Origin: Patescibacteria group bacterium
GTDB lineage: Bacteria > Patescibacteriota > Saccharimonadia > UBA4664 > SCTI01
Direction: 5' to 3'
Assembly: GCA_004297735.1 (NCBI GenBank)
Contig: SCTI01000002.1
Span: 160 to 64,159, forward strand
DNA length: 64,000 nucleotides
Position numbers and translations under genes: made by a program. The notes beneath the pieces are model-generated. The model had not been told where the DNA came from and did no database searches. It saw only the letters and a list, made by a program, of their open reading frames with translations. Below, piece after piece: positions 1 to 64,000 of the stretch (within the stretch, counting starts at the first letter, position 1; every line of letters begins with the position of its first letter).

Positions 1-157
1 CCCCCACCTTGGTTACCTGAGTTAAGTACAGCAAGGCTAAAACCGAGATCGCGGCAACCACTACTACGGTGGCCGAAACCGGACCAAGCTTCATGTCGGT
101 CTTGGTGCGGTAAAGATTTTGGTTGCGTCGCACAGCAAGTGTGGCGGTGCTCATAAT
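1..157 (-). CDS. ftsL: cell division protein FtsL-like, partial (3' part outside window)
   Basis: minus-strand ORF from ATG at 157: MSTATLAVRRNQNLYRTKTDMKLGPVSATVVVVAAISVLALLYLTQ..., short N-terminus then a TM helix; position upstream of rsmH in the dcw order. Confidence 0.4.
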   Translation of the reverse strand, partial: MMSTATLAVRRNQNLYRTKTDMKLGPVSATVVVVAAISVLALLYLTQVTKVG

Positions 158-343
158 TACTAATTTCCTGTTTATTTTTAAGTTTTAGTTTTTGGTTAAA
201 TCGTTTTTTGGTGCGGTTAGCGGCGCTCATCTCGTTTTTTGGTACACCGCTAACCGCGGCAAACTAGCGGCTATTTAGCGATCTAGCTTGCGAACTTGGA
301 TGCGTCGAGCACGCATGCTCTCTACTTTGATTGGAACTGACAT

Positions 344-1282
344 TCAGCCCTCCTTTTGGTTTTGGTTTATTTTCACTGCGGCTCGGAGTTTGGCGCTCCT
401 AGCACGCGGGTTAAAAGCATCTTCGGTACCGGCTACTGGTTTGGTGGTGAGCTTTTTAAGGCTGGCCACGTGGTCACAGGTGCAAACCGGCTGTTTTGGT
501 GGGCAGGTACAGTCTTTTGACTCGCGGTTAAAAAACTCTTTAACCAAGCCGTCTTCCAGCGAGTGAAAGCTAATGACCGCTATTCTGCCACCTGGCTTAA
601 GCAATCTAACTAGCTTTGGTAAAGCTTGCTCTAGCTGCTCTAGCTCTTGGTTGACGTGGATGCGCAAGGCCTGAAAGGTCTTGGTGGCAGGGTGAATCTT
701 GCTCGCTCCTCTACCGCCCACCGCTTGCTCAACAATTTTAGCTAGTTGAGTGGTGGTCGAAATCGGTCGTTGGCGTACTATCGCCGCCGCAATGCGACGT
801 GAGCGACGTTCACCGCCGTACTGGTAGATTAGATCGGCTAGATCTTTTTCTGACACCGCGTTAACCACGTCGGCCGCCGACGGCGACTGCGACTGGTCCA
901 TGCGCATGTCGAGCGGGGCTTCAGCCATAAAGCTAAATCCGCGCTCTGGGTTGTCAAGCTGTGGTGACGAAACCCCCAGATCCAACAAAACCATGTCGAC
1001 TAAACGACGATCATGTAACAGCTCTTCGGTAGCCGATAAATAATCGCGGCGCATAATCCGGACTCGATCATGGTTGTTAAATCGCTGCTGCAACGCGTGT
1101 ATAGCGCGATGATCGCGATCGGCCAAGATCAAGAAGCCGTCAGGAGCAATCCGCTCAGCAATTGCCGCAGCGTGACCGCCATATCCTGCCGTTCCGTCAA
1201 AGTACAGCTCACCTGGATTTGGATCCAGTAGCTTGACTGTTTGCTCTAAGAGCACCGGAACATGTTTGGCGACGTGGGTCAT
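344..1282 (-). CDS. rsmH: 16S rRNA (cytosine1402-N4)-methyltransferase RsmH/MraW
   Basis: 312 aa; SAM-binding motifs and overall RsmH-like sequence; adjacent to mraZ. Confidence 0.9.
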   Translation of the reverse strand: MTHVAKHVPVLLEQTVKLLDPNPGELYFDGTAGYGGHAAAIAERIAPDGFLILADRDHRAIHALQQRFNNHDRVRIMRRDYLSATEELLHDRRLVDMVLLDLGVSSPQLDNPERGFSFMAEAPLDMRMDQSQSPSAADVVNAVSEKDLADLIYQYGGERRSRRIAAAIVRQRPISTTTQLAKIVEQAVGGRGASKIHPATKTFQALRIHVNQELEQLEQALPKLVRLLKPGGRIAVISFHSLEDGLVKEFFNRESKDCTCPPKQPVCTCDHVASLKKLTTKPVAGTEDAFNPRARSAKLRAAVKINQNQKEG

Positions 1283-1629
1283 TGGTATCTCGACTGTCCG
1301 TAGTTCGTGCTGGCTATCAGTTGGTGACGCGATAGCCTACGGCCAGAGTGGTTTTCAAGGTCACCTACTCAGTAGTCAGTGTTGTGTTTGAGATTTTTGT
1401 TTTTGTTGAGTGTGATGGCTATCGTATGAGCCATCGAGTTGTTGTGGTAAGGAACTGTCATAATTCCGTAAGAATTGTGGCACATTCCTTATAACGATTG
1501 TGTGAGGTGGAGTTGTTTGTTGCTAGGTGCCAGGATGTTTGAACGGATTCCTCGAACCGTCGTACTGACTACCAAGTAGCTAATCTTGAAGTTTTTGTTT
1601 TTGTTTTTAAAGGACGATGCCTGGTTAAG

Positions 1630-2031
1630 TTAGGTAGTTGAGGGAGTCTTGATGCGCCAGTAGCCTCCGGGCATTTTAGTGGCCACCACCTCTTTATTGC
1701 GATCAAAGCCGGCGTAACGGAGCAAATCCTGCTCTATTGTTATACGTCCCTGCTTTGAATCCATGGTGGTTTCCATCATGCCTTCGAGCAACTGATCGGC
1801 CATGTCGGCTAGCTCGCGATCAAAAACGATCGGAGTGGCTCCATTACCCTTCCACTGTCCACTGAGTGCGGTTTCCATTTCGTTGTTCCACACCGCCTCA
1901 CTGTACACATGTAGGTAGTTACCAAAGCCGCGAGTGATGATAACCTTACCGCTTTCAAATTCAGGGCGAAGTTCAGCTGGAATTGTCAGCCGATTTTTGT
2001 CGTCCAATTTGCGCTTAAAGTATCTCATCAA
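1630..2031 (-). CDS. mraZ: transcriptional regulator MraZ
   Basis: 133 aa; duplicated MraZ motif DxxxRxxxP (DDKNRLTIPA...); first gene of the dcw cluster. Confidence 0.9.
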   Translation of the reverse strand: MMRYFKRKLDDKNRLTIPAELRPEFESGKVIITRGFGNYLHVYSEAVWNNEMETALSGQWKGNGATPIVFDRELADMADQLLEGMMETTMDSKQGRITIEQDLLRYAGFDRNKEVVATKMPGGYWRIKTPSTT

Positions 2032-2089
2032 ACTCTTTCTGCCTCTCTTTCAACCCTCTATGTGCTACCTTGTGTAACCCATTGATTAG

Positions 2090-2145
2090 ATAATACTACC
2101 CACTGCTACCCACTGTCAACGATTTTCTCTATTATTTTACCCACT
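2090..2145 (-). promoter_or_regulatory. mraZ promoter with GTGGG direct repeats (putative MraZ boxes)
   Basis: on minus strand TTGACA(2114-2119)-18 nt-TATTAT(2090-2095); GTGGG repeats (as CCCAC on + strand) at 2099, 2109 and 2140 with 10-nt spacing between the first two. Confidence 0.5.
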
Positions 2146-2157
2146 TTATGCATGAAT

Positions 2158-2190
2158 ACAAAAAAGACCACCTAATCAGTGGTCTTTTAC
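2158..2190. terminator. bidirectional rho-independent terminator
   Basis: AGACCAC-ctaatca-GTGGTCT hairpin flanked by A-run and T-run. Confidence 0.6.
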
Positions 2191-2245
2191 AATAATTGCT
2201 GGGGTTGGCGCATGTAGGGCTACTGCCCCACCTGCGCCGGAACGG

Positions 2246-2539
2246 CTACCCCAAGCGGCGCATCTCGTCGATCATGCCGTCGATCTCGCGAACGCGATTG
2301 CGTCGATGCCGACGCCCACCGTGGCGGACCGGAGGCTCGTGGAGACTCTTGGTCACCTCCTGCGGGCTGCATCCCCTCTCGCGAGCGATATAGCCGACAC
2401 GTAGCGCGGCCTGTTCGTAGCTGAGCCGATCGTCCACCGAAATCTCGTGCAGGGTCGGAACTGGGAAGCCCCACTCGATTAGGAGCCGTTTCGCATCCTG
2501 TTCCGAAAGCGTCTGATTCAAGTCAGGTGCAACTGTCAT
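2246..2539 (-). CDS. hypothetical small basic protein, high-GC (foreign)
   Basis: 97 aa starting MTVAPDLN with RBS GGAGGT 8 nt upstream; about 62% GC versus about 50% for neighbours; Arg-rich C-terminus; no recognisable family. Confidence 0.5.
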   Translation of the reverse strand: MTVAPDLNQTLSEQDAKRLLIEWGFPVPTLHEISVDDRLSYEQAALRVGYIARERGCSPQEVTKSLHEPPVRHGGRRHRRNRVREIDGMIDEMRRLG

Positions 2540-2579
2540 ACGGCGTGACCTCCGTGGTCGTTTGGGTACCGTTGCTGTG

Positions 2580-2608
2580 ATTTTACAGATGTGAGCGTGT
2601 TTTGTCAA
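2580..2608 (-). promoter_or_regulatory. sigma70-like promoter, conserved module ATTGACAAAA
   Basis: minus strand TTGACA(2603-2608)-17 nt-TAAAAT(2580-2585); same 10-mer as three island promoters. Confidence 0.55.
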
Positions 2609-2647
2609 TACTGTTAAACAAGTTTGACGAACAATATTAAATAATGA

Positions 2648-4036
2648 TTAAAACTTGTCGAGCTGAGCCTGAACTTCGTCCGCTAGCCCATCGATCTTAA
2701 CTCTCACCTGTTCCAAAGTATCGCGGTGACGAATGGTAACCGATTTGTCCTCTAGGGTGTCAAAATCAATCACAATACATAATGGCGTGCCAATCTCGTC
2801 CTGGCGGCGGTAGCGCTTGCCGATATTGCCGTTGTCGTCATACATAACCGCGCCGAACTGCTTTTTGAGGTCGGCGTAAACGTCCTTGGCAACCTTAACC
2901 AGCTCAGGCTTGTTGCGCAGCAGCGGCGATACCGCTACCTTTACCGGGGCTAATTGCGGCTTGAGCTTAAGCACGGTGCGGTCATTCTTGTCGTCCTGCC
3001 AGTAAGCGGCAGTCAGAATAGCCAGCACGGTTCGGTCCACCCCAAAGGTTGGCTCAATCACGTGCGGGATAAATCGCTGGTTGGTGGTTGGGTCGAGGTA
3101 GCCCACATCAACCCCACTGTGCTTGGCATGGTTGCTCAAATCAAAATCGGTGCGGTAAGCCAGGCCGTACAACTCCTTTACGCCAAACGGAAACTCAAAC
3201 TCAAAGTCGATCGTTTTTTTGGAGTAGTGAGCACGGTCAGCCTCGGGAACGTCCAGGTCGTGAATACTGGTCTTTGGCAGGCCAATCAGCTCCATCCAAT
3301 CGCGCATACGCTGCTCCCACTCGGCAAACTGCTGCTCCCACTCCCCTTCGGTCACAAAGTACTCAATCTCCATCTGTTCAAACTCGCGGGTACGGAAAAT
3401 GAAATCTTTAGGTGTGATTTCGTTACGAAAGGCCTTACCGATCTGCGCCAAACCAAACGGCAGCCGTGGATGAATACTATCCATAACGTTTTTAAAGTTT
3501 ACAAACATACCTTGAGCGGTCTCGGGGCGCATATAAACTTGGTTGGCGCTATCCTCGACCACCCCGGCCCGGGTCTCAAACATCAGATTGAACTGACGAG
3601 CGTCGCTCAGTTCGTTGCCCTCCGGGCTCTTGATGCCAAGCTCTTTAATCTTGGCGCTCATTTGGTCTAGCGTCATCCCAACTGGGTCAATATCATGCTC
3701 TTCCAGTAAATGATCCACGCGATAGCGTTTGCGGGTCTTCTTGTCCTCAACCAGTGGGTCGGCAAAGCCGGCGCCGGTGTGCCCACTGGCCTGCCAGACA
3801 CGAGCGTTCATTAAAATAGCGGCATCGACACCGTACATATCATCGCGACTATCAACAAAAAACTGCCACCACAGCTGTTTAATATTGTTTTTAAGCGCCA
3901 CTCCATAAGGACCATAATCCCAGGTACCAGCTAGACCGCCGTAAATTTCGGATCCCTGAAAAATAAAGCCACGTCGCTTGGCCAGCGAGACCAGTTCATC
4001 GATTGTAGGAGTTTGAGTGGTTTTTTTGTCGGCCAT
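2648..4036 (-). CDS. glyQS: glycine--tRNA ligase (dimeric class II type)
   Basis: 462 aa, class II aaRS motifs, GlyRS-like throughout. Confidence 0.9.
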   Translation of the reverse strand: MADKKTTQTPTIDELVSLAKRRGFIFQGSEIYGGLAGTWDYGPYGVALKNNIKQLWWQFFVDSRDDMYGVDAAILMNARVWQASGHTGAGFADPLVEDKKTRKRYRVDHLLEEHDIDPVGMTLDQMSAKIKELGIKSPEGNELSDARQFNLMFETRAGVVEDSANQVYMRPETAQGMFVNFKNVMDSIHPRLPFGLAQIGKAFRNEITPKDFIFRTREFEQMEIEYFVTEGEWEQQFAEWEQRMRDWMELIGLPKTSIHDLDVPEADRAHYSKKTIDFEFEFPFGVKELYGLAYRTDFDLSNHAKHSGVDVGYLDPTTNQRFIPHVIEPTFGVDRTVLAILTAAYWQDDKNDRTVLKLKPQLAPVKVAVSPLLRNKPELVKVAKDVYADLKKQFGAVMYDDNGNIGKRYRRQDEIGTPLCIVIDFDTLEDKSVTIRHRDTLEQVRVKIDGLADEVQAQLDKF

Positions 4037-4072
4037 AATGTGGCTTATTATAAGGCAAACCCGGTTAGCTGG

Positions 4073-4789
4073 CTACTCTAGCACCTGGGCGGCACGAAAC
4101 CGCTGACCAAAGGTGTGGTCGTAAAAGGCGTTGCAGGCCAGCATTGAATCAACCGCTAGATCGCTCACCGCCTCAATGCGCCGGATTGAACTCAGCGGGT
4201 TGGCCAACATCAATCGCCACAGCTTAATCTGGTCCTGGGTTAAGGGCAGATTGATTGAACCACAGCCGTCCCCAATTATGCCACCGTGCTCGACGCTCAA
4301 ACCATAATTACGGTGCGATTTTGCGCCATGACAGACAACACAGCCGTCCAGCTCCGGGCGGTAACCGAGTTGATCTAGCAAGCGCAGTTTAAACCACAGC
4401 TCGGTTACCGTGTCGGGGTTAGCCGGTATCTCCTTGAGCGTATCGTGCATCAAATCAAACAGCGCCGGGTGTTCCCCTTCGCCACTCAAGCGGTTGGTCA
4501 TCTCGGCAACCAAGTAGGCCAAGCGCATTGCATCGTAGTTATCACCAATCTTCAAATGCGACTGCAGTCGCGCCGAGGTGATAATATCGAGGTTCCGACC
4601 CTCGGTTAACATCAGATCCGATTCAGAGAACAGCTCTAGGTGTCCGGCCAGTTTGCTTTTAATCCGGCGCACCCCTTTGGCTACCGCGCGGATCACCCCC
4701 CGCTCCGGCGTAATTAGCACAATAATACGATCGGCCTCACCAAAGTTATGGCGGCCAATAATAATCCCTTTTGTCTGATAACTTGCCAT
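4073..4789 (-). CDS. recO: DNA repair protein RecO
   Basis: 238 aa; N-terminal OB fold, C-terminal Cys-rich (CVVCHG) Zn motif. Confidence 0.8.
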   Translation of the reverse strand: MASYQTKGIIIGRHNFGEADRIIVLITPERGVIRAVAKGVRRIKSKLAGHLELFSESDLMLTEGRNLDIITSARLQSHLKIGDNYDAMRLAYLVAEMTNRLSGEGEHPALFDLMHDTLKEIPANPDTVTELWFKLRLLDQLGYRPELDGCVVCHGAKSHRNYGLSVEHGGIIGDGCGSINLPLTQDQIKLWRLMLANPLSSIRRIEAVSDLAVDSMLACNAFYDHTFGQRFRAAQVLE

Positions 4790-4826
4790 GCCGTAAGTTT
4801 AGCAGGTATCTGGCGGACGCTTTGGT

Positions 4827-5231
4827 TTAAGCGGACGAGGTATTAAGCGCTACCATCACCTTTTTTACCACCTCATCCGGGGTATGGTGCGACTTAATTA
4901 GATAGTCGGTTACGCCCAGGGCTCGCGCCAGCTCTTGGTTCATGTCAACTTGAGCCTCACCAAGGTTGGTCAGCAAAATTACCGGTACGTTGCGCAATCC
5001 CGGCTTCTTTTTTATCTCTTTTAAAACGTGGAAGCCGTTCATTTTTGGCATCAAAATATCCAGTAAGATGATGTCGGGGGTGTAACCCTCTAATAAATTC
5101 AAGCACTCTTCGCCATTGGTAGCCACCACCACCTCATGACCCTCCATATCAAACTTGGCCTCATACATTTCAACCAGTACGCGATCATCTTCTGCCAACA
5201 TTATCTTTGCCATTACTGTACCTCCATTCAC
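4827..5231 (-). CDS. single-domain response regulator (CheY-like receiver)
   Basis: receiver-domain Asp/Lys pattern (LLDILMPKMNG ... LTNLGE); likely true start MAKIM at 5213. Confidence 0.75.
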   Translation of the reverse strand: MNGGTVMAKIMLAEDDRVLVEMYEAKFDMEGHEVVVATNGEECLNLLEGYTPDIILLDILMPKMNGFHVLKEIKKKPGLRNVPVILLTNLGEAQVDMNQELARALGVTDYLIKSHHTPDEVVKKVMVALNTSSA

Positions 5232-5263
5232 TCGATTGGGCTTTGGTTCATCATTATACTACA

Positions 5264-7666
5264 CTACTGCAGCAGCGGAAGCTGCTTAGCAATTGGCAAG
5301 GTAAAGCTAAACCGACTGCCCTTGCCCTCACGGCTGCTAACCCAAATTTTACCACCATGTGATTCAACCAAATTCTTAACAATATAGAGTCCCAAGCCGG
5401 TACCGCCAGCCTGAACGCTCATTGGGTTGTAAATCCGGCCGAACTTCTGGAACAGACGCTCTAGGTGAGCCGGAGTGATGCCGACCCCTTCGTCTTTAAC
5501 GCTTATAACCAGCTCATTACCTTGAGCCTTAAAGTCGATTGAAACCTCGCTCTTAGGTAGAGAGTACTTAATGGCATTATCGACCAAGTTAACCAAAATC
5601 TGCCGCAACCTCACCTCGTCAGCCAACACCAGCGGCAGCTTGTGCTTGCGATTAATCTTTAGCATGATCTGGCGCTCAAATCCTTTGCTCGCCAGTTCGG
5701 CCACTACATCATTAATGAGCGGTTCAACCGCGGTTGGGGCAATTTTGAGCTTGATCTTGCCGCTTTCAATATAGCTAGCGTCCAGCAGATCTTCTACCAA
5801 ATGAATCATACGCTGGTTGGTCTGGTAGACCCTTTCCATAAAGTACAGTTGACGATCGGTTAATGGACCAAAATCCTTTTGCACCAACATACTCAAAAAC
5901 CCTTTAATCGCGGTTAATGGCGTGCGGAGTTCATGCGACACAATTGAGATAAAGTCGCTCTTAACCGCCTCTACCTCTTGCTCACGTTGAATGTTGCTAA
6001 TAATTACGATGCCGCTGGTCACGTTACCGCTGTCGTCAAAGATTGGCGAGCAGCTAATTTCGGTCCACAAAGCCTGGCCGTTCTTGGTCTCAATCAACTG
6101 CTGCCGCTTGGTAACAACCTCGCCTTCCTGTAGTACCTTCCGCAACGGTGTCAGCATCGCCATACTGGTACCTTCGGGAGTCATCGCCTTAACCACATCG
6201 TGGAACGACCGCCCAATCGCCTCCTGCATGGTAAAGCCGGTTAGCTTACTGGCGGCCGGGTTAAAACCAACCACCTTGGTATCACGGTCAAAGATCAGGA
6301 TCCCCTCTTCGGTAAAGGTAAACACCGCCTCCCATCGTTCACGGCGAGCGTTAACCTCGTTGTACAGCTCCCAGTTTTCAATGATCACCGCTAGCCGTGA
6401 GGCAACCAGTCGTAGCAGCTTGGCCTCGTGCGTGTTATAGGCCGAGTCTCGGTGGCTGACCTTGATCACGCCCAGGGCTTTAGAGTGGTAAGTGATCGGC
6501 ACGGTTAGCATGTGGCTTTTGGATATCGCCCCATCATCAATCTCTGGATTATAGGTTTGAGGTTTACGTCGCAAAAACGCCTCCACCACCGGATGATACG
6601 CCCCTAAATGCCACTGGCCGGCATGTTCATGAAAGTGCGTGCTGGTCGCCACCCGCTTAAGCAGCTGCGAATCGGGCTGATACAAGTAAATGCTGACGTT
6701 GGGCGACTCCAGCAGCTGGCTGATCATGGTTAAGTACTTTTTATAGATTTGATCAAAACGGAAACCAACAAAACCACTCAGTTCCGCCAGACTGGATAGC
6801 TCGCGTGAGTGCTTGTTAGCTAAGCGAGCCATCTTGTTGGTCTCAATCGTCTTTTCGACCAACGTGGTGACGTCTCTAGTGGTGATAATGGCGCCCTCGT
6901 ACCGATCGCCGCGAATTAACGGGCTAGCAACCAACTGTAAGTGCTGAATCTTCGACCCAAGATCGGCCTCGGCGTAAAAAGTGGTCTCCCGCCGCTGCTT
7001 AACCAGACCTAAAACCTTATTAATATCGGTATCAAAGCTCAAAAAGCTGGTTACTTCGGGTTGAGCCAAGGCCTCGGTGATTGGCTTGGCCGGCAGCACC
7101 TGGTTAATAATCTCGAACCGCGAACTAACCGTCGTGACCACATCATCGGCGTCAAGAATAATCATGCCAATACTGTGGTTTTGTTGAATCGCGCGCAGCT
7201 TTTCTTGCTCAGCGTACAGGTGGGTTTGGTCGCGAAGGTTGATAAGGACGCCCATAATGCCATCGTTAATGTCCCGATACGGACCCAGCACCGCCTCAAT
7301 TGAGGTGGAGCGATCATCGCAGGAGATTGACATGACCAAGCGCGATTCCTGGCCGGACAGAGCACGCTTAAGAGCTCCATCGGCGTTGTCGTAAGTCAGT
7401 GGCGTTTCGTCTGGGCTGCCGTTGGGCGACTCCACCAACCCCAGAAAGGTGCGGCCGTTAATCTGCTCTTCAGGCAAGCCAAGCAGACGTGCTGCGGCTG
7501 GATTACTGTAGGTGATTACCCCGTCTTGATCTAAACAAAGCAAGCCGTCACGCATACTCTCGCGCATTCGGTCCAACTCGTTTTTAACCTTGGCAGTGGC
7601 GACTTTGGCTGGTGCCGCCACAACCGGCTGCTGGTAGAAATTTGTGGTTCGCCGCGCCATCATCAC
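5264..7666 (-). CDS. sensor histidine kinase with multiple PAS/GAF domains
   Basis: 800 aa; HisKA H-box (SHELRTPL) and HATPase_c G-boxes at C-terminus, PAS/GAF repeats upstream, no TM. Confidence 0.8.
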
Positions 7667-7741
7667 CCTTGTTACTAGTACTTAAAGTACCATGATCCAC
7701 CAGATAGCCTCAAGCATAAGGGCTGTGTTCTGCTCAGTTAT

Positions 7742-8395
7742 CTACGGGTTGATTTTAGCGCCGGCAACGATGGTATTAAACTCGCCGACATACCTTTTAT
7801 CTTCGGTGATCAAAACGATGGTTTTGTCGCGCACCGGCACAATAATAACCACGCCTTCATGGCGCTGATCATCAATGGTCCCTTCAAGTTGGGTGGCGTC
7901 AATCCCCGAAACCTTGGTTCCCTTGCTAGTAACCTTTTTCTGCTTAATTAGGGTTTGATAGTCTTTAACCACATCGGCCTGGGACTGGCGCAGCAGCTTG
8001 AGGCGAAAAGCCTGGGTGTTGCGAGCATCCCGGTTGAGATTAATGGTCACCGTATCAGGGTTAGCGGCAAAATCAACTTGGGTTGGACCGGTGTTGTTAC
8101 GGCCGTAATAGGTGCTCCAGGTTTTGGGTATGGGCAGTACAAAGCCACCGTCTACCGCATCGGCGGTAAAGTTTTTAAATGGTAGTTCGTTAGCTTTGCG
8201 ATTTTCTTCAGCACTTTGCTGTTTTTGCTGTTCTCTAGCGCGCTGCGACTCAGCCTTAACTAAGGTGTTGAGATTACCACGAACATACTCATTGTCTCGG
8301 TAAGCTAGGACTGCTAGAACCCCAAAAACAACCATCCCAATGGCTAAGAAAATGGTAAGAATAAGATGGATGCTGATGCGTTTTTGTTCGTACAT
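7742..8395 (-). CDS. membrane-anchored hypothetical protein
   Basis: 217 aa, N-terminal TM helix, no recognisable domain. Confidence 0.45.
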   Translation of the reverse strand: MYEQKRISIHLILTIFLAIGMVVFGVLAVLAYRDNEYVRGNLNTLVKAESQRAREQQKQQSAEENRKANELPFKNFTADAVDGGFVLPIPKTWSTYYGRNNTGPTQVDFAANPDTVTINLNRDARNTQAFRLKLLRQSQADVVKDYQTLIKQKKVTSKGTKVSGIDATQLEGTIDDQRHEGVVIIVPVRDKTIVLITEDKRYVGEFNTIVAGAKINP

Positions 8396-8531
8396 TCTGG
8401 TTATGGTTATACCATGAAAAGATCTTTTGGAGCAAGGCTGGCCAATGCGGCCCTCTTTTTAAGTACTATTTTGAATTTAAGAAAATCTATAATATTCGCT
8501 GAATATTATATAAATTATCAAATTCGATAAA

Positions 8532-9008
8532 CTACCCTATTCGATACAAGTAGCTGTTGCGAGTTTTAGAGATCGGCTTGCGCGGCAGCTCAAACACATG
8601 ACAGACAACTCGGGTCGGTCGACTAAGCTCTGATTCGAGCTTAGCGTTTAGCTTGGCCATGTACCGATCAAGCAAAAAAGTGTAAATAACATCCGCTGGC
8701 GGCAAGGTAACCATCCAGTAATTTTGCAGCCTAACACTCACCTGCCGCCGATACGGCCAAGTCCGAGCGTACGACACCAACCACAGTAATGGATTCAGCT
8801 CATACCCAATAGCGTTAGCGCCTCGCCGCGCCGCGGCAATCAACACGGTTCCATCACCGGAGCCAAGATCAATTAAGGTCTCACCGGCCTGCAGTTCGGC
8901 TAGATCAAGTGCGCCCTCAAGCTCGCGTCGTTTAATTGGCAAGTATGGTGCGCCAAAAAAGGTTCCGGCCGCAAAGCACACCGCCAGTACAATCAGCAGC
9001 CACCACAT
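8532..9008 (-). CDS. small class I SAM-dependent methyltransferase
   Basis: 158 aa; N-terminal TM then DLGSGDG motif I. Confidence 0.5.
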   Translation of the reverse strand: MWWLLIVLAVCFAAGTFFGAPYLPIKRRELEGALDLAELQAGETLIDLGSGDGTVLIAAARRGANAIGYELNPLLWLVSYARTWPYRRQVSVRLQNYWMVTLPPADVIYTFLLDRYMAKLNAKLESELSRPTRVVCHVFELPRKPISKTRNSYLYRIG

Positions 9009-9259
9009 TACAGTAAGGTAGGAGGCTCACCGGCCCAGGCCGCTTCGGTTTCAGCTGGGGCAGCGGTATCAAAGCGCTGCTTGATCTTTTCAACCCGGTT
9101 CTCAACCTCGCCCAGCTCTTTCTTTAGCTCGCTGGCTAGCTCCATCCCCCGCTCAAACTTGGTTAAAGCAGCGTCTAGATCTACCTCGTCCGATTCAAAC
9201 CATTCGGTTATGGCCTCAAGCTCTTTTAATTTGGTTCCAAAATCTGGTTTTGCTGTCAC
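9008..9259 (-). CDS. xseB: exodeoxyribonuclease VII small subunit
   Basis: 83 aa coiled-coil XseB-like, overlaps xseA stop. Confidence 0.8.
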   Translation of the reverse strand: MTAKPDFGTKLKELEAITEWFESDEVDLDAALTKFERGMELASELKKELGEVENRVEKIKQRFDTAAPAETEAAWAGEPPTLL

Positions 9260-10497
9260 TACTTATCCACCTTTGCGTTGATGTTTCCTGCCGCCAATTG
9301 TACCACGAGCGAATCGCCAACGTTAACCTGCTGCGGCCCGGTAACCACCTGTTCACCCTTGCGTACAATGGCGTAACCGCGCTTTAGGGTGGCGGTCGGG
9401 TCATAGCTTCCTAGCAGGCGGCTGAGCGAGTTAAGGCGCTGCTGCTGCATGGCCAAAGTTTGACGCTGAGCGTTAAGTAGCCGCAACTCTAAGTTTTGCA
9501 GGCGGGCTTGCGGCAGCCGTACAAACCGCTCCAGTACATTAATTTGGCGAATAATGTGGTTCTGGTAACGATCGAGCCGGCCGCGAATGGTTTGTTCAAA
9601 CCGGCGTTGTCGGTGCCCAATGTCCTGTATCACCTCGGCTTTATCTGGAACCACAATTCGAGCCGCATCGGTAGGAGTAGCCGCTCGCACGTCGGCCGCA
9701 AAGTCAGCCAAACTAACGTCCACCTCATGGCCCACCCCAACCAAAGTTGGCACTCGACTACCAGCAATGGCGCGAGCCACCTCCTCGGTATTAAATGCCT
9801 GCAAATCCTCCAAACTACCGCCACCCCGGATCACCACCAGCACGTCGGGAACGCTGGCCTGTTGATTAAAGTACTCAATGGCACGCACAATTTGAGCTGG
9901 GGCCGGCTGTCCCTGCACCTGAACGTCGGCCAGCTGGATCTCCATTCCGCCCCAGCGTTGGCCTAAAATTTTAATAAAATCGGCGTAGGCCGCCGACTGG
10001 CCGGAGGTAACCAAGCCGAGTCGCTCTGGGAACCGCGGCAGCGCCCGTTTACGACTGGCCTCAAACAAACCCTCTTGCTGCAACTTGGCTTTGAGCAGCT
10101 CAAAGGCCCGCTTAAGCGCGCCCTCACCGGCCAGGCTCACCGACTTGACCGTCAGGCTGAACTTACCCCACTTGGTTACCTTTGGCACTCCGGTCACTCG
10201 AATCTTCATGCCATCTTCGATTGGAACTTTTAGCTGGTAGATTGGGATAAAGCACGGCAAAGTGGCGTCCTCATCCTTTAAATCAAAGAACACCCACTTG
10301 CCCTGATTAACCTTGTAGCTGGACACCTCTCCCTCGATCGTAACCGCCGGGAAGGCAAAGTTTAAGGTTTCGTTAAGGATATCTAAAAAGGCCTTAACGC
10401 CAATAATTTGATCTGAGGGTGGCTCCAGTAACTGCATACCTTTTAGTATATCAGGTACAATAGCTCTATGAATCACATTGTCATACTCGGACGCCAA
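9259..10497 (-). CDS. xseA: exodeoxyribonuclease VII large subunit
   Basis: 412 aa; OB fold N-terminus plus catalytic domain typical of XseA. Confidence 0.85.
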   Translation of the reverse strand: MASEYDNVIHRAIVPDILKGMQLLEPPSDQIIGVKAFLDILNETLNFAFPAVTIEGEVSSYKVNQGKWVFFDLKDEDATLPCFIPIYQLKVPIEDGMKIRVTGVPKVTKWGKFSLTVKSVSLAGEGALKRAFELLKAKLQQEGLFEASRKRALPRFPERLGLVTSGQSAAYADFIKILGQRWGGMEIQLADVQVQGQPAPAQIVRAIEYFNQQASVPDVLVVIRGGGSLEDLQAFNTEEVARAIAGSRVPTLVGVGHEVDVSLADFAADVRAATPTDAARIVVPDKAEVIQDIGHRQRRFEQTIRGRLDRYQNHIIRQINVLERFVRLPQARLQNLELRLLNAQRQTLAMQQQRLNSLSRLLGSYDPTATLKRGYAIVRKGEQVVTGPQQVNVGDSLVVQLAAGNINAKVDK

Positions 10498-11601
10498 CCA
10501 GAATTTGGCTTGGTAGAGCTTGAATCACGCCTATCGCCAAAACAGATCCAGCCCTGGGGCAGGTCTGCCGCCCTGCTTGAGCGGTCGATTAATCTAAGTG
10601 AGTTTGGGGGTGTTATTAAGGTCGGTCGAATCATCTACCAGGGCCCTGCTCGTGACATTAACGAGGCACCTCTCCCCCTTGACGAGCTGGTGGCCGAATC
10701 CGGCAAAACCACCTTTGGGCTAAGTTACTACGGGCTGAATGCCACCACCGCTTTTGTCCGCAAAACCGGGGTTGCTCTTAAAAAACGCTTAAAGGCCGGC
10801 GGATCGGTTAGGTTTGTGGCGCCACAAACCGGCATCCACCTATCGGCCGCTCAGGTAAAATTTAATGGCTTGTTAAAAAATGGCCATGAGTTACTAATAG
10901 TGATTAATAAGCAGCAGATGGTGGTGGCAATTACCGAACAGGTTCAAGATATCGATAGTTACGCCGCGCGCGACCACCAGCGTCCGACTCGCAGCGCCAA
11001 GGTGGGCATGCTACCACCAAAGCTGGCCCAGATTATGGTTAACACCACTCACGGCAATGAGGTTTTTGATCCCTTTTGCGGCACCGGTGTGATTCTACAG
11101 GAGGCGGCCCTGCTTGGACGTCGGGTGGGTGGCTCCGATCTGTCTGCAGATATGGTTTCGGCCACCCGCGAAAATATGAAATGGCTGAATGATATTGCCG
11201 CCTCCGCTATAGCAGCCGACGAGGCGCTTGAAGCCGACGCTAGAGCGGTTAGACTGCCCTCTGCGAAGGCATCAATTGTTTCCGAAGGCTACCTTGGTCC
11301 CAACATGAGCAGTAAGCCCACCTTAAAGCAGTTAGGGCCGATTCGGGATGAAATGCTGGCGCTTTACCGCGATAGTTTACGCAACTGGGCGGAGCAGCTT
11401 GAGTCGGGTTCCGAGATTGCAATTACCGTACCAGCTTGGCAAACCGCCGATGGCGGCCAGCAGCTACTGGGAATTGTTGACCTGCTACCTGATTTAGGGT
11501 ATACTTTGAGGCAGTTTGCGCATGTCCGTAGTGACGCGCTAATATATCGGCGACCAAACCAGATAGTTGGTCGTCAATTATTAATCTTAAGGAAGAGTTA
11601 A
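10468..11601 (+). CDS. putative RNA (guanine-N2/adenine-N6) methyltransferase, Trm11/TrmN-like
   Basis: 377 aa; C-terminal MTase motif DPFCGTGVILQEA with preceding MLPPKLAQIMVN, N-terminal RNA-binding domain. Confidence 0.5.
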   Translation: MNHIVILGRQPEFGLVELESRLSPKQIQPWGRSAALLERSINLSEFGGVIKVGRIIYQGPARDINEAPLPLDELVAESGKTTFGLSYYGLNATTAFVRKTGVALKKRLKAGGSVRFVAPQTGIHLSAAQVKFNGLLKNGHELLIVINKQQMVVAITEQVQDIDSYAARDHQRPTRSAKVGMLPPKLAQIMVNTTHGNEVFDPFCGTGVILQEAALLGRRVGGSDLSADMVSATRENMKWLNDIAASAIAADEALEADARAVRLPSAKASIVSEGYLGPNMSSKPTLKQLGPIRDEMLALYRDSLRNWAEQLESGSEIAITVPAWQTADGGQQLLGIVDLLPDLGYTLRQFAHVRSDALIYRRPNQIVGRQLLILRKS

Positions 11602-11894
11602 TGTCAAAGACAAAAGCTGGCGGTACAGCTAAAAACGTACATGATTCACCAGGACAACGGCTTGGTGTTAAGTTGTTTGGTGGTCAGTTAGCTATTCCTG
11701 GTAACATTATTGTCCGACAGCGCGGCAGCCGTATGGAAGCCGGAGATGGCACCCGCATGGGTAAAGACCATACCATTTTTGCCACCCGAGCCGGGCGGGT
11801 TAAGTTTACCCTTAAGCAGATTACTAAGTTTACTGGCTCAAAGGTTCGTCGTCAGATCGTAAGTATCGAAGACGAGCAGCCAACCAAGAAATAA
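11601..11894 (+). CDS. rpmA: 50S ribosomal protein L27
   Basis: 97 aa; MSKTKAGGTAKNVHDSPGQRLGVK... canonical L27 N-terminus. Confidence 0.9.
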   Translation: MSKTKAGGTAKNVHDSPGQRLGVKLFGGQLAIPGNIIVRQRGSRMEAGDGTRMGKDHTIFATRAGRVKFTLKQITKFTGSKVRRQIVSIEDEQPTKK

Positions 11895-11917
11895 CTTTTA
11901 TATTTAGGTGAATTTAA

Positions 11918-11947
11918 AAAACCGCCATCTTAGGCGGTTTTTTTGTT
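11918..11947. terminator. bidirectional rho-independent terminator
   Basis: AAAAAACCGCC-atctta-GGCGGTTTTTTT. Confidence 0.7.
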
Positions 11948-11966
11948 GCTGTCTTGATCTTAAAAT

Positions 11967-13142
11967 TTACTTCGACAGCTCCTGAATCGCCCGTTCCAGC
12001 TGTGGATCACGGCCGGCGTTCAAGTCAGCCTGCTCCAGCTTAACCTCGATATCAGGCTTAATTCCAACCTTATCAATCCCTTGCCCGCTAGGGGTAAACC
12101 AGTGCGCTACCGTCACCTTAAGCTCAGCGCCATCACCCAGCTTAATTACTTCCTGCACGCTACCCTTACCAAAGCTCTTTTCGCCCAACAGTTGGCCGGC
12201 TTTGTTGTCGCGTAAAGCACCAGCCACAATCTCGCTCGCCGAGGCGCTACCCTCATTAATCAACACCACTAGCGGCAATCCAACCAGCTGGCCGCCACCG
12301 GTAGTCTGGAGTCGCTCAACCGTCCTACCCTGACGCCGCTCCTCTACCACCGTCTTGCCATCAGGCAAGAACTGGCTCGAAACATCAACCGCACCATCCA
12401 AGTACCCACCAGGATTGTTGCGCAGGTCCAAAATCACCTTGGTCGCACCCTGAGCCTTAAGATCAGCGGCGGCCTGCTGGAGCTTAGCTACAGTATCGCT
12501 GCCAAACTGCGTTAGCTGAATATAGCCAATGCCATTCTCTTTCATACTCGACTTAACGCTTGGCACCGTGATCACGTCGCGCACAATCTTAATCTCAATT
12601 GGCTCGCTGCTGCCCCTGATTATCTTAAGCGTTACCTCGCTGCCTTTTGGCCCGCGAATCTTACTTACAGCCTCGTCCAGCGTCATGGTTGAGCTGTCTT
12701 GGCCGTTGATGCTAATAATTACGTCTCCAGCACGCACTCCGGCCTTAGCGGCCGGGCTATCAACAATTGGCGAAACCACGGTCAGCTTGTTGTTGCGAAT
12801 CGCCACCTCGGCGCCTACGCCCGATAAAGTACCATTTAACTGGTCTTCAAGATCCTTGGCTTCCTTTGGCTTAAGGTAAACCGTATAAGGATCTCCCAAT
12901 CCGGCTACCAGCCCGGCCTTCGCACCTTCCAGCGTATCGTTTGGCTTAACCTCACCATCAAACTTTTTAACCAGGGTGTCGTATATCGATGATAGTTCGT
13001 TAAAATCAGGGCGCTCATTTGCGGCCGGACCGCCAAACGTCACCACCGTTGGGGCCAGCTGACCACCAACAAACCCAATCGCTAGCAACACCACCGCTAT
13101 CAGGGTGTTGCGCACACTAAATCGAGAGGGTTCTGGATTCAA
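11967..13142 (-). CDS. ctpA: C-terminal processing peptidase (S41) with PDZ domain
   Basis: 391 aa; N-terminal TM, PDZ, S41 catalytic Ser/Lys region (GSASASEIVAGAL). Confidence 0.8.
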   Translation of the reverse strand: MNPEPSRFSVRNTLIAVVLLAIGFVGGQLAPTVVTFGGPAANERPDFNELSSIYDTLVKKFDGEVKPNDTLEGAKAGLVAGLGDPYTVYLKPKEAKDLEDQLNGTLSGVGAEVAIRNNKLTVVSPIVDSPAAKAGVRAGDVIISINGQDSSTMTLDEAVSKIRGPKGSEVTLKIIRGSSEPIEIKIVRDVITVPSVKSSMKENGIGYIQLTQFGSDTVAKLQQAAADLKAQGATKVILDLRNNPGGYLDGAVDVSSQFLPDGKTVVEERRQGRTVERLQTTGGGQLVGLPLVVLINEGSASASEIVAGALRDNKAGQLLGEKSFGKGSVQEVIKLGDGAELKVTVAHWFTPSGQGIDKVGIKPDIEVKLEQADLNAGRDPQLERAIQELSK

Positions 13143-13164
13143 AAACTTACCTTTTATTAACTAA

Positions 13165-14295
13165 TTAGAAGTGGATAAAGTACAAATTATCTGATGGGAT
13201 AGTCATTACACTGTATTCGCCAGCGTTATTGAAATTATACTGACTTACAGTAATCATACGTCCTGAAACTGATTCAACATACATAGCATGGCCATATGGC
13301 CCGGCAGTTGTAATGGCAACATCTCCTGGTCGAGGGCTTCCATCAACAGGTATGCCTTCGGCTTGGGCGTTTCCAGGCCACTGCTTGGCGTTCCCCCTAC
13401 CTCCCCAGTATGGCATACGACGTCCGGAATTGGCTACTCGGAAGGCGGTGTAGCTAACACATTCTCGGTTATACATACCCCATCTATCTATAAGTGTGTC
13501 TTTCGGGGCATTACACCATGTGGATGGATAGCCTCCCCCGCAAGGGGTGCCTCCGGAAGGTATGCCTCCAAAACGTGATGCCAAAATAGCCGCTTGCTGC
13601 TTTTTAAGCTCCTCGGCCTTGGCTGAGCTGGCCTTAGCCTGCTCGGCGTACTTCGCCTCATCACCCCTGGTCGAAGCCAAAAGATTTGACTGCTCATTTT
13701 GCTGAATTGCCAACGCCTGAGATAAATTAGTCTGGTTTCTAATTGCCAAATCTAAATCAGCCTGCTGCTTTTCTAGCTCTTCCTTTTGTCGCTGAACCTC
13801 TTTAGCGGCTTCCTGAACGTGATCCTTTAAGGTGTCTAAGTACTGCTGGCGGTCAACATACTCGCTAAAGCTTCGGCTCGAAGCCAACATTTCGAGTGGC
13901 GAAACCTTAGACTCCTGGTAGATAACGCGGACGTTCTCGTCTAGCACCTGCTTTTTTAATGCCAGTTTATCTTTGGCATCATTAATATCTTGAGTTAGCT
14001 TCTGAGCCTTGGCCTTGTTAGCGGCAATTTGCGAGCGAATCGCCTGCGACTGCGCCGCAATCTCGGCCAGCTTGTTGGCCAGCGTGTCGCCCTGAGTTCT
14101 TAAGGTAGCCGCCTGCTGTTGGTTGCGAGCCGCATCGGCGTTAGCGGCCGCGATTTGCTCCTCTAGCGTGGCGGCGTGGGCCGCTACCGGCGCCAACACC
14201 AAACCCAACGCTAGAACCAGCGCTGTTATGGTTTTAAAACTGAAATTTTTGTTTTTTGGTGAAACCATACTAATTAGGTGTTCGCCCCTTAACAC
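13165..14295 (-). CDS. PcsB-like peptidoglycan hydrolase (coiled-coil + CHAP domain)
   Basis: 376 aa; signal peptide, long coiled-coil, C-terminal CHAP Cys/His (WCNAPKD ... GHAMYV); sits next to ftsEX. Confidence 0.6.
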   Translation of the reverse strand: MLRGEHLISMVSPKNKNFSFKTITALVLALGLVLAPVAAHAATLEEQIAAANADAARNQQQAATLRTQGDTLANKLAEIAAQSQAIRSQIAANKAKAQKLTQDINDAKDKLALKKQVLDENVRVIYQESKVSPLEMLASSRSFSEYVDRQQYLDTLKDHVQEAAKEVQRQKEELEKQQADLDLAIRNQTNLSQALAIQQNEQSNLLASTRGDEAKYAEQAKASSAKAEELKKQQAAILASRFGGIPSGGTPCGGGYPSTWCNAPKDTLIDRWGMYNRECVSYTAFRVANSGRRMPYWGGRGNAKQWPGNAQAEGIPVDGSPRPGDVAITTAGPYGHAMYVESVSGRMITVSQYNFNNAGEYSVMTIPSDNLYFIHF

Positions 14296-14417
14296 TGTTT
14301 ACTATACCCCTTTAGGTTTAATAATTCAATAGCGGTTATGATTCAGGCGCCTTAGCGCTTACGCCAAGAGCACGAGAGGTATTATGGCTGAGTTTTAATC
14401 TGGAATCAACCGGCTAA

Positions 14418-15341
14418 TTATAGCTTGAGATAGCGTTTTAGGGCGACCATACTCGAAGCGGTGCCAATTAAAATTCCTAAAGCCAAAAGCGCAAACACCA
14501 CCAGCACCACATTATCTTGGAGCAGCTTAACTACGATTCCGGTGTCGACGTAGTTACCAAGCCGCGGCGCCCCCTTTAAGATCACGGTGTAGGTAAACGC
14601 AATCGCGATAAAGGCCGCAATAATGCCATACAGGGCGGCCTCAAAAATGAACGGCCCACGAATATACCAGTTGGTAGCGCCCACCAGCTTCATGATCTCA
14701 ATCTCCTCCCGGCGGGTAAAGATGGCCATGCGGATGGTGTTAAAGATGATCAAGGTTGAGATGATCACGAACACGACCGAGGCAGCCAGCCCGGTAGCCT
14801 TAAAGAAGTTTGAGGTTTGAATGATCCGGTCGATGGTGGCCTTGCGATCGCCACTGTAGCTAATCGGCTCCCGATCAGCCAGTAGCGGCTTGAACTCCGA
14901 CTGGTTCACCACCGCCGTAATTGGGTCGAGCTTGTTTGGGTCCTTGGCTTTAATTTGGAGCGAAGCCGGCAACGGGTTATCGGTCTCGGTTACCGCCTCG
15001 AGCAGCTTGGGGTTATCCTTGTTTTGCTCACGATACTGCTTGAGCGCCTCGGCCTTGGTCACCAAAACCACTCCCTGAACGTTATCGGTCTGCTCTAACT
15101 TAACCTTGAGTGCCTTAATTTGATCGGGGGTGGCGGAGTCCTTAAGGTACACCGACACATCAATCTTACCAACCACCTCTTTAATGGTTGAGTTGAGGGC
15201 GACGGTGGCCACGTAAGAGACGGCTACCAGAGTAAGCGTAATGGTCATGACGGCTGTAGCGGCGGTGCTTAGCCAAGCGTTGCGGGCAAAGTTGTGCAGC
15301 CCGGTCTTGGTGATCCGGGCGGCTGTTAGCGGATTGATCAT
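14418..15341 (-). CDS. ftsX: cell division permease FtsX
   Basis: 307 aa; 4 TM with large extracellular loop, overlaps ftsE. Confidence 0.8.
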   Translation of the reverse strand: MINPLTAARITKTGLHNFARNAWLSTAATAVMTITLTLVAVSYVATVALNSTIKEVVGKIDVSVYLKDSATPDQIKALKVKLEQTDNVQGVVLVTKAEALKQYREQNKDNPKLLEAVTETDNPLPASLQIKAKDPNKLDPITAVVNQSEFKPLLADREPISYSGDRKATIDRIIQTSNFFKATGLAASVVFVIISTLIIFNTIRMAIFTRREEIEIMKLVGATNWYIRGPFIFEAALYGIIAAFIAIAFTYTVILKGAPRLGNYVDTGIVVKLLQDNVVLVVFALLALGILIGTASSMVALKRYLKL

Positions 15342-16018
15342 AGAGCGTACTTCCCCTGCTCTTCGTCCTTGATGATCCGGCCGCGCTGAATGGTAATAAC
15401 CCGCCGCTTGAGCGAGTTTACGATCTCTTTGTTGTGAGTGGTTAACAGGACGGTGGTGCCAAACCGGTTAATCTTTAGCAATAATTCAATGATTTCCCAA
15501 GCATTCTTGGGGTCCAGGTTGCCGGTAGGCTCATCGGCCACCAGGATCTTGGGTTGGCGAACAAGGGCGCGCGCAATCGCGACACGCTGGCGCTCACCAC
15601 CGGATAGTTCGCGCGGAAAGTTCTTTTCTTTACCGCTGAGGCCGACCAGCTGAAGCACGCGGGGCACGCTGCGCTTAATCTCACGGTTGGGAGCGCCGGC
15701 CACCTCAAGCGCAAAGGCCACGTTTTCGTGCACGTTACGGCTTGGTAGTAGCTTAAAGTCCTGGAACACCACGCCAATTCGGCGGCGCAGGTGCGGCACG
15801 TTCTTATACACAATGGTGTCATAATCCAGCCCGCCCACAATAATCTTGCCGGAACTTTGAACCTCTTCGCGGGTAAGCAGTTTAATCAGCGTCGATTTGC
15901 CAGCACCGGACGCACCCACGATAGTCACAAACTCCTTGGGTTGGATGTGCAGATTCAGCCCGCTTAGGGCAATCTGCTTGTTCGGGTACATTTTGGTAAC
16001 GCGATCAAACAGTATCAC
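15338..16018 (-). CDS. ftsE: cell division ATP-binding protein FtsE
   Basis: 226 aa ABC ATPase; Walker A GASGAGKST, signature LSGGERQR, Walker B. Confidence 0.9.
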   Translation of the reverse strand: MILFDRVTKMYPNKQIALSGLNLHIQPKEFVTIVGASGAGKSTLIKLLTREEVQSSGKIIVGGLDYDTIVYKNVPHLRRRIGVVFQDFKLLPSRNVHENVAFALEVAGAPNREIKRSVPRVLQLVGLSGKEKNFPRELSGGERQRVAIARALVRQPKILVADEPTGNLDPKNAWEIIELLLKINRFGTTVLLTTHNKEIVNSLKRRVITIQRGRIIKDEEQGKYAL

Positions 16019-16068
16019 GTGGCTATTTTAGCACTAATGAGCCTATAGCCAAAGTGTTTATGGTTCTT

Positions 16069-17178
16069 TTATTGACCAACCCGACTCGACAGATACGCCT
16101 CAATAAATGGATCTAGATCGCCATCTAGCACCGCCCCCGCCTGACTGGTTTCATGCTTGGTACGCTCATCCTTTACCTTGGTATAGGGGTGCAGCACATA
16201 ATTGCGAATTTGGTTGCCCCAGGCTGCCTCCTGGTTCTCGCCGCGTAACTCACCCAGCTCAGTCTTTTGCTGCTGCAACATTAGCGCAGTTAACCGAGCT
16301 TTAAGAATTGCCAAGGCTTTTTCTTTGTTCTGCAGCTGACTGCGCTCGTTTTGAATCGCGACTACGGTACCGGTCGGAATATGGGTAATCCGAACCGCCG
16401 AATCGGTGGTGTTAACGCTCTGGCCACCGTGACCACCGCTCCGATACACATCCACTCGCAAGTCTTGCTCATCCAGCTCAAACTCTTCGGGGCGATCCAG
16501 CTGTGGCAACACCTCAACCCGAGCAAAGCTGGTTTGGCGCTTAGCATCAGCATTAAATGGACTTTGACGGACCAGACGATGCACTCCGCTCTCCCCCTTT
16601 AGCTTGCCGTAAGCGTACTGGCCATTAACCTCAACCGTCACGCTCTTAATGCCAGCCTCCTCGCCGTCGGACCGCTCAACCACCTCGGCCTTCCAGCCGG
16701 CCTTTTCAAAATACCGTAAATACATCCGCAGCAGCATCTCGGCCCAGTCCTGGGCATCGGTGCCACCAGCACCGGCAAAGATAGAAATAATAGCGTTGTT
16801 GCGATCGTAAGTACCCGACAGTTTCAGCTCAAACTCTTTGGCGGCAAAAGCCTGCTGCAAGCGCTCCAGGTTGGCCTGCAGATCGCCGGCCATCGACTCG
16901 TCGCCCAGCTCGGCCAGCTCCTTAGCTACCATTACGTCCTTATGTAAACCAACCCACTCCTCTAAATGACTCCTTAGCCCTGCCGCCTGCTGGCTAATCG
17001 CCGCCGCGGCTTGCGAGTCATCCCAGAATCCTGGCGCCTGCATCTGAGCATCAAGCTCCTCCAAGCGTCCCTGCTCGGCCTCGAGCCCCAAGCGCCGCAT
17101 GGCCTCCTCGACCAGCAGCTGTAGCTCAACAAACTGTTTAACAATTGATTGCATGATGAATATTATACCTGAAACCAC
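16069..17178 (-). CDS. prfB: peptide chain release factor 2
   Basis: SPF motif (RQSPFNA) and GGQ; single continuous frame (no programmed +1 frameshift); true start probably MQSIVKQ at 17151. Confidence 0.85.
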   Translation of the reverse strand: MVSGIIFIMQSIVKQFVELQLLVEEAMRRLGLEAEQGRLEELDAQMQAPGFWDDSQAAAAISQQAAGLRSHLEEWVGLHKDVMVAKELAELGDESMAGDLQANLERLQQAFAAKEFELKLSGTYDRNNAIISIFAGAGGTDAQDWAEMLLRMYLRYFEKAGWKAEVVERSDGEEAGIKSVTVEVNGQYAYGKLKGESGVHRLVRQSPFNADAKRQTSFARVEVLPQLDRPEEFELDEQDLRVDVYRSGGHGGQSVNTTDSAVRITHIPTGTVVAIQNERSQLQNKEKALAILKARLTALMLQQQKTELGELRGENQEAAWGNQIRNYVLHPYTKVKDERTKHETSQAGAVLDGDLDPFIEAYLSSRVGQ

Positions 17179-17211
17179 AAAAAGCCCCGTACCTGATACC
17201 TTTACCGGTAT
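17170..17211 (-). terminator. rho-independent terminator of the LPxTG protein gene
   Basis: hairpin GCCCCGTACCTGATACC-ttt-ACCGGTATCCGATGGGGC followed by T5 on the minus strand. Confidence 0.55.
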
Positions 17212-17307
17212 CCGATGGGGCGATTTGTGGGCTTATCGCGTGCGACAAGCGCCAACTAGAGTAACGGGCCCGAAGGCCCGCTGCCTCTAATTAACGATGC
17301 GTTAACC

Positions 17308-18036
17308 TTATCGGTTGAGTAGCTTTTTAGCCAAGGCACGCTTACTGCGGCGGTAAGCCATCACAGCGTAACCAAGAGCACCACTACCAGCCATGGCCAT
17401 CAGGCCAGCCTCAGGACCGGTCTCCGGAAGAGTGGTCGGCTGAGCGGCGGCTGGGGTAGCCGGAGTCTTTGGCTGCTCGGTAGTAGTAGTTGGGCAGTCA
17501 ACCTGGGCCTTAAACTGGACGAAACGAATCTGTTGGGTCGAAACACCAACGCTAGAAACGGTAACGCCACCGTTTAAGATGCCGTCGGGCAGGCTATTCA
17601 AAACCACGTTGTTCGGGTCAAGCAGCTGGGTGCTACCTGGAACATAGCTCAAACGAGCGGCACTTGAAAGGTTTACACCCGCAGTGTCGGTAATCTGAGT
17701 TGGGTTGGCGTCAGCAGCGGTTACGGTAACCATTGAGCTGTGACTGGTTCCAACAGTGGTAGGCAAAGTAGCCTTAACGTTAACATTGTTGATTGGGTCT
17801 GGACCCGGGTTGTGAATACGTACCTTAAAGGTAACAACCTCACATGGTTTGGCGGTTACAGGATCACCAAAAGTGGTGTTCTGAGTATCGTTCTTTACGC
17901 GATAGATGTTACCGCCCTCGATCTGACCGGCGGCCATTACGGGGGTAGCAACTAAGCTGACGACTGCAACAGCAGCTACAGCGGAAGTCTTAAGATTGAA
18001 GTTCATAGTCTTCTCCTTTCTGATGCTTTCGCACAC
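17308..18036 (-). CDS. LPxTG cell-wall-anchored surface protein
   Basis: 242 aa; signal peptide, C-terminal LPETG + hydrophobic stretch + RRSKR tail; host-like GC. Confidence 0.6.
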   Translation of the reverse strand: MCESIRKEKTMNFNLKTSAVAAVAVVSLVATPVMAAGQIEGGNIYRVKNDTQNTTFGDPVTAKPCEVVTFKVRIHNPGPDPINNVNVKATLPTTVGTSHSSMVTVTAADANPTQITDTAGVNLSSAARLSYVPGSTQLLDPNNVVLNSLPDGILNGGVTVSSVGVSTQQIRFVQFKAQVDCPTTTTEQPKTPATPAAAQPTTLPETGPEAGLMAMAGSGALGYAVMAYRRSKRALAKKLLNR

Positions 18037-18156
18037 AGAAAATTAGTTATCTTACGAAGTGATTCGTTAACGCATGTTATTTAGTTGTAAACGTACCACC
18101 TCTGTAAGAGAGACGGTAGACAGGCTAGATAGTCACAGATTATCAAGTTGGGTTGG

Positions 18157-18182
18157 GGCGGGGCTCGAAAGCCCCACCCCAT
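18157..18182 (-). terminator. GC-rich hairpin without U-tract (actinobacterial-style terminator)
   Basis: GGGGTGGGGC-tttcgag-CCCCGCCCC immediately 3' of the foreign gene. Confidence 0.4.
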
Positions 18183-18194
18183 TGATACCCAGAA

Positions 18195-19517
18195 CTAGTG
18201 CATCGCCGCGGTCACCGTGGTGGTGGTCCCCGGTGTGTCCGAGTCGGTGATGACGACCGCGGAGTCGAACGACCCGGGTGTCCCGGGCGTCTCGGCCTTG
18301 ACGTCGGTGTTACCCGTCGTCGTGACCGTGCCGCCGGTGCCGGTCGCGGTAGCCGTGATCGTCACCATGCCCGCGACCGAAGTCGCCCACATGGTCACCC
18401 GGTAGCACTTGGTGCCGGTCGGGCACGGTGTGCCATCCCAGCGGTACGGAACCGAGATCTTGCCGGCAAACCAGGCCGACGCGTTGCCGCTGGTGATGAC
18501 CGCGTCACCGCTGGCGCCTTCACCCGAAGCCTCGTAGTAAACCTGGCAGTTGCCAGTCACGAAGATGTGGGCGCAGGTCGTCAGCTGGATCGACGGCGGT
18601 GGAATCACCGGCGGAGGCGGCGTGACCGGGGGCGGCGGCGGAGGCGGAACCTCCTTCTTGCAGATATCCCCGTTCACCGTCACGTAGTTGCCGTTGCCGA
18701 CCACCACGATGCTGCACTCCGCAACGATCACGAAGCACTGCTGGATCTGCGAGTTCCACACGTGGTTCTGCTCGGCCTTGCACTGCTGCTCAGCCGAAAC
18801 CACCTGGCCGGGGGTTGCGGTTGGCGGGACCTCAGCCGTCGGCGGGATCTTGCGAACCAGCCGCCTCTTGACCGACTTGACCTTCTTGACGAAGGCCCGG
18901 ACATACGTCTTGCACTTCTGCCACTTCTTGCCGGCCACCACGTTACGGCAGTAGGCCTTCATGAAGGGGCGATACGAGACGCACTCCTTGTACTTCTGGT
19001 GGTAGGTGGTGCTCGTCTCGATCGTCTCGTCGACGTACACCTCCGTCTCACCGGTCGCGTCGTTGTGCACGAACTGCTCCGGCGAGATCGAGATGACCTT
19101 GCTGGTGGGCTTCCCCACCGGCTTCGGCTTCCCGACCCGCTTCTTGCTCGTCGACCGAACGGCCAGCACACCCATGTGGGAATGCCGGTAGTTGCCGTCG
19201 AATGTCGAGTAGACGCCCCCGCTGCACGAGGTGTTGAACGACAGCGTGTAGCCGCCCGGGGTGGTCGTGAAGACCACCTTCGGCGACTGCAGGAACGCCA
19301 TGACCGACTGGTCCTGGTGCATGTAGCCCTGCTCGATGAGCTTGCGCTTCATCGAAGGCAGGAACTTCTTGCCCGCCGGCGTCTTGTAATACGCGACGGC
19401 GCCGGCCTTCGAGGTGAAGCCCGGACCGCAGTACGCCTGGGCCGGCGCGGCGGCGCCGAACGACATCAGGATCGCCGCCACCACGGCGGCGATCGACAGC
19501 ATGACCTTGCGGAACAT
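18195..19517 (-). CDS. secreted Cys-rich protein with poly-Pro linker, high-GC (foreign)
   Basis: start MFRKVMLSIAAVVAAILMSFGAAAPAQA (signal peptide) with RBS GGAGGT; many Cys, PPPPPPPVTPPPPVIPPP linker, Thr/Gly-rich C-terminus; about 65% GC; the longer ORF to 19781 has no RBS. Confidence 0.5.
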   Translation of the reverse strand: MFRKVMLSIAAVVAAILMSFGAAAPAQAYCGPGFTSKAGAVAYYKTPAGKKFLPSMKRKLIEQGYMHQDQSVMAFLQSPKVVFTTTPGGYTLSFNTSCSGGVYSTFDGNYRHSHMGVLAVRSTSKKRVGKPKPVGKPTSKVISISPEQFVHNDATGETEVYVDETIETSTTYHQKYKECVSYRPFMKAYCRNVVAGKKWQKCKTYVRAFVKKVKSVKRRLVRKIPPTAEVPPTATPGQVVSAEQQCKAEQNHVWNSQIQQCFVIVAECSIVVVGNGNYVTVNGDICKKEVPPPPPPPVTPPPPVIPPPSIQLTTCAHIFVTGNCQVYYEASGEGASGDAVITSGNASAWFAGKISVPYRWDGTPCPTGTKCYRVTMWATSVAGMVTITATATGTGGTVTTTGNTDVKAETPGTPGSFDSAVVITDSDTPGTTTTVTAAMH

Positions 19518-19882
19518 GGTGACCTCCAGGGTCGTGGGACGGATGAACTTGATGAATCGGCTGACGAACTTGTCAGCCGTCTGGCGGGTGAGGTGCACGT
19601 TGGGCATGACCCCTCCTTTCGGATGGCTGACAAGACTACCGCGTAGCCCAACTACGCGGTTACGGTGATGTGTACCGAAACCTGGGAATATATCGTGGGC
19701 GGCACAAATATATTCCCAGAGTACGGCACACAGCCTAATCGCGTAGAGGACTGTGCAAATGTCTAGTTCTATAGGTATCAAGGGTCTTGATGACCCATGA
19801 CTATCTAGCTTGTCAATGTCCCCTCATCTGAACCAGTTCGGTTGATTTCTCCACCTCACCTCTGTTCTTCAGAGTGAATATA

Positions 19883-19911
19883 ACAATATATCATGCTTAT
19901 GCATTTTTGTC
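19883..19911 (-). promoter_or_regulatory. sigma70-like promoter, conserved module ATTGACAAAA
   Basis: minus strand TTGACA-17 nt-TATATT about 350 nt upstream of the secreted-protein start; AT-rich spacer. Confidence 0.5.
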
Positions 19912-20032
19912 AATACTTAAGCTGTATAAAATGCTTATGATTTTAGTGCATTCTCATAAGATATAATTCCTGTGCTTGGGGCCAGATCGTACAATCTGAT
20001 CTGACCCCAGTTCTCTATCTATTCCGAACCTG

Positions 20033-20950
20033 TTAACGTTCGGCGGTCCAGGTTGAGACCATGGCAGAGGCGCGGAGTTCATTGGCCGTGAAGCCTCTGT
20101 TCTCGTTGTTCCGCCCGAACTGCCCTGTATTCCAAGGGTCTGCCAGGTAGAACTTGCCCTGCTTAAAGCCGCGGATCACCAAAAAGTGTCCGCCTCCTGT
20201 AAACGGTCCAGGAGCAAAGAGAATGATCGCGAGACCACCTCTTTGAACGGTATTGGCTACCAAACCGAGATCTCCTCCTGTGCGGCGGGCCTCAAGCCCC
20301 ATACTCAGGAGGGCGGTCAAGATGATGTCTCCGCCACCATGGAAGTAGCTCAACACTCCACCCTGGATAATCTGACTGCAGTACTTGCGAGCCAGACTAA
20401 CAGGAGAGACCCTGCTTCCAGGATGAAGCGTCCGGCCCACCATAGTGAGAGCCGTCACGCCGCAACCCGAACCCTTGATCGTTCTGCCGCCACCGAGGCG
20501 ACAAAACGGCTTGCCTCCCCACTTCTTCGAGGTTTGGTTGAGGCTGACCATCGGATAATGTCCACCGATGGTGTAGCCAAATCCCCTCTTAAAGGGGCGG
20601 ATGTGCGCGCCTGATTGACGCTGAGGGTTCGACGGATGGCGACGAGCCGGCTTGGTGGCCGACTTCGGTGCCTTATCGGTACCCTCTTCTCCCTTCACAA
20701 TCCCCAGATCTTCAATGGTTGTCTCATCTGGAGGAAGCGGCGGGAGCTCGGTCGCAACCGGCGGGGGTGCCTCCGTCGAAGGGGGCAAGGTTTCTTCGGG
20801 TGGGGGCGAAGAATTTGGATCCTCAACCACCACCGTTTCACCGTTACCGGTGATGACGGTTTGAGCCATACCCGAAGCGGGTGCCCAGGTCGCGATCGCC
20901 AGCGTAGCGCTGGCAACCAAAGCCAGGATAATGCTGATGAAGCGTGACAT
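20033..20950 (-). CDS. secreted papain-like (C39-like) cysteine peptidase, high-GC (foreign)
   Basis: signal peptide, Pro-rich linker, C-terminal domain with GSGCGVTALTMV (Cys) and GGGHFLVIRG (His), compatible with the Peptidase_C39_2 fold; about 63% GC. Confidence 0.45.
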   Translation of the reverse strand: MSRFISIILALVASATLAIATWAPASGMAQTVITGNGETVVVEDPNSSPPPEETLPPSTEAPPPVATELPPLPPDETTIEDLGIVKGEEGTDKAPKSATKPARRHPSNPQRQSGAHIRPFKRGFGYTIGGHYPMVSLNQTSKKWGGKPFCRLGGGRTIKGSGCGVTALTMVGRTLHPGSRVSPVSLARKYCSQIIQGGVLSYFHGGGDIILTALLSMGLEARRTGGDLGLVANTVQRGGLAIILFAPGPFTGGGHFLVIRGFKQGKFYLADPWNTGQFGRNNENRGFTANELRASAMVSTWTAER

Positions 20951-21004
20951 GTACACCTCTAGAGGTTGAATTTTCAGAGAACGTGTCCCTTTACGGGATA
21001 TTAC

Positions 21005-21033
21005 ACTATATAATACTTTTGTTTTTTTGTCAA
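21005..21033 (-). promoter_or_regulatory. sigma70-like promoter, conserved module ATTGACAAAA
   Basis: minus strand TTGACA-17 nt-TATAGT, then RBS AGAGG before the start codon. Confidence 0.5.
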
Positions 21034-21142
21034 TCTAAGAATCGACTATGTTTAATCTGGTTTTCATCTGTTGAGCGTGGATTCGTGGGAGGTAAAGTGG
21101 GGCCCTGGAGCGGCAGAGTTGCCGCCCCAGGGTTGAGTCGCA

Positions 21143-21430
21143 TCAAAAGCAGGGCCGATGGGCCCAGTACTGGACCGAGTATGAGGGGTAGCCAGCCACC
21201 CTGACTACCTCGACCCAGCGAGTGAGCAGAGGCGCCGAGATGGTGACTTCCTCAAAGTCAAGGCACATCCGGTAAAGCTTTCCGCTGCTGCTCCATCCGG
21301 TGTTGTTGTACGGGCTTGCCGGGGCCTTGGTTGCTGCGGCTGCCCAAAAACAGCACAAGCCGGCCGACAGCAGCATGATGAGCAGGAATGCTCGCCAGCC
21401 CCGGCGGTACAACGACATCAGGTGTGACAT
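21143..21430 (-). CDS. small membrane/secreted hypothetical protein, high-GC (foreign)
   Basis: 95 aa with RBS GAGGAGGG; hydrophobic N-terminus; an overlapping alternative frame 21258..21491 also has an RBS, so the true frame is uncertain. Confidence 0.3.
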   Translation of the reverse strand: MSHLMSLYRRGWRAFLLIMLLSAGLCCFWAAAATKAPASPYNNTGWSSSGKLYRMCLDFEEVTISAPLLTRWVEVVRVAGYPSYSVQYWAHRPCF

Positions 21431-21597
21431 AATCTGGCACCCTCCTCAGGGCTTCAAGATCTACAGATCGTGAACTTCTGCGGTAGGGCATCCGTGCCCC
21501 TCCTATGTGGTTGCTTTCCTATCTGATACGACTCTGGGTGACTTGATCACCCACGAATCAACACATCGCTGTCAACGTACGATGGACAAATATACCA

Positions 21598-21626
21598 TAA
21601 AGCTTACGTTTTGTCAATGATTTTAC
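21598..21626 (-). promoter_or_regulatory. sigma70-like promoter, conserved module ATTGACAAAA
   Basis: minus strand TTGACA-17 nt-TATATT; followed by the 7-bp-arm palindrome TGGGTGATCAAGTCACCCA (21528-21546). Confidence 0.5.
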
Positions 21627-21701
21627 AGCACTGTATAGCTGATTTAATTACCAGTTAATTAAAAATTCGACAGATAGAACGATCTGGATTATGGTCGATA
21701 T

Positions 21702-21947
21702 ATGAACTATATTGATCAGCCTGGCTACGAGGAGTTTAAGGAAGCAATAAAGCGCTTCCACCCCGACACTCAAGAGCGTTTATTGCGCATACATGCTAAA
21801 AATGAGCAAAGGTGGAGAGCTCACGATGAAGATTTTTACGCAGTTATTGAGGATACAACTCAGATGAAGAAGTTATTACGACGGATTAAAAAGCGTCTTG
21901 ATGCATTTGAAAATAAGTCTAAAGCGGTCGGGACAAGAAAAGCCTAA
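21702..21947 (+). CDS. hypothetical small protein, AT-rich (third compositional class)
   Basis: 81 aa, about 40% GC, Lys/Arg-rich helical; converges on the secA stop. Confidence 0.35.
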   Translation: MNYIDQPGYEEFKEAIKRFHPDTQERLLRIHAKNEQRWRAHDEDFYAVIEDTTQMKKLLRRIKKRLDAFENKSKAVGTRKA

Positions 21948-24556
21948 CGTCGTTTTTTGCGTTTTTTGTTTGCCTTTTTAGAGCCCCCAGATGAGCTCTT
22001 TTGTCGTCTAGCAGCACGGTTGCCACCAGATGGAGCAACCTCTTCCCCATCTGATCCGGCCTGGCTCATATCGCTGAGCTCGTGGGCCTGGGCAGCGGCC
22101 CGGGTCATAGCGGTCTGGACCTGTTCACCGGCTGGTTCAATGGTCAGGCTGGCGCGTAAGATTGAATTGGCAATCTCCGCCTCCATAATCTGGATCAGCC
22201 GATTAAATAGGTTGTGACTTTCGCGCTTGTACTCAATTAACGGATCGCGCTGACCAATGGCACGCAGGCCAATACCTTCACGCAGTCGCTCCATGGCCTC
22301 CAGGTGCTCAATCCATAACCGGTCGAGTATCTGCAGGTAAACCAGCCGCTCCAGCAAGCGCATCGCCTCCGACCCCATCTGTTGTTCCCTGGAATCATAC
22401 AGCTTAGCGGTGTAACCAATTAGGATTTGAGCCACATCTCGCGGGTCAGCATCCTTAACCTGATCTATTACCGACTGGTCCAACATCATGCCGGCCTGGA
22501 CCTGTTCAACCACCTTATCGGTATCAAGTATGCCGGTACGCTGATCGGTGTGAGCTTCAACCAACACCGTCATCTCGTGAGCCAGCATCTTCTCAATCTC
22601 TTCCCTCAGGTTGGCGTGCTTGAGCGCCGCCTTGCGTCGGCTGTAAATCACCTCACGGTGTCGGTTCATTACATCGTCAAACTCAACCACCTGCTTGCGA
22701 ATGTCGAAGTTGTGCCCCTCCACCTTCTTTTGGGCGTTTTCAAGACTACGACTAACCACGCCGCTCTCAATCGGCGTTTCGTCGTCAACACCTAGACTTT
22801 GCATCAAACCGGCCACTCGCTCGCCACCAAAGATGCGCATCAGATCATCTTCGAGCGAGACATAAAAACGGGTTGAGCCTGGGTCACCCTGGCGCCCAGC
22901 GCGACCACGCAGCTGGTTGTCGATCCGACGAGACTCGTTGCGCTCGGTACCAATTACGTACAAACCGCCAACCTCCTGCACTCCTTCGCCCAACACAATA
23001 TCGGTACCACGACCGGCGATGTTGGTGGCAAGCGTCACCGCCCCCGGCTGGCCGGCATCGGCCACAATTGAGGCCTCGCGTTCGTTGTTTTTGGCGTTGA
23101 GCACTCGGTGCGGAATCTTAGCCTTACTTAGCAACTGGCTCAGCATTTCGTTCTTAGCGATTGAGGCAGTACCAACCAACACCGGCTGACCGGCCTGGTG
23201 TCGCTCGGCAATATCACCCACCACGGCGTTAAACTTACCCATCTGAGTACGATAAATTCGATCTGGATGGTCAATTCGGATATTGGGTTTGTTGGTTGGA
23301 ACCACCACCACATCTAGCTCATAGACCTTAAAGAACTCCTCTTTTTCGGTCGCGGCGGTACCGGTCATACCGGCCAGCTTCTGGTAAAGGCGGAAGTAGT
23401 TCTGGAAGGTGATGGTGGCTAGCGTCATCGATTCCTGACGAATCTCAACCCCCTCTTTGGCCTCAATCGCCTGGTGTAGACCCTCGCTGTAGCGACGACC
23501 GTGCATTAAGCGACCGGTGAACTCGTCCACAATAATGATCTCGTTTTCGCGCACCACGTAATCTCGATCCTTGAGGTAGAGCGACTGAGCCTTGAGCGAC
23601 TGCTCAACGTGGTGAACGTCCTCAATCCGACCGGCTTCGTAAACATTATCAACACCTAAAGCCTTTTCCAGCTTACAAATACCATCGTCGGTAACACTGA
23701 CCGCCTTTTGCTTTTCGTCCAAGGTGTAATCTGTCCCCTCCTGTAAACCCTGGGCCAAGCGGGCAAACTGACGATACTTGTCGGTGCTTTCGCCGGCCGG
23801 GGCGCTAATGATGAGTGGAGTCCGTGACTCGTCAATCAAGATAGAGTCGACCTCGTCAACAATGGCGTAGGCCAGATCACGCTGCACCATCGCTGGCTCT
23901 TCATTAACCATATTGTCGCGCAAGTAATCAAAACCAAACTCGTTGTTGGTACCGTAGGTAATATCGGCGGTATAGGCTTCGCGGCGGCTAACCGGGCGCA
24001 GATGTTTGAGTCGGACGTCGTCAACACCTTCGGCCCCATAGTCCGGATCGTACAGATAAGCTGATACACCAAAGGTCGCCTGTGGCACAATCACCCCGGT
24101 GGTCAAGCCAAGCGCATGGTAAATCTGAGCCATCCAGCCGGCGTCACGTCGTGCCAGATAGTCGTTAACGGTCACCACGTGAACGCCCTTACCGGCCAAA
24201 GCGTTAAGGTAGGTTGGCGCGGTAGCAACCAGGGTCTTACCCTCACCGGTCCGCATTTCGGCGATTTTACCCTGGTGGAGCACGATTCCGCCGATTAGCT
24301 GGACATCATAATGGCGCTGGCCAATGGTGCGCCTGGCGGCTTCGCGAACCGTGGCAAAGGCTTCGGGCAGGAGATCATCGATGCCGACACCTTCTTTGGC
24401 AAGCTGATCTTTGAGCTTTTGGGTCTGATCTTTGAGCTTAGCATCGGATAATTTCTTGGTTTTGGCTTCGAGTGCGTTGACCTGTTCAACCAGCCGCTGA
24501 GCGCGGTTGACTTCGCGGGAACTGGTATCGCCAAAAATGCGCTGCAACAACTTCAT
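21944..24556 (-). CDS. secA: preprotein translocase ATPase SecA
   Basis: 870 aa, DEAD-motor motifs, Lys-rich C-terminal tail. Confidence 0.95.
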   Translation of the reverse strand: MKLLQRIFGDTSSREVNRAQRLVEQVNALEAKTKKLSDAKLKDQTQKLKDQLAKEGVGIDDLLPEAFATVREAARRTIGQRHYDVQLIGGIVLHQGKIAEMRTGEGKTLVATAPTYLNALAGKGVHVVTVNDYLARRDAGWMAQIYHALGLTTGVIVPQATFGVSAYLYDPDYGAEGVDDVRLKHLRPVSRREAYTADITYGTNNEFGFDYLRDNMVNEEPAMVQRDLAYAIVDEVDSILIDESRTPLIISAPAGESTDKYRQFARLAQGLQEGTDYTLDEKQKAVSVTDDGICKLEKALGVDNVYEAGRIEDVHHVEQSLKAQSLYLKDRDYVVRENEIIIVDEFTGRLMHGRRYSEGLHQAIEAKEGVEIRQESMTLATITFQNYFRLYQKLAGMTGTAATEKEEFFKVYELDVVVVPTNKPNIRIDHPDRIYRTQMGKFNAVVGDIAERHQAGQPVLVGTASIAKNEMLSQLLSKAKIPHRVLNAKNNEREASIVADAGQPGAVTLATNIAGRGTDIVLGEGVQEVGGLYVIGTERNESRRIDNQLRGRAGRQGDPGSTRFYVSLEDDLMRIFGGERVAGLMQSLGVDDETPIESGVVSRSLENAQKKVEGHNFDIRKQVVEFDDVMNRHREVIYSRRKAALKHANLREEIEKMLAHEMTVLVEAHTDQRTGILDTDKVVEQVQAGMMLDQSVIDQVKDADPRDVAQILIGYTAKLYDSREQQMGSEAMRLLERLVYLQILDRLWIEHLEAMERLREGIGLRAIGQRDPLIEYKRESHNLFNRLIQIMEAEIANSILRASLTIEPAGEQVQTAMTRAAAQAHELSDMSQAGSDGEEVAPSGGNRAARRQKSSSGGSKKANKKRKKRR

Positions 24557-24607
24557 AACCTGGTTATTTTAGCACATTTCTCCAGGTGTGACAGGCTCTT
24601 TAAGTGA

Positions 24608-24985
24608 CTACTGTGTATCAACTGGTGGGTAATCAGATTCAGCGACTTGATTACCTCGCCGACGCGGACGGTGCGAGCTATGCTTATCCTTATACTTGAT
24701 AATCTGGGACTTTAGCTTTTGCTCAACAATATCAACCGCAGCATACAAGTTAACCGTGCCCTCCTTGGCAAACATGTCTACGCCGGGCACGTCTAGACGC
24801 ACCTCGCAAATATACTGGTAGCCCTCGCCGGCGCTTTTATCAAACTCCAGTACCACCTTACCCTTGGCGATGGCATGACCTTTGGGCATGTAACGATCCA
24901 GCTGACCAATCTTACGCCCTACGTAGTCCTGTAGCTTGTCGTCCAGCTCCTCGTGATGGCGAGCGGTTAACTGTAGGTTAATCAT
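24608..24985 (-). CDS. hpf: ribosome hibernation promoting factor (RaiA/HPF, short form)
   Basis: 125 aa S30AE family fold pattern. Confidence 0.8.
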   Translation of the reverse strand: MINLQLTARHHEELDDKLQDYVGRKIGQLDRYMPKGHAIAKGKVVLEFDKSAGEGYQYICEVRLDVPGVDMFAKEGTVNLYAAVDIVEQKLKSQIIKYKDKHSSHRPRRRGNQVAESDYPPVDTQ

Positions 24986-26208
24986 AGCGTCTTACCTCCA
25001 TAGTAGGTTTGCAGGGCTTCTGGTATGGCCACAGTACCATCCTCGGCCTGATGATTCTCAAGCAACGCAATTAGCAGGCGACTGGTTGCCACGGCGGTGC
25101 CATTTAGGGTATGCACGTGCTCCAGGCTACCATCTTCCTTTCGGGCGCGAATATTTAAGCGGCGAGCCTGATAATCAGTCACATTACTACAGCTGGTGAG
25201 TTCGCGATAGCTGCCATCAACCGGGCTCCAGTACTCAATGTCGTACTTCTTGTAGGCCGGGGCACCCAGATCGCCAGCCGCAATCCGTACCAGCCGATAC
25301 GGGATCTCTAGTTCATGGCAGATCCGTTCCTCAACCTCAACCAGCTTTTGATGCCATTTTTCGCTATCTTCGGGCGAGCAGAACACATACATTTCTAACT
25401 TATTAAACTGATGCACTCTGTATAAGCCCTTACTGTGTTTGCCGTAAGCCCCCGCCTCCTGGCGATAAGCCGGACTGTAGCCAGCATAGAGTAGCGGCAG
25501 CTGATCGGCTTCCAGGATTTCGTCGGCATGATAGCCGGTTAGCGGGATTTCGGCGGTAGCAATCAAGTTAAGGTCGTCGCCCTCAATCTCGTAGATCTGG
25601 CGCTCCTCACCGCGAGGGCTAAAACCGGTCCCGTTCATGGTGCGAGTGTTAGCCATATGCGGCACGCTCATTAGAGTAAAGCCCTCTTTTTCAAGCAGAT
25701 CCATGGCCATGTTTACCACCGCCATCTCGAGGCGGACCAAGGCGCCCTTTAAAAAGTAGAACTTGGCGCCGGCCACCTTGGCGCCACGCTCGAAGTCAAT
25801 CCAGTCGTTGGCTTCACCAAGAGTTAAATGATCCTTAACTCCGTCGCGCTTTTCGGCCTTGCCCCAGGTCCTTTCCTCACGATTATCCTCTTCCCCGCCT
25901 TCGGGTGTGTCAGTGGCAAGCAAGTTTGGAATCTGTTGCAGAACTGCATCCAGCTTTTCGGTGGTTTGCTTAAGCTGTTTTTCGAGCGGTTCAAGCTCGG
26001 CCTTGGCCTGCTGTAGGGCCTTGAGCTCATCCTCGCTAGGCTTACCCTTAACGTTCAGCTGGGCGCGGAGCTGCTCAACCTTGGCAATTTGCTGGGCGCG
26101 ATCGGCATCAAGTTTGATGGCTGCCTTTATATCAACCTTAATTCCTCTCTGCTCAGCTGAGGTTTGGTAATCTTCGGGGTTGGCTCGGAGGTTTTTGATA
26201 TCAATCAT
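24982..26208 (-). CDS. serS: serine--tRNA ligase
   Basis: 408 aa; N-terminal coiled-coil arm and class II core. Confidence 0.9.
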   Translation of the reverse strand: MIDIKNLRANPEDYQTSAEQRGIKVDIKAAIKLDADRAQQIAKVEQLRAQLNVKGKPSEDELKALQQAKAELEPLEKQLKQTTEKLDAVLQQIPNLLATDTPEGGEEDNREERTWGKAEKRDGVKDHLTLGEANDWIDFERGAKVAGAKFYFLKGALVRLEMAVVNMAMDLLEKEGFTLMSVPHMANTRTMNGTGFSPRGEERQIYEIEGDDLNLIATAEIPLTGYHADEILEADQLPLLYAGYSPAYRQEAGAYGKHSKGLYRVHQFNKLEMYVFCSPEDSEKWHQKLVEVEERICHELEIPYRLVRIAAGDLGAPAYKKYDIEYWSPVDGSYRELTSCSNVTDYQARRLNIRARKEDGSLEHVHTLNGTAVATSRLLIALLENHQAEDGTVAIPEALQTYYGGKTL

Positions 26209-26286
26209 AATAGCTTTATTATAGCGTGCCTAAAGGCTTTTTTATAGGTTGATTGTTACACAAATCAAGCCAAACTCCGGTCTTTA

Positions 26287-27822
26287 TTAGCTTTGTCGCT
26301 TCAAGCGTTTTGTTAGCCAATCGCGATCAAGACTGGCCAAGAACCAGCCCGCCTTTGGACCGTATAGCTTACCCAGGATGACTTGATAAAGCGCCTGGAA
26401 GGCTTCTTTGGGTTGGAGCTCGGCCTCATCTTTGGCGGCATAAATCAGCTGGTGCATGGTTTGGCCATCAATATCGCCAGAATGATCTTCAATTTTAGTA
26501 GCAAGTAGGTCGAGGAACTTCTGCTGGGCGGCGCTAAGGTCGGCTTGAGGAAGCTCTTTTTGAACCTGGAATTTTACTTCATCCGGAGCGTATTTTTCGA
26601 GCCAGTTTTTGACAAAGGTGAGTTCGGCAATAATGATATCGCGCTCGTTTTCAACCTCGTCTTTGTAATCGGTGCGGCGGAGTACTTCGAGCGTTTGCCC
26701 CTCGTCTCCCTGGGCGGCCTGATACACCTGAACCAGGTGCTTAAACGGTACGCTGGAAATCACGCGTTTGGTGTCACCGGCCACCGCAAAGTTGTAGGCA
26801 TCACGAAACTCATGATCCGGATCATCCTGAACGGCAGCAAACTCATCGATTAAGTTATAGAGGCCTTGACCGGGATCAAAGATCAGCTTTCGCTCGGGGC
26901 GGCTGCGAACAATAAAGTAACGCAGGATTTCAGCCGGCATAATTTTGAGAGCTTCTTCAGGGGTAACTCCATTACCCTTTGATGAGCTCATCTTGATATT
27001 TTCGCCAGGACGATGAATGTGACCGTAGCGCGCCGCATCGTACGGCGGCTCGATGCCAAAAATATCGCGAGCAAAATCTACGCCGGTGTCGTACGAGCTA
27101 CCGGAGGCGCCATGCTCTTGGGCGCCAAATGGCTCAACCTGCACGCCTAGCAGAGCCCAGCGCGCCGGCCAGTCGAGACGCCAATCGAGCTTTACTCGTC
27201 CATCATTAAATGGCGTATCGTTAATGGTTTCTTTATCTTTATTGAAAGTATTGAGCTCTCCCTTGGCAAACCGGTTGTCTTCCTGTAACACCGTTACCGG
27301 AGTCCAGTCGGCCGGTAGTTCACGGTTTGATTTTGCTTTAAAGATTTCGCGAATGCGATCAACTTTTGAAAGTGCCTGAGTAATGTACGGAGCCATCTTG
27401 CCAGGCTGATACAGGTCACGGTAGCTTCGAATAATCTCCGGCTTGATTCCCATTGGCTCAAGATGCTGCTCAAACTCAGCAAAAAAGTGGTCGGCATAGG
27501 ATCCGTACTTTGAATCGGTTGGGTTTGGCACCAAACTAATTGGCCAACCCACATACTGCTCAAACTCCTTTGGTAAAAAGTCATAGCGTTTACGTAATGG
27601 GTCAAAGTCGTCCACCACGTGAAGATGGCGAGCCTGGCGACCACGCTGGCGCACCGCCCAGGTTAAGGCCTCGGCGGTCATAATCTCACGGAAATGCCCA
27701 ATGTGGTATGAGGCCGATGGCGAAATGCCGCTCGACACGATAATCTCGCCGTCTGGGTAGCGGCGGATAATCTCGTCGGCGGCTAGGTCGAGCCAAAAAT
27801 TGCTGGTTTTGGTTTCGCTCAT
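26287..27822 (-). CDS. lysS: lysine--tRNA ligase, class I
   Basis: 511 aa; HIGH (SYHIGHFREI) and KMSKS-like (KMSSSKG) class I motifs with LysRS-I-like N-terminus. Confidence 0.75.
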   Translation of the reverse strand: MSETKTSNFWLDLAADEIIRRYPDGEIIVSSGISPSASYHIGHFREIMTAEALTWAVRQRGRQARHLHVVDDFDPLRKRYDFLPKEFEQYVGWPISLVPNPTDSKYGSYADHFFAEFEQHLEPMGIKPEIIRSYRDLYQPGKMAPYITQALSKVDRIREIFKAKSNRELPADWTPVTVLQEDNRFAKGELNTFNKDKETINDTPFNDGRVKLDWRLDWPARWALLGVQVEPFGAQEHGASGSSYDTGVDFARDIFGIEPPYDAARYGHIHRPGENIKMSSSKGNGVTPEEALKIMPAEILRYFIVRSRPERKLIFDPGQGLYNLIDEFAAVQDDPDHEFRDAYNFAVAGDTKRVISSVPFKHLVQVYQAAQGDEGQTLEVLRRTDYKDEVENERDIIIAELTFVKNWLEKYAPDEVKFQVQKELPQADLSAAQQKFLDLLATKIEDHSGDIDGQTMHQLIYAAKDEAELQPKEAFQALYQVILGKLYGPKAGWFLASLDRDWLTKRLKRQS

Positions 27823-27857
27823 ATGATGTGATTTTACCTTAGTTATTGCTTTCTATA

Positions 27858-27884
27858 AACCAAAATGAGCCCGAGTGGGCTCAT
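27858..27884 (-). terminator. rho-independent terminator of greA
   Basis: ATGAGCCC-gagt-GGGCTCAT followed by a T-run on the minus strand. Confidence 0.6.
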
Positions 27885-27906
27885 TTACCGGTGATCAAAG
27901 TCTATT

Positions 27907-28383
27907 TTATTCGATATGCTTGATCTTGTAGGTCATAGTGCCCGAAGGAACCGAAATCTCAACCTCTTCACCCTTGCCCTTGCCCATAAGCGCCTGGCCG
28001 ATTGGTGACTCATTCGAAATCTTACCGAGCTCCGGATTGGCCTCGGTGGAGCCAACGATGGTGTACTTCTGTTCACCATCTTCAAGCTCCAAGTGTACGG
28101 TCGAGCCAATATCAACCTTGTCGGTCTTTTTGGGAGCCTTAATGATTACCACGTTGCGCAAAATCTGCTCAACCTCGGCAATGCGCCCTTCCACAAATGA
28201 CTGGTGCTCTTTGGCAGCATCCCAAGAAGCGTTTTCGCTAAGGTCACCAAACTCCTTGGCCTCCTTCAGCTCCTTAGCAATCTGGGGACGCTGATTTTTG
28301 GTCAAATCCTCCAGCTCGGCCTTGAGCTTTTCAACGCCTTCCTTGGTTAGGTAAAACTCTTTTTTAGTTGTAGGTGCACTCAT
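27907..28383 (-). CDS. greA: transcription elongation factor GreA
   Basis: 158 aa; N-terminal coiled-coil with acidic tip, C-terminal FKBP-like domain. Confidence 0.85.
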   Translation of the reverse strand: MSAPTTKKEFYLTKEGVEKLKAELEDLTKNQRPQIAKELKEAKEFGDLSENASWDAAKEHQSFVEGRIAEVEQILRNVVIIKAPKKTDKVDIGSTVHLELEDGEQKYTIVGSTEANPELGKISNESPIGQALMGKGKGEEVEISVPSGTMTYKIKHIE

Positions 28384-28629
28384 GTGTGCCTCCTTTCTTG
28401 TTCCCTCATTTTTTGCTTGGCATAAAAACGCCCGAGGAAAAACCTCGGTGCCAGGCAGAGTCTATAAGCTTAAAAGTAAGTGCGGACACTTACGATGTAA
28501 TGTATTGTCCCGCAGCCAACGCCTAAGGTCAAGCGTTACTCTTGTTAATGTGGTTTAAAAGCAGTATTTGGGCTTAACAAAGGTAAAGTTTTTAAATACA
28601 AGCGTTGTTATTGACTGACATTAGCGTCT

Positions 28630-30681
28630 TTATTTAACGCAGCCGCCAGGCCGCTTAAAGCACCACGCTAGCGTTTCGCGAGTGGCCGGAGCAGCATATT
28701 GAGCGCCTTCACCCGAGTTTTCAACCAAGATAACTGTGACGATTTGCGGATCATCATACGGGGCGAAAGCGGTGAACCAGGCATGTGGCTTGCGCTTACC
28801 ATTGGGATCGGTCTCGGCGGTACCGGTTTTACCGGCAACCGGTACCGGTACCTCTCGCTCCATCTGGCAGCAGGCGGTACCGTAGGATTCAGATACCACC
28901 TTGCGCATGGCTTGGCGAATGAGCTGAATATTGGCCGGGCTAATAAAGTTTTGGCGGACAACTTCGGTGCTGCTAGCGCGGATGGTGCGACCACCGGCAT
29001 CTTGGACCTCTTTTAAAATATGCGGCTTCAACACATTGCCGCCGTTAGCCACCGCCGCCGTAGCCACCGCCATTTGCAAGGGTGAGGCGCGGAGGTCACC
29101 CTGCCCAACCGAAATGTTGTAGGTGTCTCCCAGGTACCACCCCTCACCACTAGCCTTCTTTTTACTGGCCGGAGTTGGTACTAGGCCGGCGGTTTCACCC
29201 GGCAGGTCAACTCCGGTCTTAGCCCCTAGGCCAAACTTGTTATAGTAAGCCGTCAACCGATCAACCCCTAAGCCGGCAATATTACCAAAACCACCACCAA
29301 CGGTATAAAAGAAGACGTTTGAGCTAACCGCAATCGCTCGTGAAATGTTAACCACTCCCAAGCCACCCTCTTCGTACGAACGAAAGGTGTACTTGGTGTT
29401 GGGGTCATACCGGTTAGGCACCTCCAGCGAACCGGTATCGTTCACGGTGGTAGATGGAGAAATAACTCCTTCTTGCAAGCCGGCTGAGCCGATTAACGGC
29501 TTGATGATCGAGCCAACCGGGTAGGCTCCGCCCATCGCCTTGTTAAACAGCGGTTGCGCCGAGTCATTAAGCAGCCGGCTGTAATCACTCTGACCAATAC
29601 CCTTAGCAAACAGGTTGTTGTCGTAGCTAGGCAGGTTGACCGCCGCCAATATCTCGCCGGTTTTTGGGTTGAGCGCAATCCCGCTAGCACGCGGACTGCC
29701 GCTAGCCTGCATCTGCTTTTTTATCGCTTCGGTCATCTGCTGTTGTAGCTCGGTGTCGATGGTTAGAACTAGGTTAGAGCCAGGCACCGACGGCTGCGAA
29801 CTAAGCAGCTTGATTGGCCGACCCGACGCGTCGACCTCGGTCTGCTCGCGTCCGTTTTGGCCGCGTAGCTCCTTTTCGTACTGCAGCTCCACCCCTAGTT
29901 TACCGGCATAATCGGTTGGGGCGTAATCGGGGTTGCGAATTAAGTCCTGTTCGCTAACTCTACCGGTATAGCCCAATATCGCCGAGAGCAAGGTTTGGTC
30001 GCGGTAGTCTCGGATCGGGTTTACATCTAAACTAAATCCCGGTGTGGTGGCCGACAGCTGATCAAAGTCGAGGGCGGTCTCGCGCGGCACATTATCGGCA
30101 ACCAGTCGCGGCTGTGTGGCCGCCAAACAGTCAAATTCGGCCCTAAACTGTGGCGTACCAGCTTTAAGCGCTTGATCTATACAGGAGCGTTCAACGCGTT
30201 GCTCAATCTCTTGCCCACTTACCCCCAGAGAAGCGCCAACGGTAGCGTAAATCTGACGACGGTGATTGATGTCACGCGGCAGCAAGCTGGGTATTACCGT
30301 AACATCAAAGCTAGCCAGGTTCTGGGCCAAGGTCACCTTGTTGCGATCGTAAATAACCCCTCTTGGCGCCCTAGTTACCTTTTGGCGCAGGCGGTTTCCG
30401 TCGGCGAGCCCAAGATTACGGTCGCCATCAATAATCTGCAAGCGAAACATTTGAATCGCTAGTACCGCCATCACCAAAAAAACCGCCCCCACAATAATAA
30501 TCAAGCGGCGTCGGCTGGTAGGAGTTTCGATCACTCCCGCCTCGGCGTCGGCTGGCAGAATGGCCTCAATCCATCTTTCGTTACCACCCTGATCACGCTT
30601 AATCACTGGATCGCCCTTATGGGGTGACTGCTCGCCACCAAAACCGAATATAGGCTCTTTGGCTTTACGGCTCACAGCCAA
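28630..30681 (-). CDS. mrdA: peptidoglycan D,D-transpeptidase PBP2
   Basis: 683 aa; N-terminal TM, dimerisation domain, SxxK/SxN/KTG transpeptidase motifs; downstream of mreBCD. Confidence 0.85.
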   Translation of the reverse strand: MAVSRKAKEPIFGFGGEQSPHKGDPVIKRDQGGNERWIEAILPADAEAGVIETPTSRRRLIIIVGAVFLVMAVLAIQMFRLQIIDGDRNLGLADGNRLRQKVTRAPRGVIYDRNKVTLAQNLASFDVTVIPSLLPRDINHRRQIYATVGASLGVSGQEIEQRVERSCIDQALKAGTPQFRAEFDCLAATQPRLVADNVPRETALDFDQLSATTPGFSLDVNPIRDYRDQTLLSAILGYTGRVSEQDLIRNPDYAPTDYAGKLGVELQYEKELRGQNGREQTEVDASGRPIKLLSSQPSVPGSNLVLTIDTELQQQMTEAIKKQMQASGSPRASGIALNPKTGEILAAVNLPSYDNNLFAKGIGQSDYSRLLNDSAQPLFNKAMGGAYPVGSIIKPLIGSAGLQEGVISPSTTVNDTGSLEVPNRYDPNTKYTFRSYEEGGLGVVNISRAIAVSSNVFFYTVGGGFGNIAGLGVDRLTAYYNKFGLGAKTGVDLPGETAGLVPTPASKKKASGEGWYLGDTYNISVGQGDLRASPLQMAVATAAVANGGNVLKPHILKEVQDAGGRTIRASSTEVVRQNFISPANIQLIRQAMRKVVSESYGTACCQMEREVPVPVAGKTGTAETDPNGKRKPHAWFTAFAPYDDPQIVTVILVENSGEGAQYAAPATRETLAWCFKRPGGCVK

Positions 30682-31193
30682 GATCCTCGACGAAGCTCGC
30701 TGGTAATCCGCGCGCGCCGGTCGCGAGTAAGTTCGCGCACCGCAAACAAAACTCCGACCACAATCACATTAAAAATCGCTTCGATTCCGGTTCGCTGAAC
30801 CACTACCGCCCAGTCGATGCCGGCGGTAGAACCAACCACTCCCAGTACAATAAATAGATTGGCGACTATTGTACTAATCACCACCACCGCGGCCGCTAAC
30901 GAAAACGACTCGGCGTACAAACCAAACTGACGGGCCGAGATTATAGCGAGCGTTACCACCGTAAAGAAAGCTGTACGCAAGCCAAAATCACTGCCGCTGG
31001 CTAAATCAAGCAGTAAGCCACATAGCACGGCGCTAGCTACCGCCGTAGTGGCCCTAGCCCACAGTGCCGTCACCACCACCACCGCCAGCACCACATTAGG
31101 CATAACTCCCAGCGGTCGAACATGGCTAAACCAAGATAGCTGCAACCAGACCGCCGCCAAAAGTGCTCCAACCTGCATAACAATTGCTAGCAT
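30672..31193 (-). CDS. mreD: rod shape-determining protein MreD
   Basis: 173 aa polytopic membrane protein in mreBCD context. Confidence 0.6.
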   Translation of the reverse strand: MLAIVMQVGALLAAVWLQLSWFSHVRPLGVMPNVVLAVVVVTALWARATTAVASAVLCGLLLDLASGSDFGLRTAFFTVVTLAIISARQFGLYAESFSLAAAVVVISTIVANLFIVLGVVGSTAGIDWAVVVQRTGIEAIFNVIVVGVLFAVRELTRDRRARITSELRRGSWL

Positions 31194-31212
31194 ATCTTAC
31201 CTCCGCTCCAAG

Positions 31213-32019
31213 TTACGGCTGCGAAACCACATAAACCACCTCTAAGCGATTAAAGGCCACTCCCGAGGTTACCTGAGCCACCTGGAACACCCCGTTGTCG
31301 CGGCGTTCAACCGTCTGCACCTTGCCAATAATCAAGCCCTTAGGTATCTCGCTGCCGGTACCGGCGGTCACCACCGTATCGCCAGGCGAAACCGTTTCGG
31401 TTTGAGCAATCTTGTCCATAACCAAACCGCCACCAATCTGGCCGTAAATGGTACCGGTTGGTCGATTTGGCGCGTCCTGGTCGAGGGCGGTCACTCGAAA
31501 AGTCGGGTCAATCACCAAAAAGACCTTGGCGGTGGTAGGCGTAACTTCTTGCACCGTACCAACCAGGGCTCCCTGACTAATCACCGCCATCCCCGACCTT
31601 ACCCCATCGGTGCTGCCGCGTCCGATAGTAATAAACTGGCGAAAATTATCCGGTTGATACCCTATCACTTCGGCCCCAATTAGCTTGTCGGGTCGAACGC
31701 CACCCAGATTAAGCTGCTTGCGTAGCTCGTCGTTTTGCGCCGCAACCTCAACCTCTTGGCTCAACCGCTGCTTTAAATCGGCCACCTCACTACGAAGCTG
31801 CTGGTTTTCCTTAGCCAAGCCTCCAATCGAGGTTGCGGCGGTTAGCCAGCCGGAGGTTGACGCGCTCATCTTGCTCAAAATGCCGGCAAATGGAGCGCCA
31901 ATGGTTGCCACGCCGCTCTGAACCGGACGCAACAGACCGGCCGAACCAAGCGCTACCAGCAACAAGCCAATTGCCATCAGGCCTAAAATCTTTCGCTGTA
32001 CGCTACGCCCTCGCTTCAT
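31213..32019 (-). CDS. mreC: rod shape-determining protein MreC
   Basis: 268 aa; N-terminal TM, coiled-coil, beta-rich C-terminal domain. Confidence 0.8.
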   Translation of the reverse strand: MKRGRSVQRKILGLMAIGLLLVALGSAGLLRPVQSGVATIGAPFAGILSKMSASTSGWLTAATSIGGLAKENQQLRSEVADLKQRLSQEVEVAAQNDELRKQLNLGGVRPDKLIGAEVIGYQPDNFRQFITIGRGSTDGVRSGMAVISQGALVGTVQEVTPTTAKVFLVIDPTFRVTALDQDAPNRPTGTIYGQIGGGLVMDKIAQTETVSPGDTVVTAGTGSEIPKGLIIGKVQTVERRDNGVFQVAQVTSGVAFNRLEVVYVVSQP

Positions 32020-32031
32020 ATCATTCCCGCC

Positions 32032-33072
32032 CTACTTAAACTGGGTTGGCACCAAGATATCCTTGAGCGTATCGATATCCTCTAGCACCAGACCGGTCCC
32101 CCGCGCCACCGCCGTTAGCGGGTCATCGGCCACGTGTACCGGCATCTTAGTTTGCTGCATCAGTAGAGCATCCAGGCCTTTAAGTAAGGCGCCGCCGCCC
32201 GCCAAAACAATGCCACGCTCCAAAATGTCCGCCACCAGCTCTGGCGGAGTCTCCTCGATCGTGATCTTAACCGCCTCAACAATCTCGCGAACACTCTTAG
32301 CTAGCGCCTTCCGAATCTGCTCATTGGTTACCTGAACCTCTTTTGGCAAACCGGTCACCAAATCACGCCCCCGCATCGGCATCGACTTAGGCTTGTCTAG
32401 CTGGTGAGCCGCTCCGACCGTTACCTTAATCTGCTCAGCGGTCCGCTCACCAATAGTCAGGTTGAACTCATCGCGAGCAAACTGGATAATGTCTTCGCTT
32501 AGTTCGTCACCGGCAACCCGGATACTGCGGCTGGCCACAATCCCACCCAGCGAAATCACCGCGACCTCGGTGGTACCACCGCCAATATCGACAATCATTG
32601 AACCGGCTGGATCCTGAATTGGCAGTCGACAGCCGATCGCCGCGGCCATTGGCTCTTCGATGAGGAAGGTCTGGCGGGCGCCGGCGTTGGTGGCGGCGTC
32701 TTCCACCGCGCGCTTTTCCACCTCGGTTACGCCGCTGGGGATGCCAACCACCACCCTTGGTCTGGCCAGCAAGTTCCAGCGCTGGGGATGCACCTTGTCG
32801 ATAAAGTAGCGCAACATCTGCTCGGTAACCTCAAAGTCGCTGACAACACCGTCTACTAGTGGTCGGGTCGCCACAATACTGCTGGGAGTACGCCCAACCA
32901 TCTTTTTAGCCTCGTCACCAATGGCTAATACCTGGTTGGTTTTGGTGTTAATTGCCACCACGCTTGGTTCGTTGATCACAATCCCACGGCCGCGCACATA
33001 CACCAGGGTGTTAGCGGTCCCTAGATCGATCCCAATATCGTGCGAAAATCTTCCGAGTAGTCGGTCAAACAA
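32032..33072 (-). CDS. mreB: rod shape-determining actin homologue MreB
   Basis: 346 aa; actin-fold phosphate motifs (DLGTANT, DIGGGTTEVA); TTG start. Confidence 0.95.
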   Translation of the reverse strand: MFDRLLGRFSHDIGIDLGTANTLVYVRGRGIVINEPSVVAINTKTNQVLAIGDEAKKMVGRTPSSIVATRPLVDGVVSDFEVTEQMLRYFIDKVHPQRWNLLARPRVVVGIPSGVTEVEKRAVEDAATNAGARQTFLIEEPMAAAIGCRLPIQDPAGSMIVDIGGGTTEVAVISLGGIVASRSIRVAGDELSEDIIQFARDEFNLTIGERTAEQIKVTVGAAHQLDKPKSMPMRGRDLVTGLPKEVQVTNEQIRKALAKSVREIVEAVKITIEETPPELVADILERGIVLAGGGALLKGLDALLMQQTKMPVHVADDPLTAVARGTGLVLEDIDTLKDILVPTQFK

Positions 33073-33256
33073 TGTCTATACCAGCGTTACCATCTTGAGT
33101 TAGTTTAACAGGTTTGAGGGGTTTGAGGCTAGGGGTGACTTAGGGCGGCTTCACCTCCATGTGCTGTTTTGTAAAATGGGCTGTTTAAAGATTTTTAAAC
33201 GAGAGCAGCCGCGCGCTACCTGAGAATATTCCTTTAAAAAGTAAATTTTGGCCCTC

Positions 33257-33297
33257 ACACCTGTTAAAAGATCCTTAAACAGGTGTTTTGCTATAAT
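33257..33297 (+). promoter_or_regulatory. extended -10 promoter overlapped by a 9-bp-arm palindromic operator
   Basis: ACACCTGTT-N12-AACAGGTGT (33257-33286) then TGcTATAAT (33289-33297). Confidence 0.5.
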
Positions 33298-33339
33298 TAG
33301 AGCTAAGAGCTCTTCACATCTGACCGAAAGAAGTCGCAC

Positions 33340-33510
33340 ATGGCCATTAAACACGACTGCACTTACGAGGAGTTCGAACCCCCCGAAATTCGTCGCGTCC
33401 GCGAGCGCCTCCAGGAGCAGCTGGCCAGACAAGGCATCGCCCTCCGAGGTCGACCTCCTGTCTGGGTTGTCGGCGCCAGCATCAAGCCTGTTTCAACCAG
33501 AACCAAGTAG
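33340..33510 (+). CDS. hypothetical 56-aa protein
   Basis: ATG 43 nt after the -10; MAIKHDCTYEEFEPPEIRRVRERLQEQLARQGIALRGRPPVWVVGASIKPVSTRTK; followed by a strong terminator; below the ORF-track size cutoff. Confidence 0.35.
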   Translation: MAIKHDCTYEEFEPPEIRRVRERLQEQLARQGIALRGRPPVWVVGASIKPVSTRTK

Positions 33511-33516
33511 CTCAAC

Positions 33517-33558
33517 GGGCCCGGGTGGAATGTTCCTACCCGGGCCGCAGTGTTTTTT
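33517..33558 (+). terminator. rho-independent terminator
   Basis: GGCCCGGG-N12-CCCGGGCC then TGTTTTTTA. Confidence 0.65.
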
Positions 33559-33575
33559 ATTGAGTAATAATTAGA

Positions 33576-34823
33576 TTATTTGAAAAGTTTGAGAGCTTCG
33601 GCGTGCGAGACAAGCTTTGACTCCGCTTCGTTACGACGTTTTACTTCGACACTGTTTTCTTTGAGCGTCTTAGGGCTAACCGTTAATCGGACCGGCATAC
33701 CCATCAGGTCGGCGTCGGCGAACTTGGCGCCAGCTGGAATGTCACGGTCGTCGTAAATTGTTTCAATACCCTGCGCTTTAAGGTCAGCGTAGAGCTTGTC
33801 GGCGGCCTTGACGACGTCTTCATCCTCACCGATTCGAACAATGTGAGCCTTTGCCGGCGCAATCTCTTCTGGCCAAATCATGCCTTTATCGTCGTGGAAC
33901 AGCTCAATCAGTACGCCCATAACGCGCGCCGGGCCAATACCGTAAGAACCCATGATGACCGGCTTAACCGAGCCATCCTCATCGGTAAACTTGAGACCGA
34001 GTGGGTCGGAGAACTTGGTACCGAGCGTAAAAATGTTACCAACCTCGGAGGCGTTAACCTTTTCGAGCTTGTTTTTATCGAGGCCAAGATCGTTAAGGAC
34101 CTCATCGGTGTAAACCTCTTCGTTGACGGCCAGCTTCTTGTCGCGATCTAGGTAAATAACATCCTCTCCGGCCTCAATTATGGCCTGGAACTCATGCGAG
34201 TACTTGCTAAAACTGCCGCCGCTGGCAAAAGTAATAAAGGTGTGGTCACCGATTCCAAGGCGCTGAAATACTTTGGTGTAAACCTCTTTCATTTTTTCGT
34301 AATACTCATCATGCTGCTTTTGGTCGCGGCTAAAGGAATAGAGGTCCTTCATAATAAACTCGCGCGTACGCATGATGCCGCTCTTGGCCCTAACCTCATT
34401 GCGGAACTTGGCCTGGAACTGGTAAACATACTGCGGCAGATCACGGTAGCTGCTAATGTTTTCAGCCATTAGCTCGGTTAGCGGCTCTTCGTGAGTAAAA
34501 CCAAGACCCAGCTCGGTGTCGTTGTGCAACTTGGTGCGGAACCAAACGTCGACCTGCTTATCGTCCCAACGGTTGGTTTTTTGCCACAGTTCGGGCGGCT
34601 GCAGCGCGGTCATGGTTAGTTCCTGGCCGCCGGCTGCATTCATCTCTTCGCGGATGATGCCAATAATGCTGTTGAGCGTCTTGAGGCCCAGCGGCAGCAT
34701 AACGTAAGCACCGGCCATCTGCTTATGAACAAAGCCCGCTCGCAGCAGTAGCTGAGCGCTAATTGCCTCCTCATCCCTGGGAGCTTCACGTCTAGTCTTG
34801 GTAAAAAGTTGAGATAGTTTCAT
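33576..34823 (-). CDS. proS: proline--tRNA ligase (short form lacking the INS editing domain)
   Basis: 415 aa, class II motifs, ProRS-like anticodon-binding C-terminus. Confidence 0.85.
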   Translation of the reverse strand: MKLSQLFTKTRREAPRDEEAISAQLLLRAGFVHKQMAGAYVMLPLGLKTLNSIIGIIREEMNAAGGQELTMTALQPPELWQKTNRWDDKQVDVWFRTKLHNDTELGLGFTHEEPLTELMAENISSYRDLPQYVYQFQAKFRNEVRAKSGIMRTREFIMKDLYSFSRDQKQHDEYYEKMKEVYTKVFQRLGIGDHTFITFASGGSFSKYSHEFQAIIEAGEDVIYLDRDKKLAVNEEVYTDEVLNDLGLDKNKLEKVNASEVGNIFTLGTKFSDPLGLKFTDEDGSVKPVIMGSYGIGPARVMGVLIELFHDDKGMIWPEEIAPAKAHIVRIGEDEDVVKAADKLYADLKAQGIETIYDDRDIPAGAKFADADLMGMPVRLTVSPKTLKENSVEVKRRNEAESKLVSHAEALKLFK

Positions 34824-34825
34824 GT

Positions 34826-35581
34826 TTAGCTTTGGCTGATTGCAATAAAAGCAATGTAGTTATTAAAGGCGTGCAGTGCGATTCCTGGGATGATCGACCC
34901 AAGCCGTACGTACAAGAAACATAGTACCAGACCAATCACGAAGGTGTATACAATCACATTGGGCTGAACGTGAGCCAAGCCAAACAAAAAGCTCGATATG
35001 GCCGCCCCGGCGATTAAGCCAAATCGCTTTGATAGGGCTGGAAAGACAAAGCCACGAAACACCGTTTCTTCGACAAAAGCCGGTAGAACAACCAAGACCA
35101 CCGGCAGCCACCCTCTCAAGCTGGTTGCCAAGCCATCAAAATCGTTGGTCTGCGGCTCATCTGGATTAAAACCGGGAACCAGCAGTTGCACAACGACGTA
35201 CAGTATTTGCACCACTAAAATAAAGGCGATGAATAATCCGCCAATATACAGCAGCGCCTTCCACCAGCTAAACCCGCGAAAGCCAAGGTCGCGCCAGTTT
35301 GCACCGGTTCGATGTAAAAGGTAACCAATAATCGCTAACGACCCAATGGCATCAACGATAGCAAAGATTAAGTTCGCCTCCGGCTTATTGGAGTTAATTA
35401 GCTCATTAAATGGCTGGAAAACAGGGAACAACCCGGCTGCAACGGCGAACCATACATAAAAAGCAAATGGCAGAACCACCCAAGCGCCAGCAAACAAAGC
35501 CAAGGCATGTCGGGCGCTCCATGGCACCGAGCGTAAACGCTGAGCGGTGCTAGTACTAGTTGAGGCGCTGGATGTCGACAA
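34826..35581 (-). CDS. CPBP family intramembrane glutamic endopeptidase (CAAX protease-like)
   Basis: 251 aa; EExxxR (EETVFRG), FxxxH, HxxxN (HAFNN) motifs, polytopic. Confidence 0.7.
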   Translation of the reverse strand: MSTSSASTSTSTAQRLRSVPWSARHALALFAGAWVVLPFAFYVWFAVAAGLFPVFQPFNELINSNKPEANLIFAIVDAIGSLAIIGYLLHRTGANWRDLGFRGFSWWKALLYIGGLFIAFILVVQILYVVVQLLVPGFNPDEPQTNDFDGLATSLRGWLPVVLVVLPAFVEETVFRGFVFPALSKRFGLIAGAAISSFLFGLAHVQPNVIVYTFVIGLVLCFLYVRLGSIIPGIALHAFNNYIAFIAISQS

Positions 35582-36635
35582 AGGTCACCACGACCATTAA
35601 GGCGATTAAAGCGGCAAAACCAATGGTATGTACGGTAGCCTCAAAGCGTTCCGACAGCCGTCGGCGGGTAAGCTTTTGGGCAGCGATTAAGGTCCAGCGC
35701 CCACCGTCTAGGGCGGGCAGCGGTAGAGAGTTTAGCACCGCTAACGATACCGAGATTGAGGCGACAAACAACAGTACGTACGACACTCCAAAGTAAGCCA
35801 TGTTGGCCAAAATCGACACAATTCCAACCGGACCGGCTACCTGCTGACTCACCTGCCCCTGCGTTAGCAAGCCGGCTACCAAACCACCAAAAGCCGCCAG
35901 TGTAGCCCACACCATCTGGGCGGTCAAACCGGCCGCGGTGATTACCGCGTCTACCGGACGATACTGTAGCTTGTAGGTTTGAATTGGTGTGACTCCAAGT
36001 TGGCCCTGTTTTTCGTCAGCGCCACGCAAAGTAGTTGTAATGGTGCGAGTGCCCTGGTCACCTGCAACCTCAAAGCTAACCGTTTGGCCGGCCTGAGCCT
36101 TGGTGAAATCAAGCAACTGCTGCTCCGATTCCAGGGGCTGGCCGTTGGCGCTTAACACCACCTCTCCCCGCTCAATTCCCGCCTTAGCGGCCGGTGAATC
36201 TTTGGCGACCGATACCACCATTACCTGTTTGGGCTGATCGTAGGTTGGTTGGCCAAAGCTAAACTGATTGGCCAGTACCGGTGGCAGCCCACTAATACAT
36301 AGTCCGAGCAAGATGATGTAAGCGGCAACCAAGTTCATGGTGACTCCGGCAAACAAAATCTTGGTCTTTGACCAAAAACTGGCCGCGTTAAAACTGCCAG
36401 CCCCTTGGTCTGCCGTATCCTCACCCTTGAGTTTGACAAATCCGCCCAACGGCAACCAGTTGATTGAATAAACCGTCCGGCCGACTTTTTTGCCAATAGC
36501 GCGGGGCGGGAAACCAAAACCAAACTCCTCTACCTCAACCCCGCTACGCCTGGCCGCCACAAAATGACCCAGCTCGTGCACAAACACCAGTAGTCCAAAA
36601 ATTGCAATTACTAACAGAATAATAAGCAAGCTCAT
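35556..36635 (-). CDS. rseP: RIP zinc metalloprotease RseP (site-2 protease)
   Basis: 359 aa; HExxH (HELGHF), PDZ domain, LDG motif. Confidence 0.8.
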   Translation of the reverse strand: MSLLIILLVIAIFGLLVFVHELGHFVAARRSGVEVEEFGFGFPPRAIGKKVGRTVYSINWLPLGGFVKLKGEDTADQGAGSFNAASFWSKTKILFAGVTMNLVAAYIILLGLCISGLPPVLANQFSFGQPTYDQPKQVMVVSVAKDSPAAKAGIERGEVVLSANGQPLESEQQLLDFTKAQAGQTVSFEVAGDQGTRTITTTLRGADEKQGQLGVTPIQTYKLQYRPVDAVITAAGLTAQMVWATLAAFGGLVAGLLTQGQVSQQVAGPVGIVSILANMAYFGVSYVLLFVASISVSLAVLNSLPLPALDGGRWTLIAAQKLTRRRLSERFEATVHTIGFAALIALMVVVTFVDIQRLN

Positions 36636-36669
36636 CTCCTTCTATTGTAGCTAACTTGACGCCCTAGGG

Positions 36670-37362
36670 CTATACGCCAAAGTTACGTTTACGTTTGGCG
36701 TACTCGGTTAAGGCCGCGTCAAACTCAGCCTCATTAAAGTCGGGCCACATTACATCGCTAAAGTACAGCTCGCTGTAGGCCGACTCCCAAATTAGGTAGT
36801 TGCTTAAGCGCTGCTCTCCCGATGTCCGGATAATTAAATCTGGGTCGGGAATACCGGCAGTTGATAAGTGCTCCCCAAAGCTAGATTCGTCAACCGACTT
36901 TACCCCGCTGGCCAGCAGCTTGTTGACCGCCTCTACAATATCGCGGCGCCCACCGTAGTTAAAACAAATATTAATGGTGCCGCCGCTGTTGTGGCGAGTA
37001 AGTTTTTGCAACTTGTCAAAGCCCTCCAGCAGACCTTCATCAACCCCTTCGCTGGAGCCAATAATATTAATGCGGATGCCTTTATCGTGCAGGCGTTTGC
37101 CCTCTTCTTTTAGGACCCAACCCACCAATTTCATCAAATAACCAACCTCTTCTTCGGTGCGAGACCAGTTTTCGGTCGAAAAAACGTAGCCGGTCACGTA
37201 CTTCACCCCTCGGTCAAAGGCCAAGTCGGCAATTTTGAGCAGGTTTTGGTAACCAGCCTTATGGCCCTCTTTGGTTTCGAGCCCTTTAGCCTTGGCCCAG
37301 CGGCGATTGCCATCTGGAATTACAGCGACATGAGTGGGTGTGGTAGGACTGGTTTGCGACAT
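36670..37362 (-). CDS. uppS: isoprenyl transferase (undecaprenyl diphosphate synthase)
   Basis: 230 aa; VAVIPDGNRRWA, ENWSR motifs. Confidence 0.9.
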   Translation of the reverse strand: MSQTSPTTPTHVAVIPDGNRRWAKAKGLETKEGHKAGYQNLLKIADLAFDRGVKYVTGYVFSTENWSRTEEEVGYLMKLVGWVLKEEGKRLHDKGIRINIIGSSEGVDEGLLEGFDKLQKLTRHNSGGTINICFNYGGRRDIVEAVNKLLASGVKSVDESSFGEHLSTAGIPDPDLIIRTSGEQRLSNYLIWESAYSELYFSDVMWPDFNEAEFDAALTEYAKRKRNFGV

Positions 37363-37386
37363 GATTGGTATTATAGCGCGGACGGA

Positions 37387-37947
37387 TTAAACCGTCATGA
37401 GCTCGGCCTCTTTGGCCTTGGCAATATCGGTAATTTTTTGCTTGTACTGGTCAATCTTTTTGTTAAGTGACTGTTCGGCAAACTTCATATCATCCTGAGT
37501 CGCCTGCTTGTCCTTTTCTAGCTTTTTGACCTCATTAAGCACGTCATGGCGAATGTTGCGCAAGCTAATGTTACACTGCTCCACCTTGTTGCCAAGTTCT
37601 TTAACGATCTGGCGGCGGCGCTCCTCGGTCATTGGCGGGACATTCAAGCGCACAGCGTTACCGTCGCTAGCCGGGTTAAGACCCAAAGCCTGGTCCTCGC
37701 GAATGGTCTTTTCGATTACCGCTACCAAGTTCTTATCCCACGGGCTAATGGTGATGGTTTGTGCATCAGGTGTGGTGATGGTGGCTACGGCTTTAAGCGG
37801 CGTCTGCTGACCCCACTGCTCCACCATAATGTTTTCGACCATGCTGGTCTGGGCTCGACCGGTTCGCAAACTGTTGAGTTCATCTTTAAGATGCTCAATC
37901 GCCTTATCCATCCGCCCATCGGCGGCGCTCACCACCTGTGTCACCAT
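37387..37947 (-). CDS. frr: ribosome recycling factor
   Basis: 186 aa RRF. Confidence 0.9.
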   Translation of the reverse strand: MVTQVVSAADGRMDKAIEHLKDELNSLRTGRAQTSMVENIMVEQWGQQTPLKAVATITTPDAQTITISPWDKNLVAVIEKTIREDQALGLNPASDGNAVRLNVPPMTEERRRQIVKELGNKVEQCNISLRNIRHDVLNEVKKLEKDKQATQDDMKFAEQSLNKKIDQYKQKITDIAKAKEAELMTV

Positions 37948-37948
37948 T

Positions 37949-38539
37949 TTACAGCTCCCCGCCTAGCTCAATGCGCTTAAACTGACGAATCACAATTCGT
38001 TCACCCAGCTTAGACGACAGATCGGTCATCATTTGCTCAATGGTTTGATCGCCATCCTTAATAAATGGCTGCTTGGTTAAACAAACACTTTCGTAAAACT
38101 TAGCCAACTTACCATCAATAATCTTATCGGCAATCTCGGCTGGCTTGCCTTCAACGTCAACCGCAAACACCTCTTTTTCCTTAGCAATCTCTGCCTCTGG
38201 CACACTCTCTGGGTCCAGGTACTGGGGGTTAGCAGCGGCTATCTGTAGCGCCATATTGCGAGCAAACTCCTGAAAGTCCTCGGTGCGAGCCACAAAATCG
38301 GTCTCACAGTTGACCTCAACCAGGACACCAATCTTGCCACCGTGAACGTAACTCGCGATGGTGCCTTCTTTAGCCTCGCGGTCGCCACGCTTGGCCACCC
38401 GGGCGGCACCCTTTTTACGCATGGCGGTTACCGCGGCTTCAAAGTCACCACCGGCTTCAACCAAAGCCTTTTTGGCGTCCATCATGCCGGCGCCGGTTAG
38501 CTCTCGCAGTTTCTTAATATCGGCTACTTCTACGCTCAC
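37949..38539 (-). CDS. tsf: elongation factor Ts (short form)
   Basis: 196 aa; UBA-like N-terminus and EF-Ts core. Confidence 0.85.
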
Positions 38540-39285
38540 TTAACCTCTCCTTCTTTTTTGGTATCTTCTTTAGCATCCTCAACCGGAGCCTTTTGGGCAT
38601 GTAGTTTAGCGCCTTCAGCGACGGCGGCAGCGATTCGGCCGGTAATCAACTGAATCGACTTGATCGCATCATCGTTGGCTGCAATTGGGTAGTCGGCCAA
38701 ATCCGGGTTGGCGTTGCTGTCGGCCACACCAATCACGGTTAGACCCAAGTTACGAGCCTCGGCAATGGCAATGTGGTCACGCGTCATGTCGACCACAAAG
38801 ACCGCCTTTGGCAGCTCGTCCATCTTTTTAATACCGCCAAAAATACGCTCCAAATGGTTCTTTTCGTTGGTCAGGTCCAGGACCTCTTTCTTGTTGTACT
38901 TACCAGCAAAGTCACCCGACTCCAAGCCAGCTTCAAGCTCCTTAAGTCGCTCCACGCGACTGCGAATGGTACGGAAGTTGGTCAAAAGACCACCCAGCCA
39001 GCGCTCGGTTACATAAGGCATACCGGCAGCCTCAGCTTCCTTTTTAATAATCGCTTGGGCCTGGCGCTTGGTGCCAACAAATAGCACGCTGCCGCCGTCT
39101 TCGGCAATCTTGCAAGCGGCCTTTTCCGCCTCCTCAAGCTGCTCAGCGGTCTGAGTTAGGTCAATAACGTGAATACCGCTGCGAGCCCCAAAAATGTACG
39201 GGCGCATCTGCGGGTTCCAACGACGAGTCTGGTGGCCAAAATGAGCACCAGCTTCCAATAACTGTTTAATAGTTTGATCTGCCAT
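38536..39285 (-). CDS. rpsB: 30S ribosomal protein S2
   Basis: 249 aa. Confidence 0.9.
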
Positions 39286-39413
39286 AAATTGTCTCCTTAG
39301 TCTTTGCTTCAGGCGACCGCTGAGTTTTAGGTTCGGCGGAGGATTGATGCCTGAGCTGTAACGTTAATCAATGCAACTTGGTTAGAATACCAGATTTGAG
39401 AGGTTTGGGCAAG

Positions 39414-39989
39414 CTATTGAGCCGGCCGCACCCACATTCGTTCAACCCAACCATTTCTGGGTTCTTCAAACGTATCATCGGTTGAATTAAATCCAAGCTT
39501 TTTGAGGATTTTTACGCTTGGAGCATTACTATCTTCACAAAATGCCACGAACTCTGTTATCTCCATACTAGTCTGAGCCATCTGCATTAAGGCTTGAATT
39601 GAAGCGGTAACGAGGCCCCTGCCCCTCATCGAAGGGTCGAGAAAATAACCAAAACCGATCACGGTTGGGTTGGGCGTTCCGGACATGTAGCCATTGTCCT
39701 GCCATAAGTTGACCCAACCCACCATATTATCTTGCTGCACAAGGGTGTAGCGAAGGATATCAGGCTTACTTTGGCCTCTCCTAATCTCATTGACCACATC
39801 TGCCTCGTTGAGCATTTTGGAGGCCACAGTGACACGGTCGCGTATGCTCGGATCAGCCTCGAGTATTTCAATAGTCCTTTTAGCATCAGATTCCTGTACT
39901 AACCTCAGGTAGACATCATCTTGCACTTGGACTTTTTGTAGTGCCGGAATTTGGTGTAAGTCTCTTGCAATATTTTTTGGCTTTGTCAT
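39414..39989 (-). CDS. GNAT family N-acetyltransferase
   Basis: 191 aa; acetyl-CoA-binding motif A (RGRGLVTASIQAL). Confidence 0.6.
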   Translation of the reverse strand: MTKPKNIARDLHQIPALQKVQVQDDVYLRLVQESDAKRTIEILEADPSIRDRVTVASKMLNEADVVNEIRRGQSKPDILRYTLVQQDNMVGWVNLWQDNGYMSGTPNPTVIGFGYFLDPSMRGRGLVTASIQALMQMAQTSMEITEFVAFCEDSNAPSVKILKKLGFNSTDDTFEEPRNGWVERMWVRPAQ

Positions 39990-40054
39990 ACCAAAACTAT
40001 ACTATAAATTTTTGAGATCAGAATTCGTTAATATTAGTTGTTTACGATAAATAG

Positions 40055-40153
40055 GCCTGGTGGATACGGTCTCACGACGAGGGGCCGAGCTGGTGCTATA
40101 CTTTGGCTTCGTCACCCGCTGTATTGGGGTTCGATTCCCCATAGCTCCACCAG
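40055..40153 (+). ncRNA. tRNA-like small RNA, copy A (core 40080..40151; lacks an anticodon arm; resembles the tRNA-like domain of tmRNA)
   Basis: core GGGGCCGAG...TGGGG-TTCGATT-CCCCA-TAGCTCC-A-CCA with canonical T-arm, G3:U70-type acceptor and encoded CCA; flanked by a 9-bp helix CCTGGTGGA/TCCACCAGG; terminator 16 nt downstream; the only candidate canonical D arm (GGTC/GACC) leaves too few nt for an anticodon arm. Confidence 0.4.
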
Positions 40154-40166
40154 GTTAATAAACAAA

Positions 40167-40193
40167 AATAGCCGCCCGGAGCGGCTATTTTTG
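40167..40193 (+). terminator. rho-independent terminator after the tRNA-like gene
   Basis: ATAGCCGC-ccgga-GCGGCTAT then TTTTTG. Confidence 0.6.
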
Positions 40194-40217
40194 TAGTCAG
40201 TGTTGTCGGGCCAGTGC

Positions 40218-40233
40218 CACAGCTCCACCAGAT
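40218..40233 (+). repeat. partial duplicate of the tRNA-like 3' end (CCACAGCTCCACCAGA)
   Basis: matches the 3' terminal sequence of copy A and copy B; possible relic att repeat. Confidence 0.35.
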
Positions 40234-40317
40234 ACATTCGATACCTTTGTATCGATTTGATTGTAGCGCATTCTACTCCTTGACGCCATCCCCTTTTTCA
40301 GGTAAGATGGTCGAGTT

Positions 40318-40713
40318 ATGAAAACCGATATTCATCCGACATTATTCGACACCAAGGTGCACTGCAACGGTTGTGATACCAACTTCACTACTCGCGCCAC
40401 GGTGCCAGAGATCACAGTTGAGATTTGTTCGAACTGTCATCCGTTCTACACCGGCAAGCAAAAGCTGGTGGATACCGCTGGTCGCGTTGAGAAGTTTGAG
40501 GCTCGCCGTAAGGCCGCCGAGGCCAAGAAGGCCGCTAGCTTAAAGGCAGCCGATGTTAAGGCTGAGCGTGAGGCCAAAAAGGCTCAAAAGAACGACCCTG
40601 AGCTTAAGGAAATTGCCGAGGAGCTCAAGGATCAGACCATTGATGAGCCAGCCGAGGTTGATGCTCCGGCTCCAGAAGCTGAGACCGAAAAGACCGATTC
40701 AACCGAATCTTAA
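40318..40713 (+). CDS. rpmE: 50S ribosomal protein L31 with C-terminal extension
   Basis: CxxC...CxxC Zn ribbon (CNGCD ... CSNCHPFY); promoter CTTGAC-18 nt-TAAGAT upstream. Confidence 0.85.
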
Positions 40714-40730
40714 ATAATTATTAAACTTAG

Positions 40731-40762
40731 CAGCACGTTCGTTATTCGGCGTGCTGTTTTGT
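40731..40762 (+). terminator. rho-independent terminator/attenuator between rpmE and prfA
   Basis: CAGCACG-N12-CGTGCTG then TTTTGTT. Confidence 0.5.
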
Positions 40763-40779
40763 TATGATGGAGTACAGAT

Positions 40780-41826
40780 ATGGATGCCACCGAGCAAAAA
40801 ACCCGCGAGGAGTACGGTCAGCTAGAACAAAAGCTGATGGATAGCTCGTTGTTTGGTACGCCAGAATACGTAAAAGCGGCTAAGCGTCAGACCGAGCTAA
40901 AGCCCTTGATGGCGCTGTACGATGAGCGACGGCTGGTTGAGGATGATTTAAAGGCGCTGGAAGATCCAGAGATGGCCGAGCTAGCCGCTGGCGAACGGCC
41001 AGGCCTAGAGGCGCGGTTGGCCGAGGTTCAAGACAAGTTAAAGGTAGCTCTGGTGCCCAAAGATCCAAATGACGGCAAAAACGTAATTATTGAGATTAGG
41101 GCCGGGGCCGGCGGTGATGAGTCGACCTTGTTTGGCGCTGAGCTTTTTAGGGCTTACAGCCGCTACGCCGAAGCTCGTGGCTGGAAGGTAGAGGTTGATA
41201 GCGAAAGCCCCAGTGATGTTGGTGGCTACAAAGAGATTGTGTTTGAGATCCGCGGTGACGGTGTCTATGGCGACATGAAGTACGAGTCGGGCGTGCACCG
41301 CGTCCAGCGCGTACCGGCCACCGAATCGCAAGGCCGAGTTCATACCTCGACCATAACCGTTGCGGTACTGCCGGAGGCCGAGGAGACTGAGCTGGCGATC
41401 AACGAGAATGATTTGCGCATCGACGTGTTTCGAAGCGGTGGCCACGGTGGCCAGAGCGTTAACACTACCGACTCGGCGGTGCGTATTACTCACCTACCTA
41501 CCGGCACGGTGGTAACCTGTCAGGACGAAAAGAGTCAGCTTAAAAACAAGCAAAAGGCTATGGGCGTGCTACGCTCTCGCCTGCTGGCCCAAAAGCTTGA
41601 GGCCGAGCAGCGCGAAAACCGCGAGGCGCGCCTGGCTCAGATTGGCACCGGCGATCGTAGCGAAAAGATTCGCACCTATAACTTCCCCCAAGACCGCATT
41701 ACCGATCACCGTATTGGCCGCACCCAGCACGGTCTCCCGCAGTTTATGGCCGGTGAAATTAGCGGCATGATTGAGGCCCTAAAAGCCGAAGATCTTAAAC
41801 GGGCATTAGAAACTGCAGGCCTGTAA
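40780..41826 (+). CDS. prfA: peptide chain release factor 1
   Basis: 348 aa; PAT motif (RVPATES) and GGQ. Confidence 0.9.
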
Positions 41827-42632
41827 TGACGGTTGGGCAGCTAATTGAACAAAGCGTTGCGCAGTTAGAGGTCGCCGGGGTTACCGGGGCAAGACTGGAC
41901 GCCCAGCTGCTAATTGCTCATGCGGTCGGGCGCAACCGCGCCTGGGTGATGGCTCACCCGGAGTTTGAGCTAGGCTTAGATCAGCTAGAGCTAGTAAAAG
42001 ACTTGATGCAACGACGTGCTCAGCGTGAGCCGGTCGTTCATTTAACAAACAAGCGTGAATTCTACGGTTTAGAGTTTTACATTAACGCCGATGTGCTCAC
42101 CCCTAGAGCCGAAACCGAACAGATGGTTGAGTGGGCGGTAAAGAGCGCCCCCAAAGACTCCCGCTTAATTGACGTTGGCACCGGTAGTGGCGCGATCGCG
42201 GTGGCGATTGCCAAGCAGCGGCCGGACCTCAAGATTATGGCAACCGATGTTACCGACGAGGCTTTGGCGGTGGCGCGGCAAAATATTGCGGCTCACAAAG
42301 TTCAGGTTGAGCTGGTTAAATCCGACCTATTTGAATCGGTTAAGGGTGAGTTTGATACGGTGGTAACCAACCTGCCCTACCTGCAAGATGACGCCGAACT
42401 GATGCCCGAGGTGCAAAAGGAGCCGGCGGTGGCTCTGCACGGCGGAGCGGACGGCCTTGATCTGTACCGTCGCTTTTTGCAGCAGCTGCCCTCGCACTTA
42501 CGCCCTGGCGGCTATCTGTTTACCGAATGCGACCCCTGGCAGCACGCCGGCTTAATTGAAGCCGCTGCAAATCAGCAGCTTTTACTGCAGCAAGAGGGTT
42601 ATTTTATTTTGGGATTTCAGCTCGCGAGCTAA
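41826..42632 (+). CDS. prmC: release factor glutamine methyltransferase PrmC/HemK
   Basis: 268 aa; SAM motif DVGTGSG, NPPY-like NLPY. Confidence 0.8.
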   Translation: MTVGQLIEQSVAQLEVAGVTGARLDAQLLIAHAVGRNRAWVMAHPEFELGLDQLELVKDLMQRRAQREPVVHLTNKREFYGLEFYINADVLTPRAETEQMVEWAVKSAPKDSRLIDVGTGSGAIAVAIAKQRPDLKIMATDVTDEALAVARQNIAAHKVQVELVKSDLFESVKGEFDTVVTNLPYLQDDAELMPEVQKEPAVALHGGADGLDLYRRFLQQLPSHLRPGGYLFTECDPWQHAGLIEAAANQQLLLQQEGYFILGFQLAS

Positions 42633-42633
42633 A

Positions 42634-43779
42634 CTACTGCCGAGGCGCCTCACCCAGCGTTACCTCAATTGTCTGCTGCTGGCCATCACGCCACACCGTC
42701 AGCTTAACCTTATCTCCAGGCTTGTAATCGTTAATTAAGGTTGAGAGACTGTGATCTTCATCAATGGTCTTGTTGTTAACCTTAATAATAATGTCGCCCT
42801 CTTTTAATCCGGCCTTAGCGGCGGGACTGTCGGCCGCTATTGCGGGCTGACCCTGACTGCTGGTTAAGTAGGCACCGGCGGTGACCTTAAGGTCGTTACT
42901 GGCGGCAAACTCCTTGGTTACAGGTATGTAGCGCACTCCAATGTAAGCCTTTACTATCTTCCCCTGGGTTTTAACCGTTTCTAGCTGGGCTGCAATTTGG
43001 TTGATGGGAATAGCAAACCCTATACCCTGGGCATTACCCGCCACAGCGGTATTGATACCAATCACCTTACCGGTCAGATCCACCAGCGGACCACCCGAGT
43101 TGCCAGGATTAATGGCGGCATCGGTTTGAAAAAGATTCTGGAGCTGCTCAACCTTGTTGCCCTGCTGATCACCGGCAGCCACCGGGCGCCCTAAGCCCGA
43201 AATGATACCGGTGGTAACGGTGTTTTCAAACTGCCCAAGCGCGTTTCCGATCGCCATAACCTGCGTACCAACCTGAATCTTTGATGAGTCACCTAGCTCA
43301 GCCGCTTTTAGCCCACTGGCTTTGATCCGTAAAAAGGCAGTGTCATTTTGGGCGTCACGCGCCACCACCTGCACATCCTTATACTCCTTACCTTCCGAGG
43401 TAAAAACGGTTAGATTACTGGCACCTTCAATCACATGGTTGTTGGTGATGATCAAGCCATCCGAACTGGCAATAACCCCAGTACCGGCGCCCTGGGTGGT
43501 TTGTGAGGCCCCAAAAAAGCTAAAGCCGGTTGATTCCGAGGTGATCGAGACCACACTCGGTGAGACCTTTTTTGCCACCTCGATCGTGGCCGAACTTTGT
43601 TCTAATAAGATTGACTGTTTGCTAACAGGAATCAAGCCCGGCACCAGCCGAGCCAGTCCAAAAGTGGTTAAAGACCCGCCAATAATGCCGCAGATCAATG
43701 CCACTAGTACAAATCGCCCGGCAAATGGACGGGGCGTTAGCGGATTTGATTTAGTTGGTTTTGCCTCGGTATCTGTCAT
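42634..43779 (-). CDS. htrA: HtrA/DegP family serine protease with PDZ domain
   Basis: 381 aa; TM anchor, trypsin-like His/Asp/Ser (GNSGGPL), C-terminal PDZ. Confidence 0.8.
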   Translation of the reverse strand: MTDTEAKPTKSNPLTPRPFAGRFVLVALICGIIGGSLTTFGLARLVPGLIPVSKQSILLEQSSATIEVAKKVSPSVVSITSESTGFSFFGASQTTQGAGTGVIASSDGLIITNNHVIEGASNLTVFTSEGKEYKDVQVVARDAQNDTAFLRIKASGLKAAELGDSSKIQVGTQVMAIGNALGQFENTVTTGIISGLGRPVAAGDQQGNKVEQLQNLFQTDAAINPGNSGGPLVDLTGKVIGINTAVAGNAQGIGFAIPINQIAAQLETVKTQGKIVKAYIGVRYIPVTKEFAASNDLKVTAGAYLTSSQGQPAIAADSPAAKAGLKEGDIIIKVNNKTIDEDHSLSTLINDYKPGDKVKLTVWRDGQQQTIEVTLGEAPRQ

Positions 43780-43821
43780 CCGATTATACTCCTCTACCCC
43801 TTGAATTAGATTAAGATTTGA

Positions 43822-44580
43822 TTAAATCGTGCCATTCCAGCGAGTGCCAGCAATCACAATTGCCAGCAGCGCCGCGCCAATGGCCACATACTCAATTAGC
43901 CGACTGCGACTTAGTCGCTTAAGGCTGTGAGCGGTGACAATACTAACGAAACAATAACCTATACCCGCTATTATAATAGCGGCTTGCGGCACAATTATAT
44001 AGCCTCCCCCAATATCATAGTTAACCTGCCAGATGTACAACACCCACCCTACCTGAGCGGCTACTAAACCCCAGGTTGCCGCTAAGATATTGGCGGCCTT
44101 TTGTTGAGTCGATTCAAGCAGCCAGCGAGCGTTGGCGTAACTGGCTAACCATAACACCACCAACATAACCGCATCCGGCCAGTGCCAAAAGGCGGTGGCT
44201 AAAAAGATGGCCGAAACCGCTAAAAGCTGGCCCACACCAGCAATCAGCGGGTATAGTCTTGGCTGCTGCCATCGCCATAATATTACCGACCAAGTGGCAT
44301 AAAAGATGGCAAGCGTAAGCTGGCTGGCCACCGGGAATACCGCTTGCCCAACCGGGGGCTGGTTCAACCCGATCAACACCACCACGCTCAGCCCGGCCAG
44401 TATTTCGGGTGTTAACCCAATTAGAGCCCTGTGGCTACGCCCTCGCCGATACCATCGAACTGCTGCTACTACTAGCACCAAAGTGGCGGCCAGCCAAGCA
44501 AAGCCATAGTGGCTTAAGAGCAGCACCGTAATGGCAAGAGCTAGCTGAACGAGAGCGAAAAAAAAGACGGTTAGAGTCAT
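43822..44580 (-). CDS. polytopic membrane protein, hypothetical
   Basis: 252 aa, about 8 hydrophobic helices, Trp-rich. Confidence 0.4.
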   Translation of the reverse strand: MTLTVFFFALVQLALAITVLLLSHYGFAWLAATLVLVVAAVRWYRRGRSHRALIGLTPEILAGLSVVVLIGLNQPPVGQAVFPVASQLTLAIFYATWSVILWRWQQPRLYPLIAGVGQLLAVSAIFLATAFWHWPDAVMLVVLWLASYANARWLLESTQQKAANILAATWGLVAAQVGWVLYIWQVNYDIGGGYIIVPQAAIIIAGIGYCFVSIVTAHSLKRLSRSRLIEYVAIGAALLAIVIAGTRWNGTI

Positions 44581-45965
44581 GGCTGTGTTGGTAGTTGATA
44601 ATCCTTACCCACCATTATAACAATGTCTGCCGAAGATGCAGGTTTAGCCGCTGGATCCCCCTTAACCACCGGCGCTTTAAAGCGCTGCTGTAGGTACCTA
44701 ACGGTATATGGCTTGGTGCCATTGCTGTAGTCAACCAGCTGAGTGGTGGGTTGCTGCTGAGTTGCCGTAGTTGTACCAACCACCTGGTAACTATAGGCCG
44801 ATAACTGGCGGTTCAGCCGATCGGCCAGACCGGTTCGGCCGCTGGCGTTAACAATCTCAATCTTAGGTGACTCTTTCTTAAGGTAGCCATCGGCAAAAAT
44901 GGTATGAACCAGCTCTTGAATCTCGCTGTAGTCAAACGAGCCTGCTCGAGGCAGTAGAATCGATCCAGCCCCCTTAAAGGTGTTAGAGCCATTAACCAGT
45001 AGGCCACCCTCTTCGTTGGTGAGAACCTTGGTTGTTATGGTGTCGGTTTTAGCATCTTTTAATAACTCTGCTAATTTTTGCACTTCGTTTAGCTGCAAGT
45101 CCATCCGAACATGATCGCCAATGCCGTCAATTAAAGCGCTCATCTTGATTGGATTGGTTAAGGTCTTAGCGGCCAAAACTTCGTGGCGCAGAGCGAGGAG
45201 TACCTCTTGCTGACGCGCGGCTCGCCCAAAATCACCCTCGCATACTCCATGACGACATCGGACGTACTTTAAGGCGGTGGCTCCGTTTAGTTTTTGTGCT
45301 CCCGGCTTGAGCGAAAATGGGCAGTAATTACGGCCGTTATCGCAGGGATAATCGGGATCATAAAGCGCTTTTTCGGGATTAACCTGGACGCCCCCTACCG
45401 CATCAACCGACTGCTTAAAGGCCCCAAAATCGGCTTGAATGTAGTAATGAATTGGCAGGTCCAGGATTTGGCTAACCACCTGTTTTGACAGCTCCGGACC
45501 ACCATAGGTGCCGGCAGCGTTAATCTTAGCCGCACCATAACCTGGAATTTTAACGTACAAATCACGCGGGATGCTCAGCATGGCTACATCCTTATGGATT
45601 GGATCAATGCTGGCCACCATAATGGTGTCGGTAAGCGCGCCGGCGGTGTGCTCTGCTCCGCCCACGCCTAGCAAGAGGATGTTAATCCGGCCATCTCCCT
45701 CCCCTTTTAGGCGGGTTGGGTCAATTTGGCCTTTAAGCGCAGGGGCGCCTTGGCTCGGCTTAGCAACCACTTTTTGGCTAGCTAAAACCGCCTTAACGCT
45801 CAGCATAGCTAAAACCGCCAGTACGAGCGAGATAATAATTACCCCAATGTGCTGACGGCGATCAAGAATAGTGCCGGCGATCCGGCGGCCAAAACTAGTG
45901 CTTGATGCTCCCATTGCAATCCAGTATATCAAACTATAAGCGTAAGCGTAAAAGCTTGCTGCCAT
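44577..45965 (-). CDS. LCP family (LytR-CpsA-Psr) cell-envelope phosphotransferase
   Basis: 462 aa; TM anchor, LCP core (ILLLGVGG...DTIMVASIDP...MLSIPRDLYVKIPGYG), LytR_C-like C-terminus. Confidence 0.75.
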   Translation of the reverse strand: MAASFYAYAYSLIYWIAMGASSTSFGRRIAGTILDRRQHIGVIIISLVLAVLAMLSVKAVLASQKVVAKPSQGAPALKGQIDPTRLKGEGDGRINILLLGVGGAEHTAGALTDTIMVASIDPIHKDVAMLSIPRDLYVKIPGYGAAKINAAGTYGGPELSKQVVSQILDLPIHYYIQADFGAFKQSVDAVGGVQVNPEKALYDPDYPCDNGRNYCPFSLKPGAQKLNGATALKYVRCRHGVCEGDFGRAARQQEVLLALRHEVLAAKTLTNPIKMSALIDGIGDHVRMDLQLNEVQKLAELLKDAKTDTITTKVLTNEEGGLLVNGSNTFKGAGSILLPRAGSFDYSEIQELVHTIFADGYLKKESPKIEIVNASGRTGLADRLNRQLSAYSYQVVGTTTATQQQPTTQLVDYSNGTKPYTVRYLQQRFKAPVVKGDPAAKPASSADIVIMVGKDYQLPTQP

Positions 45966-46005
45966 CTAGTTTAATCGGTATACTTGGGTCTAGTAATTTT
46001 CTTAT

Positions 46006-46642
46006 TGTGAACCCAGATCTTAACCACCCTAACTCAACCACCGCTACCAGCGGCGAACCGACACCGTCCTTAGTTGAACGGATTTTTTCTCATTGGCTGG
46101 TTAGCTGGGTGATTATACCGGCCGCACTCATTTTCCTGCTACACAACTTTGTGTTTAGCGCTTACCACGTGGTTGGCAGCAGCATGATACCCAACCTGCA
46201 CGACTCTGACTACTTAATCATCTCTAAGGTCGGAAAGACGGTTAGCGGACTGAGCGGTCAAAAGTACACCGCTGAGCGTGGTCAAATCGTGGTCTTCCAC
46301 TACCCTAAAGAGCCACAATACGACTTTGTTAAGCGGGTGGTTGGATTGCCGGGAGAGCGAGTAGTGGTTAGAGATGGCAAGATCACCGTTTATAATACCG
46401 AACACCCAAATGGTTTTGATCCCGACACCACTCACACCACTACCGGCAGCTACACTCAGGCCGGACCGGACGATGAGCCGATTGACGTCACGGTGCCAGA
46501 AGGCAACATTTTTGTGGTTGGCGACAATCGTACACCCAATGGCTCCACCGACTCACGCGAATGGGGCTTTTTACCTAGCAGCGATATCGTGGGTAACGTG
46601 GTGCTTCGACTCTACCCGCTTAACTCAATTAAACTGTTTTAA
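46006..46642 (+). CDS. lepB: signal peptidase I
   Basis: catalytic SSM(IPNL) Ser box and GDNR/Lys box; the ORF track starts at 45902 but that overlaps the divergent LCP gene, so the GTG at 46006 is preferred. Confidence 0.7.
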
Positions 46643-47537
46643 GTTTTTGCAATAATTGATCAAGCTCGGCTTGATCGCGATAACTCAGTACCAGGCTTCC
46701 GCCCTTGGCGCCGGCTTTAGCTCGTACCGAAACACCTAAACGCTGCGACACCGCCTTAATGGTGTCGGCAGAGACTGTAATTGAGTTTGAAGCTGGGCTC
46801 TTGTGAACGGATTGAGGGGCGGTAGGGGCATTAGCCTGCTGCGCTAGCGCCTCAGCCTGGCGGACGCTCAGACCCTGGTCGATAATTGCTTTCAGTAGGC
46901 CTTCCCGTTCGTCTGGGTTCACGGCCAGAATGGCACGACCATGAGCCTCCGATATCTTGCCGGCAGCTAATGCCTGCAAGGCCGCTTCGGGAAGTTGCAG
47001 TAAGCGCAGCTGGTTCGAAATCGTTGATTTGGCTCGACCCACCCGCTTGGCTACCTGGTCTAGCGACAGATTAAACTCGTCCATTAGCTTCTTGTAGGCC
47101 ACCGCCGCCTCAAGCGGGTTGAGGTTGGCGCGCTGGACGTTTTCGATCAAGGCCAGCTCTAGCTTTTGCTGTTCACCAAAACTTCGCACTATTACCGGTG
47201 CGGTGGCTTGACCGGCCAGCTTACTAGCCCTCAGTCGTCGCTCGCCAGCAATCAACTGGTAGCGGTCACCGTCTTGGCTGACAACCAGCGGCTGTAACAC
47301 GCCGTGCTCTTTAATTGAGCTCGCCAAAGCCTCCAGCTCGGCTTGATCAAACTGGGTTCGAGGTTGATGTGGGTTGGGGTCAATTTGCTCAACCTTAATT
47401 AGCTGAACGGCTTCACCTAAGTTGGCGGCTGAACTAGTGGCGATTGCGCCCGACTCGGCTGGCTCTACCCCCGTGGGCTCCAATTTGGTGGGTATCAGCG
47501 AATCTAAGCCTCGCCCTAAACCGCGTGGTTTACTCAT
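46629..47537 (-). CDS. parB: chromosome partitioning protein ParB/Spo0J
   Basis: 302 aa; ParB box (GERRLRAS), HTH. Confidence 0.85.
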   Translation of the reverse strand: MSKPRGLGRGLDSLIPTKLEPTGVEPAESGAIATSSAANLGEAVQLIKVEQIDPNPHQPRTQFDQAELEALASSIKEHGVLQPLVVSQDGDRYQLIAGERRLRASKLAGQATAPVIVRSFGEQQKLELALIENVQRANLNPLEAAVAYKKLMDEFNLSLDQVAKRVGRAKSTISNQLRLLQLPEAALQALAAGKISEAHGRAILAVNPDEREGLLKAIIDQGLSVRQAEALAQQANAPTAPQSVHKSPASNSITVSADTIKAVSQRLGVSVRAKAGAKGGSLVLSYRDQAELDQLLQKLKTV

Positions 47538-48349
47538 GCTGCCACCTTCTTTTTAGCAGCCTCAGCGGCGCCCTTTTTGGTCTTAGCCTGAGCCTTGGCT
47601 CGCTTGGTCACCTCTTTGGCGAGAGCGTTGTAGCTACGAGCACCCTTACTCCATTTGTCGTAGTGGCTGATTGGCTGACCGTAGCTGGGAGCCTCAGCTA
47701 AGCGAACGTTACGAGGGATAATGGTGTCAAAAACCTTGTCGGGAAAATGACGCTTAACCTCTTGGTGCACCTGTGCACTTAGAGTGGTACGACCGTTATG
47801 CATGGTCAAAACCACCCCCATTAAATCTAGTTCTGGGTTGAGCGCCTGGCGCACTCGCTGAACGGTCTGAATTAGCTGGCCAAGACCTTCAAGAGCGTAA
47901 AACTCGGCCTGGACCGGGATAATAAGCGAGTCGGCGGCGGTTAGGCCATTAACGGTCAACAACCCGAGCGATGGCGGGCAATCAATTAAAATGTAGTCGT
48001 ATGGTAGATCCTGGAGCGCTTGCCGCAGCTTAAACTCGCGCTGCTTGGTGTCGACCAGCTCTACCTCGGCGGCCGCTAAAACTGGGGCGGCAGGCAGCAC
48101 CACGACGCCGTTGTAGTTGGTGCGCAGAGCGGCTTCGTGGGGGTGAACATCACCGGTCAGCACGTCATATAAACTGGTGTCGACCATACTCTTATCCACG
48201 CCCAGACCGCTGGTGGTGTTACCCTGAGGGTCCAGATCGACCACCATTACTCGCGCCGAACCTTTGGCTAAAAATGCAGCCAAATTAATGGTGGTGGTGG
48301 TCTTTCCGACTCCCCCTTTTTGGTTAGCTATCGCGATAACGTGTGCCAC
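47534..48349 (-). CDS. parA: chromosome partitioning ATPase ParA/Soj
   Basis: 271 aa; deviant Walker A KGGVGKTT. Confidence 0.9.
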   Translation of the reverse strand: MAHVIAIANQKGGVGKTTTTINLAAFLAKGSARVMVVDLDPQGNTTSGLGVDKSMVDTSLYDVLTGDVHPHEAALRTNYNGVVVLPAAPVLAAAEVELVDTKQREFKLRQALQDLPYDYILIDCPPSLGLLTVNGLTAADSLIIPVQAEFYALEGLGQLIQTVQRVRQALNPELDLMGVVLTMHNGRTTLSAQVHQEVKRHFPDKVFDTIIPRNVRLAEAPSYGQPISHYDKWSKGARSYNALAKEVTKRAKAQAKTKKGAAEAAKKKVAA

Positions 48350-48399
48350 TCGAACCCTCTTTGTATTAGCTGAATTATACCATCAACGAGCTTGTGTTT

Positions 48400-49263
48400 C
48401 TATGGTTTTGGAGTGACCGCTACTGGTGTGGCTACCACCACAATGCGCTGAGTTTCACGGACATCGTTACAGGTGTAAATTGTTAGCTGCGGTGTCGCGG
48501 TCTGGTTGAGCACCGCCACTTCGGTACGAGGCACCACTCGCTTGGCTTGAACCGCATACTGACGACGGGTACCCTGGTTGTCGACCAAAATCAGGTCGCC
48601 TACCTCTAGCTTATCGAGATTATATAGCGTGGTGGTGTTGGGCGGCAGATACTTAAACCGGTGGCCGGCCAACACGTAGTTACCACTGTCTACGCTACCG
48701 GTTTGATTCCAGACTCCCTCAGCCCGATCCAATACCGTTAAATCGGCACCAGCCAGCACCGCTGTATCCACCCCAATCTTGGGTATCACCAGTCGGTTTT
48801 GGGTGGTTGGTGCGGCCTGCGTAAAGGTTGGTGACGGTTGAACCGCGGTAGCCGGCTGCGATGGCGCGATCATGTGGCCAACTCGATACTGGACCTCGGG
48901 TACCCAAGGGTATAGGGCGATGGCCGCGGCCAAAAAGGTTGCCACTAGGCTAGCGCGAACCACCCAACGATAGCGACCTAGATGCCGCCGCCAGTGCGAA
49001 TAAGCCGCCCGCAAGTGCTCGGCGTTGAACTGTCGCTGAACCGCCGCGGTGTCCGCCAGAACCTGCTGCACCGAGTCCGGCTGTAGTTTAAAAAAGCGAG
49101 GCTCACTGGTCAGCTGCAGCTGAAGATCAATGGGGACTTGTTTGCAAACCTTGTTGCGGCTATCTAGAAAATATCGGTATGGCCCCTTCTCCCAGGTTTG
49201 GTCGGGGCTGAACAGACTTGGAGGAGACTGCAGGTAGGCTGAGCGACTAAAAGAAGGTTGCAT
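48400..49263 (-). CDS. class E-like sortase
   Basis: 287 aa; catalytic His (LAGHR) and TLxTC (LTIYTCN) motifs; adjacent LAxTG substrate. Confidence 0.75.
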   Translation of the reverse strand: MQPSFSRSAYLQSPPSLFSPDQTWEKGPYRYFLDSRNKVCKQVPIDLQLQLTSEPRFFKLQPDSVQQVLADTAAVQRQFNAEHLRAAYSHWRRHLGRYRWVVRASLVATFLAAAIALYPWVPEVQYRVGHMIAPSQPATAVQPSPTFTQAAPTTQNRLVIPKIGVDTAVLAGADLTVLDRAEGVWNQTGSVDSGNYVLAGHRFKYLPPNTTTLYNLDKLEVGDLILVDNQGTRRQYAVQAKRVVPRTEVAVLNQTATPQLTIYTCNDVRETQRIVVVATPVAVTPKP

Positions 49264-50635
49264 AGCGGCGCCTGGCCCAGACTAAGCCAGCCAGCGAAAC
49301 CGCCATTGCCGCCGCGCCGGCCAAACTTAATATAACTGCGTTGTCGCCGGTAGCAGCTAGGCTAGATGAGCTGGCGGCGGATCCGCTGTTGGTTGTAGCC
49401 GCAGGGGCGGTACTGGTAGCTGCTGGCGCAGACGAACTAGCCACCGGCTCCGGCGTGGCAGCTGCCACAGCTACCACCAGGGTTAGCTGAGTTTGCCCAA
49501 CTGTAGCACCGCTACCATCGGTCGCCACTACGGTAACCTGATGCTGACCGTTGGCGATGCTCTGATCAGCGGTTACGGTCCAGTTACCACTCGAGTTCGA
49601 GGTGGCCTTAAACGACTTGCCGTCAACCGTAACGGTAACGGTAGAGTTTGGCTCGCTGGTACCGCTAAAGACCGGGTTAGCAGTGGTCACGTTGGTGGGA
49701 TTAGCTACGGCTACTCCGCTCACCGACTGTACCGCGGTAGCCTTGGCGGCCGCGGCCTGCACGATAAAGGCTGGCGTGGTGCTGGTGGCACCACCAAACT
49801 GAACCCACTCGCTAGCCTGATCGCCAACCTTAGCCCTGGCCTGCCACTGATACTGGCCATCATCGAGATTATCCACCGTCACACTTGGATTGAGATTGCT
49901 GCCATTAGCCGAAACCGCCGAGCCGGTATGAGTGGCCTCACCAGTAAACGGAGTGCCAATCGGTCGGACCTCAACCTCGGGCGTAACCGAGCCGCTGTTG
50001 GCATCGGTCTCAATAGTAAAACTAAGCTTAACGCTCTTTTGCTGTACCGTCCCACCGGCTGCCACCGCTTCACCGCTGGCGGTGAGCTGCTTTAAGCTGG
50101 TCGGATTAACCGCCTCAACCTCTTTAGTTGGGGCCTTGGGCTGCTCTTTTTTGGGCTGATTTAAAAACCACCAGCCAATCGCGGCGCCAACCGCAACCAG
50201 TAGTAAGACAATTAAGCCGACAACCAGCGGCCAGCGACGCTTAGGCGGCTCGGGAGCGTTTGGTACCGGTCGCGGTTCTGGTGGAGGTGGCGGAGTTTCG
50301 GCAGGCGTAGGCGCTGGGGCCGGCTTAGGGGTAGCCTCAGGAGCCTTTTTGGCGGCCGCCCTTACATACGAAGCCTTTGGCGCGGTGCTCATGCTGGTAG
50401 CTAGCGGCGTTTGGTTTACCGGGTTAGGAGCCGGGACCGGGCGGGCATGAAAAGCGCTCGCCTCATAGGCGTTGGCACTGGTGGTATTAATCTGATTGTT
50501 GGTACCCGATCCATTCAGCAGATTCATCCGCGGATTATTGGTTGGATTCGGGGTACCGCTGGTAAGTGAATCCATACTCCGTCCGTTATCACACGTACTT
50601 GAATTAAGCATAGCAATAACCATAAGCAGATTCAA
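49247..50635 (-). CDS. LAxTG-anchored surface protein with Ig-like repeats
   Basis: 462 aa; Pro-rich N-terminus, TM, Thr/Val-rich beta repeats, C-terminal LAATG + hydrophobic + RRR sorting signal. Confidence 0.55.
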   Translation of the reverse strand: MNLLMVIAMLNSSTCDNGRSMDSLTSGTPNPTNNPRMNLLNGSGTNNQINTTSANAYEASAFHARPVPAPNPVNQTPLATSMSTAPKASYVRAAAKKAPEATPKPAPAPTPAETPPPPPEPRPVPNAPEPPKRRWPLVVGLIVLLLVAVGAAIGWWFLNQPKKEQPKAPTKEVEAVNPTSLKQLTASGEAVAAGGTVQQKSVKLSFTIETDANSGSVTPEVEVRPIGTPFTGEATHTGSAVSANGSNLNPSVTVDNLDDGQYQWQARAKVGDQASEWVQFGGATSTTPAFIVQAAAAKATAVQSVSGVAVANPTNVTTANPVFSGTSEPNSTVTVTVDGKSFKATSNSSGNWTVTADQSIANGQHQVTVVATDGSGATVGQTQLTLVVAVAAATPEPVASSSAPAATSTAPAATTNSGSAASSSSLAATGDNAVILSLAGAAAMAVSLAGLVWARRRYATFF

Positions 50636-50670
50636 GGGCTTTTAAGCGTTTTTTAATGATTACACACATT

Positions 50671-50692
50671 AAAAAACCGGCCGCCTAGCCGG
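50671..50692 (-). terminator. rho-independent terminator of rplU
   Basis: CCGGC-cgccta-GCCGG preceded on + strand by A6 (T6 on minus). Confidence 0.5.
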
Positions 50693-50721
50693 AATCTTAA
50701 TAGCTTTGATTAATCGGCTAG

Positions 50722-51039
50722 CTAAGCCGACTTAGCCTTACCAATTGAGGTGACCTTAATCTGGGTGTAGCGCTGACGGTGACCGGTCAACTTTTTAACC
50801 CGCTTTTTGGCCTTAAACTTGAGCACCTTAATCTTATCGCCCTTGGTCTCGCCCAAGACCTCAGCCGCTACGACCACGCCCTTAACTCGAGGCGCGCCTA
50901 CCTCAACCTTATCGCCATCAATTACCATTAAAGGCTCAAAGGTCAGTTTTTTGGCGTCATCAGATACCAGATCAATTTCTAGGGTCTGGTTTGGCTCAAC
51001 TAAATGCTGTTTGCCGCCGGCTAAAATTACTGCTTGCAT
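50722..51039 (-). CDS. rplU: 50S ribosomal protein L21
   Basis: 105 aa. Confidence 0.85.
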   Translation of the reverse strand: MQAVILAGGKQHLVEPNQTLEIDLVSDDAKKLTFEPLMVIDGDKVEVGAPRVKGVVVAAEVLGETKGDKIKVLKFKAKKRVKKLTGHRQRYTQIKVTSIGKAKSA

Positions 51040-51109
51040 GGGTATATAACCACTTAAATAACCTCACCACTATAACCAAAATCTTCAGGTTTGTAAAGAA
51101 GTAAAGGCG

Positions 51110-52222
51110 CTACGACCCAAACTGAATCTTTTTACGCCTAATCGCGATCGATTCCAGAAGGCCGACTGCGATTAGCGACACCAACAAGCTGGTGCCTCCG
51201 TAGCTGATAAATGGCAGTGGAATACCGGTCACCGGCATCAGCCCAATATTCATACCAATATTAATAAACAGGTGGAACAGCAGCATGGTGACCACGCCGA
51301 CCGCTACAAACACCCCAAAACGATCTTCGGCTCTTGAAGCAATGTAGATCCCGCGTAGCAACAGTACGGTAAATAGCAGTAGCACGATCAGGCCGCCAAT
51401 AAATCCCATTTTTTCGCTTAACACCGCAAAAATAAAATCGGTGTGTTGTGATGGTAAAAAGTTAAGTTGCGACTGACTACCGGCGGCCAACCCGCGCCCG
51501 TACAGCTGCCCACTACCCACCGCGATCGTAGACTGAACCACGTTGTAGCCGGTGCTAAGCGGGTCGGCGGTTGGGTTTAAGAACACCTCTAGACGGGCGC
51601 GCTGGTACGGTTTAAGCACAAACTGGATAAAGATTGGCAGGCTTACCACGGCGGCACCAAACAGCGCCGCAAAGTAGGTCCAGCGCACCTGGGCCATTAT
51701 CGCCATTACCAGCCAAATAGCACCAAACACTAGGGCCGTTCCTAGGTCTGGCTGAGCCAACACCAGCAGGCCAGGGACCGCCACATACAGTAACGAGATC
51801 GCCACCGGGCGAATTCGATCCATTGAGTCATAGTTGGCACTAAAGTACTTAGCCAACACCAAGATCATCACAATCTTAGCGAACTCCGATGGCTGAAACT
51901 GGAAAAAGCCAAGATCAATCCACCTGGTAGCACCCAGGGCAGTCTTGCCCAATACAAAAACCGCCAACAAGCTGACCAACATCGCCACATACAAAACCGG
52001 GGTAACCTTGCTCCAGCCACGGTAGTCCATGCGCGCCGCAAGCCCGAACCCAACCAACGCAATAACTAAAAAATAAACTTGGTGAGCAGCGTCCACCGGC
52101 GCAACCAAGTTAGCCGCCTTAAACGAGGTTGAGTAGATTACCACCACCCCCACAAGAGACAGTGCAAGCGCTGCGCCAAACAGCACCCAATCAAAGTTTT
52201 TCCAGAACCGCGACTTAAACAT
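51110..52222 (-). CDS. SEDS family peptidoglycan polymerase FtsW/RodA
   Basis: 370 aa, 10-TM SEDS pattern. Confidence 0.8.
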   Translation of the reverse strand: MFKSRFWKNFDWVLFGAALALSLVGVVVIYSTSFKAANLVAPVDAAHQVYFLVIALVGFGLAARMDYRGWSKVTPVLYVAMLVSLLAVFVLGKTALGATRWIDLGFFQFQPSEFAKIVMILVLAKYFSANYDSMDRIRPVAISLLYVAVPGLLVLAQPDLGTALVFGAIWLVMAIMAQVRWTYFAALFGAAVVSLPIFIQFVLKPYQRARLEVFLNPTADPLSTGYNVVQSTIAVGSGQLYGRGLAAGSQSQLNFLPSQHTDFIFAVLSEKMGFIGGLIVLLLFTVLLLRGIYIASRAEDRFGVFVAVGVVTMLLFHLFINIGMNIGLMPVTGIPLPFISYGGTSLLVSLIAVGLLESIAIRRKKIQFGS

Positions 52223-52270
52223 TAAGTTCTATTATACGCGGTAAGCCGGGTCAACAAAATCTACCAAGAC

Positions 52271-52289
52271 CCTGGTGGAACTGTTGGGG
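52271..52289 (-). repeat. attR-like direct repeat: 3' end of the tRNA-like gene
   Basis: minus-strand CCCCAACAGTTCCACCAGG versus copy A CCCCATAGCTCCACCAGG and A2/B CCACAGCTCCACCAG. Confidence 0.5.
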
Positions 52290-52467
52290 CGCCTCTCTAA
52301 CCCAGATTCTGGCAGATAGCAGTTTTACACGCTATTTGCAGGGTGGGCATTTGACTATCGGATGGCGCTTTGCGCATGCTGAAGACCCACCGATCGGTGG
52401 GTCCCGAGGTCCACTGGCAAGGGGACGCGGGGCAACGTACTACAACCCCGCAAAGGAGGTGGAGTAC

Positions 52468-52653
52468 ATGGGAAAGCCAAAGTTCGACACCCAGTCGAAC
52501 AACTCGAATGCGTGGGTCGGTGTCCGCGAAGGTCAGGACAGATCATCCGGCAAGACGCATACCGAGATCATCGTGCATGACAAGAGCAACAACGATCACG
52601 CTCACGTCGGCATCGATAAGAGCGGCAATCAGATATATCGCCGTGATCGCTAA
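52468..52653 (+). CDS. hypothetical 61-aa protein (island cargo)
   Basis: RBS AAAGGAGGTG 7 nt before ATG; MGKPKFDTQSNNSNAWVGVREGQDRSSGKTHTEIIVHDKSNNDHAHVGIDKSGNQIYRRDR; high GC. Confidence 0.35.
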   Translation: MGKPKFDTQSNNSNAWVGVREGQDRSSGKTHTEIIVHDKSNNDHAHVGIDKSGNQIYRRDR

Positions 52654-52699
52654 ATAGCGACACCGAGGCCCTTCCGGCCTCGGGCCGGGAGGGCCTCAT

Positions 52700-53026
52700 C
52701 TATACGCGGCGCGTCAGGCCATCCTCGCGAGCTACTCCCTCACCGAACGCCGATGCAATCGCGCTGTAGCGCGCGAGGAGCACCAGAGCGTTCGCAATCT
52801 CGCCATGCTCAGCCGGTACGAGAAACTCTCGCATCCACGCTGAGTTCGGAGTCGCAGCCATTATGTCCGCGAGCACAGCAGCCTCTTCGGGATCTGCTGC
52901 CGCCCAACGATCACGAATCAGCTTCGAAGCTTGATCGATCGATCGGTCATCGAAGTCGTCCTCGTCGAAGCGACGGCGCATTTCATCGCGCAGCTCGACC
53001 AAGTCTTGTAATTCACTGTTACCCAT
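52700..53026 (-). CDS. hypothetical acidic 108-aa protein (island cargo)
   Basis: convergent with the 61-aa gene across a GC-rich bidirectional hairpin (52665-52700); divergent from the recombinase gene. Confidence 0.4.
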   Translation of the reverse strand: MGNSELQDLVELRDEMRRRFDEDDFDDRSIDQASKLIRDRWAAADPEEAAVLADIMAATPNSAWMREFLVPAEHGEIANALVLLARYSAIASAFGEGVAREDGLTRRV

Positions 53027-53268
53027 GGCTTTATTGTCGAACAGGCCAGCGACTCATGCAAGCACGAGCGTGTCCAATCGCCCGTCCGATCGCGTCAGAG
53101 TGCTCGCTCCTGAACTTCCCGCATTCAGGCGCTTTCCGCTCGATTAAGGCCTAGGACTATCTAGGGCCCTTTGCCCTCCCTTACTACAAACGCCTCCAGA
53201 TCTGGCAAAATACGTATTGGCTTAACTACTGATACGAGCTAAGATCCTTAACGAAAGGAGGTGCACAT

Positions 53269-55002
53269 ATGAGTGAAAGTGATAAAACTGTGACTCTCGC
53301 TCAAGCGCCCAAGAAGGCGCTGGTGTATCTCCGTGTGTCCTCGGCCCAGCAGGCCGAGACCGACTACGACGTTGAGGGCTTCTCGATCCCAGCTCAGCGC
53401 GAGGCCTGCAGGCGCCGTGCCGCGGAGCTAGAAGCTGAGGTCGAAGCAGACTTCGTCGATCGCGGCGAGTCGGCCAGAAGCGCTGACCGCCCAGCCCTGC
53501 AACGGATGCTGGCCAGGCTTGAAGCCGGCGGCATCGATTACGTCATCGTCCACAAGCTGGATCGACTGGCGCGTAACCGGGCCGACGACGTCGAGATCGC
53601 GATGCGGATCAAGGCAGGCGGTGCGGTGCTGGTCTCCGTCACCGAGAACATCGATGAGACGCCATCCGGGATGTTGGTTCACGGAATCATGTCCTCGATC
53701 GCCGAGTTCTATAGCCGCAACCTGGCCTCAGAGATCGTCAAAGGCTCCCGGCAGAAGGCCAAGAACGGCGGCACGCTGACCCGGGCGCCCATTGGGTACC
53801 TGAACGTGCGCGAGTTCGTAGATGGCCGCGAGATCCGCACTATCGGTATCGACGAGGAACGAGCGCCGTACGTGCAGCTGGCGTTCGAGCTCTACGCCAC
53901 CGGCAACTACTCGCTGTCGCAGCTCTCCACGCTGCTCGAACACCAGGGGCTGCGTTCCCGGGCTACTCGCCGGCGGCCGAGCGTCCCGGTCACGGCCAGC
54001 AAGCTTCAGGCGATTCTGCGCAACCCGTACTACAAGGGCATCGTCTCCTACCAAGGCGAGAGCTTCCCCGGTCGGCATCAGCCGCTCGTTGACGACGATC
54101 TGTTTGAGCGAGTCGGCCAAGTCCTCTCCGGCAAGAAGCTCAGTGGCGAGCGGGACCGCAAGCACCGTCACTACCTCAAGGGCTCGCTCTACTGCGGCGA
54201 GTGCGGCCGCCGTCTGACGTTCAGTCGCAACACCGGCAATGGTGGCTCCTACGACTACTTCGTCTGCAGTGGCAAGCAGCGCAAGACCTGCAGCCAGGGA
54301 TATCTGCGCACCGATCACATCGAGGCTGAGGTCGAGAAGCTCTACGCGACAGTCCAGCTGACGACCAAGCAGCGCGCAGAGATCCGCCGCCTGGTTGAGA
54401 CACACCTCGATGCCATGCGGGCGGTGACCGACGCCGAAGCCAACAAAGCCACGGCTGAGATCACAAAGCTGCTGCGCGAAGAACGCAAGCTGCTTGAGCT
54501 GTACTACGCAGACCTCGTGAGCCGCGAGGCCTACGCCGAAGAGACCAAGCGGATTGCCGACGGCAAGCGGGCCGCCCAGCGACGTATTGACGAAGCTTCA
54601 GGAACTACACAGGAGCTACTCGAGGCACTCAACCGTGCGCTGGAGATGACAACCAACGCGCACAAGACCTACCTGATGTCCGACTTCACCGGACGCCGCC
54701 TAATGAACCAAATGTTCTTCAAGCGGATCGAGGTCAAGGCCGACGAGATCGATGACGTCAAGCTCTCCGACCCCTACGCCCAGCTACTGGCCCAGGACCT
54801 GCTGGCAGAAGCCGAGGAAGCCGCCAGAGAGGCCGCCGCTACCGGCGTCTGGGAGGCCCCGGAACTTCAGGCCGAACCGGCCACAGGGCCCGGAAACCAA
54901 AGAACCCTCGGCCTTTCTTTGGCCGAGGGTTCCATTAGTACTGCTGTCATGGAGCTGTGGGGATTCGAACCCCAAGCACGAAGATTATCGGTCCTTTGCT
55001 AG
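53269..55002 (+). CDS. large serine recombinase (phage-integrase type)
   Basis: 577 aa; N-terminal resolvase domain with catalytic Ser (LVYLRVSSAQQ), recombinase domain, Zn-ribbon (CGECGRR...FVCSG) and coiled-coil; RBS AAAGGAGGTG; the 3' end of the ORF runs into tRNA-like copy B, so the true stop is uncertain. Confidence 0.85.
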   Translation: MSESDKTVTLAQAPKKALVYLRVSSAQQAETDYDVEGFSIPAQREACRRRAAELEAEVEADFVDRGESARSADRPALQRMLARLEAGGIDYVIVHKLDRLARNRADDVEIAMRIKAGGAVLVSVTENIDETPSGMLVHGIMSSIAEFYSRNLASEIVKGSRQKAKNGGTLTRAPIGYLNVREFVDGREIRTIGIDEERAPYVQLAFELYATGNYSLSQLSTLLEHQGLRSRATRRRPSVPVTASKLQAILRNPYYKGIVSYQGESFPGRHQPLVDDDLFERVGQVLSGKKLSGERDRKHRHYLKGSLYCGECGRRLTFSRNTGNGGSYDYFVCSGKQRKTCSQGYLRTDHIEAEVEKLYATVQLTTKQRAEIRRLVETHLDAMRAVTDAEANKATAEITKLLREERKLLELYYADLVSREAYAEETKRIADGKRAAQRRIDEASGTTQELLEALNRALEMTTNAHKTYLMSDFTGRRLMNQMFFKRIEVKADEIDDVKLSDPYAQLLAQDLLAEAEEAAREAAATGVWEAPELQAEPATGPGNQRTLGLSLAEGSISTAVMELWGFEPQARRLSVLC

Positions 55003-55016
55003 ACCAACTCAGCCCC
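54950..55016 (-). ncRNA. tRNA-like small RNA, copy B (integration target; 3' CCA end replaced by island DNA)
   Basis: GGGGCTGAGTTGGTCTAGCAAAGGACCGATAATCTTCGTGCT-TGGGGTTCGAATCCCCA-CAGCTCC-A; fully paired acceptor with G3:U70; aligns to copy A along its whole length. Confidence 0.4.
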
Positions 55017-55144
55017 GCGTAAAAGCCATTGCTACCACCAAGGCATTTACAGTATTTCAAACAGTTATTAACAAAAAATTATCGATTTGACATGGAATGC
55101 AAAAATGTTAATCTATATCTGTACGAGGATTATCGGTCCTACCT

Positions 55145-55173
55145 AAAAAACCGGCCATCATGGCCGGTTTTTT
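55145..55173. terminator. bidirectional rho-independent terminator (ileS 3' end)
   Basis: A6-CCGGCCAT-ca-TGGCCGG-T6. Confidence 0.7.
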
Positions 55174-55185
55174 AGTGCCTATTTT

Positions 55186-58137
55186 TTAGCTCTTCTTCAA
55201 CGAGATTATCAGCTCTTCCCCATCAACTTTGGTGTGCTGCGTATCCTCAAAGTGATCCGAACCGCTCGTCACCTTCTCCGCCAAAACCTCTTGGGCAATT
55301 GTCGCCTGATGCTCTTTGAGGGCCTCGCTGAGATCTTTTGCTTCACCGACTACGTCAAAGTTGAGCTCGATTCGGTCATCAACTTGGAGACCAGCCCGTT
55401 TACGCAAGTTCTGAACATGGCGAACCACATCGCGCATGATGCCCTCGCGCTTGAGTTCGGGAGTGATAGTGGTGTTAATCTCTACACCTGATTTGTACTC
55501 ACCAGACGCCCTCTCGAACTTGACCTCCTTAACGTTCAGCTCTTCTTTAGCGATATTTAATAAACTTTCTTCCAATGGATCTGTCCACTGCAGCGTAGCC
55601 ATACTGAGTGGCTGACGAACCTTGATACCCGTGCCTCTTGCCCTGAGCTCGAGCCCCTGGGTAATGAGCCTTCGTAGAACGGTCATGCGTTCTAATAAAT
55701 CCTCATCAATCTCCCCGGTCTCCGGCCAGTCGCTCAGATGAACCGAAGCTGGAACGTCCATACCGGCAGTCAGCTCGCGCCACAGCTTATCGGACACAAA
55801 TGGACTCCACGGCGCCAGTAGCTGCGCGATTCGCGCCATGGCGTAATGCAGCGTGGCGTAGGCGGCCTGCTTGTCGCCATCATCCTCACTCTTCCAAAAG
55901 CGGCGGCGACTGCGGCGCACGTACCAGTTAGACAGATCATCGATCAGCTCGCGAATTGGACGGGTCGCCTTAGCGATTTGGTAGGCATCGGCCTGCTTGG
56001 TCGATTCGGCAATGGTTTGGTTGAGGCGAGCGAGTAGCCACTGGTCCAAAATGTTGTCGCTGTCTGGCTGGGTTAGAGTTTTTGGCGGCTGCCAGTTGTC
56101 TACCTCGGCGTAGGTACTAAAGAAGCTATACACGTTCCAGAGTCGAAGGAAAACGTTGCGCGCGGTCTCCTGCACGGCCTCGGACGAAAAACGAACATCC
56201 TCACCGGCCACAACCGGGCTCGACATCAAGAAGAAGCGCAGACTATCGGCACCCTGCGTACTAAAGAGCTCGGCTGGATCGGGGTAATTTTTTAATCGTT
56301 TACTCAGCTTTTTGCCATCGGCGGCCAGGACGAGCCCGTTCACGACCACGTTTTTATAGGCCGGCTTATCCATTAGGGCGGTCCCGAGTACGTGTAGGGT
56401 GTAGAACCAGCCGCGAGTCTGGTCCAGACCTTCGGCAATAAACTCAGCCGGGAAGGCCTTGGCGAAGCCATCTTTATGCTCAAACGGATAGTGATCCTGG
56501 GCGTATGGCATCGCCCCGCTCTCAAACCAACAGTCAAACACCTCTTCGGTGCGTTTGTAGGTTTTACCATCGCGTTTAATAACGATTTCATCAATGCCGG
56601 GACGGTGCAGATCAAACTCTTTATCGTGGCCACTGAGCTCACGGAGTTCGTCGAGACTACTAATGACGATGATGTCCTCAGTATCCTCCACGTTCACCCA
56701 AATTGGTAGCGGCGCGCCCCAGAACCGGTTGCGGCTAAAGTTCCAGTCACGCGCGTCGGCCAGCCAGTTACCAAAGCGACCTTGTTTAATGTGATCTGGC
56801 ACCCAGTTAACCTGGTTGTTGTTGGCGACCAGTTTTTCGCGCAGATCGGTTACCTTAATAAACCAGCTTGGAGTCGCAAAGTACATCAGCGGAGTCTCAC
56901 AGCGCCAGCAGAACGGGTAGGTGTGCTCAAAGGTTTCGGCGGCGAAGATGCGGCCCTTGGCGGTCAGGTCGGCGATAATGTGTGGGTCGGCGTCCTTAAA
57001 GAAGGTGCCAACGATTGATTCCAGGCCGTCAACTTGCTTGAGAGCTTCAACCATGACGCCAAATCCGTCCACGCTTTCGATGAGCGGCAGATTTTCGCGC
57101 TTACCAAGCTCTAGGTCGGTCTCGCCATAGCGCGGCGCGACATGGAGGACCCCGGTGCCGTCTTCAAGGCTAACCGAGTCATCGGCGTAGACTTGATGCG
57201 CATTATTAAGCTGGGCTTCGTCGGTTACTGCGAGCTTATACAGCGGCAGATACCGCTTGCCCACCAAATCGCTTCCTTTGTGCTCTGCGACCACCTTGTA
57301 GTCGGCTTTGCGCAGCTCCAGCTCGCTTAGGCGCTTCTTAGCCAAGATGAGTCGCTCGCCTCGCTTCCACTCCTCACCTTCACCCGAATTGGTCAGCTCA
57401 ACCGTGACGTATTCAGCTTTTACGTCAACCGCCAGAGCAGCGTTAGCTGGCAATGTCCACGGCGTAGTGGTCCAGGCAAGCAGCGAGGTGTTTTCATCAT
57501 CTTTTAATTGGAACTTAACGTAAACGCTGGGGTCGGGCACGTTATCTTTGTAGTTTTGATTAACCTCAAAGTTACTTAAGGTGGTGGCGCAACGCGGACA
57601 GTACGGGCTAGAACGAAAACCGCGGTAAACCAATCCTTTTTCGTGCAGCTGACTCAACACCCACCAGACGCTTTCAATGTAGTTATCGTCCAGGGTGGCA
57701 TAGGAGTTTTCTTGATCGCTCCAGCGACCCAGGCGAGTCATAAACTCTTCCCACTCATTCTTATACTTAAAGACGCTGGCGCGGGCAGCTTCATTAAACT
57801 TATCTACACCAAGCTCCAGAATCTGGCGCTTGCTGGTTATGCCTAGCTGTTTTTCAACCTCATTTTCAACCGGTAAACCATGGGTGTCCCAGCCGTTGCG
57901 GCGCGGGACATAGTAGCCGCGCATGGTTTTATAGCGGGTGATTGAATCTTTTTCGGTCAGAGCCACCACGTGACCATAGTGCGGCAAGCCGTTGGCAAAT
58001 GGCGGGCCGTCATAAAAGCTGAATCGATCGCTGCCCTGACGCTGCTCAACGCTTTGTTCGAAGGTTTTTTCATCCTTCCAAGTCTTGAGCATCTCGGCTT
58101 CGAAGGCGGGAAAGTCGGCTGGCTGGGCTTTTTTCAT
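55186..58137 (-). CDS. ileS: isoleucine--tRNA ligase
   Basis: 983 aa; HYGH (HIGH) and KMSKS (KLSKR) motifs, CP1 editing domain. Confidence 0.95.
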   Translation of the reverse strand: MKKAQPADFPAFEAEMLKTWKDEKTFEQSVEQRQGSDRFSFYDGPPFANGLPHYGHVVALTEKDSITRYKTMRGYYVPRRNGWDTHGLPVENEVEKQLGITSKRQILELGVDKFNEAARASVFKYKNEWEEFMTRLGRWSDQENSYATLDDNYIESVWWVLSQLHEKGLVYRGFRSSPYCPRCATTLSNFEVNQNYKDNVPDPSVYVKFQLKDDENTSLLAWTTTPWTLPANAALAVDVKAEYVTVELTNSGEGEEWKRGERLILAKKRLSELELRKADYKVVAEHKGSDLVGKRYLPLYKLAVTDEAQLNNAHQVYADDSVSLEDGTGVLHVAPRYGETDLELGKRENLPLIESVDGFGVMVEALKQVDGLESIVGTFFKDADPHIIADLTAKGRIFAAETFEHTYPFCWRCETPLMYFATPSWFIKVTDLREKLVANNNQVNWVPDHIKQGRFGNWLADARDWNFSRNRFWGAPLPIWVNVEDTEDIIVISSLDELRELSGHDKEFDLHRPGIDEIVIKRDGKTYKRTEEVFDCWFESGAMPYAQDHYPFEHKDGFAKAFPAEFIAEGLDQTRGWFYTLHVLGTALMDKPAYKNVVVNGLVLAADGKKLSKRLKNYPDPAELFSTQGADSLRFFLMSSPVVAGEDVRFSSEAVQETARNVFLRLWNVYSFFSTYAEVDNWQPPKTLTQPDSDNILDQWLLARLNQTIAESTKQADAYQIAKATRPIRELIDDLSNWYVRRSRRRFWKSEDDGDKQAAYATLHYAMARIAQLLAPWSPFVSDKLWRELTAGMDVPASVHLSDWPETGEIDEDLLERMTVLRRLITQGLELRARGTGIKVRQPLSMATLQWTDPLEESLLNIAKEELNVKEVKFERASGEYKSGVEINTTITPELKREGIMRDVVRHVQNLRKRAGLQVDDRIELNFDVVGEAKDLSEALKEHQATIAQEVLAEKVTSGSDHFEDTQHTKVDGEELIISLKKS

Positions 58138-58150
58138 GGGGTCTCCTGTA

Positions 58151-58248
58151 GGTCCGACCTAGCAAAGGGTCGGACCTCTTATCTAGTGGGTAATCTTTTG
58201 TTAATCTAGCTTATTCGAGAAAGGTCGGACCCTTTGCTAGGTCGGACC
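58151..58248 (-). promoter_or_regulatory. ileS leader: two near-identical hairpins GGTC(C/G)GACC-N8-GGTCGGACC separated by 46 nt, just upstream of the RBS
   Basis: H1 58151-58176 and H2 58223-58248 are reverse complements of each other (1 mismatch) and each is internally self-complementary; no T-box consensus found. Confidence 0.45.
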
Positions 58249-58460
58249 CTAAACACACAAAACCTCTCGTCGGCAGGAGTCCAATGTGGACGGTTCCATC
58301 CTGCTTCCCGAGAGGGCACTTAATTCGCACTTTTTACGCCGTACTCGCGTCTGGTTCTACTTGGTCTAAACCGTTCTTCCAGCTGCTTCGCGGGTGATAA
58401 CCGCTCATGAACCGAGGTTCAATGCATGTGTAATTGTACCCTTACAATACCGGTATTTTA

Positions 58461-58721
58461 TCAGCCTAGCAAGCTGTTGGCGCCCTGGACCAACAGCTGC
58501 ATTAGCAAAAAAGCGACCAGCGGAGCAAAATCAATCATCTGTGTCTTTGGCAGAATCATCCGAATTGGTATTAATACTGGCTCGGTTAAATCAACCAATA
58601 GCGCGCCAAAACCGCCCTTGGGGTTTGGGTCGATCCAGCTCATTAATACGCGCGCCAATAAAACGATATTAAAAATAAAGACAAATAAATTAATAAAATT
58701 TAAAGAAAACTCGGCTAGCAT
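58461..58721 (-). CDS. YggT family membrane protein
   Basis: 86 aa, two TM, RVLMSWI...P signature region. Confidence 0.5.
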   Translation of the reverse strand: MLAEFSLNFINLFVFIFNIVLLARVLMSWIDPNPKGGFGALLVDLTEPVLIPIRMILPKTQMIDFAPLVAFLLMQLLVQGANSLLG

Positions 58722-58725
58722 TGGC

Positions 58726-59070
58726 TTATAAACCGCCTCGGTAGGCGTCGGCCACTCGCTGTGGAGCCGGTAGCTCGCTCTCCCATTTTGCGGTCAAGGA
58801 GCCATCGCCATCGGTCACTAGTATCGCCGGTCGCTGCATTACCCCATACAGCTCGGCCAAAGCGATGCCGTCGCGGCTGTCCGCGTCAAGCAAATCAACC
58901 GTAATACCCTCTTCACGCTCAAGTTTGCGCACCAAGTAGTCAATGTGGCGATCAGCCGGGGTACTTTTAGTAAACAGCAACGTAACTTTCATGCTTACAA
59001 GTATACCAAATATAAAAGCGCTTTCGCGCCCCGAGTCATTTGTGACCCGAGGCGCTAACCAGTAGCTCAT
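58726..59070 (-). CDS. hypothetical protein
   Basis: ORF of 114 aa; likely start MKVTLLF (about 58992); no family recognised. Confidence 0.3.
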   Translation of the reverse strand: MSYWLAPRVTNDSGRESAFIFGILVSMKVTLLFTKSTPADRHIDYLVRKLEREEGITVDLLDADSRDGIALAELYGVMQRPAILVTDGDGSLTAKWESELPAPQRVADAYRGGL

Positions 59071-59387
59071 GCCAGGGATTCCTCCGGCGGCTCAACGTCG
59101 CAAACACCCCTCAACCAGAGCTCGGTATCGAGCTGGTGCGCGAAGCGCTTGAGGCTGAGATTGCGCCCAACCTTGACGTCAACCGAGACGGAGGTCGAAA
59201 AGTCTCTACCCTCGCCAAAGCGCTCAAGCGCTCGGCGATCCTCCGGGCTGATGTATTCTGGTCCACCTATTCCAGAGTGGTCCAGGCGAACCAGCAACTT
59301 GCAGGCAGATAAGGCTGATTTGACGGTCAGGCGATACGTGGGCGGCTCCTTAAGCATTACTCCTCCTCGCAATTGGTGACCCAACAA
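59067..59387 (-). CDS. hypothetical protein
   Basis: 106 aa ORF; no family recognised. Confidence 0.3.
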   Translation of the reverse strand: MLGHQLRGGVMLKEPPTYRLTVKSALSACKLLVRLDHSGIGGPEYISPEDRRALERFGEGRDFSTSVSVDVKVGRNLSLKRFAHQLDTELWLRGVCDVEPPEESLA

Positions 59388-59407
59388 AAAAGAGTCCGCT
59401 TGGACTC
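59384..59407 (-). terminator. rho-independent terminator
   Basis: GAGTCC-gctt-GGACTC followed by T7 on the minus strand. Confidence 0.6.
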
Positions 59408-59434
59408 CCTACTGCGTTTGCTTGTGCGTTTAAG

Positions 59435-59527
59435 CTACGATGAAGTCCGAGGTTGATGGCCAAGCATCAGCAGGCCGCTCACGACGAGCAGGACTACGGT
59501 GACGAGACTGTTACCAACGGTCTTCAT
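59435..59527 (-). CDS. candidate leaderless 30-aa hydrophobic peptide
   Basis: MKTVGNSLVTVVLLVVSGLLMLGHQPRTSS; promoter TTGACA(59558-59563)-17 nt-TAGTCT(59535-59540) with ATG 7 nt after the -10; terminator 28 nt after the stop. Confidence 0.3.
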   Translation of the reverse strand: MKTVGNSLVTVVLLVVSGLLMLGHQPRTSS

Positions 59528-59764
59528 ACGGCTTAGACTACGCCTCCAATTTAATGATGTCAACAGATTAAGATAAGAAAGTTTCGGACCGGGCCCGACG
59601 CCTTCCCTTTGCAGAGAAAGTGTCGGAACCCAGCCCGTGTCTGCCCTCGGCCGTCAACCGAAGGCTAGATGTAGATCACTATCCTTTCCACCCCTGGTCG
59701 TGATCAAAATACCAAGGGATAACCTCGCCGACGGGATGCCGGCAAGACTGCTGCGACGGACGAC

Positions 59765-62700
59765 CTAGCTGCAGCCGGCGGTGCTGCCACAGCTATTGCA
59801 GACGGGGCAAGGCCCACCCTTGCGAACCATCAAGCCACCGCAATCGGAACAGATGCCCGCCACGGACAGGCCGAGGTAGGTAAGCGGCTGCTCCGCAGGC
59901 GAATCCGGCTTGCTACCGTCACCGGTTGTCGAAACAGCAAGCTCCTGCTGAGCTGCCTCCGCGTACTCGACCGGAGTCGACCCACCGGCATCCTCAGCCA
60001 TCTTGCGCTTGCGCACCTCAGGCGTCAAGATGCCGAGCTCCTCCTGGACATCCGTATCCAGGAAGCGGCTGGCCAGCCAGCGCATGATGTAGTCCGGCAG
60101 ACTCTTGGCGAACGGGATCTCGATGTTCTCGGTGATCCCTTCCGGCTCGAATCGCACGAAGCTGAACTTCTCCACCAGCGTCTCAAGCGGCACCCCGTAC
60201 TGGAGCGCGATCGAGATCGCCGTGGCGAAGGAGTTCATCATGCCCTTGAGCGCTGAGCCTTCCTTGCCGAGACCGTTGATGAAGATCTCTCCCATCGTCC
60301 CGTCCTCGTACATACCGGCCACAATGTAGCCTTCGTGACCTCCGAGGACGAACTTGTGAGTGATCGACTTGCGCTCCCGCGGCATCCTCCGGCGAGCCGG
60401 TGTGCCGCGAGCGATCTCGACGAGGATCAGGGTGATCATCTCCGACTCGTCCGCCGTCAGGACCTTGCGGTCACCAATGAGGGACTCGTAGAGATCGCCG
60501 ACTGCCTTGAGTGTGGGCACGCCCTTGATCAGGGCATGCTCGAACACCTCGCACAAGGCCTCGACCGCCGCGCGCTGGATCGGCTCGCCGAGCTCAACGC
60601 CCGACTCGCCCTTACCCATCTGCGCGTCCGTGCGCAGCGCCTGGGCGGTCTTGGACCCATCGCGGTAGATGGCCAGAGCCTTGACGCCGAGGCGCCAGGC
60701 CTGGGTGTACGCGTCAGCGATGTCCTCGACGGTGGTCTCCTGCGGCATGTTGACCGTCTTGGAGATCGCACCGCTGATGAACGGCTGAACCGCACCCATC
60801 ATCTTGATGTGGCCCATGTGGCTGATCGCCCGCTCGCCGACCGCGACATCGAACACCGGCAGGTGCTTCGGGTCGAGACCCGGAGCGCCGATGATCGTGC
60901 CGTGCTCGGTGATGTACTCCTCGATGACCTCGATCTTCTGGTCGTTGTACCCGAGGGTACGCAGAGCCAGCGGAACCGTCCGGTTAGGGATGGTCATCTG
61001 ACCGCCACCAACCAGCTCCTTGAACTTGACCAGCGAGAAGTCCGGCTCGACGCCGGTGGTGTCGCAGTCCATCAGGAACGAGATCGTCCCCGTCGGTGCG
61101 AGCACCGTGGCCTGCGCGTTGCGGTAGCCGTGCTGCTCGCCGAGCGTGACCGCCTGATGCCAGGCAAGGCGCGCCTCGGCCAGCAGATCCATGTCACGAA
61201 TGTGACCATCCGGGATCTGCTGTGCGGCGTCATGGTGCATCCGCATCACCTTGTTGTGCGGCTCGCGGTTATCGGCGTACCTGTCGTACGGACCGATGGC
61301 CGCCGCGATCTTGGCCGACTGAGCGTAAGCCCGACCGGTCATGAGCGCGGTGATGGCCGCCGCCGTTGCCCGACCCTTGTCGGAGTCGTACGGCATGCCG
61401 TTGGCCATCAGGTAGGCACCGAGGTTGGCGTACCCCAGGCCGAGCTGACGGAACGCTCGCGCGTTATCACCGATCTCCTCCGTCGGGTAGGACGAAGGGC
61501 CAACGATGATCTCCTGCGCCAGGAACACGATGTCCACCGCTTGCTTGAAGCGCTCGGTGTCGAACGTGCCATCCTCACGCCGGAACTTCATCAGGTTCAG
61601 CGAGGCCAGGTTGCAGGCCGAGTCATCGACATGCATGTACTCGCTGCACGGGTTCGAGGCGTTGATGCGCCCCGAGTTCGGATCGGTGTGCCACTGGTTG
61701 ATGGTGGTGTCGTACTGCACGCCAGGGTCGGCACAGCGCCAGGCCGCCTCCGCGATGTCTCGCATCAGGTCCCGAGCCGGAATCGGATCGCCGACCGGAT
61801 CCCCGGTCTTGCGAGCGATCAGGTGCCAGTCCTCGTCGTTCTCGACCGCCTGCATGAACTCGTCCGACACGCGGACCGAGTTGTTGGCGTTCTGGTACTG
61901 AACGTGCCTGAAGCCGCGACCGTCGATGGACATGTCGAAGCCCTTTTCCTGCAGAGCCCCGGCCACCTCTTCGGCCTCGACCTTACACCAGATGAACTCC
62001 CGGATGTCCGGGTGGTCCACGTCCAGCACTACCATCTTGGCCGCCCGACGTGTCTTGCCGCCGGACTTGATGGTGCCGGCCCAGGAGTCGGCGCCACGCA
62101 TGAACGACACCGGTCCGCTGGCCGTGCCGCCCTTGCTCAGCGGCTCCATCGAACCGCGGATCGCCGACAGGTTGATGCCGGAACCGGAGCCGCCGCGGAA
62201 GATCTTACCCTCCCGCGTGTTCCAGTCCAGGATCGAATCCATCGTGTCCTCGACACTCAGGATGAAGCAGGCCGAGCACTGCGGGTTCTCTTCGAACCCG
62301 ACGTTGAACCAGACCGGGCTGTTGAAAGCCGCCGCCTGGTCCAGCAGCAGGAAGAGCAGCTCGTCGTAGAAGATCGAGGCCGGGTGATCGGGCTCCTGCT
62401 CACGCAGAACCTCGATCTTCCCCCGCCCAGGACCGAAGTAGCCCCTGGCCATACCCCACTGGGTGATGGTCTTGGCAACCCGGCCGGTCATCTGCCTGAC
62501 CGAGCGCTCACGCGTCGGTGAGCCCAGCTGTCCGCGGAAGTACTTCTGCGCCACGATGTTGGTGGCGTTCTGGCTCCACAACTTCGGGAACTCGACGTCC
62601 TTCTGCTCGAACGCGACCTTGTCGCCGTGACCGATGCGCGCGTCACGGGTCTCCCAGTCGACGGTGTCGAACGGGTGCACGCCCTCCTTGGTGAAGTAGC

Positions 62701-62782
62701 GCGTGATCTTGAGAGGCTTGCTAGCTACGCCGTTATGGGGCGCCGCCAGCGTCTGCTGACCTTCGGTTTCGGTCGATGCCAT
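59765..62782 (-). CDS. nrdJ: class II (adenosylcobalamin-dependent) ribonucleoside-diphosphate reductase NrdJ, actinobacterial type, high-GC
   Basis: 1005 aa; RNR barrel motifs, C-terminal CxxC...CxxC ribbon; about 63% GC with GC3-rich codons, unlike nrdR upstream. Confidence 0.9.
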   Translation of the reverse strand: MASTETEGQQTLAAPHNGVASKPLKITRYFTKEGVHPFDTVDWETRDARIGHGDKVAFEQKDVEFPKLWSQNATNIVAQKYFRGQLGSPTRERSVRQMTGRVAKTITQWGMARGYFGPGRGKIEVLREQEPDHPASIFYDELLFLLLDQAAAFNSPVWFNVGFEENPQCSACFILSVEDTMDSILDWNTREGKIFRGGSGSGINLSAIRGSMEPLSKGGTASGPVSFMRGADSWAGTIKSGGKTRRAAKMVVLDVDHPDIREFIWCKVEAEEVAGALQEKGFDMSIDGRGFRHVQYQNANNSVRVSDEFMQAVENDEDWHLIARKTGDPVGDPIPARDLMRDIAEAAWRCADPGVQYDTTINQWHTDPNSGRINASNPCSEYMHVDDSACNLASLNLMKFRREDGTFDTERFKQAVDIVFLAQEIIVGPSSYPTEEIGDNARAFRQLGLGYANLGAYLMANGMPYDSDKGRATAAAITALMTGRAYAQSAKIAAAIGPYDRYADNREPHNKVMRMHHDAAQQIPDGHIRDMDLLAEARLAWHQAVTLGEQHGYRNAQATVLAPTGTISFLMDCDTTGVEPDFSLVKFKELVGGGQMTIPNRTVPLALRTLGYNDQKIEVIEEYITEHGTIIGAPGLDPKHLPVFDVAVGERAISHMGHIKMMGAVQPFISGAISKTVNMPQETTVEDIADAYTQAWRLGVKALAIYRDGSKTAQALRTDAQMGKGESGVELGEPIQRAAVEALCEVFEHALIKGVPTLKAVGDLYESLIGDRKVLTADESEMITLILVEIARGTPARRRMPRERKSITHKFVLGGHEGYIVAGMYEDGTMGEIFINGLGKEGSALKGMMNSFATAISIALQYGVPLETLVEKFSFVRFEPEGITENIEIPFAKSLPDYIMRWLASRFLDTDVQEELGILTPEVRKRKMAEDAGGSTPVEYAEAAQQELAVSTTGDGSKPDSPAEQPLTYLGLSVAGICSDCGGLMVRKGGPCPVCNSCGSTAGCS

Positions 62783-62936
62783 TGAGCATCTTCCCCTTTC
62801 TGCCTACAGGCAGTCGTTGATAGGCTGCCTGGCGGCAGTACTACGTAGTTGGCTTGTCAAAGACCTTTCGGATACAAACGTACTGTTAGATACCCGTGAG
62901 ATGGCTGCGCGAAGCAGCTACCACACGGACCCCCAA

Positions 62937-63401
62937 CTATCTTTTTAATGGACGGCGCTTTAGTCTAGCCAGTTCGGCTTCAAACGACTCCACATCGGTA
63001 AAGGAGCGATACACGCTAGCAAAGCGGACATAAGCCACGTCATCAAGCTCCAGCAAGTGATCCATGGCCAGCTCGCCAATTCGCTCCACCGACACCTCCG
63101 GCTCCCCCAGCGAACGAAGTTCACGCTCAATCTGGTTGATGGTTTCCTCAAGCTGCGAAGCGGCAACCGGACGCTTTTCGCAAGCCCGGTACAGCCCGCC
63201 AGCCAGCTTTTGACGATCAAATGGCTCACGGCGGCCGTCCTTCTTTATAATGGTCAGTCGAGGCTGTTCGGTTCGTTCGTAGGTGGTAAAACGAAAGCTA
63301 CACTTTAGACACTGACGCCGACGGCGGATTTGAGCGCCGTCCTCTAAGTCGCGCGACTCAATCACCTTAGAATCTAAGTAACCACAATCTGGGCATCTCA
63401 T
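62937..63401 (-). CDS. nrdR: transcriptional repressor NrdR
   Basis: 154 aa; N-terminal Zn ribbon CPxC...CxxC plus ATP-cone; host-like GC of about 54%. Confidence 0.9.
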   Translation of the reverse strand: MRCPDCGYLDSKVIESRDLEDGAQIRRRRQCLKCSFRFTTYERTEQPRLTIIKKDGRREPFDRQKLAGGLYRACEKRPVAASQLEETINQIERELRSLGEPEVSVERIGELAMDHLLELDDVAYVRFASVYRSFTDVESFEAELARLKRRPLKR

Positions 63402-63443
63402 ACCGAAACAGTCTCCCCTACACCGATTTAAAATGAGCGATTA

Positions 63444-63496
63444 ACACCACCCTTGGTGTATTATTCTTGTGCTTACTCCATATCTAGCGTAAGCAC
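63444..63496 (-). promoter_or_regulatory. two palindromes upstream of nrdR (candidate NrdR boxes)
   Basis: ACACCACCCTTGGTGT (63444-63459, ACAC...GTGT ends) and GTGCTTAC-N12-GTAAGCAC (63469-63496); centres 31 bp apart. Confidence 0.3.
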
Positions 63497-63605
63497 TATC
63501 TACTATAACGCTTGTGCTCCTATGGATGTCAATCTTGATTTTAGGTATAAATGTTAGGTAAATAATTTTGACCTAGGTTCACTTCGCGTGAACCAGGTCC
63601 ACAGT

Positions 63606-64000
63606 CTAGTGCTTGCGGCGGCGGATGAAGGCCGGTACATCCAGGTCGTCATCGCTAACTCGACCGGTAACCGCGCCGGCGGCTCGCTGGATTAGCGAAC
63701 GAGCACCCTTTTTAGCAGGCTCGGGCGAAGCGCTGGGCTTGGCGGTCTTTTTTGGCTCATCATTAAATAGATCGTGGTCGTCATCGTCGTGATCAGCTGG
63801 GGTGGCCTCGTCTTCCGGCTCAATTGAGCTAACGGTGGGCTGAGGTTTCTTGGCAAACAGGTCATCTTCATCAGCCGTGCTGTCGGCCGAATCGATCGAA
63901 GCTGAGCTGGTTTGTTCATCAATAAAAGGCTTGGCGGCAAACCGATGGGCCACCGGCTGTGGTTCTGGCTCCGGCTCATCAACCTTAATATCGATGGCGG
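63606..64000 (-). CDS. ftsZ: cell division protein FtsZ, C-terminal part (5' end outside window)
   Basis: acidic disordered linker ending in the conserved C-terminal peptide DDLDVPAFIRRRKH; frame stays open to the window edge. Confidence 0.5.
   Translation of the reverse strand, partial: AIDIKVDEPEPEPQPVAHRFAAKPFIDEQTSSASIDSADSTADEDDLFAKKPQPTVSSIEPEDEATPADHDDDDHDLFNDEPKKTAKPSASPEPAKKGARSLIQRAAGAVTGRVSDDDLDVPAFIRRRKH

What the first reader, a model, noticed from the sequence alone, without database searches (positions are those of the whole stretch)
2196..2647. Isolated 0.4-kb high-GC insertion between mraZ and glyQS using the same promoter module
A 97-aa Arg-rich protein gene at about 62% GC is wedged between the dcw cluster and glyQS. 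It has a near-consensus promoter (TTGACA-17-TAAAAT) built on the same ATTGACAAAA 10-mer as the island at 18-21.7 kb, a strong RBS and a 3' hairpin. This suggests the same acquisition mechanism acted at a second locus.
Basis: seen in the sequence. Interest (0 to 1): 0.55.

Follow-up and report, generated by a model that had tools for sequence, protein, structure and literature searches.

The report
Swappable small gene in invariant frame
The GC-rich 97-codon gene between glyS and mraZ of this Saccharibacteria-like genome is real, but it is not a one-off insertion: seven related genomes carry it at the same site, with a nearly invariant promoter, leader and 3' hairpin around a coding part that differs greatly even between near-identical strains.

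Summary
A 97-aa ORF lies on the minus strand (2539..2246) at 62% GC. It has TTGACA-17-TAAAAT, a GGAGG ribosome-binding site and 3' hairpins. ATTGACAAAA occurs 4 times in the window against 0.11 expected.

The gene has no homologue among about 15 billion proteins outside a narrow clade, where seven alleles all sit between glyS and mraZ, all at 62-65% GC.

Across the alleles the promoter core, the 5' leader from about the transcription start, the first codons, a GGGGTAGCCGTT box and a 13-bp hairpin are about 90-100% conserved. The coding interior falls to 30-41% aa identity between the two allele groups. In three strain pairs whose flanks are 94-98% identical, the CDS is only 50-70% identical.

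Synonymous sites in these pairs are 2-6 times more diverged than in the flanks, and dN/dS is below 1. This points to old alleles swapped by homologous recombination, not to in-place hypermutation.

The leader's first 10 nt are predicted to pair with the box at the stop codon.

The promoter resemblance to the 18-21.7 kb island is an extended -35 with equal spacing, not a shared module.

The protein's function is unknown. It has an acidic four-helix domain (possibly a degenerate HTH), an Arg-rich linker and a C-terminal helix.

The parts
2580..2609 (-). Near-consensus sigma-70 promoter: A-TTGACA-AAA (2609..2600), 17-nt spacer, TAAAAT (2585..2580). The spacer contains ACATCTGT, which is palindromic and conserved in 6 of 7 alleles.
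   Evidence: conservation
2540..2575 (-). Invariant 5' leader GCAACGGTACCCAAACGACCAYGGAGGTC..., starting at about the inferred TSS (A2573/A2572). It includes the 5' clamp arm AACGGTACCC (2573..2564) and the SD GGAGG (2553..2549), which lies inside a small GACC/GGTC hairpin.
   Evidence: 35 of 39 columns invariant in 6 alleles. The 4 nt between the -10 and GCAACGG vary. Unique in the window.
2246..2539 (-). CDS of the 97-aa protein (P0001). The first 5-12 codons are conserved and the interior is hypervariable among alleles. Predicted layout: four helices (13-22, 27-35, 41-55, 59-67), a disordered Arg-rich linker (72-83) and a C-terminal helix (86-96).
2241..2252 (-). 3' clamp arm GGGGTAGCCGTT, which contains the stop codon here. 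It is predicted to pair with the 5'-terminal AACGGUACCC (10 bp with a 1-nt bulge).
   Evidence: Invariant in 7 alleles, and kept in L110 and L112 where the stop codon lies upstream. Base-pair probabilities are 0.44-0.57 for two of the ten pairs and 0.83-0.99 for the other eight, in 6 alleles. The 12-mer duplex is -14.2 kcal/mol, reached by 0.34% of shuffles.
2207..2238 (-). Conserved 13-bp hairpin GGCGCA.GUGGGGC-AGUA-GCCCUAC.UGCGCC, followed by the invariant AACCCCAG (2206..2199).
   Evidence: 100% of 91 cells paired. One compensatory GC>AU change and two C>U changes that keep a G-U pair only on the sense strand. The other two changes fall in the loop and the internal loop. Unique in the window.
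2156..2188 (-). Intrinsic terminator (stem 2188..2162 plus a U-tract). Its sequence varies among relatives but the hairpin is kept.

Best explanation
This is a real, clade-restricted gene for a small cytoplasmic protein. It sits in a fixed 'expression frame' within a variable hotspot between glyS and mraZ.

Shown:
- The frame is a consensus promoter, a leader conserved from about the transcription start, a Shine-Dalgarno site, the first codons, the GGGGTAGCCGTT box, a 13-bp hairpin and a terminator.
- The frame is nearly invariant in seven genomes, whose other genes are saturated at synonymous sites in the deeper comparisons.
- The coding interior exists as deeply diverged alleles, far older than the strains that carry them.
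- All alleles keep 62-65% GC and a conserved hydrophobic core.

Inferred:
- Alleles are exchanged between strains by homologous recombination, using the invariant frame and the neighbouring housekeeping genes as homology arms. Natural competence makes this feasible in Saccharibacteria.
- The transcript's 5' end pairs with the box at the stop codon. Together with the adjacent hairpin, this would protect both RNA ends and support strong, steady expression.
- The protein keeps its fold while its surface changes because it binds a fast-evolving partner, in an immunity-, antitoxin- or anti-defence-like role. Its parts are an acidic four-helix domain with a possibly degenerate helix-turn-helix, an Arg-rich linker and a C-terminal helix. 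This last step is the weakest (about 0.3).

The raised GC is a stable property of the family. It may be inherited from an old high-GC donor or maintained locally. It is not the mark of a fresh insertion.
For: Rarity and synteny. Only 7 proteins were found among 5.8 billion clusters, and a profile search of 1.84 billion representatives found nothing beyond marginal hits. All seven lie between glyS and mraZ.

Conserved frame against variable CDS. See the alignments. The L001-L111 identity profile shows 93-100% in most flank windows and 37-63% inside the CDS, with sharp edges.

Three strain pairs, X against flanks:
- L001-L111: mraZ 96% and rsmH 94% nt; X CDS 50% nt.
- L003-L112: mraZ 96% nt; X 33% aa.
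- L084-L110: glyS 94%, promoter 97% and 3' flank 94% nt; X CDS 70% nt.
- Flank pS is 0.12-0.20. X pS is 0.45-0.73 and X pN is 0.25-0.46.

Other points:
- dN/dS is 0.13-0.74 in all pairs, so the gene is coding and under purifying selection.
- The substitution spectrum is unbiased.
- GC3 is 0.70-0.74 in all six alleles measured.
- Hairpin covariation; clamp prediction and shuffle test.
- The box is kept beyond the stop codon in L110 and L112.
- The AF2 model has pLDDT about 90 over residues 11-65.
- hhalign gives 69% probability to HTH_23-type units.
- The N-domain net charge is -2 to -7 and the tail is +4 to +8.
- The L111 contig was assembled in 2 samples.
- Natural competence and homologous recombination in Saccharibacteria are reported in PMC10633639.
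Against: - L110, L111 and L112 are short contigs (1.0-2.6 kb). The invariant flanks exceed typical assembly k-mers, so assembly chimeras could produce the allele/background discordance. L111's left flank (the end of glyS) is only 84% identical to L001.
- The clamp arms are invariant, so no covariation tests the pairing. The complementarity was found post hoc, and the TSS is inferred, not mapped.
- The same two arms are also a DNA inverted repeat.
- Hairpin covariation rests on a single double change (66 of 500 shuffles do as well).
- There is no partner gene, no toxin and no defence-family hit.
- Foldseek found no structural neighbour.
- There is no Pfam, PHROG or NCBIfam hit, so the proposed role is a guess.
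- No relatives at 68-89% GlyRS identity were sampled, so when the gene arrived is unknown.
Confidence: 0.55

Rival explanations
1. One reading: a recently and horizontally acquired high-GC gene, for example from an actinobacterial host or its phage. It would have been installed by the same mechanism, and with the same promoter module, as the 18-21.7 kb island.
For: The composition is atypical. The 10-mer is shared with 17-nt spacing. A GC-rich hairpin follows the stop, as in the island genes. Other GC3 0.87 genes occupy the same gap in L087 and L089. The only remote sequence similarity is to proteins rich in Ala, Arg and Gly that carry repeated HTH units.
Against: The gene is present at the same site in all 7 clade genomes. 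The alleles are saturated at synonymous sites yet all have GC3 0.70-0.74, so the composition is at a steady state. No donor was found among about 15 billion proteins, phages or plasmids. Promoter similarity ends at 10-13 nt, whereas the island promoters are 81% alike over 37 nt. The 10-mer occurs in other Saccharibacteria and varies in L112. No tRNA gene lies in the window, and the only recombinase gene found is about 50 kb away.
Confidence: 0.15
2. In-place rapid evolution. The gene diverges quickly in each lineage under positive or relaxed selection, without any allele exchange, and the flanks are simply constrained regulatory DNA.
For: dN/dS is higher than in the neighbours (0.2-0.74 against 0.02-0.13). 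Surface residues vary while core residues are kept.
Against: Synonymous divergence of X is 2-6 times that of the flanking genes in three strain pairs. Positive selection alone does not produce this. The breakpoints are sharp. Flank variants and allele types are mosaic.
Confidence: 0.12
3. Assembly artefact. The alleles belong to more distant co-occurring lineages, and short-read assemblers joined them to the flanks of another strain through the invariant elements. There would then be no exchange in nature.
For: L110, L111 and L112 are 1.0-2.6 kb contigs. The invariant stretches are 33-50 nt. In L111 the left flank is 84% and the right flank 96% identical to L001.
Against: In L084-L110 both flanks match at 94-97%. 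L111 was assembled in two samples. Three independent pairs from different samples show the same pattern. Among the long contigs (205-495 kb), L084 is no more distant from the window in mraZ, rsmH or GlyRS than L001 is, yet its allele is 35% rather than 79% identical.
Confidence: 0.13
4. The functional product is a structured RNA or a DNA-level switch, and the ORF is incidental. The inverted repeats AACGGTACCC and GGGTAGCCGTT would flank an invertible or mobile cassette.
For: The non-coding ends are more conserved than the CDS. There is 10-bp inverted complementarity. The transcript folds better than shuffles, with z of -2.6 and -1.9.
Against: The ORF is intact in 7 alleles, with in-frame indels, dN/dS below 1, a conserved hydrophobic core and a confident fold. 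All 7 copies have the same orientation. There is no second copy in the window, no Rfam match and no adjacent recombinase.
Confidence: 0.05

Closest known systems
Polymorphic allele loci with conserved flanks, such as pneumococcal comC/blp pherotypes, the staphylococcal agr variable region and colicin-type immunity genes (from my own knowledge, not tested here)
   Same: A short coding segment exists as deeply diverged alleles between near-identical flanks. Allele age exceeds strain age, and exchange by homologous recombination in a naturally competent organism is plausible.
   Different: There is no signal peptide, no processing or sensor genes, and no adjacent toxin or bacteriocin. The conserved flanks here are the gene's own promoter, leader and 3' RNA elements rather than neighbouring genes. 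The protein family is unrelated to any of these.
HTH_23 / homeodomain-like helix-turn-helix units (Pfam PF13384), as repeated in P0005 and P0006
   Same: Residues 41-69 align to the A.ELGCSP.TV..L core (hhalign probability 69%; BLASTP 9e-7 in a single pairwise comparison). The model shows helix 41-55, a 3-residue turn and helix 59-67.
   Different: No Pfam model reaches even E = 1. Foldseek finds no HTH neighbour. The would-be recognition helix is variable and carries Asp in group B. The domain is net acidic.
Genomic-island or hotspot cargo acquired from high-GC donors
   Same: Atypical GC, location in a gap that holds different cargo in relatives, and a GC-rich hairpin after the stop as in the window's island genes.
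   Different: The gene is fixed at one site across the clade, no mobility genes or repeats adjoin it, and its composition is at a steady state across saturated alleles.
mRNA end-protecting structures, such as 5' stem-loops like the ompA or ermC leaders and 3' REP-type hairpins (from my own knowledge)
   Same: The 5'-terminal nucleotides are predicted to be base-paired. A stable hairpin lies just 3' of the CDS and upstream of the real terminator.
   Different: Here the 5' end pairs with the stop-codon region about 320 nt away and closes the whole CDS into a loop. I know of no described bacterial family with this arrangement, and it is not experimentally shown.
Integron gene cassettes (attC)
   Same: A short ORF followed directly by an imperfect palindromic hairpin with unpaired bases, and variable content between conserved ends.
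   Different: The gene has its own promoter, there is only a single hairpin, there is no GTTRRRY core and no IntI. The alleles are homologous to each other rather than unrelated cassettes.

Membership tests
HTH_23-like helix-turn-helix DNA-binding domain | Significant match to a curated HTH profile | tested here: not met
   No Pfam or NCBIfam HTH model at E <= 1 for any of the 7 alleles
HTH_23-like helix-turn-helix DNA-binding domain | Profile-profile or structural similarity to known HTH units | tested here: inconclusive
HTH_23-like helix-turn-helix DNA-binding domain | Basic, conserved recognition helix | tested here: not met
   Residues 59-67 vary among the alleles and carry Asp in group B. 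The N-domain net charge is -2 to -7.
   GC 0.62 and GC3 0.71. Both values together are reached by 0.09% of native 97-codon windows.
   Present between glyS and mraZ in all 7 clade loci. Relatives at <=68% GlyRS identity lack it.
   No tRNA in 64 kb. No repeat family flanks the gene. The nearest recombinase gene is at 53269-55002.
Shared mobile promoter module with the 18-21.7 kb island | Sequence homology beyond the core promoter hexamers | tested here: not met
   Identity is limited to ATTGACAAAA, or AGTATTGACAAAA with the promoter at 19913. The island promoters at 19913 and 21033 are 81% alike over 37 nt.
Diversity-generating retroelement variable region | Adenine-specific substitutions against a template repeat, with a reverse transcriptase nearby | tested here: not met
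   All 12 substitution types occur, C<>G is the commonest, and there are indels. No second copy lies in the window. The reverse transcriptase was not searched genome-wide.
Integron cassette / attC | Promoterless ORF, attC with R''/L''-L'/R' boxes and a GTTRRRY core, IntI integrase | tested here: not met
   The gene has its own consensus promoter. No GTTRRRY lies next to the hairpin on reading the sequence. The only recombinase found in the window is a large serine type.
Invertible (phase-variable) segment | Inverted repeats flanking the segment, and both orientations seen | tested here: not met
   A 10/11-nt inverted repeat is present, but all 7 copies are in the same orientation.
Polymorphic immunity or antitoxin locus | Cognate toxin or defence gene adjacent; match to known immunity or defence families | tested here: not met
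   The neighbours are glyS and mraZ, and the extra ORFs in L084 and L112 have no Pfam hit. No PADLOC hit.
Polymorphic immunity or antitoxin locus | Allele divergence far above the background, with fold and core conserved | tested here: met
Rho-independent terminator and sigma-70 promoter | GC-rich stem plus a U-tract; TTGACA-17-TAnAAT | tested here: met
   The hairpin is kept with a different sequence in relatives.

The most novel reading that the evidence does not exclude
The invariant promoter, leader, clamp and hairpin form a dedicated landing frame. Strains of these episymbiotic Saccharibacteria would use it to swap alleles of a strain-identity or immunity determinant. The 5'-3' clamped mRNA would be a previously undescribed bacterial design for constant high expression of whichever allele is installed. 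The protein would set compatibility with a fast-evolving partner such as a phage, a competitor toxin or an actinobacterial host factor.
Probability: 0.15. Interest if true: 0.75.

Novelty: new variant of a known kind. Interest (0 to 1): 0.5.

Why it matters
Patescibacteria have tiny genomes, many orphan genes and almost no mapped regulation. This locus offers three things that can be tested in the genetic system now available for Saccharibacteria.

- It is a clear case of allele exchange at a single small gene in an uncultivated clade. That bears on how much recombination and balancing selection shape these symbionts.
- It is a compact, strongly conserved expression unit (promoter, leader, 3' elements) that could serve as a natural expression cassette.
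- It gives a candidate conflict or compatibility factor to look at in the interaction between epibiont, host and phage.

It also warns against reading a GC-rich gene with a strong promoter as a recent insertion.

Tried and rejected
Searches and scans with no informative result:
- Pfam, PHROGs, NCBIfam and PADLOC scans of all alleles gave nothing.
- A profile search of PDB sequences gave only E 0.58 to an SSV-type integrase fragment.
- Rfam gave only a sub-threshold Trp-leader match caused by the hairpins (22.6 against 41 bits) and no family in the whole window.
- A phage or plasmid reservoir was not found: no tblastn hit, and no viral-contig match to the protein profile or to either conserved flank.

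Ideas tested and rejected:
- DGR, integron and inverton readings were rejected on their defining features (see the membership tests).
- 5'-3' complementarity is absent from the three island genes, so the clamp is not a shared island design.
- GlyRS-anchored synteny in 80 GTDB species genomes did not help. Identity is at most 63%, glyS-mraZ adjacency is mostly absent, and it gives no information on the junction.
- Cluster look-up of the marginal HTH-repeat hits gave no taxonomy.
- The palindromic ACATCTGT over the -10 could be an operator. It is not kept in L112 and was left untested.

Full report
1. THE OBSERVATION

On the minus strand, an ATG at 2539 opens a 97-codon ORF that ends at TAG 2248..2246. 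It encodes 14 Arg, most of them in a block at residues 72-84.

The CDS is 61.6% GC with GC3 0.71. The GC-rich block 2197-2575 (62.8%) lies between AT-rich flanks of 29% and 33%, in a window of 53.4%. Of 1,119 native 97-codon windows, 0.5% reach this GC, 2.4% reach this GC3 and 0.09% reach both.

Upstream lie TTGACA, 17 nt and TAAAAT, matching 11 of 12 consensus positions, and a GGAGG Shine-Dalgarno site. Downstream lie a GC-rich hairpin and then a U-tailed terminator.

ATTGACAAAA occurs four times in the window: here and three times in the 18-21.7 kb island. All four are on the minus strand, against 0.11 expected. The 64 kb contains only 21 TTGACA hexamers and five near-consensus promoters: these four plus mraZ. 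The description is accurate and well above chance.

2. ORGANISM AND RELATIVES

NCBI lists the protein as a hypothetical protein of a 'Patescibacteria group bacterium'. The best GlyRS matches among GTDB species genomes are Saccharibacteria at no more than 63% identity.

A word-indexed search of 5.8 billion protein clusters found only the protein itself and two relatives. A profile search of 1.84 billion representatives added only marginal hits. Iterating with newly found alleles brought the family to seven proteins.

Group A holds P0001, P0002 and P0003, which are 72-84% identical. Group B holds P0007 to P0010, which are 30-41% identical to group A and 49-70% identical to one another. Every allele lies between glyS and mraZ.

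No Pfam, PHROG, NCBIfam or PADLOC family matches. There is no phage, plasmid or viral-contig match.

3. AN INVARIANT FRAME AROUND A VARIABLE INTERIOR

The alignments show five conserved elements:
- the promoter core;
- the leader from GCAACGG onward, with 35 of 39 columns invariant in six alleles, while the four bases between the -10 and GCAACGG vary, as expected if conservation starts at the transcript's first base;
- the first 5-12 codons;
- the box GGGGTAGCCGTT;
- a 32-nt hairpin followed by AACCCCAG, with 47 of 54 columns from GGGGTAG to CCCCAG invariant in seven alleles.

Between the window, L001 and L003, the neighbouring genes have pS of 0.52-0.82, which is at or near saturation. This conservation is therefore constraint or homogenisation, not recency.

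The interior of the CDS is about 50% identical in nucleotides between the two allele groups. In L110 and L112 the stop codon lies upstream of the GGGGTAG box, yet the box is intact. The box is therefore conserved as nucleic acid, not as Gly-stop.

4. THE ALLELES ARE OLDER THAN THE STRAINS

| Strain pair | Flank identity (nt) | X identity | Flank pS | X pS | X pN |
|---|---|---|---|---|---|
| L001-L111 | mraZ 96%, rsmH 94%, mraZ-rsmH spacer 98% | CDS 50% nt, 41% aa | 0.12-0.19 | 0.73 | 0.45 |
| L003-L112 | mraZ 96% | 33% aa | 0.14 | 0.72 | 0.46 |
| L084-L110 | glyS 94%, promoter 97%, 3' flank 94% | CDS 70% nt | 0.20 | 0.45 | 0.25 |

The L001-L111 identity profile has sharp edges at the CDS.

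The synonymous divergence of X is itself 2-6 times that of the background, so in-place positive selection cannot be the whole explanation. The alleles were imported, or were maintained as an old polymorphism.

dN/dS is below 1 in all 21 pairs (0.13-0.74). Indels are in frame and the hydrophobic core is invariant (L20, W23, L30, I33, L39, A52, L66). The gene is therefore coding. All twelve substitution types occur, which excludes a DGR-type mechanism.

One caveat applies. L110, L111 and L112 are short contigs, and the invariant flanks are longer than assembly k-mers, so chimeric paths are possible. Four observations argue against chimeras:
- both flanks of L084-L110 match;
- L111 was assembled in two samples;
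- three independent pairs show the same pattern;
- among the long contigs (205-495 kb), L084 is no farther from the window than L001 is, yet it carries a 35%-identical allele.

Saccharibacteria are naturally competent and integrate DNA by homologous recombination (PMC10633639). This gives a plausible route for allele exchange.

5. RNA FEATURES

The hairpin GGCGCA.GUGGGGC-AGUA-GCCCUAC.UGCGCC is fully paired in all seven sequences, 91 of 91 cells. The stem shows one compensatory GC>AU change and two C>U changes that leave G-U pairs only on the sense strand. The remaining two changes fall in the loop and the internal loop. The statistics are thin: 66 of 500 shuffles do as well.

The first ten nucleotides of the inferred transcript, AACGGUACCC, are complementary to GGGUA-G-CCGUU around the stop codon. 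RNAfold places this pairing in the minimum-energy structure of all six alleles tested, despite their different coding sequences. Pair probabilities are 0.44-0.57 for two of the ten pairs and 0.83-0.99 for the other eight. The pairing also forms when upstream bases are included.

Only 0.34% of shuffled 12-mers bind the tail as well. The three island genes show no such complementarity. Because both arms are invariant, the pairing is predicted, not demonstrated. The same arms also form a DNA inverted repeat.

Whole transcripts fold modestly better than shuffles, with z of -2.6 and -1.9. No Rfam family matches.

6. THE PROTEIN

With seven sequences, AlphaFold gives pLDDT of about 90 for residues 11-65. 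It predicts four helices, a disordered Arg-rich linker and a C-terminal helix.

Residues 41-69 resemble the core of HTH_23-type units that are repeated in two proteins rich in Ala, Arg and Gly. The hhalign probability is 69%. However, no HTH profile matches, Foldseek finds no structural neighbour, the putative recognition helix varies, and the domain is net acidic while the tail is basic.

A conserved core under a rapidly changing surface, together with strong constitutive expression signals, is what one expects of a protein that binds a fast-evolving partner. That is my preferred reading, at about 0.3. A nucleic-acid-binding regulator is the main alternative.

The gap between glyS and mraZ is indeed a cargo hotspot. 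L084 and L112 have different extra ORFs upstream of the promoter. L087 and L089 hold GC3 0.87-0.88 genes on the other strand. More distant genomes mostly lack glyS-mraZ adjacency altogether.

Like the island genes, X has an AT-rich consensus promoter, a GC-rich body and a GC-rich hairpin at the stop. An old acquisition from a high-GC donor therefore remains possible.

But X is fixed at this site across the clade, and its GC3 is the same in alleles that are mutually saturated. No tRNA gene lies in the window, and the nearest recombinase gene is about 50 kb away.

Its promoter shares only 10-13 nt and the spacer length with the island promoters. Two island promoters, by contrast, are 81% alike over 37 nt. 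The 10-mer also occurs in intergenic DNA of other Saccharibacteria and is ATTGACAAAG in L112. An extended -35 consensus explains this more simply than a common acquisition mechanism.

8. VERDICT

The locus is a clade-specific, hypervariable small-protein gene held in a nearly invariant expression frame. Its alleles are most likely exchanged by homologous recombination. Function is unknown.

It is a new variant of a known kind, namely polymorphic allele loci with conserved flanks. The predicted 5'-3' mRNA clamp is unusual. Interest is moderate (0.5).

Noticed in passing
window 2085-2140 (minus strand): The mraZ promoter (TTGACA at 2119..2114, 18-nt spacer, TATTAT) carries three GTGGGTA boxes, one upstream of the -35 and two inside the spacer. 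They are invariant in all relatives and look like MraZ operator repeats.
   Followed up: partly
window 1283-1629 (minus strand): The 347-nt mraZ-rsmH spacer is 86-98% conserved among five genomes, comparable to or above the flanking genes. RNAalifold predicts a 26-bp long-range helix enclosing hairpins, two of which show compensatory changes. An A-rich direct repeat (AACAAAAACAAAAA) precedes each arm. No Rfam match. It could be an unknown ncRNA or a domesticated MITE-like element.
   Followed up: partly
window 19878-19914, 20998-21034, 21582-21618: The island promoters at 19913 and 21033 are 81% identical over 37 nt; the third is 62% identical. Each island gene ends in a GC-rich hairpin without a U-tract (-30 to -35 kcal/mol). 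The island proteins are a 470-aa and a 95-aa orphan and a Peptidase_C39_2-domain protein.
   Followed up: partly
window 53269-55002 (+) and 59765-62782 (-): Two further high-GC genes: a large serine recombinase (Resolvase, Recombinase and Zn-ribbon domains; GC3 0.77; about 25% identity to phage integrases) and a class II ribonucleotide reductase (GC3 0.86).
   Followed up: partly
L084:2430-2888; L112:148-1074; L087:2304-2885(-); L089:2678-3262(-): The glyS-mraZ gap holds different cargo in different relatives: a roughly 150-aa orphan, a 308-aa Glu/Lys-rich orphan, and two 193-194-aa GC3 0.87-0.88 orphans on the opposite strand. None has a Pfam hit.
   Followed up: partly
window 1-64000: There is no tRNA gene and no Rfam family at gathering threshold in 64 kb. 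Only 21 TTGACA hexamers and five near-consensus sigma-70 promoters occur, so most native genes here lack a canonical -35/-10 pair.
   Followed up: no
window 12713-12761, 36152-36200, 42783-42831: A three-copy repeat family centred on the palindrome CCGGCCTTAGCGGCCGG. A second family of terminator-like AAAAACCGGCC...GGCCGGTTTTTT elements lies at 11914, 50669 and 55144.
   Followed up: no
window 2586-2596 (minus strand), in the promoter spacer: ACATCTGT is palindromic and extends to TTTACAtcTGTAAA in L001, L003 and L111. It overlaps the -10 and is conserved in 6 of 7 alleles but not in L112. It could be an operator.
   Followed up: no

What the first reader, a model, noticed from the sequence alone, without database searches (positions are those of the whole stretch)
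40055..40233. Non-canonical about 72-nt tRNA-like RNA gene (tmRNA-TLD-like, no anticodon arm) with its own terminator and a relic 3'-end repeat
Copy A has a perfect T-arm (TGGGG-TTCGATT-CCCCA), a 7-bp acceptor with a G3:U70 pair (Ala/tmRNA-type identity), a discriminator A and an encoded CCA. The only candidate canonical D arm (GGTC/GACC) leaves too few nt for an anticodon arm. The 5' part (GGGGCCGAGCTGG...) resembles the 5' end of tmRNA (GGGGCUGAUUCUGG...). It is flanked by a 9-bp helix pairing a 5' leader with the 3' end. A rho-independent terminator follows, and 66 nt downstream is a second partial copy of the 3' end (CCACAGCTCCACCAGA). A diverged full-length copy (B) at 54950-55016 is the target of the recombinase island. 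Together this points to a family of expressed tRNA-like small RNAs that also serve as integration sites. It could be a minimal alanine-accepting tRNA-like RNA or a degenerate ssrA derivative.
Basis: seen in the sequence. Interest (0 to 1): 0.75.

Follow-up and report, generated by a model that had tools for sequence, protein, structure and literature searches.

The report
Mini tmRNA-like gene with antisense partner
This is a real, roughly 70-base RNA gene that keeps only the tRNA-like part of the ribosome-rescue RNA tmRNA; its relatives in the same bacterial group each carry a matched antisense RNA, and the gene also serves as a landing site for mobile DNA.

Summary
Window 40081-40152 (+) has a perfect T-arm, a G3:U70 acceptor stem (one C:A mismatch), A73 and an encoded CCA. 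It also has a 5' leader that pairs with the 3' end, a terminator, and a displaced copy of the 3' end at 40217-40231. Copy B lies at 54950-55016 (-). ARAGORN and Rfam's gathering thresholds find nothing. In evalue mode the Rfam tmRNA model aligns end-to-end to both copies with its middle deleted (A 29.7 bits, B 32.6 bits, E about 1e-8 to 1e-9). It does the same for seven related sequences (34.6-46.7 bits; cutoff 47).

These are tmRNA genes without a tag reading frame ("TLD-only"), a rare form known from phage DS6A and some organelles. Here they sit on a Saccharimonadia (Patescibacteria) chromosome. Three helices and the leader-trailer helix are supported by covariation. A 2.66-kb serine-recombinase island is inserted in B's 3' end, and B's displaced original 3' end is at 52271-52289.

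New finding: the central hairpin is copied about 110-125 nt upstream in 6 of 7 chromosomal loci. The copy changes together with the gene. In the B-type loci a conserved divergent promoter reads it antisense into a terminator. This predicts a cognate antisense RNA. Expression, alanylation and SmpB binding were not tested.

The parts
39971..39988 (+). H1(A): upstream direct copy (15/18) of A's central loop. Its antisense strand is the start codon and first codons of the GNAT mRNA.
   Evidence: It is the only match of 14/18 or better in the whole 64-kb window. None of 2000 random 140-nt segments reached 15/18 apart from three hits to the locus itself. Spacing is 126 nt, against 137-145 nt in four B-type loci.
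40027..40053 (+). Predicted promoter of A (GTTAAT, about 15 nt, TAAATA).
   Evidence: Read from the sequence. The same GTTAAT...TAAAT blocks sit before the leader in all B-type loci (alignment A3). This is an inference; the scan tool instead flags TTGTCA-16-TAAATT at 39983-40010.
40056..40064 (+). 5' leader strand CCTGGTGGA, which pairs with 40146-40154.
   Evidence: The leader-trailer helix covaries across 6 loci.
40081..40152 (+). Copy A, a TLD-only tmRNA-like gene in register i (GGGGCCG...ACCA). The alternative 5' end is at 40092 (GGUGCUA, U3/U70).
   Evidence: 64.2 bits with model R1; tmRNA RF00023, 29.7 bits, E 1.9e-8, 40092-40152.
40125..40141 (+). T-arm TGGGG-TTCGATT-CCCCA.
40146..40154 (+). 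3' strand of the leader helix (TCCACCAGG). It covers U70-A76 plus 2 trailer nt and so sequesters the ACCA end.
40162..40198 (+). Intrinsic terminator of A (14-bp stem, 5-nt loop, T run).
   Evidence: I1. It is conserved in L129.
40217..40231 (+). Relic: displaced copy of the gene's 3' end (CCACAGCTCCACCAG).
   Evidence: D2. In L129 the relic carries the same C-to-T change as that gene's own 3' end.
40238..40255 (+). Hairpin after the relic, possibly the original weak terminator of the gene.
   Evidence: It is conserved in L129.
54950..55016 (-). Copy B, a TLD-only tmRNA-like gene with a perfect G3:U70 acceptor stem and no encoded CCA.
   Evidence: 57.6 bits; tRNA model 27.3 bits; tmRNA model 32.6 bits, E 1.1e-9.
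54978..54995 (-). H2(B): central hairpin of B (AGGA-CCGATAA-TCTT region).
55123..55140 (-). H1(B): upstream direct copy (17/18) of H2(B). Read on the + strand it is complementary to B's central hairpin.
   Evidence: (duplex -41 kcal/mol; 0/300 shuffles as low).
55087..55180 (+). Predicted antisense RNA unit: promoter TTGACA-16-TAATCT (55087-55114), the anti-H1 segment, and the bidirectional terminator at 55143-55175.
   Evidence: Terminator. The promoter is weak here and fails the scan tool's criteria. The scan tool flags it in L105, L134 and L136. GTCAA is invariant in alignment A3. Predicted fold.
54901..54933 (-). Terminator following B, supplied by the inserted island.
52290..54949 (.). 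Island of 2.66 kb inserted in B's 3' end. It carries a 577-aa large serine recombinase (53269-55002, +) whose last 18 codons run antisense through B.
   Evidence: higher G+C; Resolvase, Recombinase and Zn_ribbon_recom domains.
52271..52289 (-). Displaced original 3' end of B (CCCCAACAGTTCCACCAGG), next to the rodA promoter.
   Evidence: It is colinear with the 3' end plus trailer of the L134, L136 and L152 orthologs.

Best explanation
Copy A, and its paralog B, is a small RNA gene descended from the tRNA-like domain (TLD) of tmRNA. It keeps a G3:U70 acceptor stem, a D-loop without a D-stem, one helix that abuts the T-arm, a canonical T-arm and an ACCA end. It has no resume codon, no tag reading frame and no pseudoknots. 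This is the 'standard form, no CDS' (TLD-only) class of tmRNA.

The gene belongs to a non-coding cassette of roughly 270-300 nt, estimated by comparing filled and empty ileS-rodA sites. The cassette has two back-to-back promoters. One drives leader, TLD and trailer. The 5' end of the leader pairs with ACCA plus the trailer, so the primary transcript is closed and must be opened and trimmed before the 3' end is free. The other promoter reads the opposite way through a copy of the TLD's central hairpin and into a terminator. It would give an RNA of about 55-60 nt whose 5' part is complementary to that hairpin over 18-34 nt.

Shown here: the sequence features, the covariation of the helices, the co-variation of the two hairpin copies, the conserved divergent promoter and terminator, and the island junctions.

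Inferred: the matured RNA is recognised as a tmRNA TLD (by RNase P, AlaRS through G3:U70, and SmpB). Having no message to offer, it competes with or modulates canonical trans-translation, as the DS6A TLD-only RNA does in E. coli. The antisense RNA pairs with the hairpin loop (a YUNR-type loop), zips up and neutralises or destabilises the TLD RNA, so each cassette is self-regulating and specific to its own partner.

Because the 3' half mimics ssrA, integrases use it as an attB. This explains the recombinase island in B and the 3'-end relics at both copies. In A the cassette is partly decayed: the acceptor has a mismatch, the 5' strand is duplicated, and the antisense half has been taken over by the start of a GNAT gene.

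The confidence of 0.5 is for the whole statement. I put identity as a real TLD-only tmRNA-like gene and integration site at about 0.8, the antisense partner at about 0.5-0.55, and the SmpB/trans-translation mechanism at about 0.35-0.4.
For: Identity
- The tmRNA model RF00023 aligns over model positions 1-374, with the middle deleted, to A (29.7 bits, E 1.9e-8) and B (32.6 bits, E 1.1e-9).
- It does the same for L129, L134, L152, L105, L136, L083 and L116 (34.6-46.7 bits, E 2e-10 to 1.7e-15).
- The known DS6A TLD-only gene (JN698994 28478-28560) is hit by the family model R1 at 38.7 bits.

Structure
- In the hand-registered alignment A2, 97.3% of cells are paired. Six of the 7 pairs of the helix next to the T-arm have changes on both sides. 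0/500 shuffles reach the observed score, and slid controls give about 50%.
- The leader-trailer helix is 83% paired, with 5 pairs changed on both sides and 0/500 shuffles reaching the score.
- G3:U70 is kept in L129, L134, L136 and L152. These were found by synteny, not by a pattern that forces it.

Antisense partner
- An upstream direct copy of the central hairpin sits at -110 to -124 in A, B, L134, L136, L152 and L105. It is absent from L129 and from about 19 phage or other TLD-like genes; L121 may be an exception.
- The 7-nt loops are identical within each of 5 B-type genomes (0/35 differences) but differ by 1-4 nt between genomes.
- Mismatches between the two copies are 10 wobble-compatible against 2 incompatible transitions (binomial p = 0.019).
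- Predicted duplexes are -38.7 to -46.9 kcal/mol, against -20 +/- 3 for shuffles (0/300 as low).
- The divergent promoter is flagged by the scan tool in L105 (11/12 matches), L134 (10/12) and L136 (10/12). GTCAA is invariant in alignment A3.
- Bidirectional terminators are present, and the predicted antisense RNAs fold as a 5' hairpin plus terminator.

Integration site

Functional precedent
- The DS6A TLD-only RNA inhibits endogenous tmRNA in E. coli (Mao et al. 2009, as cited in PMC4131195 and PMC11915505).
Against: - There are no expression data, and no test of alanylation, SmpB binding or RNA-RNA pairing.
- Every tmRNA-model score is below the gathering cutoff of 47. B scores nearly as well as a tRNA (27.3 against a cutoff of 29).
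- The alignment behind the central-helix covariation was registered by hand. RNAalifold on a plain MAFFT alignment recovers only the acceptor stem and T-arm.
- A itself is the weakest family member. It has a C6/A67 mismatch. The alternative register preferred by the model has U3/U70 and so no alanine identity element. Its upstream copy matches only 15/18, and 2 of its 3 mismatches are transitions of the wobble-incompatible kind.
- A's closest homolog, L129, has no detectable upstream copy.
- The antisense promoter of window copy B is weak and fails the scan tool's criteria.
- B has lost its CCA and trailer to the island.
- The conserved leader-trailer helix could mean that the functional RNA keeps a closed end and is never aminoacylated.
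- Whether the genome has a canonical ssrA and smpB could not be checked.
Confidence: 0.5

Rival explanations
1. The two hairpin copies (H1 and H2) are DNA sites, not RNA partners. They would be core-type sites of a tyrosine recombinase, with stem arms and a 7-bp overlap that must be identical, or they would be kept identical by gene conversion. The tRNA-like gene is then mainly an attachment site.
For: Identity is strictest in the 7-nt loop flanked by inverted-repeat arms, which is the layout of anticodon-loop att cores. A Xer-like tyrosine recombinase gene lies next to the L105 cassette. Both A and B carry integration scars at their 3' ends. L121 has an upstream copy with no obvious antisense promoter.
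Against: Recombination between direct repeats 140 bp apart would only delete the promoters and the 5' half of the gene. The one deletion variant seen (L137) is not an H1 x H2 product. No recombinase lies near the Saccharimonadia B-type loci other than the serine recombinase, which acts at the 3' end. The wobble-biased mismatches and the conserved promoter plus terminator reading antisense through H1 are not predicted by a DNA-only role.
Confidence: 0.15
2. A and B are decaying fragments of tmRNA or tRNA genes left behind by island integration and deletion. They are pseudogenes with no RNA function.
For: Fragments of tmRNA genes made by island integration are common (PMC4131195). 3'-end relics are present at both copies. 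The cassettes are present or absent among close relatives. A has an acceptor mismatch and a duplicated 5' strand. B has no CCA.
Against: Compensatory changes maintain the acceptor stem, the central helix, the T-stem and the leader-trailer helix across genomes with 83-89% IleRS identity and beyond. Each gene has its own conserved promoter blocks and a terminator. The B orthologs keep a perfect 7-bp G3:U70 stem and an encoded ACCA. This rival remains plausible for copy A alone.
Confidence: 0.12
3. The functional molecule is the closed, unprocessed RNA of about 100 nt (leader paired to ACCA plus trailer). It would be a structured tRNA-mimic regulatory or scaffold RNA, in the manner of bacterial YrlA/Y RNAs, that is never aminoacylated and does not act through SmpB.
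For: The leader-trailer helix shows the strongest covariation and buries the ACCA end. The minimum-free-energy fold of the A precursor keeps that helix rather than the acceptor stem. In A-type genes the leader also pairs with the first GGGGCYG unit, with one compensatory change between A and L129 (read).
Against: No Rfam match to YrlA/YrlB or other Y RNA families, even at E up to 10. G3:U70, A73 and an encoded CCA are conserved, which would be needless for a closed RNA. Pairing between leader and trailer is also compatible with being a processing intermediate.
Confidence: 0.13
4. B-type RNAs are real decoding tRNAs of unusual shape (no D-stem), charged with alanine but carrying Val or Ile anticodons.
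For: B scores 27.3 bits with the tRNA model, including an anticodon arm. The 7-nt loops read CUAACAC, CUAACAA, CUGACAC, UUCACAA and CCGAUAA, i.e. a Y-U-N-A-C-A-M pattern with NAC (Val) anticodons in 4 of 5. The hairpin length places the loop roughly where an anticodon would be.
Against: Orthologous loci differ in 'anticodon', which a decoder would not tolerate. U33 is lost in the window copy. L136 has a 12-nt loop. The loop is mirrored by the upstream copy, which decoding does not explain. ARAGORN calls nothing. A G3:U70 tRNA reading Val or Ile codons would mistranslate.
Confidence: 0.04

Closest known systems
CDS-less ('TLD only') tmRNA of mycobacteriophage DS6A (tmRNA database entry Phage__Mycobacterium.9)
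   Same: An RNA of about 70-83 nt made of the tmRNA 5' and 3' termini joined by a short hairpin. It has a G3:U70 acceptor stem, no D-stem, a canonical T-arm and no tag reading frame. It is hit by the same family model (38.7 bits). Related phage genes sit in tRNA arrays or near transposases.
   Different: DS6A and the other phage members keep the tmRNA GG(U)UCGAC D-loop and a 4-nt GCAC/GGAC linker before the T-arm, and have a longer P2 with an inner hairpin. In A and B the helix abuts the T-arm. A and B are chromosomal (Saccharimonadia), occur twice in 64 kb, have a covarying leader-trailer helix and, in 6 of 7 loci, an upstream antisense copy of the loop. That copy is absent from all but possibly one (L121) of the 20 phage or other members tested; DS6A itself was not tested.
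Canonical tmRNA (ssrA, Rfam RF00023)
   Same: The TLD: acceptor stem with G3:U70, a GGnYUnG(A)C-type D-loop, the T-arm, the CAGCUCCACCA 3' end, and use as an island integration site. The model matches end-to-end.
   Different: No mRNA-like domain, resume codon, tag ORF or pseudoknots. Length is about 70 nt against about 360 nt. Scores are below the gathering cutoff.
CDS-less organellar tmRNAs (jakobid mitochondria; Mallomonadaceae plastids, about 65 bp)
   Same: tmRNA reduced to little more than the TLD (PMC11915505).
   Different: The organellar forms are the sole tmRNA of a reduced genome. Here there are two diverged paralogs in sporadically distributed cassettes. No match to the mitochondrial model was seen.
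Trans-encoded antisense cassettes of type I toxin-antitoxin loci (tisB/istR-1, shoB/ohsC, zorO/orzO)
   Same: Small intergenic cassettes, multi-copy and patchily distributed. Two divergently transcribed small genes share about 18-20 nt of complementarity through a short direct repeat.
   Different: No toxin peptide ORF is conserved in the cassette, so the regulated partner is itself a non-coding tRNA-like RNA. The comparison rests on my own knowledge of those loci. The Rfam OrzO/AgrB matches are terminator-only noise.
tRNA-Ala / canonical tRNA (RF00005)
   Same: Acceptor stem and T-arm minihelix with G3:U70 and A73. B aligns to the tRNA model, including an anticodon-arm-like hairpin (27.3 bits).
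   Different: The 5' strand of the D-stem (nt 8-13) is absent. B is below the gathering score and ARAGORN calls nothing. The loop sequence is not conserved between orthologs.
mascRNA (RF01684) and bacterial YrlA Y RNAs
   Same: Small tRNA-mimic RNAs with acceptor- and T-arm-like helices. mascRNA is the top sub-threshold Rfam hit in small-region searches (22.7-32.7 bits).
   Different: mascRNA is a vertebrate MALAT1 product, so the resemblance is only in shape. There is no YrlA hit and no adjacent Ro/Rsr gene.

Membership tests
tmRNA (ssrA) | tRNA-like domain: 7-bp acceptor stem with G3:U70, D-loop without a D-stem, T-arm, and A73-CCA. | tested here: met
   B and the orthologs L134, L136 and L152 have perfect stems. 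A has one C/A mismatch and an alternative register.
tmRNA (ssrA) | Rfam RF00023 score at or above the gathering cutoff (47 bits). | tested here: not met
   A 29.7, B 32.6 and related sequences 34.6-46.7 bits. All are end-to-end alignments with E from 2e-8 to 2e-15.
tmRNA (ssrA) | mRNA-like domain with a resume codon and tag reading frame, plus pseudoknots. | tested here: not met
   Only about 35 nt lie between the acceptor stem and the T-arm. ARAGORN finds no tmRNA or tag peptide, and the model's middle section is deleted in the alignment.
tmRNA (ssrA) | Alanylation by AlaRS and binding of SmpB. | not testable with these tools
   Needs biochemistry. smpB was not seen among the window ORFs checked.
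CDS-less / TLD-only tmRNA (DS6A type) | tmRNA 5' and 3' termini joined by a short hairpin, total about 65-85 nt, with no tag CDS. | tested here: met
   The DS6A gene was recovered with the family model.
CDS-less / TLD-only tmRNA (DS6A type) | tmRNA-type D-loop GGnUUCGAC and a GGAC/GCAC linker before the T-arm. | tested here: inconclusive
   The phage members have it. B has GGUCUAGC and L136 has GGCUUGGC. A has UGGCUUCGUC only in register ii. No linker is present, and the helix abuts the T-arm.
CDS-less / TLD-only tmRNA (DS6A type) | Inhibits or competes with canonical tmRNA. | not testable with these tools
   Known only for the DS6A form in E. coli (Mao et al. 2009, via PMC4131195 and PMC11915505).
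Canonical tRNA | Cloverleaf with a D-arm, detected by ARAGORN or by Rfam RF00005 at 29 bits or more. | tested here: not met
   ARAGORN finds 0 genes. B scores 27.3 bits with the D-stem deleted. For A no tRNA row is shown; any tRNA match scored below the 12.2-bit tmRNA hit kept for the clan.
Trans-antisense small-RNA cassette (type I TA-like architecture) | Two divergent promoters and about 18-20 nt or more of trans complementarity between the two transcripts. | tested here: met
   This is met for B-type loci but degenerate at A.
Trans-antisense small-RNA cassette (type I TA-like architecture) | A small toxic peptide ORF in one transcript. | tested here: not met
   No conserved ORF is found in the cassettes.
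Y RNA / YrlA | A match to the Rfam YrlA/YrlB models, a Ro-binding stem, and a neighbouring rsr gene. | tested here: not met
   No hit at E up to 10. The neighbouring genes are a GNAT gene, rpmE, ileS and the serine recombinase.

The most novel reading that the evidence does not exclude
The cassette is an RNA-only, toxin-antitoxin-like selfish module. A TLD-only tmRNA mimic jams or titrates the SmpB/trans-translation machinery. Its cognate antisense RNA holds it in check through a kissing interaction whose loop sequence diversifies, so that paralogous cassettes (A against B) stay orthogonal. The roughly 300-nt cassette spreads sporadically between intergenic sites in Saccharimonadia and, by mimicking the ssrA 3' end, creates new landing pads for integrating islands.
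Probability: 0.2. Interest if true: 0.85.

Novelty: new variant of a known kind. Interest (0 to 1): 0.66.

Why it matters
tmRNAs without a tag reading frame are extremely rare in curated data: 9 'standard, no CDS' sequences among 97,179 (PMC11915505). They are known from one phage and from organelles. This case would matter for four reasons.

- It shows the form on bacterial chromosomes of the ultra-small Patescibacteria, in two diverged copies. The pattern scans also recovered about 15-20 distinct TLD-only genes on phage-like and metagenome contigs that standard tools (ARAGORN, Rfam gathering thresholds) miss.
- A dedicated, co-evolving antisense RNA aimed at a tRNA-like RNA has, to my knowledge, not been described. 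It would give a testable handle on how cells or mobile elements tune ribosome rescue.
- It identifies a new class of attB sites for genomic islands in genomes where island mapping relies on tRNA and tmRNA annotation.
- If these genomes turn out to lack a canonical ssrA, the finding would bear on how minimal a rescue RNA can be.

Tried and rejected
- Standard detectors. ARAGORN on the window and on 40+ loci, and Rfam at gathering thresholds, call nothing at A or B.
- Small-region Rfam searches misled. They gave mascRNA and truncated tmRNA hits. The full-length tmRNA alignment appeared only when more sequence was searched.
- Synteny in GTDB species representatives. None of 80 rpmE loci carries the T-arm motif, so the gene is not broadly syntenic.
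- False positives in the metagenome pattern hits. A 55-56-nt class turned out to be the 3' parts of ordinary phage tRNA-Ala genes, and several 84-85-nt hits are ordinary tRNAs preceded by a chance GGGG.
- Permuted (two-piece) tmRNA. Rejected because the 5' strand precedes the T-arm, and no coding piece follows before rpmE.
- The antisense RNA as a detached coding piece of a two-piece tmRNA. Only 2-11 nt lie between the paired segment and the terminator, no frame is conserved, and the UAA belongs to the terminator palindrome.
- T-box-like sensing of the NCCA end. No UGGU element is present in the antisense RNA (read).
- IS110-type bridge RNA. No DEDD recombinase is nearby.
- An 8-bp hairpin using the D-loop (GUUGGUCU/GGACCGAU). 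RNAfold favours it in B and L105, but it is not supported in the other members.
- The T-arm-like motif at 33369. It lies inside a small ORF and is not an RNA gene.
- Canonical tmRNA in the loci held. None was found apart from one dubious permuted call in L093.
- RNAalifold on the plain MAFFT alignment. It did not recover the central helix, partly because I gave wrong coordinates for L152.
Full report
THE OBSERVATION

The T-arm TGGGG-TTCGATT-CCCCA is at 40125-40141. The acceptor strands are GGGGCCG (40081-40087) and TAGCTCC (40142-40148), followed by A73 and CCA (40149-40152). The leader CCTGGTGGA (40056-40064) pairs with TCCACCAGG (40146-40154). A 14-bp terminator stem spans 40162-40194. A second copy of the 3' end, CCACAGCTCCACCAG, lies at 40217-40231.

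The acceptor stem is not a clean 7 bp: C6/A67 is a mismatch and G7:U66 is a wobble pair. The 15-mer T-arm core occurs perfectly only at A and, on the minus strand, at copy B (54959-54973). Chance would give 0.28 matches at up to 2 mismatches. B (54950-55016, minus strand) has a perfect 7-bp stem with G3:U70, but its 3' end reads A-TGA instead of A-CCA.

WHAT THE STANDARD TOOLS SAY

ARAGORN finds no tRNA or tmRNA in the 64 kb. Rfam at gathering thresholds finds nothing. Small-region Rfam searches gave only sub-threshold matches: mascRNA, permuted tmRNA and, for B, tRNA at 27.3 bits against a cutoff of 29.

When more sequence was searched, the tmRNA model RF00023 aligned over its full length (positions 1-374) with its middle deleted. 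B scored 32.6 bits (E 1.1e-9) and A scored 29.7 bits (E 1.9e-8). The same happened for all seven related sequences tested: L129 34.6, L134 and L152 38.4, L105 40.2, L136 41.5, L083 45.8 and L116 46.7 bits. The gathering cutoff is 47.

These RNAs therefore carry the 5' and 3' termini of tmRNA, its tRNA-like domain, and nothing else. For A the model starts at 40092 (GGUGCUA). A and its ortholog carry an 11-nt tandem duplication of the 5' strand (GGGGCCGAGCU then GGUGCUAUACU), so two acceptor registers compete. Register ii has two compensatory changes between A and L129, but it has U3/U70 and so lacks the alanine identity pair. Predicted energies do not decide between the two registers.

ORGANISM AND DISTRIBUTION

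The neighbouring genes are rseP, uppS, frr, tsf and rpsB, then a GNAT gene, then A, then rpmE, prfA and prmC. The closest rpmE loci are Saccharimonadia (Patescibacteria) MAGs. The identical L31 protein is NCBI TAK88835.1, on a 494,657-bp contig.

A is not broadly syntenic. None of 80 rpmE loci from species representatives carries the T-arm motif. Among closer relatives, only L129 (L31 83% identical) has an A ortholog, complete with leader, terminator and relic. L128 (90%), L130 and L131 lack it. The rpsB-rpmE interval holds different cargo in each genome.

B orthologs sit between ileS and rodA in L134 (the same genome as L129), L136 and L152/L153. The gene is deleted in L137, which keeps the promoters and the start of the leader. 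It is absent in L138, L155 and L156/L157. Comparing filled and empty sites shows that the insert is a non-coding cassette of roughly 270-300 nt that brings its own bidirectional terminator. A more distant cassette (L105) sits next to a Xer-like recombinase gene in another context.

A WIDER FAMILY

A degenerate pattern recovered 41 metagenome and 5 viral loci. A second viral scan recovered 12 more. After removing ordinary tRNAs, the remainder are 64-85-nt genes with a G3:U70 stem. Many have the tmRNA D-loop GGUUUCGAC, a short P2 helix capped by a hairpin, and GGAC before the T-arm. Several sit in phage tRNA arrays or beside transposases.

This is the 'TLD only' form reported for mycobacteriophage DS6A (PMC4131195). 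I located that gene, unannotated, at JN698994 28478-28560. The 2025 tmRNA database lists only 9 'standard, no CDS' sequences among 97,179. It notes that the DS6A form inhibits E. coli tmRNA (PMC11915505).

STRUCTURE

I built an alignment of 11 members registered by hand (A2). The proposed structure is a 7-bp acceptor stem, a 9-10-nt D-loop with no D-stem, a 4-7-bp helix that abuts the T-arm, and a 5-bp T-stem. In this alignment 97.3% of cells are paired. Six of the 7 pairs of the central helix show changes on both sides. No shuffle in 500 reaches the observed covariation, and sliding the partners drops pairing to about 50%.

Two caveats apply. The register of the central helix was chosen per sequence, and RNAalifold on a plain MAFFT alignment recovers only the acceptor stem and T-arm. 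G3:U70 was forced by the search pattern in the metagenome hits, but it is also kept in the synteny-derived L129, L134, L136 and L152.

The helix between the 5' end of the leader and ACCA plus trailer covaries strongly. Examples are CC/GG, CCU/AGG, GCAA/UUGC and GCACU/AGUGC. It is 83% paired, with 5 pairs changed on both sides and 0/500 shuffles reaching the score. The primary transcript is therefore a closed structure with its CCA end buried.

INTEGRATION SITE

Downstream of B lies a 577-aa ORF with Resolvase, Recombinase and Zn_ribbon_recom domains, i.e. a large serine recombinase. At the far side of this higher-G+C segment, next to the rodA promoter, is CCCCAACAGTTCCACCAGG (52271-52289, minus strand). 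It is colinear with the 3' end and trailer of the orthologs.

The island is therefore 52290-54949, inserted in B's acceptor 3' strand. It supplies a new 3' end (without CCA) and a terminator. The last 18 codons of the recombinase ORF run antisense through B.

A shows the same kind of scar in miniature. The intact gene is followed by about 64 nt carrying the strong terminator. After that come the displaced 3' end and a weaker hairpin (40238-40255) that may be the original terminator. In L129 the relic carries the same C-to-T difference as that gene's own 3' end.

THE UNEXPECTED PART: A MATCHED UPSTREAM COPY OF THE CENTRAL HAIRPIN

In B an 18-mer from the central hairpin (54978-54995) recurs at 55123-55140 with one mismatch. 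The same holds in every B-type locus. The sequence differs between genomes but always matches within a genome:

- window: AGGACCGATAATCYTCGT
- L134: GACTAACACTCTTCGTGT (18/18)
- L152: GACTAACAATCTTCG (15/15)
- L136: GCTAWATTCACAACCYTAGC
- L105: GGACTGACACTTCCTAGAT (19/19)

The copy always lies 113-124 nt upstream of G1.

A has one too. 39971-39988 matches 40097-40114 at 15/18. This is the only match of 14/18 or better in the whole window. None of 2000 random 140-nt segments reached 15/18 apart from three hits to the locus itself.

L129 has no such copy. Of the 20 phage or other members tested, all but L121 also lack one. L121 has a 16/17 copy at -110 (my reading).

The 7-nt loops are identical within each of five genomes (0/35 differences), while they differ by 1-4 positions between genomes. 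Two copies evolving independently would not behave this way.

Between the two copies lie two back-to-back promoters. The one facing away from the gene is flagged by the scan tool in L105 (TTGACA-17-TATGAT), L134 (TTGACC-16-TATTAT) and L136 (TTGACC-18-TAAAAT). In L152 I read it as TTGACG-16-TACTAT. It is weaker in the window (TTGACA-16-TAATCT). GTCAA is invariant in the alignment of all six cassettes, including the deleted L137.

Transcription from this promoter runs antisense through the upstream copy and into a bidirectional terminator. The predicted RNA is about 55-60 nt: a 5' hairpin plus the terminator. Its 5' part is complementary to the TLD's hairpin and part of its D-loop. Predicted duplexes are -38.7 to -46.9 kcal/mol, against about -20 for shuffles (0/300 as low).

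Where the two copies differ, 10 transitions keep a G:U wobble in the predicted RNA duplex and 2 do not (p = 0.019). This favours selection on RNA pairing over a DNA-only role. In four of five B-type loci the loop on the TLD side has the Y-U-N-R form of an anticodon-type U-turn. By general knowledge, that is the loop type antisense RNAs use for fast kissing.

In A the antisense half is taken over by the GNAT gene. By my reading of the sequence, the loop pairs at 12 of 13 positions with UGACAAAGCCAAA across the start codon, but the three mismatches are not wobble-compatible. No small ORF is conserved in the cassettes.

INTERPRETATION

I am confident (about 0.8) that A and B are genuine members of the TLD-only tmRNA class, and that B, and formerly A, served as an island attachment site.

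The mechanism I think most likely (about 0.35-0.4) runs as follows. The processed RNA is treated as a tmRNA TLD by RNase P, AlaRS and SmpB, and competes with or modulates trans-translation, as the DS6A RNA does. A cognate antisense RNA controls it. These steps are inferred from homology and architecture; none was tested.

The alternatives I kept are:
- the two hairpin copies are recombinase core sites or are homogenised by gene conversion;
- the genes, especially A, are decaying fragments;
- the closed 100-nt RNA is the functional form and is never charged;
- B-type RNAs are odd decoding tRNAs, which is the least likely.

Whether the genome also has a canonical ssrA and smpB could not be checked with the scans available. 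That is the single most informative missing fact.

NOVELTY

The kind (tmRNA without a tag reading frame) is known but very rare. The following are new as far as the library and my knowledge go: the chromosomal, two-copy occurrence in Patescibacteria; the covarying leader-trailer helix; the role as a recombinase attB; and above all the co-varying antisense partner. I rate it a new variant of a known kind, with interest 0.66.

Noticed in passing
window 52290-55002: The 577-aa large serine recombinase ORF (53269-55002) runs past the island boundary (54949) and through copy B on the opposite strand. Its last 18 codons are therefore encoded antisense to the tRNA-like gene, and its C-terminus would differ in the excised form.
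   Followed up: partly
L140-L151, L084, L103, L099, L109, L120 (IMG/VR and metagenome contigs); JN698994 28478-28560: About 15-20 distinct TLD-only mini-tmRNA genes of 73-85 nt (GGUUUCGAC ... GGAC type) lie on phage-like contigs, several inside tRNA arrays. ARAGORN missed every one that was scanned. The DS6A gene itself is unannotated in its GenBank record, and Streptomyces phage BRock has an unannotated relative at 97150-97204.
   Followed up: partly
window 39414-40317 and 52223-55185; L128-L131, L134-L139: The rpsB-rpmE and ileS-rodA intervals are variable hot spots in this Saccharimonadia clade. Each genome holds different cargo: a GNAT gene, a 359-aa protein, a HAD hydrolase, a 938-aa protein, or pilin-like genes in the first interval; and the serine-recombinase island, TatA plus an 806-aa protein, or nothing in the second.
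   Followed up: partly
L137 5546-5742: A deletion variant of the B cassette. It keeps the terminator, an upstream hairpin (TTGATAC-TCCCTGC-GTATCAA), both promoters and the leader start CATTGGTGG. The tRNA-like gene itself is gone, apparently through recombination between the leader motif and a similar TGGTKG motif that follows the gene in the other loci.
   Followed up: partly
L121 1087-1947, L086 (downstream of 3961), L125 7447-8382, L116 1929-2873: TLD-like genes of other lineages are followed or flanked by what look from their sequences like IS1-type or ISXO2/IS1595-type transposase genes (not checked against Pfam). L121 and probably L086 also carry an upstream partial copy of the gene's D-loop and hairpin at about -110.
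   Followed up: no
window 40081-40102; L129 2264-2285: A-type genes have an 11-nt tandem duplication of the 5' acceptor strand (GGGGCCGAGCU|GGUGCUAUACU). The first unit can also pair with the leader (CGGUCUC/GGGGCCG in A, CAGUCCU/GGGGCUG in L129; one compensatory change). This gives three mutually exclusive pairings for the 5' region.
   Followed up: partly
window 40465-40475 (inside rpmE): An 11-mer identical to the leader (CTGGTGGATAC) lies in the rpmE coding region, in the conserved KLVDT motif. It is therefore complementary to the tRNA-like RNA's 3' end. By my own rough estimate, one such 11-mer match in 1.5 kb is about what chance would give.
   Followed up: no
window 33369-33383: A third T-arm-like motif (GGAGTTCGAACCCCC) lies inside a small ORF of about 57 codons in the 33073-33575 intergenic region. 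It is not part of a tRNA-like gene.
   Followed up: yes
window 40318-40713: Ribosomal protein L31 here is 131 aa, with a long Lys/Glu/Ala-rich C-terminal extension beyond its conserved ~70-residue N-terminal core. Relatives in the clade have similar extensions of 105-166 aa.
   Followed up: no

Follow-up and report, generated by a model that had tools for sequence, protein, structure and literature searches.

In Streptomyces, nrdR is reportedly co-transcribed with the class II ribonucleotide reductase (RNR) gene nrdJ as an nrdRJ operon, as described by Borovok, Grinberg, Cohen and co-workers. Lundin et al. are said to have documented in 2010 horizontal transfer and xenologous displacement for all RNR classes. 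Saccharibacteria are epibionts of Actinobacteria, and horizontal gene transfer (HGT) has been used to guess their hosts, according to one account (PMC11659515).

The DNA analysed here (64,000 nucleotides, hereafter the window) is assigned to a Saccharimonadales (Patescibacteria/CPR) metagenome-assembled genome. As in Streptomyces nrdRJ, a co-directional nrdR directly precedes a class II nrdJ. The window differs in that its NrdR is of the Saccharimonadales type and 44–49% identical to actinobacterial NrdRs, in that a separate TTGACA-type promoter is found in the spacer, and in that the arrangement is older than the import of nrdJ. As in RNR displacement in general, a distant homologue of another phylum seems to have taken over an essential function. 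Beyond that general case, three apparent xenologs were found in one slot with one conserved regulator and leader, and the donor could be narrowed to family level.

Gene content and order of the nrdR-nrdJ locus

The nrdJ gene (59765–62782, minus strand) encodes a 1005-aa class II RNR, predicted to be adenosylcobalamin-dependent. From its nucleotide identities, third-codon-position GC (GC3) and phylogeny, it is taken as a xenolog of actinobacterial (Solirubrobacterales-like) origin. Its domains are Ribonuc_red_2_N, Ribonuc_red_lgC and TSCPD (PF08471, 4e-16; PF02867, 1.7e-140; PF12637, 2.6e-10), and it scored 1333.7 bits against NF005122 (cut-off 859) and 594.6 against TIGR02504 (cut-off 399.95). 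Residues 376–383 (SNPCSEYM) align identically to the thiyl-radical loop of the solved class II RNR 7b9p. With equivalog scores over the cut-offs and the NPCSEY loop kept, the gene is intact. No nrdB- or nrdG-like gene was found beside it in the ORF and Pfam survey of the window. The nrdR gene (62937–63401, minus strand) encodes a 154-aa transcriptional repressor of RNR genes with Zn_ribbon_NrdR (PF22811, 2.2e-20) and ATP-cone (PF03477, 3.2e-25) domains and a TIGR00244 score of 197.6 bits (cut-off 124.65). The NrdJ and NrdR of the window are 100% identical to the database proteins TAK88854.1 and TAK88855.1, respectively. The C-terminal end of ftsZ (63606–63953) and the native downstream neighbours yggT (58461–58721, minus strand) and ileS (55186–58137, minus strand) were recognised by Pfam.

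The order ftsA-ftsZ-nrdR-RNR-yggT-ileS-ftsW was common to the window and to relatives labelled Candidatus Saccharimonadales (L001–L003, L084–L086 and L167–L169). The closest relatives of the window NrdR were Saccharimonadales/Patescibacteria proteins, with identities at syntenic loci of 91% (L002), 82% (L084), 73–77% (L085, depending on the alignment method) and 67% (L086). Among the matches listed, identity to NrdRs of other phyla was 44–62%; the actinobacterial range given above comes from the few NrdRs that adjoin an actinobacterial nrdJ. When genome contigs were searched with NrdR, one close locus was found among the matches listed (L004, which ends just past nrdR), the others being distant NrdRs of many phyla; none of the best 80 listed was actinobacterial.

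Inspection of the slot between nrdR and yggT in these relatives, proposed earlier as a check, showed that the slot is conserved and that distant Saccharimonadales carry other RNR types in it. The RNR of L167 is 40% identical to the window NrdJ, and those of L168 and L169 are of the lgN type, 25–30% identical and with another N-terminal domain. Judged by contigs of equal length, the lgN-type RNR and the Saccharimonadales-type NrdR appear to share contigs in many cases. Three class II RNR types (A, B and C) thus occupy one syntenic slot, type A being that of the window. Since types B and C likewise stand behind nrdR, the nrdR-RNR arrangement is native to Saccharimonadales and predates the import. 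The initial annotation had read this gene order as an actinobacterial mark. An adjacent nrdR was found in only 3 of the 80 closest actinobacterial nrdJ loci (best 80), and an order that is native here and rare there provides no evidence for the donor.

The nrdR-nrdJ spacer (62783–62936, minus strand) contains a conserved –35-like TTGACA at 62855–62860, CTGCC/GGCAG segments that form short hairpins, and a ribosome-binding site rich in purines. When spacers from loci of all three types (A, B and C) were aligned, they had an invariant TTGA.AA and 3' leader motifs in common; the spacer motif was missing upstream of 77 actinobacterial nrdJ genes. The spacer is therefore regarded as the native promoter and leader, retained through the swap and shortened in the window by loss of a hairpin segment of ∼100–130 nt. 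Folded one by one, the leaders of relatives gave a clear long hairpin with a G-rich loop; the consensus fold of the RNR leaders (MAFFT and RNAalifold) gave weak structure on a poor alignment. No Rfam family, including the B12 riboswitch, was detected near nrdJ in the window or in six related loci.

The nrdR promoter consists of TTGACA at 63527–63532 and TATAGT at 63502–63507, and a conserved imperfect repeat or palindrome, GCTTACGCTA.AT.TGG.GTAAGC, was observed by it (promoter region 63465–63532, minus strand). In an alignment of eight Saccharimonadales loci, 25 columns of this region were invariant. The repeat may be a candidate NrdR operator, perhaps a lineage-specific one. The generic 16-bp NrdR box (acaCwAtATaTwGtgt), which stands in tandem in promoters of regulated RNR operons, had no match anywhere in the window at up to 3 mismatches, and no element resembling the repeat was recognised upstream of nrdJ.

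The 3' flank of nrdJ (59388–59764, minus strand) contains a conserved ORF for a 30-aa hydrophobic peptide (59435–59527), with its own TTGACA-17-TAGTCT and 27 of 30 residues identical in L001–L003, and a terminator-like hairpin with a T-run at ∼59385–59407. No similarity between this flank and actinobacterial loci was found by blastn; it lies outside the imported segment, with no detectable co-transfer. No tRNA was found between positions 50 and 64 kb of the window, and no mobility gene adjoins nrdJ in the gene survey of the window. With these two absent and the gene shared by five other type-A assemblies, nrdJ does not follow the pattern of a recent genomic island or strain-specific HGT.

Composition and affinity of nrdJ

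The initial annotation had proposed that nrdJ, with a GC content of ∼63% and GC3-rich codons, was acquired from a high-GC actinobacterium behind an nrdR of ∼54% GC, like the backbone. The GC and GC3 of nrdR were measured to be 0.538 and 0.555, in agreement with that value, and those of nrdJ were 0.640 and 0.858. In 47 of the 50 ORFs in the window, GC3 was 0.582 ± 0.045 with a maximum of 0.688; nrdJ exceeds this mean by 6.1 sd, and nrdR falls 0.6 sd short of it. The high GC had also been extended to the 3' flank, which did not hold: GC was 0.54 at 59388–59764 and 0.55 at 59441–59764, and a feature start at 59388 takes in ∼375 bp of DNA of backbone composition. The spacer is likewise at 0.54, and GC3 was 0.51–0.63 in the neighbouring genes (yggT, ileS). 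The step is limited to the coding sequence, and its edges in regional GC are the nrdJ start and stop codons. At 4-fold degenerate sites of nrdJ both G and C were elevated, in the pattern of high-GC genomes.

Other compositional outliers are present in the window: the ORF at 18195–19781 (minus strand) has a GC3 of 0.86, and the serine recombinase gene at 53269–55002 (plus strand) one of 0.77. The serine-recombinase insert lies 4.7 kb from nrdJ and is a separate event; the recombinase showed only 25–28% identity to phage and plasmid recombinases, which does not indicate its origin.

A 728-aa Arg-rich antisense ORF (60335–62521, plus strand), noted earlier as spurious, is present. Synonymous-codon shuffles of nrdJ gave stop-free antisense stretches of 675 ± 154 aa; the observed stretch is 754 aa long, a length that 34% of the shuffles equalled or exceeded. 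Because this length is typical of the shuffles, the ORF was regarded as a by-product of composition, as had been supposed. The equivalent stretch of L086 is only 374 aa, and a genuine overlapping gene that constrains synonymous sites was excluded by the shuffles together with this shortening.

Actinobacterial NrdJ proteins (NF005122/PRK06556; Svornostia abyssi WP_353864425.1 and the Solirubrobacteraceae metagenome proteins MBJ7521262.1 and MBJ7332100.1) share with the window NrdJ the Ribonuc_red_2_N domain, the barrel, TSCPD and the Cys-rich C-terminal tail. They are 75–77% identical to it in amino acid sequence, and up to ∼82% identical to the proteins of L002 and L084; identity of the window NrdJ to its own clade-mates is of a similar level (64–77%), which is a point against the history proposed below. 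Their genes likewise use G/C-ending codons, with a GC3 of 0.92–0.99 compared with 0.86 in the window. In contrast to them, the window gene stands in a ∼53% GC Patescibacteria chromosome with a non-actinobacterial nrdR and a native leader, and its protein evolves faster. Close matches that carry a name belong to Solirubrobacteraceae (at 90%, WP_353864425.1 falls into one cluster with P0005), and nucleotide identity to the Solirubrobacteraceae loci L170 and L171, which are genuine contigs of 71–73% GC, was 81% over 2.1 kb. The 80 closest nrdJ loci from metagenomes were all on contigs of high GC (0.60–0.80 in the flanks), where nrdJ is native by composition.

All trees were distance (neighbour-joining, NJ) trees. 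In the amino-acid tree, type A, comprising Actinobacteria and Saccharimonadales, was separated from the outgroups with 100% bootstrap, and the window, L001, L002 and L084 were joined with 97% to P0005, P0006 and P0012, a Solirubrobacteraceae subclade to which Svornostia abyssi belongs. A tblastn search of NrdJ on the loci from the NrdR search yielded no usable named outgroups. NrdJ thus did not cluster with the lineage of NrdR, which answers the comparison of the two phylogenies proposed at the outset. Replacement of nrdJ in place from a high-GC actinobacterial donor, with a native regulator, is supported by the nesting of NrdJ in Actinobacteria, the Saccharimonadales-type NrdR and the other RNRs in the slot. 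The features of xenologous displacement, that is, non-orthologous or distantly related slot occupants, foreign nesting (NJ) of the gene while NrdR and the flank proteins group with Saccharimonadales loci, and retained recipient flanking DNA, are all present.

Age and number of acquisitions

The same gene and the same GC step were found in all six type-A loci (the window and five other assemblies). As the NrdRs of these loci go down to 67% identity, the transfer is old and clade-wide rather than recent, and the data favour one acquisition. In a 10-protein flank tree, which is unrooted, the type-A carriers formed one clan (92%). The six nrdJ genes were united in the 4-fold-site tree (95%) and in the third-position tree (99%), a unity that could also reflect compositional attraction from shared partial amelioration. 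Excess 4-fold identity was 0.44–0.59 among four close relatives and 0.08–0.25 for any Saccharimonadales-Actinobacteria pair, and the ranking of nrdJ similarity follows that of the flank genes.

Several independent imports, or repeated patching from actinobacterial (possibly host) DNA that sustained the high GC3, would be a different history. Three RNR types in one slot mark the locus as replaceable, and in the amino-acid tree the six Saccharimonadales NrdJ did not form one group (0% bootstrap): L086 branched basally in the cluster, and L085 fell beside an actinobacterial partial sequence. We attribute this non-monophyly to long branches. In codons 121–300, L001 and L002 are 91–93% identical in nucleotides to L170 and L171, but only 81–82% to the window. 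However, third-position trees never joined L001/L002 to Solirubrobacteraceae in any segment (0/100); the grouping came from codon positions 1+2 only, which means faster protein change in the window lineage. The idea that L001/L002 had recently taken up actinobacterial DNA anew was therefore rejected. The synonymous divergence of nrdJ was approximately twofold below that of the flanks. This was judged by composition-corrected 4-fold identity, the NG86 dS being set aside because it understates divergence in a gene so biased. The lower divergence would fit recurrent replacement, and later spread among lineages would explain it too. The third-position trees, the 4-fold-site unity, the excess identities and the agreement with flank genes make recurrent replacement unlikely.

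It could also be argued that nrdJ descended vertically and that its high GC3 reflects gene-specific codon or mRNA selection. Relatives with the same GC step, and NrdJ grouping with the lineage of NrdR, had been named beforehand as a pair pointing this way; the step was found in every relative, and the grouping was not found. The unrelated type B and C genes in the slot are also GC3-enriched (0.71–0.77 compared with 0.44–0.63 in their flanks), which pure transfer does not explain for the lgN-type and L167-type genes. On the other hand, nrdJ has 64–77% protein and 81% nucleotide identity to Actinobacteria and is nested beside one Solirubrobacteraceae subclade, NrdR stays at 44–62% to other phyla among the matches listed, and the RNR of sister Saccharimonadales lineages is of another type. 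The joint rise of G and C at 4-fold sites is also that of a high-GC genome. The presumably highly expressed S2, EF-Ts, RRF, L21, GreA and MreB genes of the window have no high-GC3 bias, so that an expression-linked codon bias is unsupported as the source. Descent without transfer is accordingly regarded as very improbable. That a chimeric contig joined actinobacterial and Saccharimonadales DNA, conceivable for a metagenome-assembled genome, can practically be discounted, because six independent assemblies (NCBI, JGI, ENA, Logan) share these junctions and this gene order, no actinobacterial copy found comes closer to nrdJ than a 19% nucleotide difference, and the composition steps up and down where the coding sequence starts and stops.

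Proposed history and its meaning

Actinobacterial import, displacement of the resident RNR, retention of the native regulator and vertical descent together form the explanation that we consider quite probable. An ancestor of a Saccharimonadales subclade would have gained nrdJ from a high-GC actinobacterium of soil or fresh water, close to Solirubrobacteraceae, and the import would have ousted a resident class II RNR, whose lgN type is still at the slot in other Saccharimonadales. Essentially the coding sequence alone would have been exchanged; nrdR would have been kept with its promoter, as would the promoter and leader next to the RNR gene. The polarity, with type C ancestral and type A derived, is suggested by composition and by the nesting in Actinobacteria. 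Six or more of the lineages sampled would since have inherited the gene vertically, perhaps with some exchange between relatives. The NrdJ protein has changed faster than its neighbours (dN/dS of 0.3–0.4 for nrdJ compared with ∼0.05), and third positions have moved only 30–50% of the way to the host composition, so that the GC step still stands out. The product would serve as the dNTP-producing enzyme of the cell, presumably still repressed by NrdR. The composition step, the synteny, the three RNR types in the slot, the conserved leader and the nesting in Actinobacteria are observations; that there was one acquisition, which way it went, that NrdR regulates nrdJ and why amelioration is slow are our inferences.

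Reductase swaps between phyla are well known, and the event is ordinary for RNR. The locus is an unusually clean positional case, with one slot, three apparent xenologs, a conserved regulator and leader, and a GC step that begins and ends with the nrdJ coding sequence. The pairing of a Saccharimonadales recipient with an actinobacterial donor agrees with the hosts known for cultured Saccharibacteria (PMC11659515). Cultured Saccharibacteria live on Actinobacteria, and a Solirubrobacterales host would be conjecture for the window lineage. Because of that lifestyle, a donor narrowed to Solirubrobacteraceae (cultured members) is a hint on past or present partners of this uncultured environmental Saccharimonadales clade, and a transfer so old says little on present-day ones.

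The locus also calls for caution in composition-based dating of HGT, since a GC3 excess of 0.25–0.3 outlasted the synonymous saturation of the neighbours. Because three RNR types are GC3-enriched and 4-fold decay of nrdJ runs at about half the rate of its neighbours, we tentatively raise a further possibility, less likely than not to be correct as a whole. The slot behind nrdR might be a replacement hot-spot, where entire RNR coding sequences replace one another as cassettes behind a conserved native promoter and structured leader. The donor-like G/C-ending codons of the imported nrdJ might be maintained by selection at synonymous positions and not simply reflect a recent arrival. If so, a gene-specific force would act against amelioration in an ultra-small epibiont, possibly linked to life on high-GC Actinobacteria.

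Composition and setting of the nrdR-nrdJ locus

NrdJ (TAK88854.1) and NrdR (TAK88855.1) belong to a MAG named 'Patescibacteria group bacterium', in which a contig of 494,657 bp encodes both. It was found that nrdR (62937-63401, minus strand; Zn-ribbon and ATP-cone, TIGR00244 above cut-off) has a GC of 0.538 and a GC3 of 0.555 (window mean GC 53.4%). For the co-directional nrdJ (59765-62782, minus strand; Ribonuc_red_2_N, barrel and TSCPD, NF005122 with 1334 bits, cut-off 859) these values were 0.640 and 0.858, the latter lying 6.1 sd from the mean of 47 other window ORFs (0.582 ± 0.045). The GC values given for both genes in the initial annotation were right, but not its extension of 63% GC into the flank down to ∼59440: the step is limited to the nrdJ coding sequence, and both the 3' flank (59388-59764) and the nrdR-nrdJ spacer have a GC of 0.54. 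The 728-aa antisense ORF (60335-62521), earlier regarded as a by-product of high GC, does exist and is as long as expected from codon usage; synonymous-codon shuffles of nrdJ gave 675 ± 154 aa, and 34% reached the observed length.

Another compositional outlier, the third in the window, is the ORF at 18195-19781 (minus strand), with the same signature as nrdJ (GC3 0.86, C/G preference at 2-fold sites 0.87/0.95). Its likely product begins with a signal peptide (MFRKVMLSIAAVVAAILMSFGAAAPAQA), continues with a Pro-rich linker and a Thr-rich tail, and had no Pfam or NCBIfam family match. Like nrdJ, this ORF may have been imported from a donor of high GC.

The genes around the locus are ordinary housekeeping genes (mraW, recO, secA, several aaRS, mreBC, PBP2, S2, EF-Ts, RRF, parAB, sortase, ftsW, ileS, yggT and ftsZ). 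The order ftsA-ftsZ-nrdR-RNR-(small ORFs)-yggT-ileS-ftsW was found again in NCBI, JGI, ENA and Logan contigs, a number of which bear the label Candidatus Saccharimonadales. Five other assemblies carry the same nrdJ type in the same place, with NrdR identities to the window of 91% (L001 and L002/L003), 82% (L084), 73-77% depending on alignment method (L085) and 67% (L086). In all five, nrdJ had a GC3 of 0.77-0.88 versus 0.39-0.79 for flanking genes (0.39-0.70 without two small unannotated L001 ORFs). Because relatives share the step, it is not the product of a chimeric assembly and did not arise recently in the window genome. A shared step, combined with a common phylogeny of NrdJ and NrdR, had been proposed to mark gene-specific bias; relatives do show the step, yet replacement is still supported in substance.

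A ∼2.8 kb GC-rich insertion (0.60-0.64) was observed in the ileS-ftsW spacer (52243-55057). It encodes a large serine recombinase (53269-55002, plus strand; Resolvase, Recombinase and Zn_ribbon_recom; GC3 0.77), whose identity to recombinases of phages and plasmids is only 25-28%. The insertion is missing from L002, L085, L086 and L169, where the gap is 12-170 bp. Its ileS-side end contains a stretch resembling a tRNA 3' half (minus strand, GGGGTTCGAATCCCCACAGCTCCA, ∼54950-54973) as well as two copies of an 18-nt repeat (54978-54995 and 55123-55140). A complete tRNA was not detected, and the window has no tRNA gene at 50-64 kb. In loci with other RNR types, the reductase gene is immediately followed by tRNA genes (L167, 11825-11973; L168, 12624-12698).

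Origin of nrdJ and exchange in place

After the Saccharimonadales copies, the best database matches of NrdJ were Solirubrobacteraceae proteins (70-72% BLASTP identity), and the proteins most like it are NrdJ of Actinobacteria, family NF005122. All 80 closest metagenomic nrdJ loci were on high-GC contigs (flanks 0.60-0.80 GC, nrdJ GC3 0.72-0.99), with nrdJ matching the composition of its surroundings. Two very close loci, L170 (an NCBI Solirubrobacteraceae MAG) and L171, have 71-73% GC and typical actinobacterial neighbours; window nrdJ is 81% identical to them over 2.1 kb of nucleotide sequence. In an NJ tree (111 taxa, 905 columns, outgroups being 50%-cluster representatives), the type-A cluster of all Actinobacteria and the Saccharimonadales copies had 100% support, and {window, L001, L002, L084} joined the actinobacterial proteins {P0005, P0006, P0012} with 97%; the 90% cluster of P0005 includes the cultured Svornostia abyssi. 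Neither flank of window nrdJ is similar to actinobacterial loci. Window NrdR is 44-49% identical to three NrdRs beside actinobacterial nrdJ (3 of the 80 closest loci have one) and, among the matches listed, 52-62% identical to those from a wide range of other phyla. As to the proposed comparison of the two phylogenies, NrdJ did not cluster with the lineage of NrdR: nrdJ is an actinobacterial gene, and its nesting and composition give the direction of transfer, from Actinobacteria to Saccharimonadales.

The same slot between nrdR and yggT holds other reductases in more distant Saccharimonadales: a 1000-aa class II RNR in L167 (type B, 40% identical to window NrdJ), and a 902-953-aa lgN+lgC+TSCPD enzyme in L168 and L169 (type C, 25-30% identical to window NrdJ and 48.5% to each other). 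This lgN type seems to be the usual one in Saccharimonadales; 11 of its homologues are on contigs equal in length to those of Saccharimonadales-type NrdR hits and so probably share them with such an NrdR, a co-occurrence directly confirmed only in L168 and L169. The flank tree (10 proteins, 3329 columns) set {L167, L168, L169} apart from the six type-A carriers with 92%. L169 (GCA_035536395.1, DATLOE010000017.1) is labelled Candidatus Dormibacteraeota by NCBI, yet shows complete Saccharimonadales synteny and an NrdR 72-74% identical to that of the window, so that an error of binning or labelling is probable. Contrary to the flank tree, the IleRS of L085 clustered with that of L169 (100%, 3-gene tree), which hints at a separate exchange of ileS.

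The nrdR-RNR spacers are alignable across all three RNR types, with a hairpin after nrdR, an invariant TTGA.AA and CTGCC/GGCAG before the ribosome-binding site, and the motif was found upstream of 0 of 77 actinobacterial nrdJ genes. Therefore the native regulator, promoter and leader were kept, and essentially the coding sequence alone was exchanged. The initial proposal of a reductase replaced from a high-GC donor beside a native regulator is thus borne out in substance, with corrections.

In the RNR 5' leader, 3' of the TTGA.AA box, a long and very stable hairpin was observed with all three RNR types (L084 ∼2426-2487, L085 ∼8587-8650, L086 ∼8550-8606; L167, L168 and L169 within 8530-8660), with energies of -26 to -48 kcal/mol and z-scores of -3.4 to -9.6. 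Its G-rich apical loop (GAGGGU / AAGGGGG) is conserved and its stem sequences vary between loci. It had no Rfam match and is a candidate cis-regulatory RNA; the window, L001 and L002 have a deletion of it. Downstream of nrdJ, a conserved 30-aa hydrophobic ORF (MKTVGNSLVTVVLLVVSGLLMLGHQPRTSS; 59435-59527, minus strand) is accompanied by a TTGACA-17-TAGTCT of its own and by a terminator-like hairpin; L001-L003 share 27/30 residues with it and have it called as a gene.

Number of imports and evolution after transfer

The amino-acid NJ tree did not unite the six Saccharimonadales nrdJ products (0%): L086 was basal and L085 adjoined the 97% clade. Window NrdJ is no nearer to its clade-mates (64-77% identity) than to Actinobacteria (75-77%). 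Synonymous sites gave a different picture. Excess identity at conserved 4-fold codons was 0.44-0.59 among the window, L001/L002 and L084, 0.18-0.28 in pairs with L085 or L086, and 0.08-0.25 in any Saccharimonadales-Actinobacteria pair. The six genes came together in NJ on composition-corrected 4-fold distances (95% bootstrap) and in the third-position tree (99%). These sequence comparisons favour one acquisition, basal to the type-A clan, as judged by distance methods only, in which shared partial amelioration could attract the sequences.

Over codons 121-300, L001/L002 are 91-93% identical to L170/L171 and only 81-82% to the window. This apparent mosaic was not caused by re-import of donor DNA: the likeness comes wholly from codon positions 1+2, and third positions grouped L001/L002 with the donors in 0/100. 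The cause is therefore that the protein changed faster in the window lineage. Between L001 and L002 (NrdR 100%, IleRS 98.9% identical), the last third of nrdJ (linker, TSCPD and C-terminal tail; L001 12146-12895) differs at 13-23% of nucleotides, and identity is patchy (0.89-1.00) over the whole region, which suggests recombination among strains or strain-mixed assemblies.

By NG86 (window versus L002), nrdJ had dN 0.17, dS 0.41 and dN/dS 0.42, this dS being an underestimate in a gene so biased; ileS, nrdR, ftsW and yggT had dN 0.06-0.11, dS 1.4-2.2 and dN/dS 0.04-0.07. With composition-corrected 4-fold identity, nrdJ still decayed at roughly half the rate of ileS for most depths of divergence (log-decay ratio 0.44-0.65), except in the closest pair, L001/L002. 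The 4-fold-site G+C was 0.76-0.86 in Saccharimonadales nrdJ copies, 0.96 in L170/L171 and 0.50-0.66 in flanks; nrdJ has thus gone 30-50% of the way to equilibrium, while between the deeper lineages synonymous sites of the flanks approach saturation. Window genes presumed to be highly expressed are not rich in G/C3. GC3 is nevertheless raised in the reductase genes of types B and C as well (0.71-0.77), chiefly at 2-fold sites.

Function, regulation and significance

NrdJ is predicted to be the enzyme that makes the dNTPs, because its gene has stayed intact in six lineages, scores above cut-off in two curated equivalog models, and retains the SNPCSEYM radical loop of solved class II enzymes and a Cys-rich C-terminal tail (CSDCGG...CPVCNSCGSTAGC). 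Since the enzyme that was displaced likewise belonged to class II, the swap would have left the cofactor requirement as it was. From adjacency, we infer that NrdR regulates nrdJ. A search of the window for canonical NrdR boxes gave no match. The nrdR promoter region (63465-63532, minus strand) has 25 invariant columns in eight Saccharimonadales loci (...AGCG.TATAGT....GCTTACGCTA.AT.TGG.GTAAGC...) and holds a strongly conserved imperfect repeat, possibly a lineage-specific NrdR operator.

Horizontal replacement of RNRs is well documented; in the literature searched, no report of this nrdJ replacement was found. The arrangement most resembles the Streptomyces nrdRJ operon, but the gene order, first taken as an actinobacterial trait, is native in Saccharimonadales and older than the import, other RNR types also lying behind nrdR. 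Cultured Saccharibacteria are known to have actinobacterial hosts, and transfer from Actinobacteria fits this host range (PMC11659515). The locus represents not a new kind of system, but a clean, well-bounded RNR replacement in which the donor is resolved to family level and the gene shows an unexplained resistance to amelioration.
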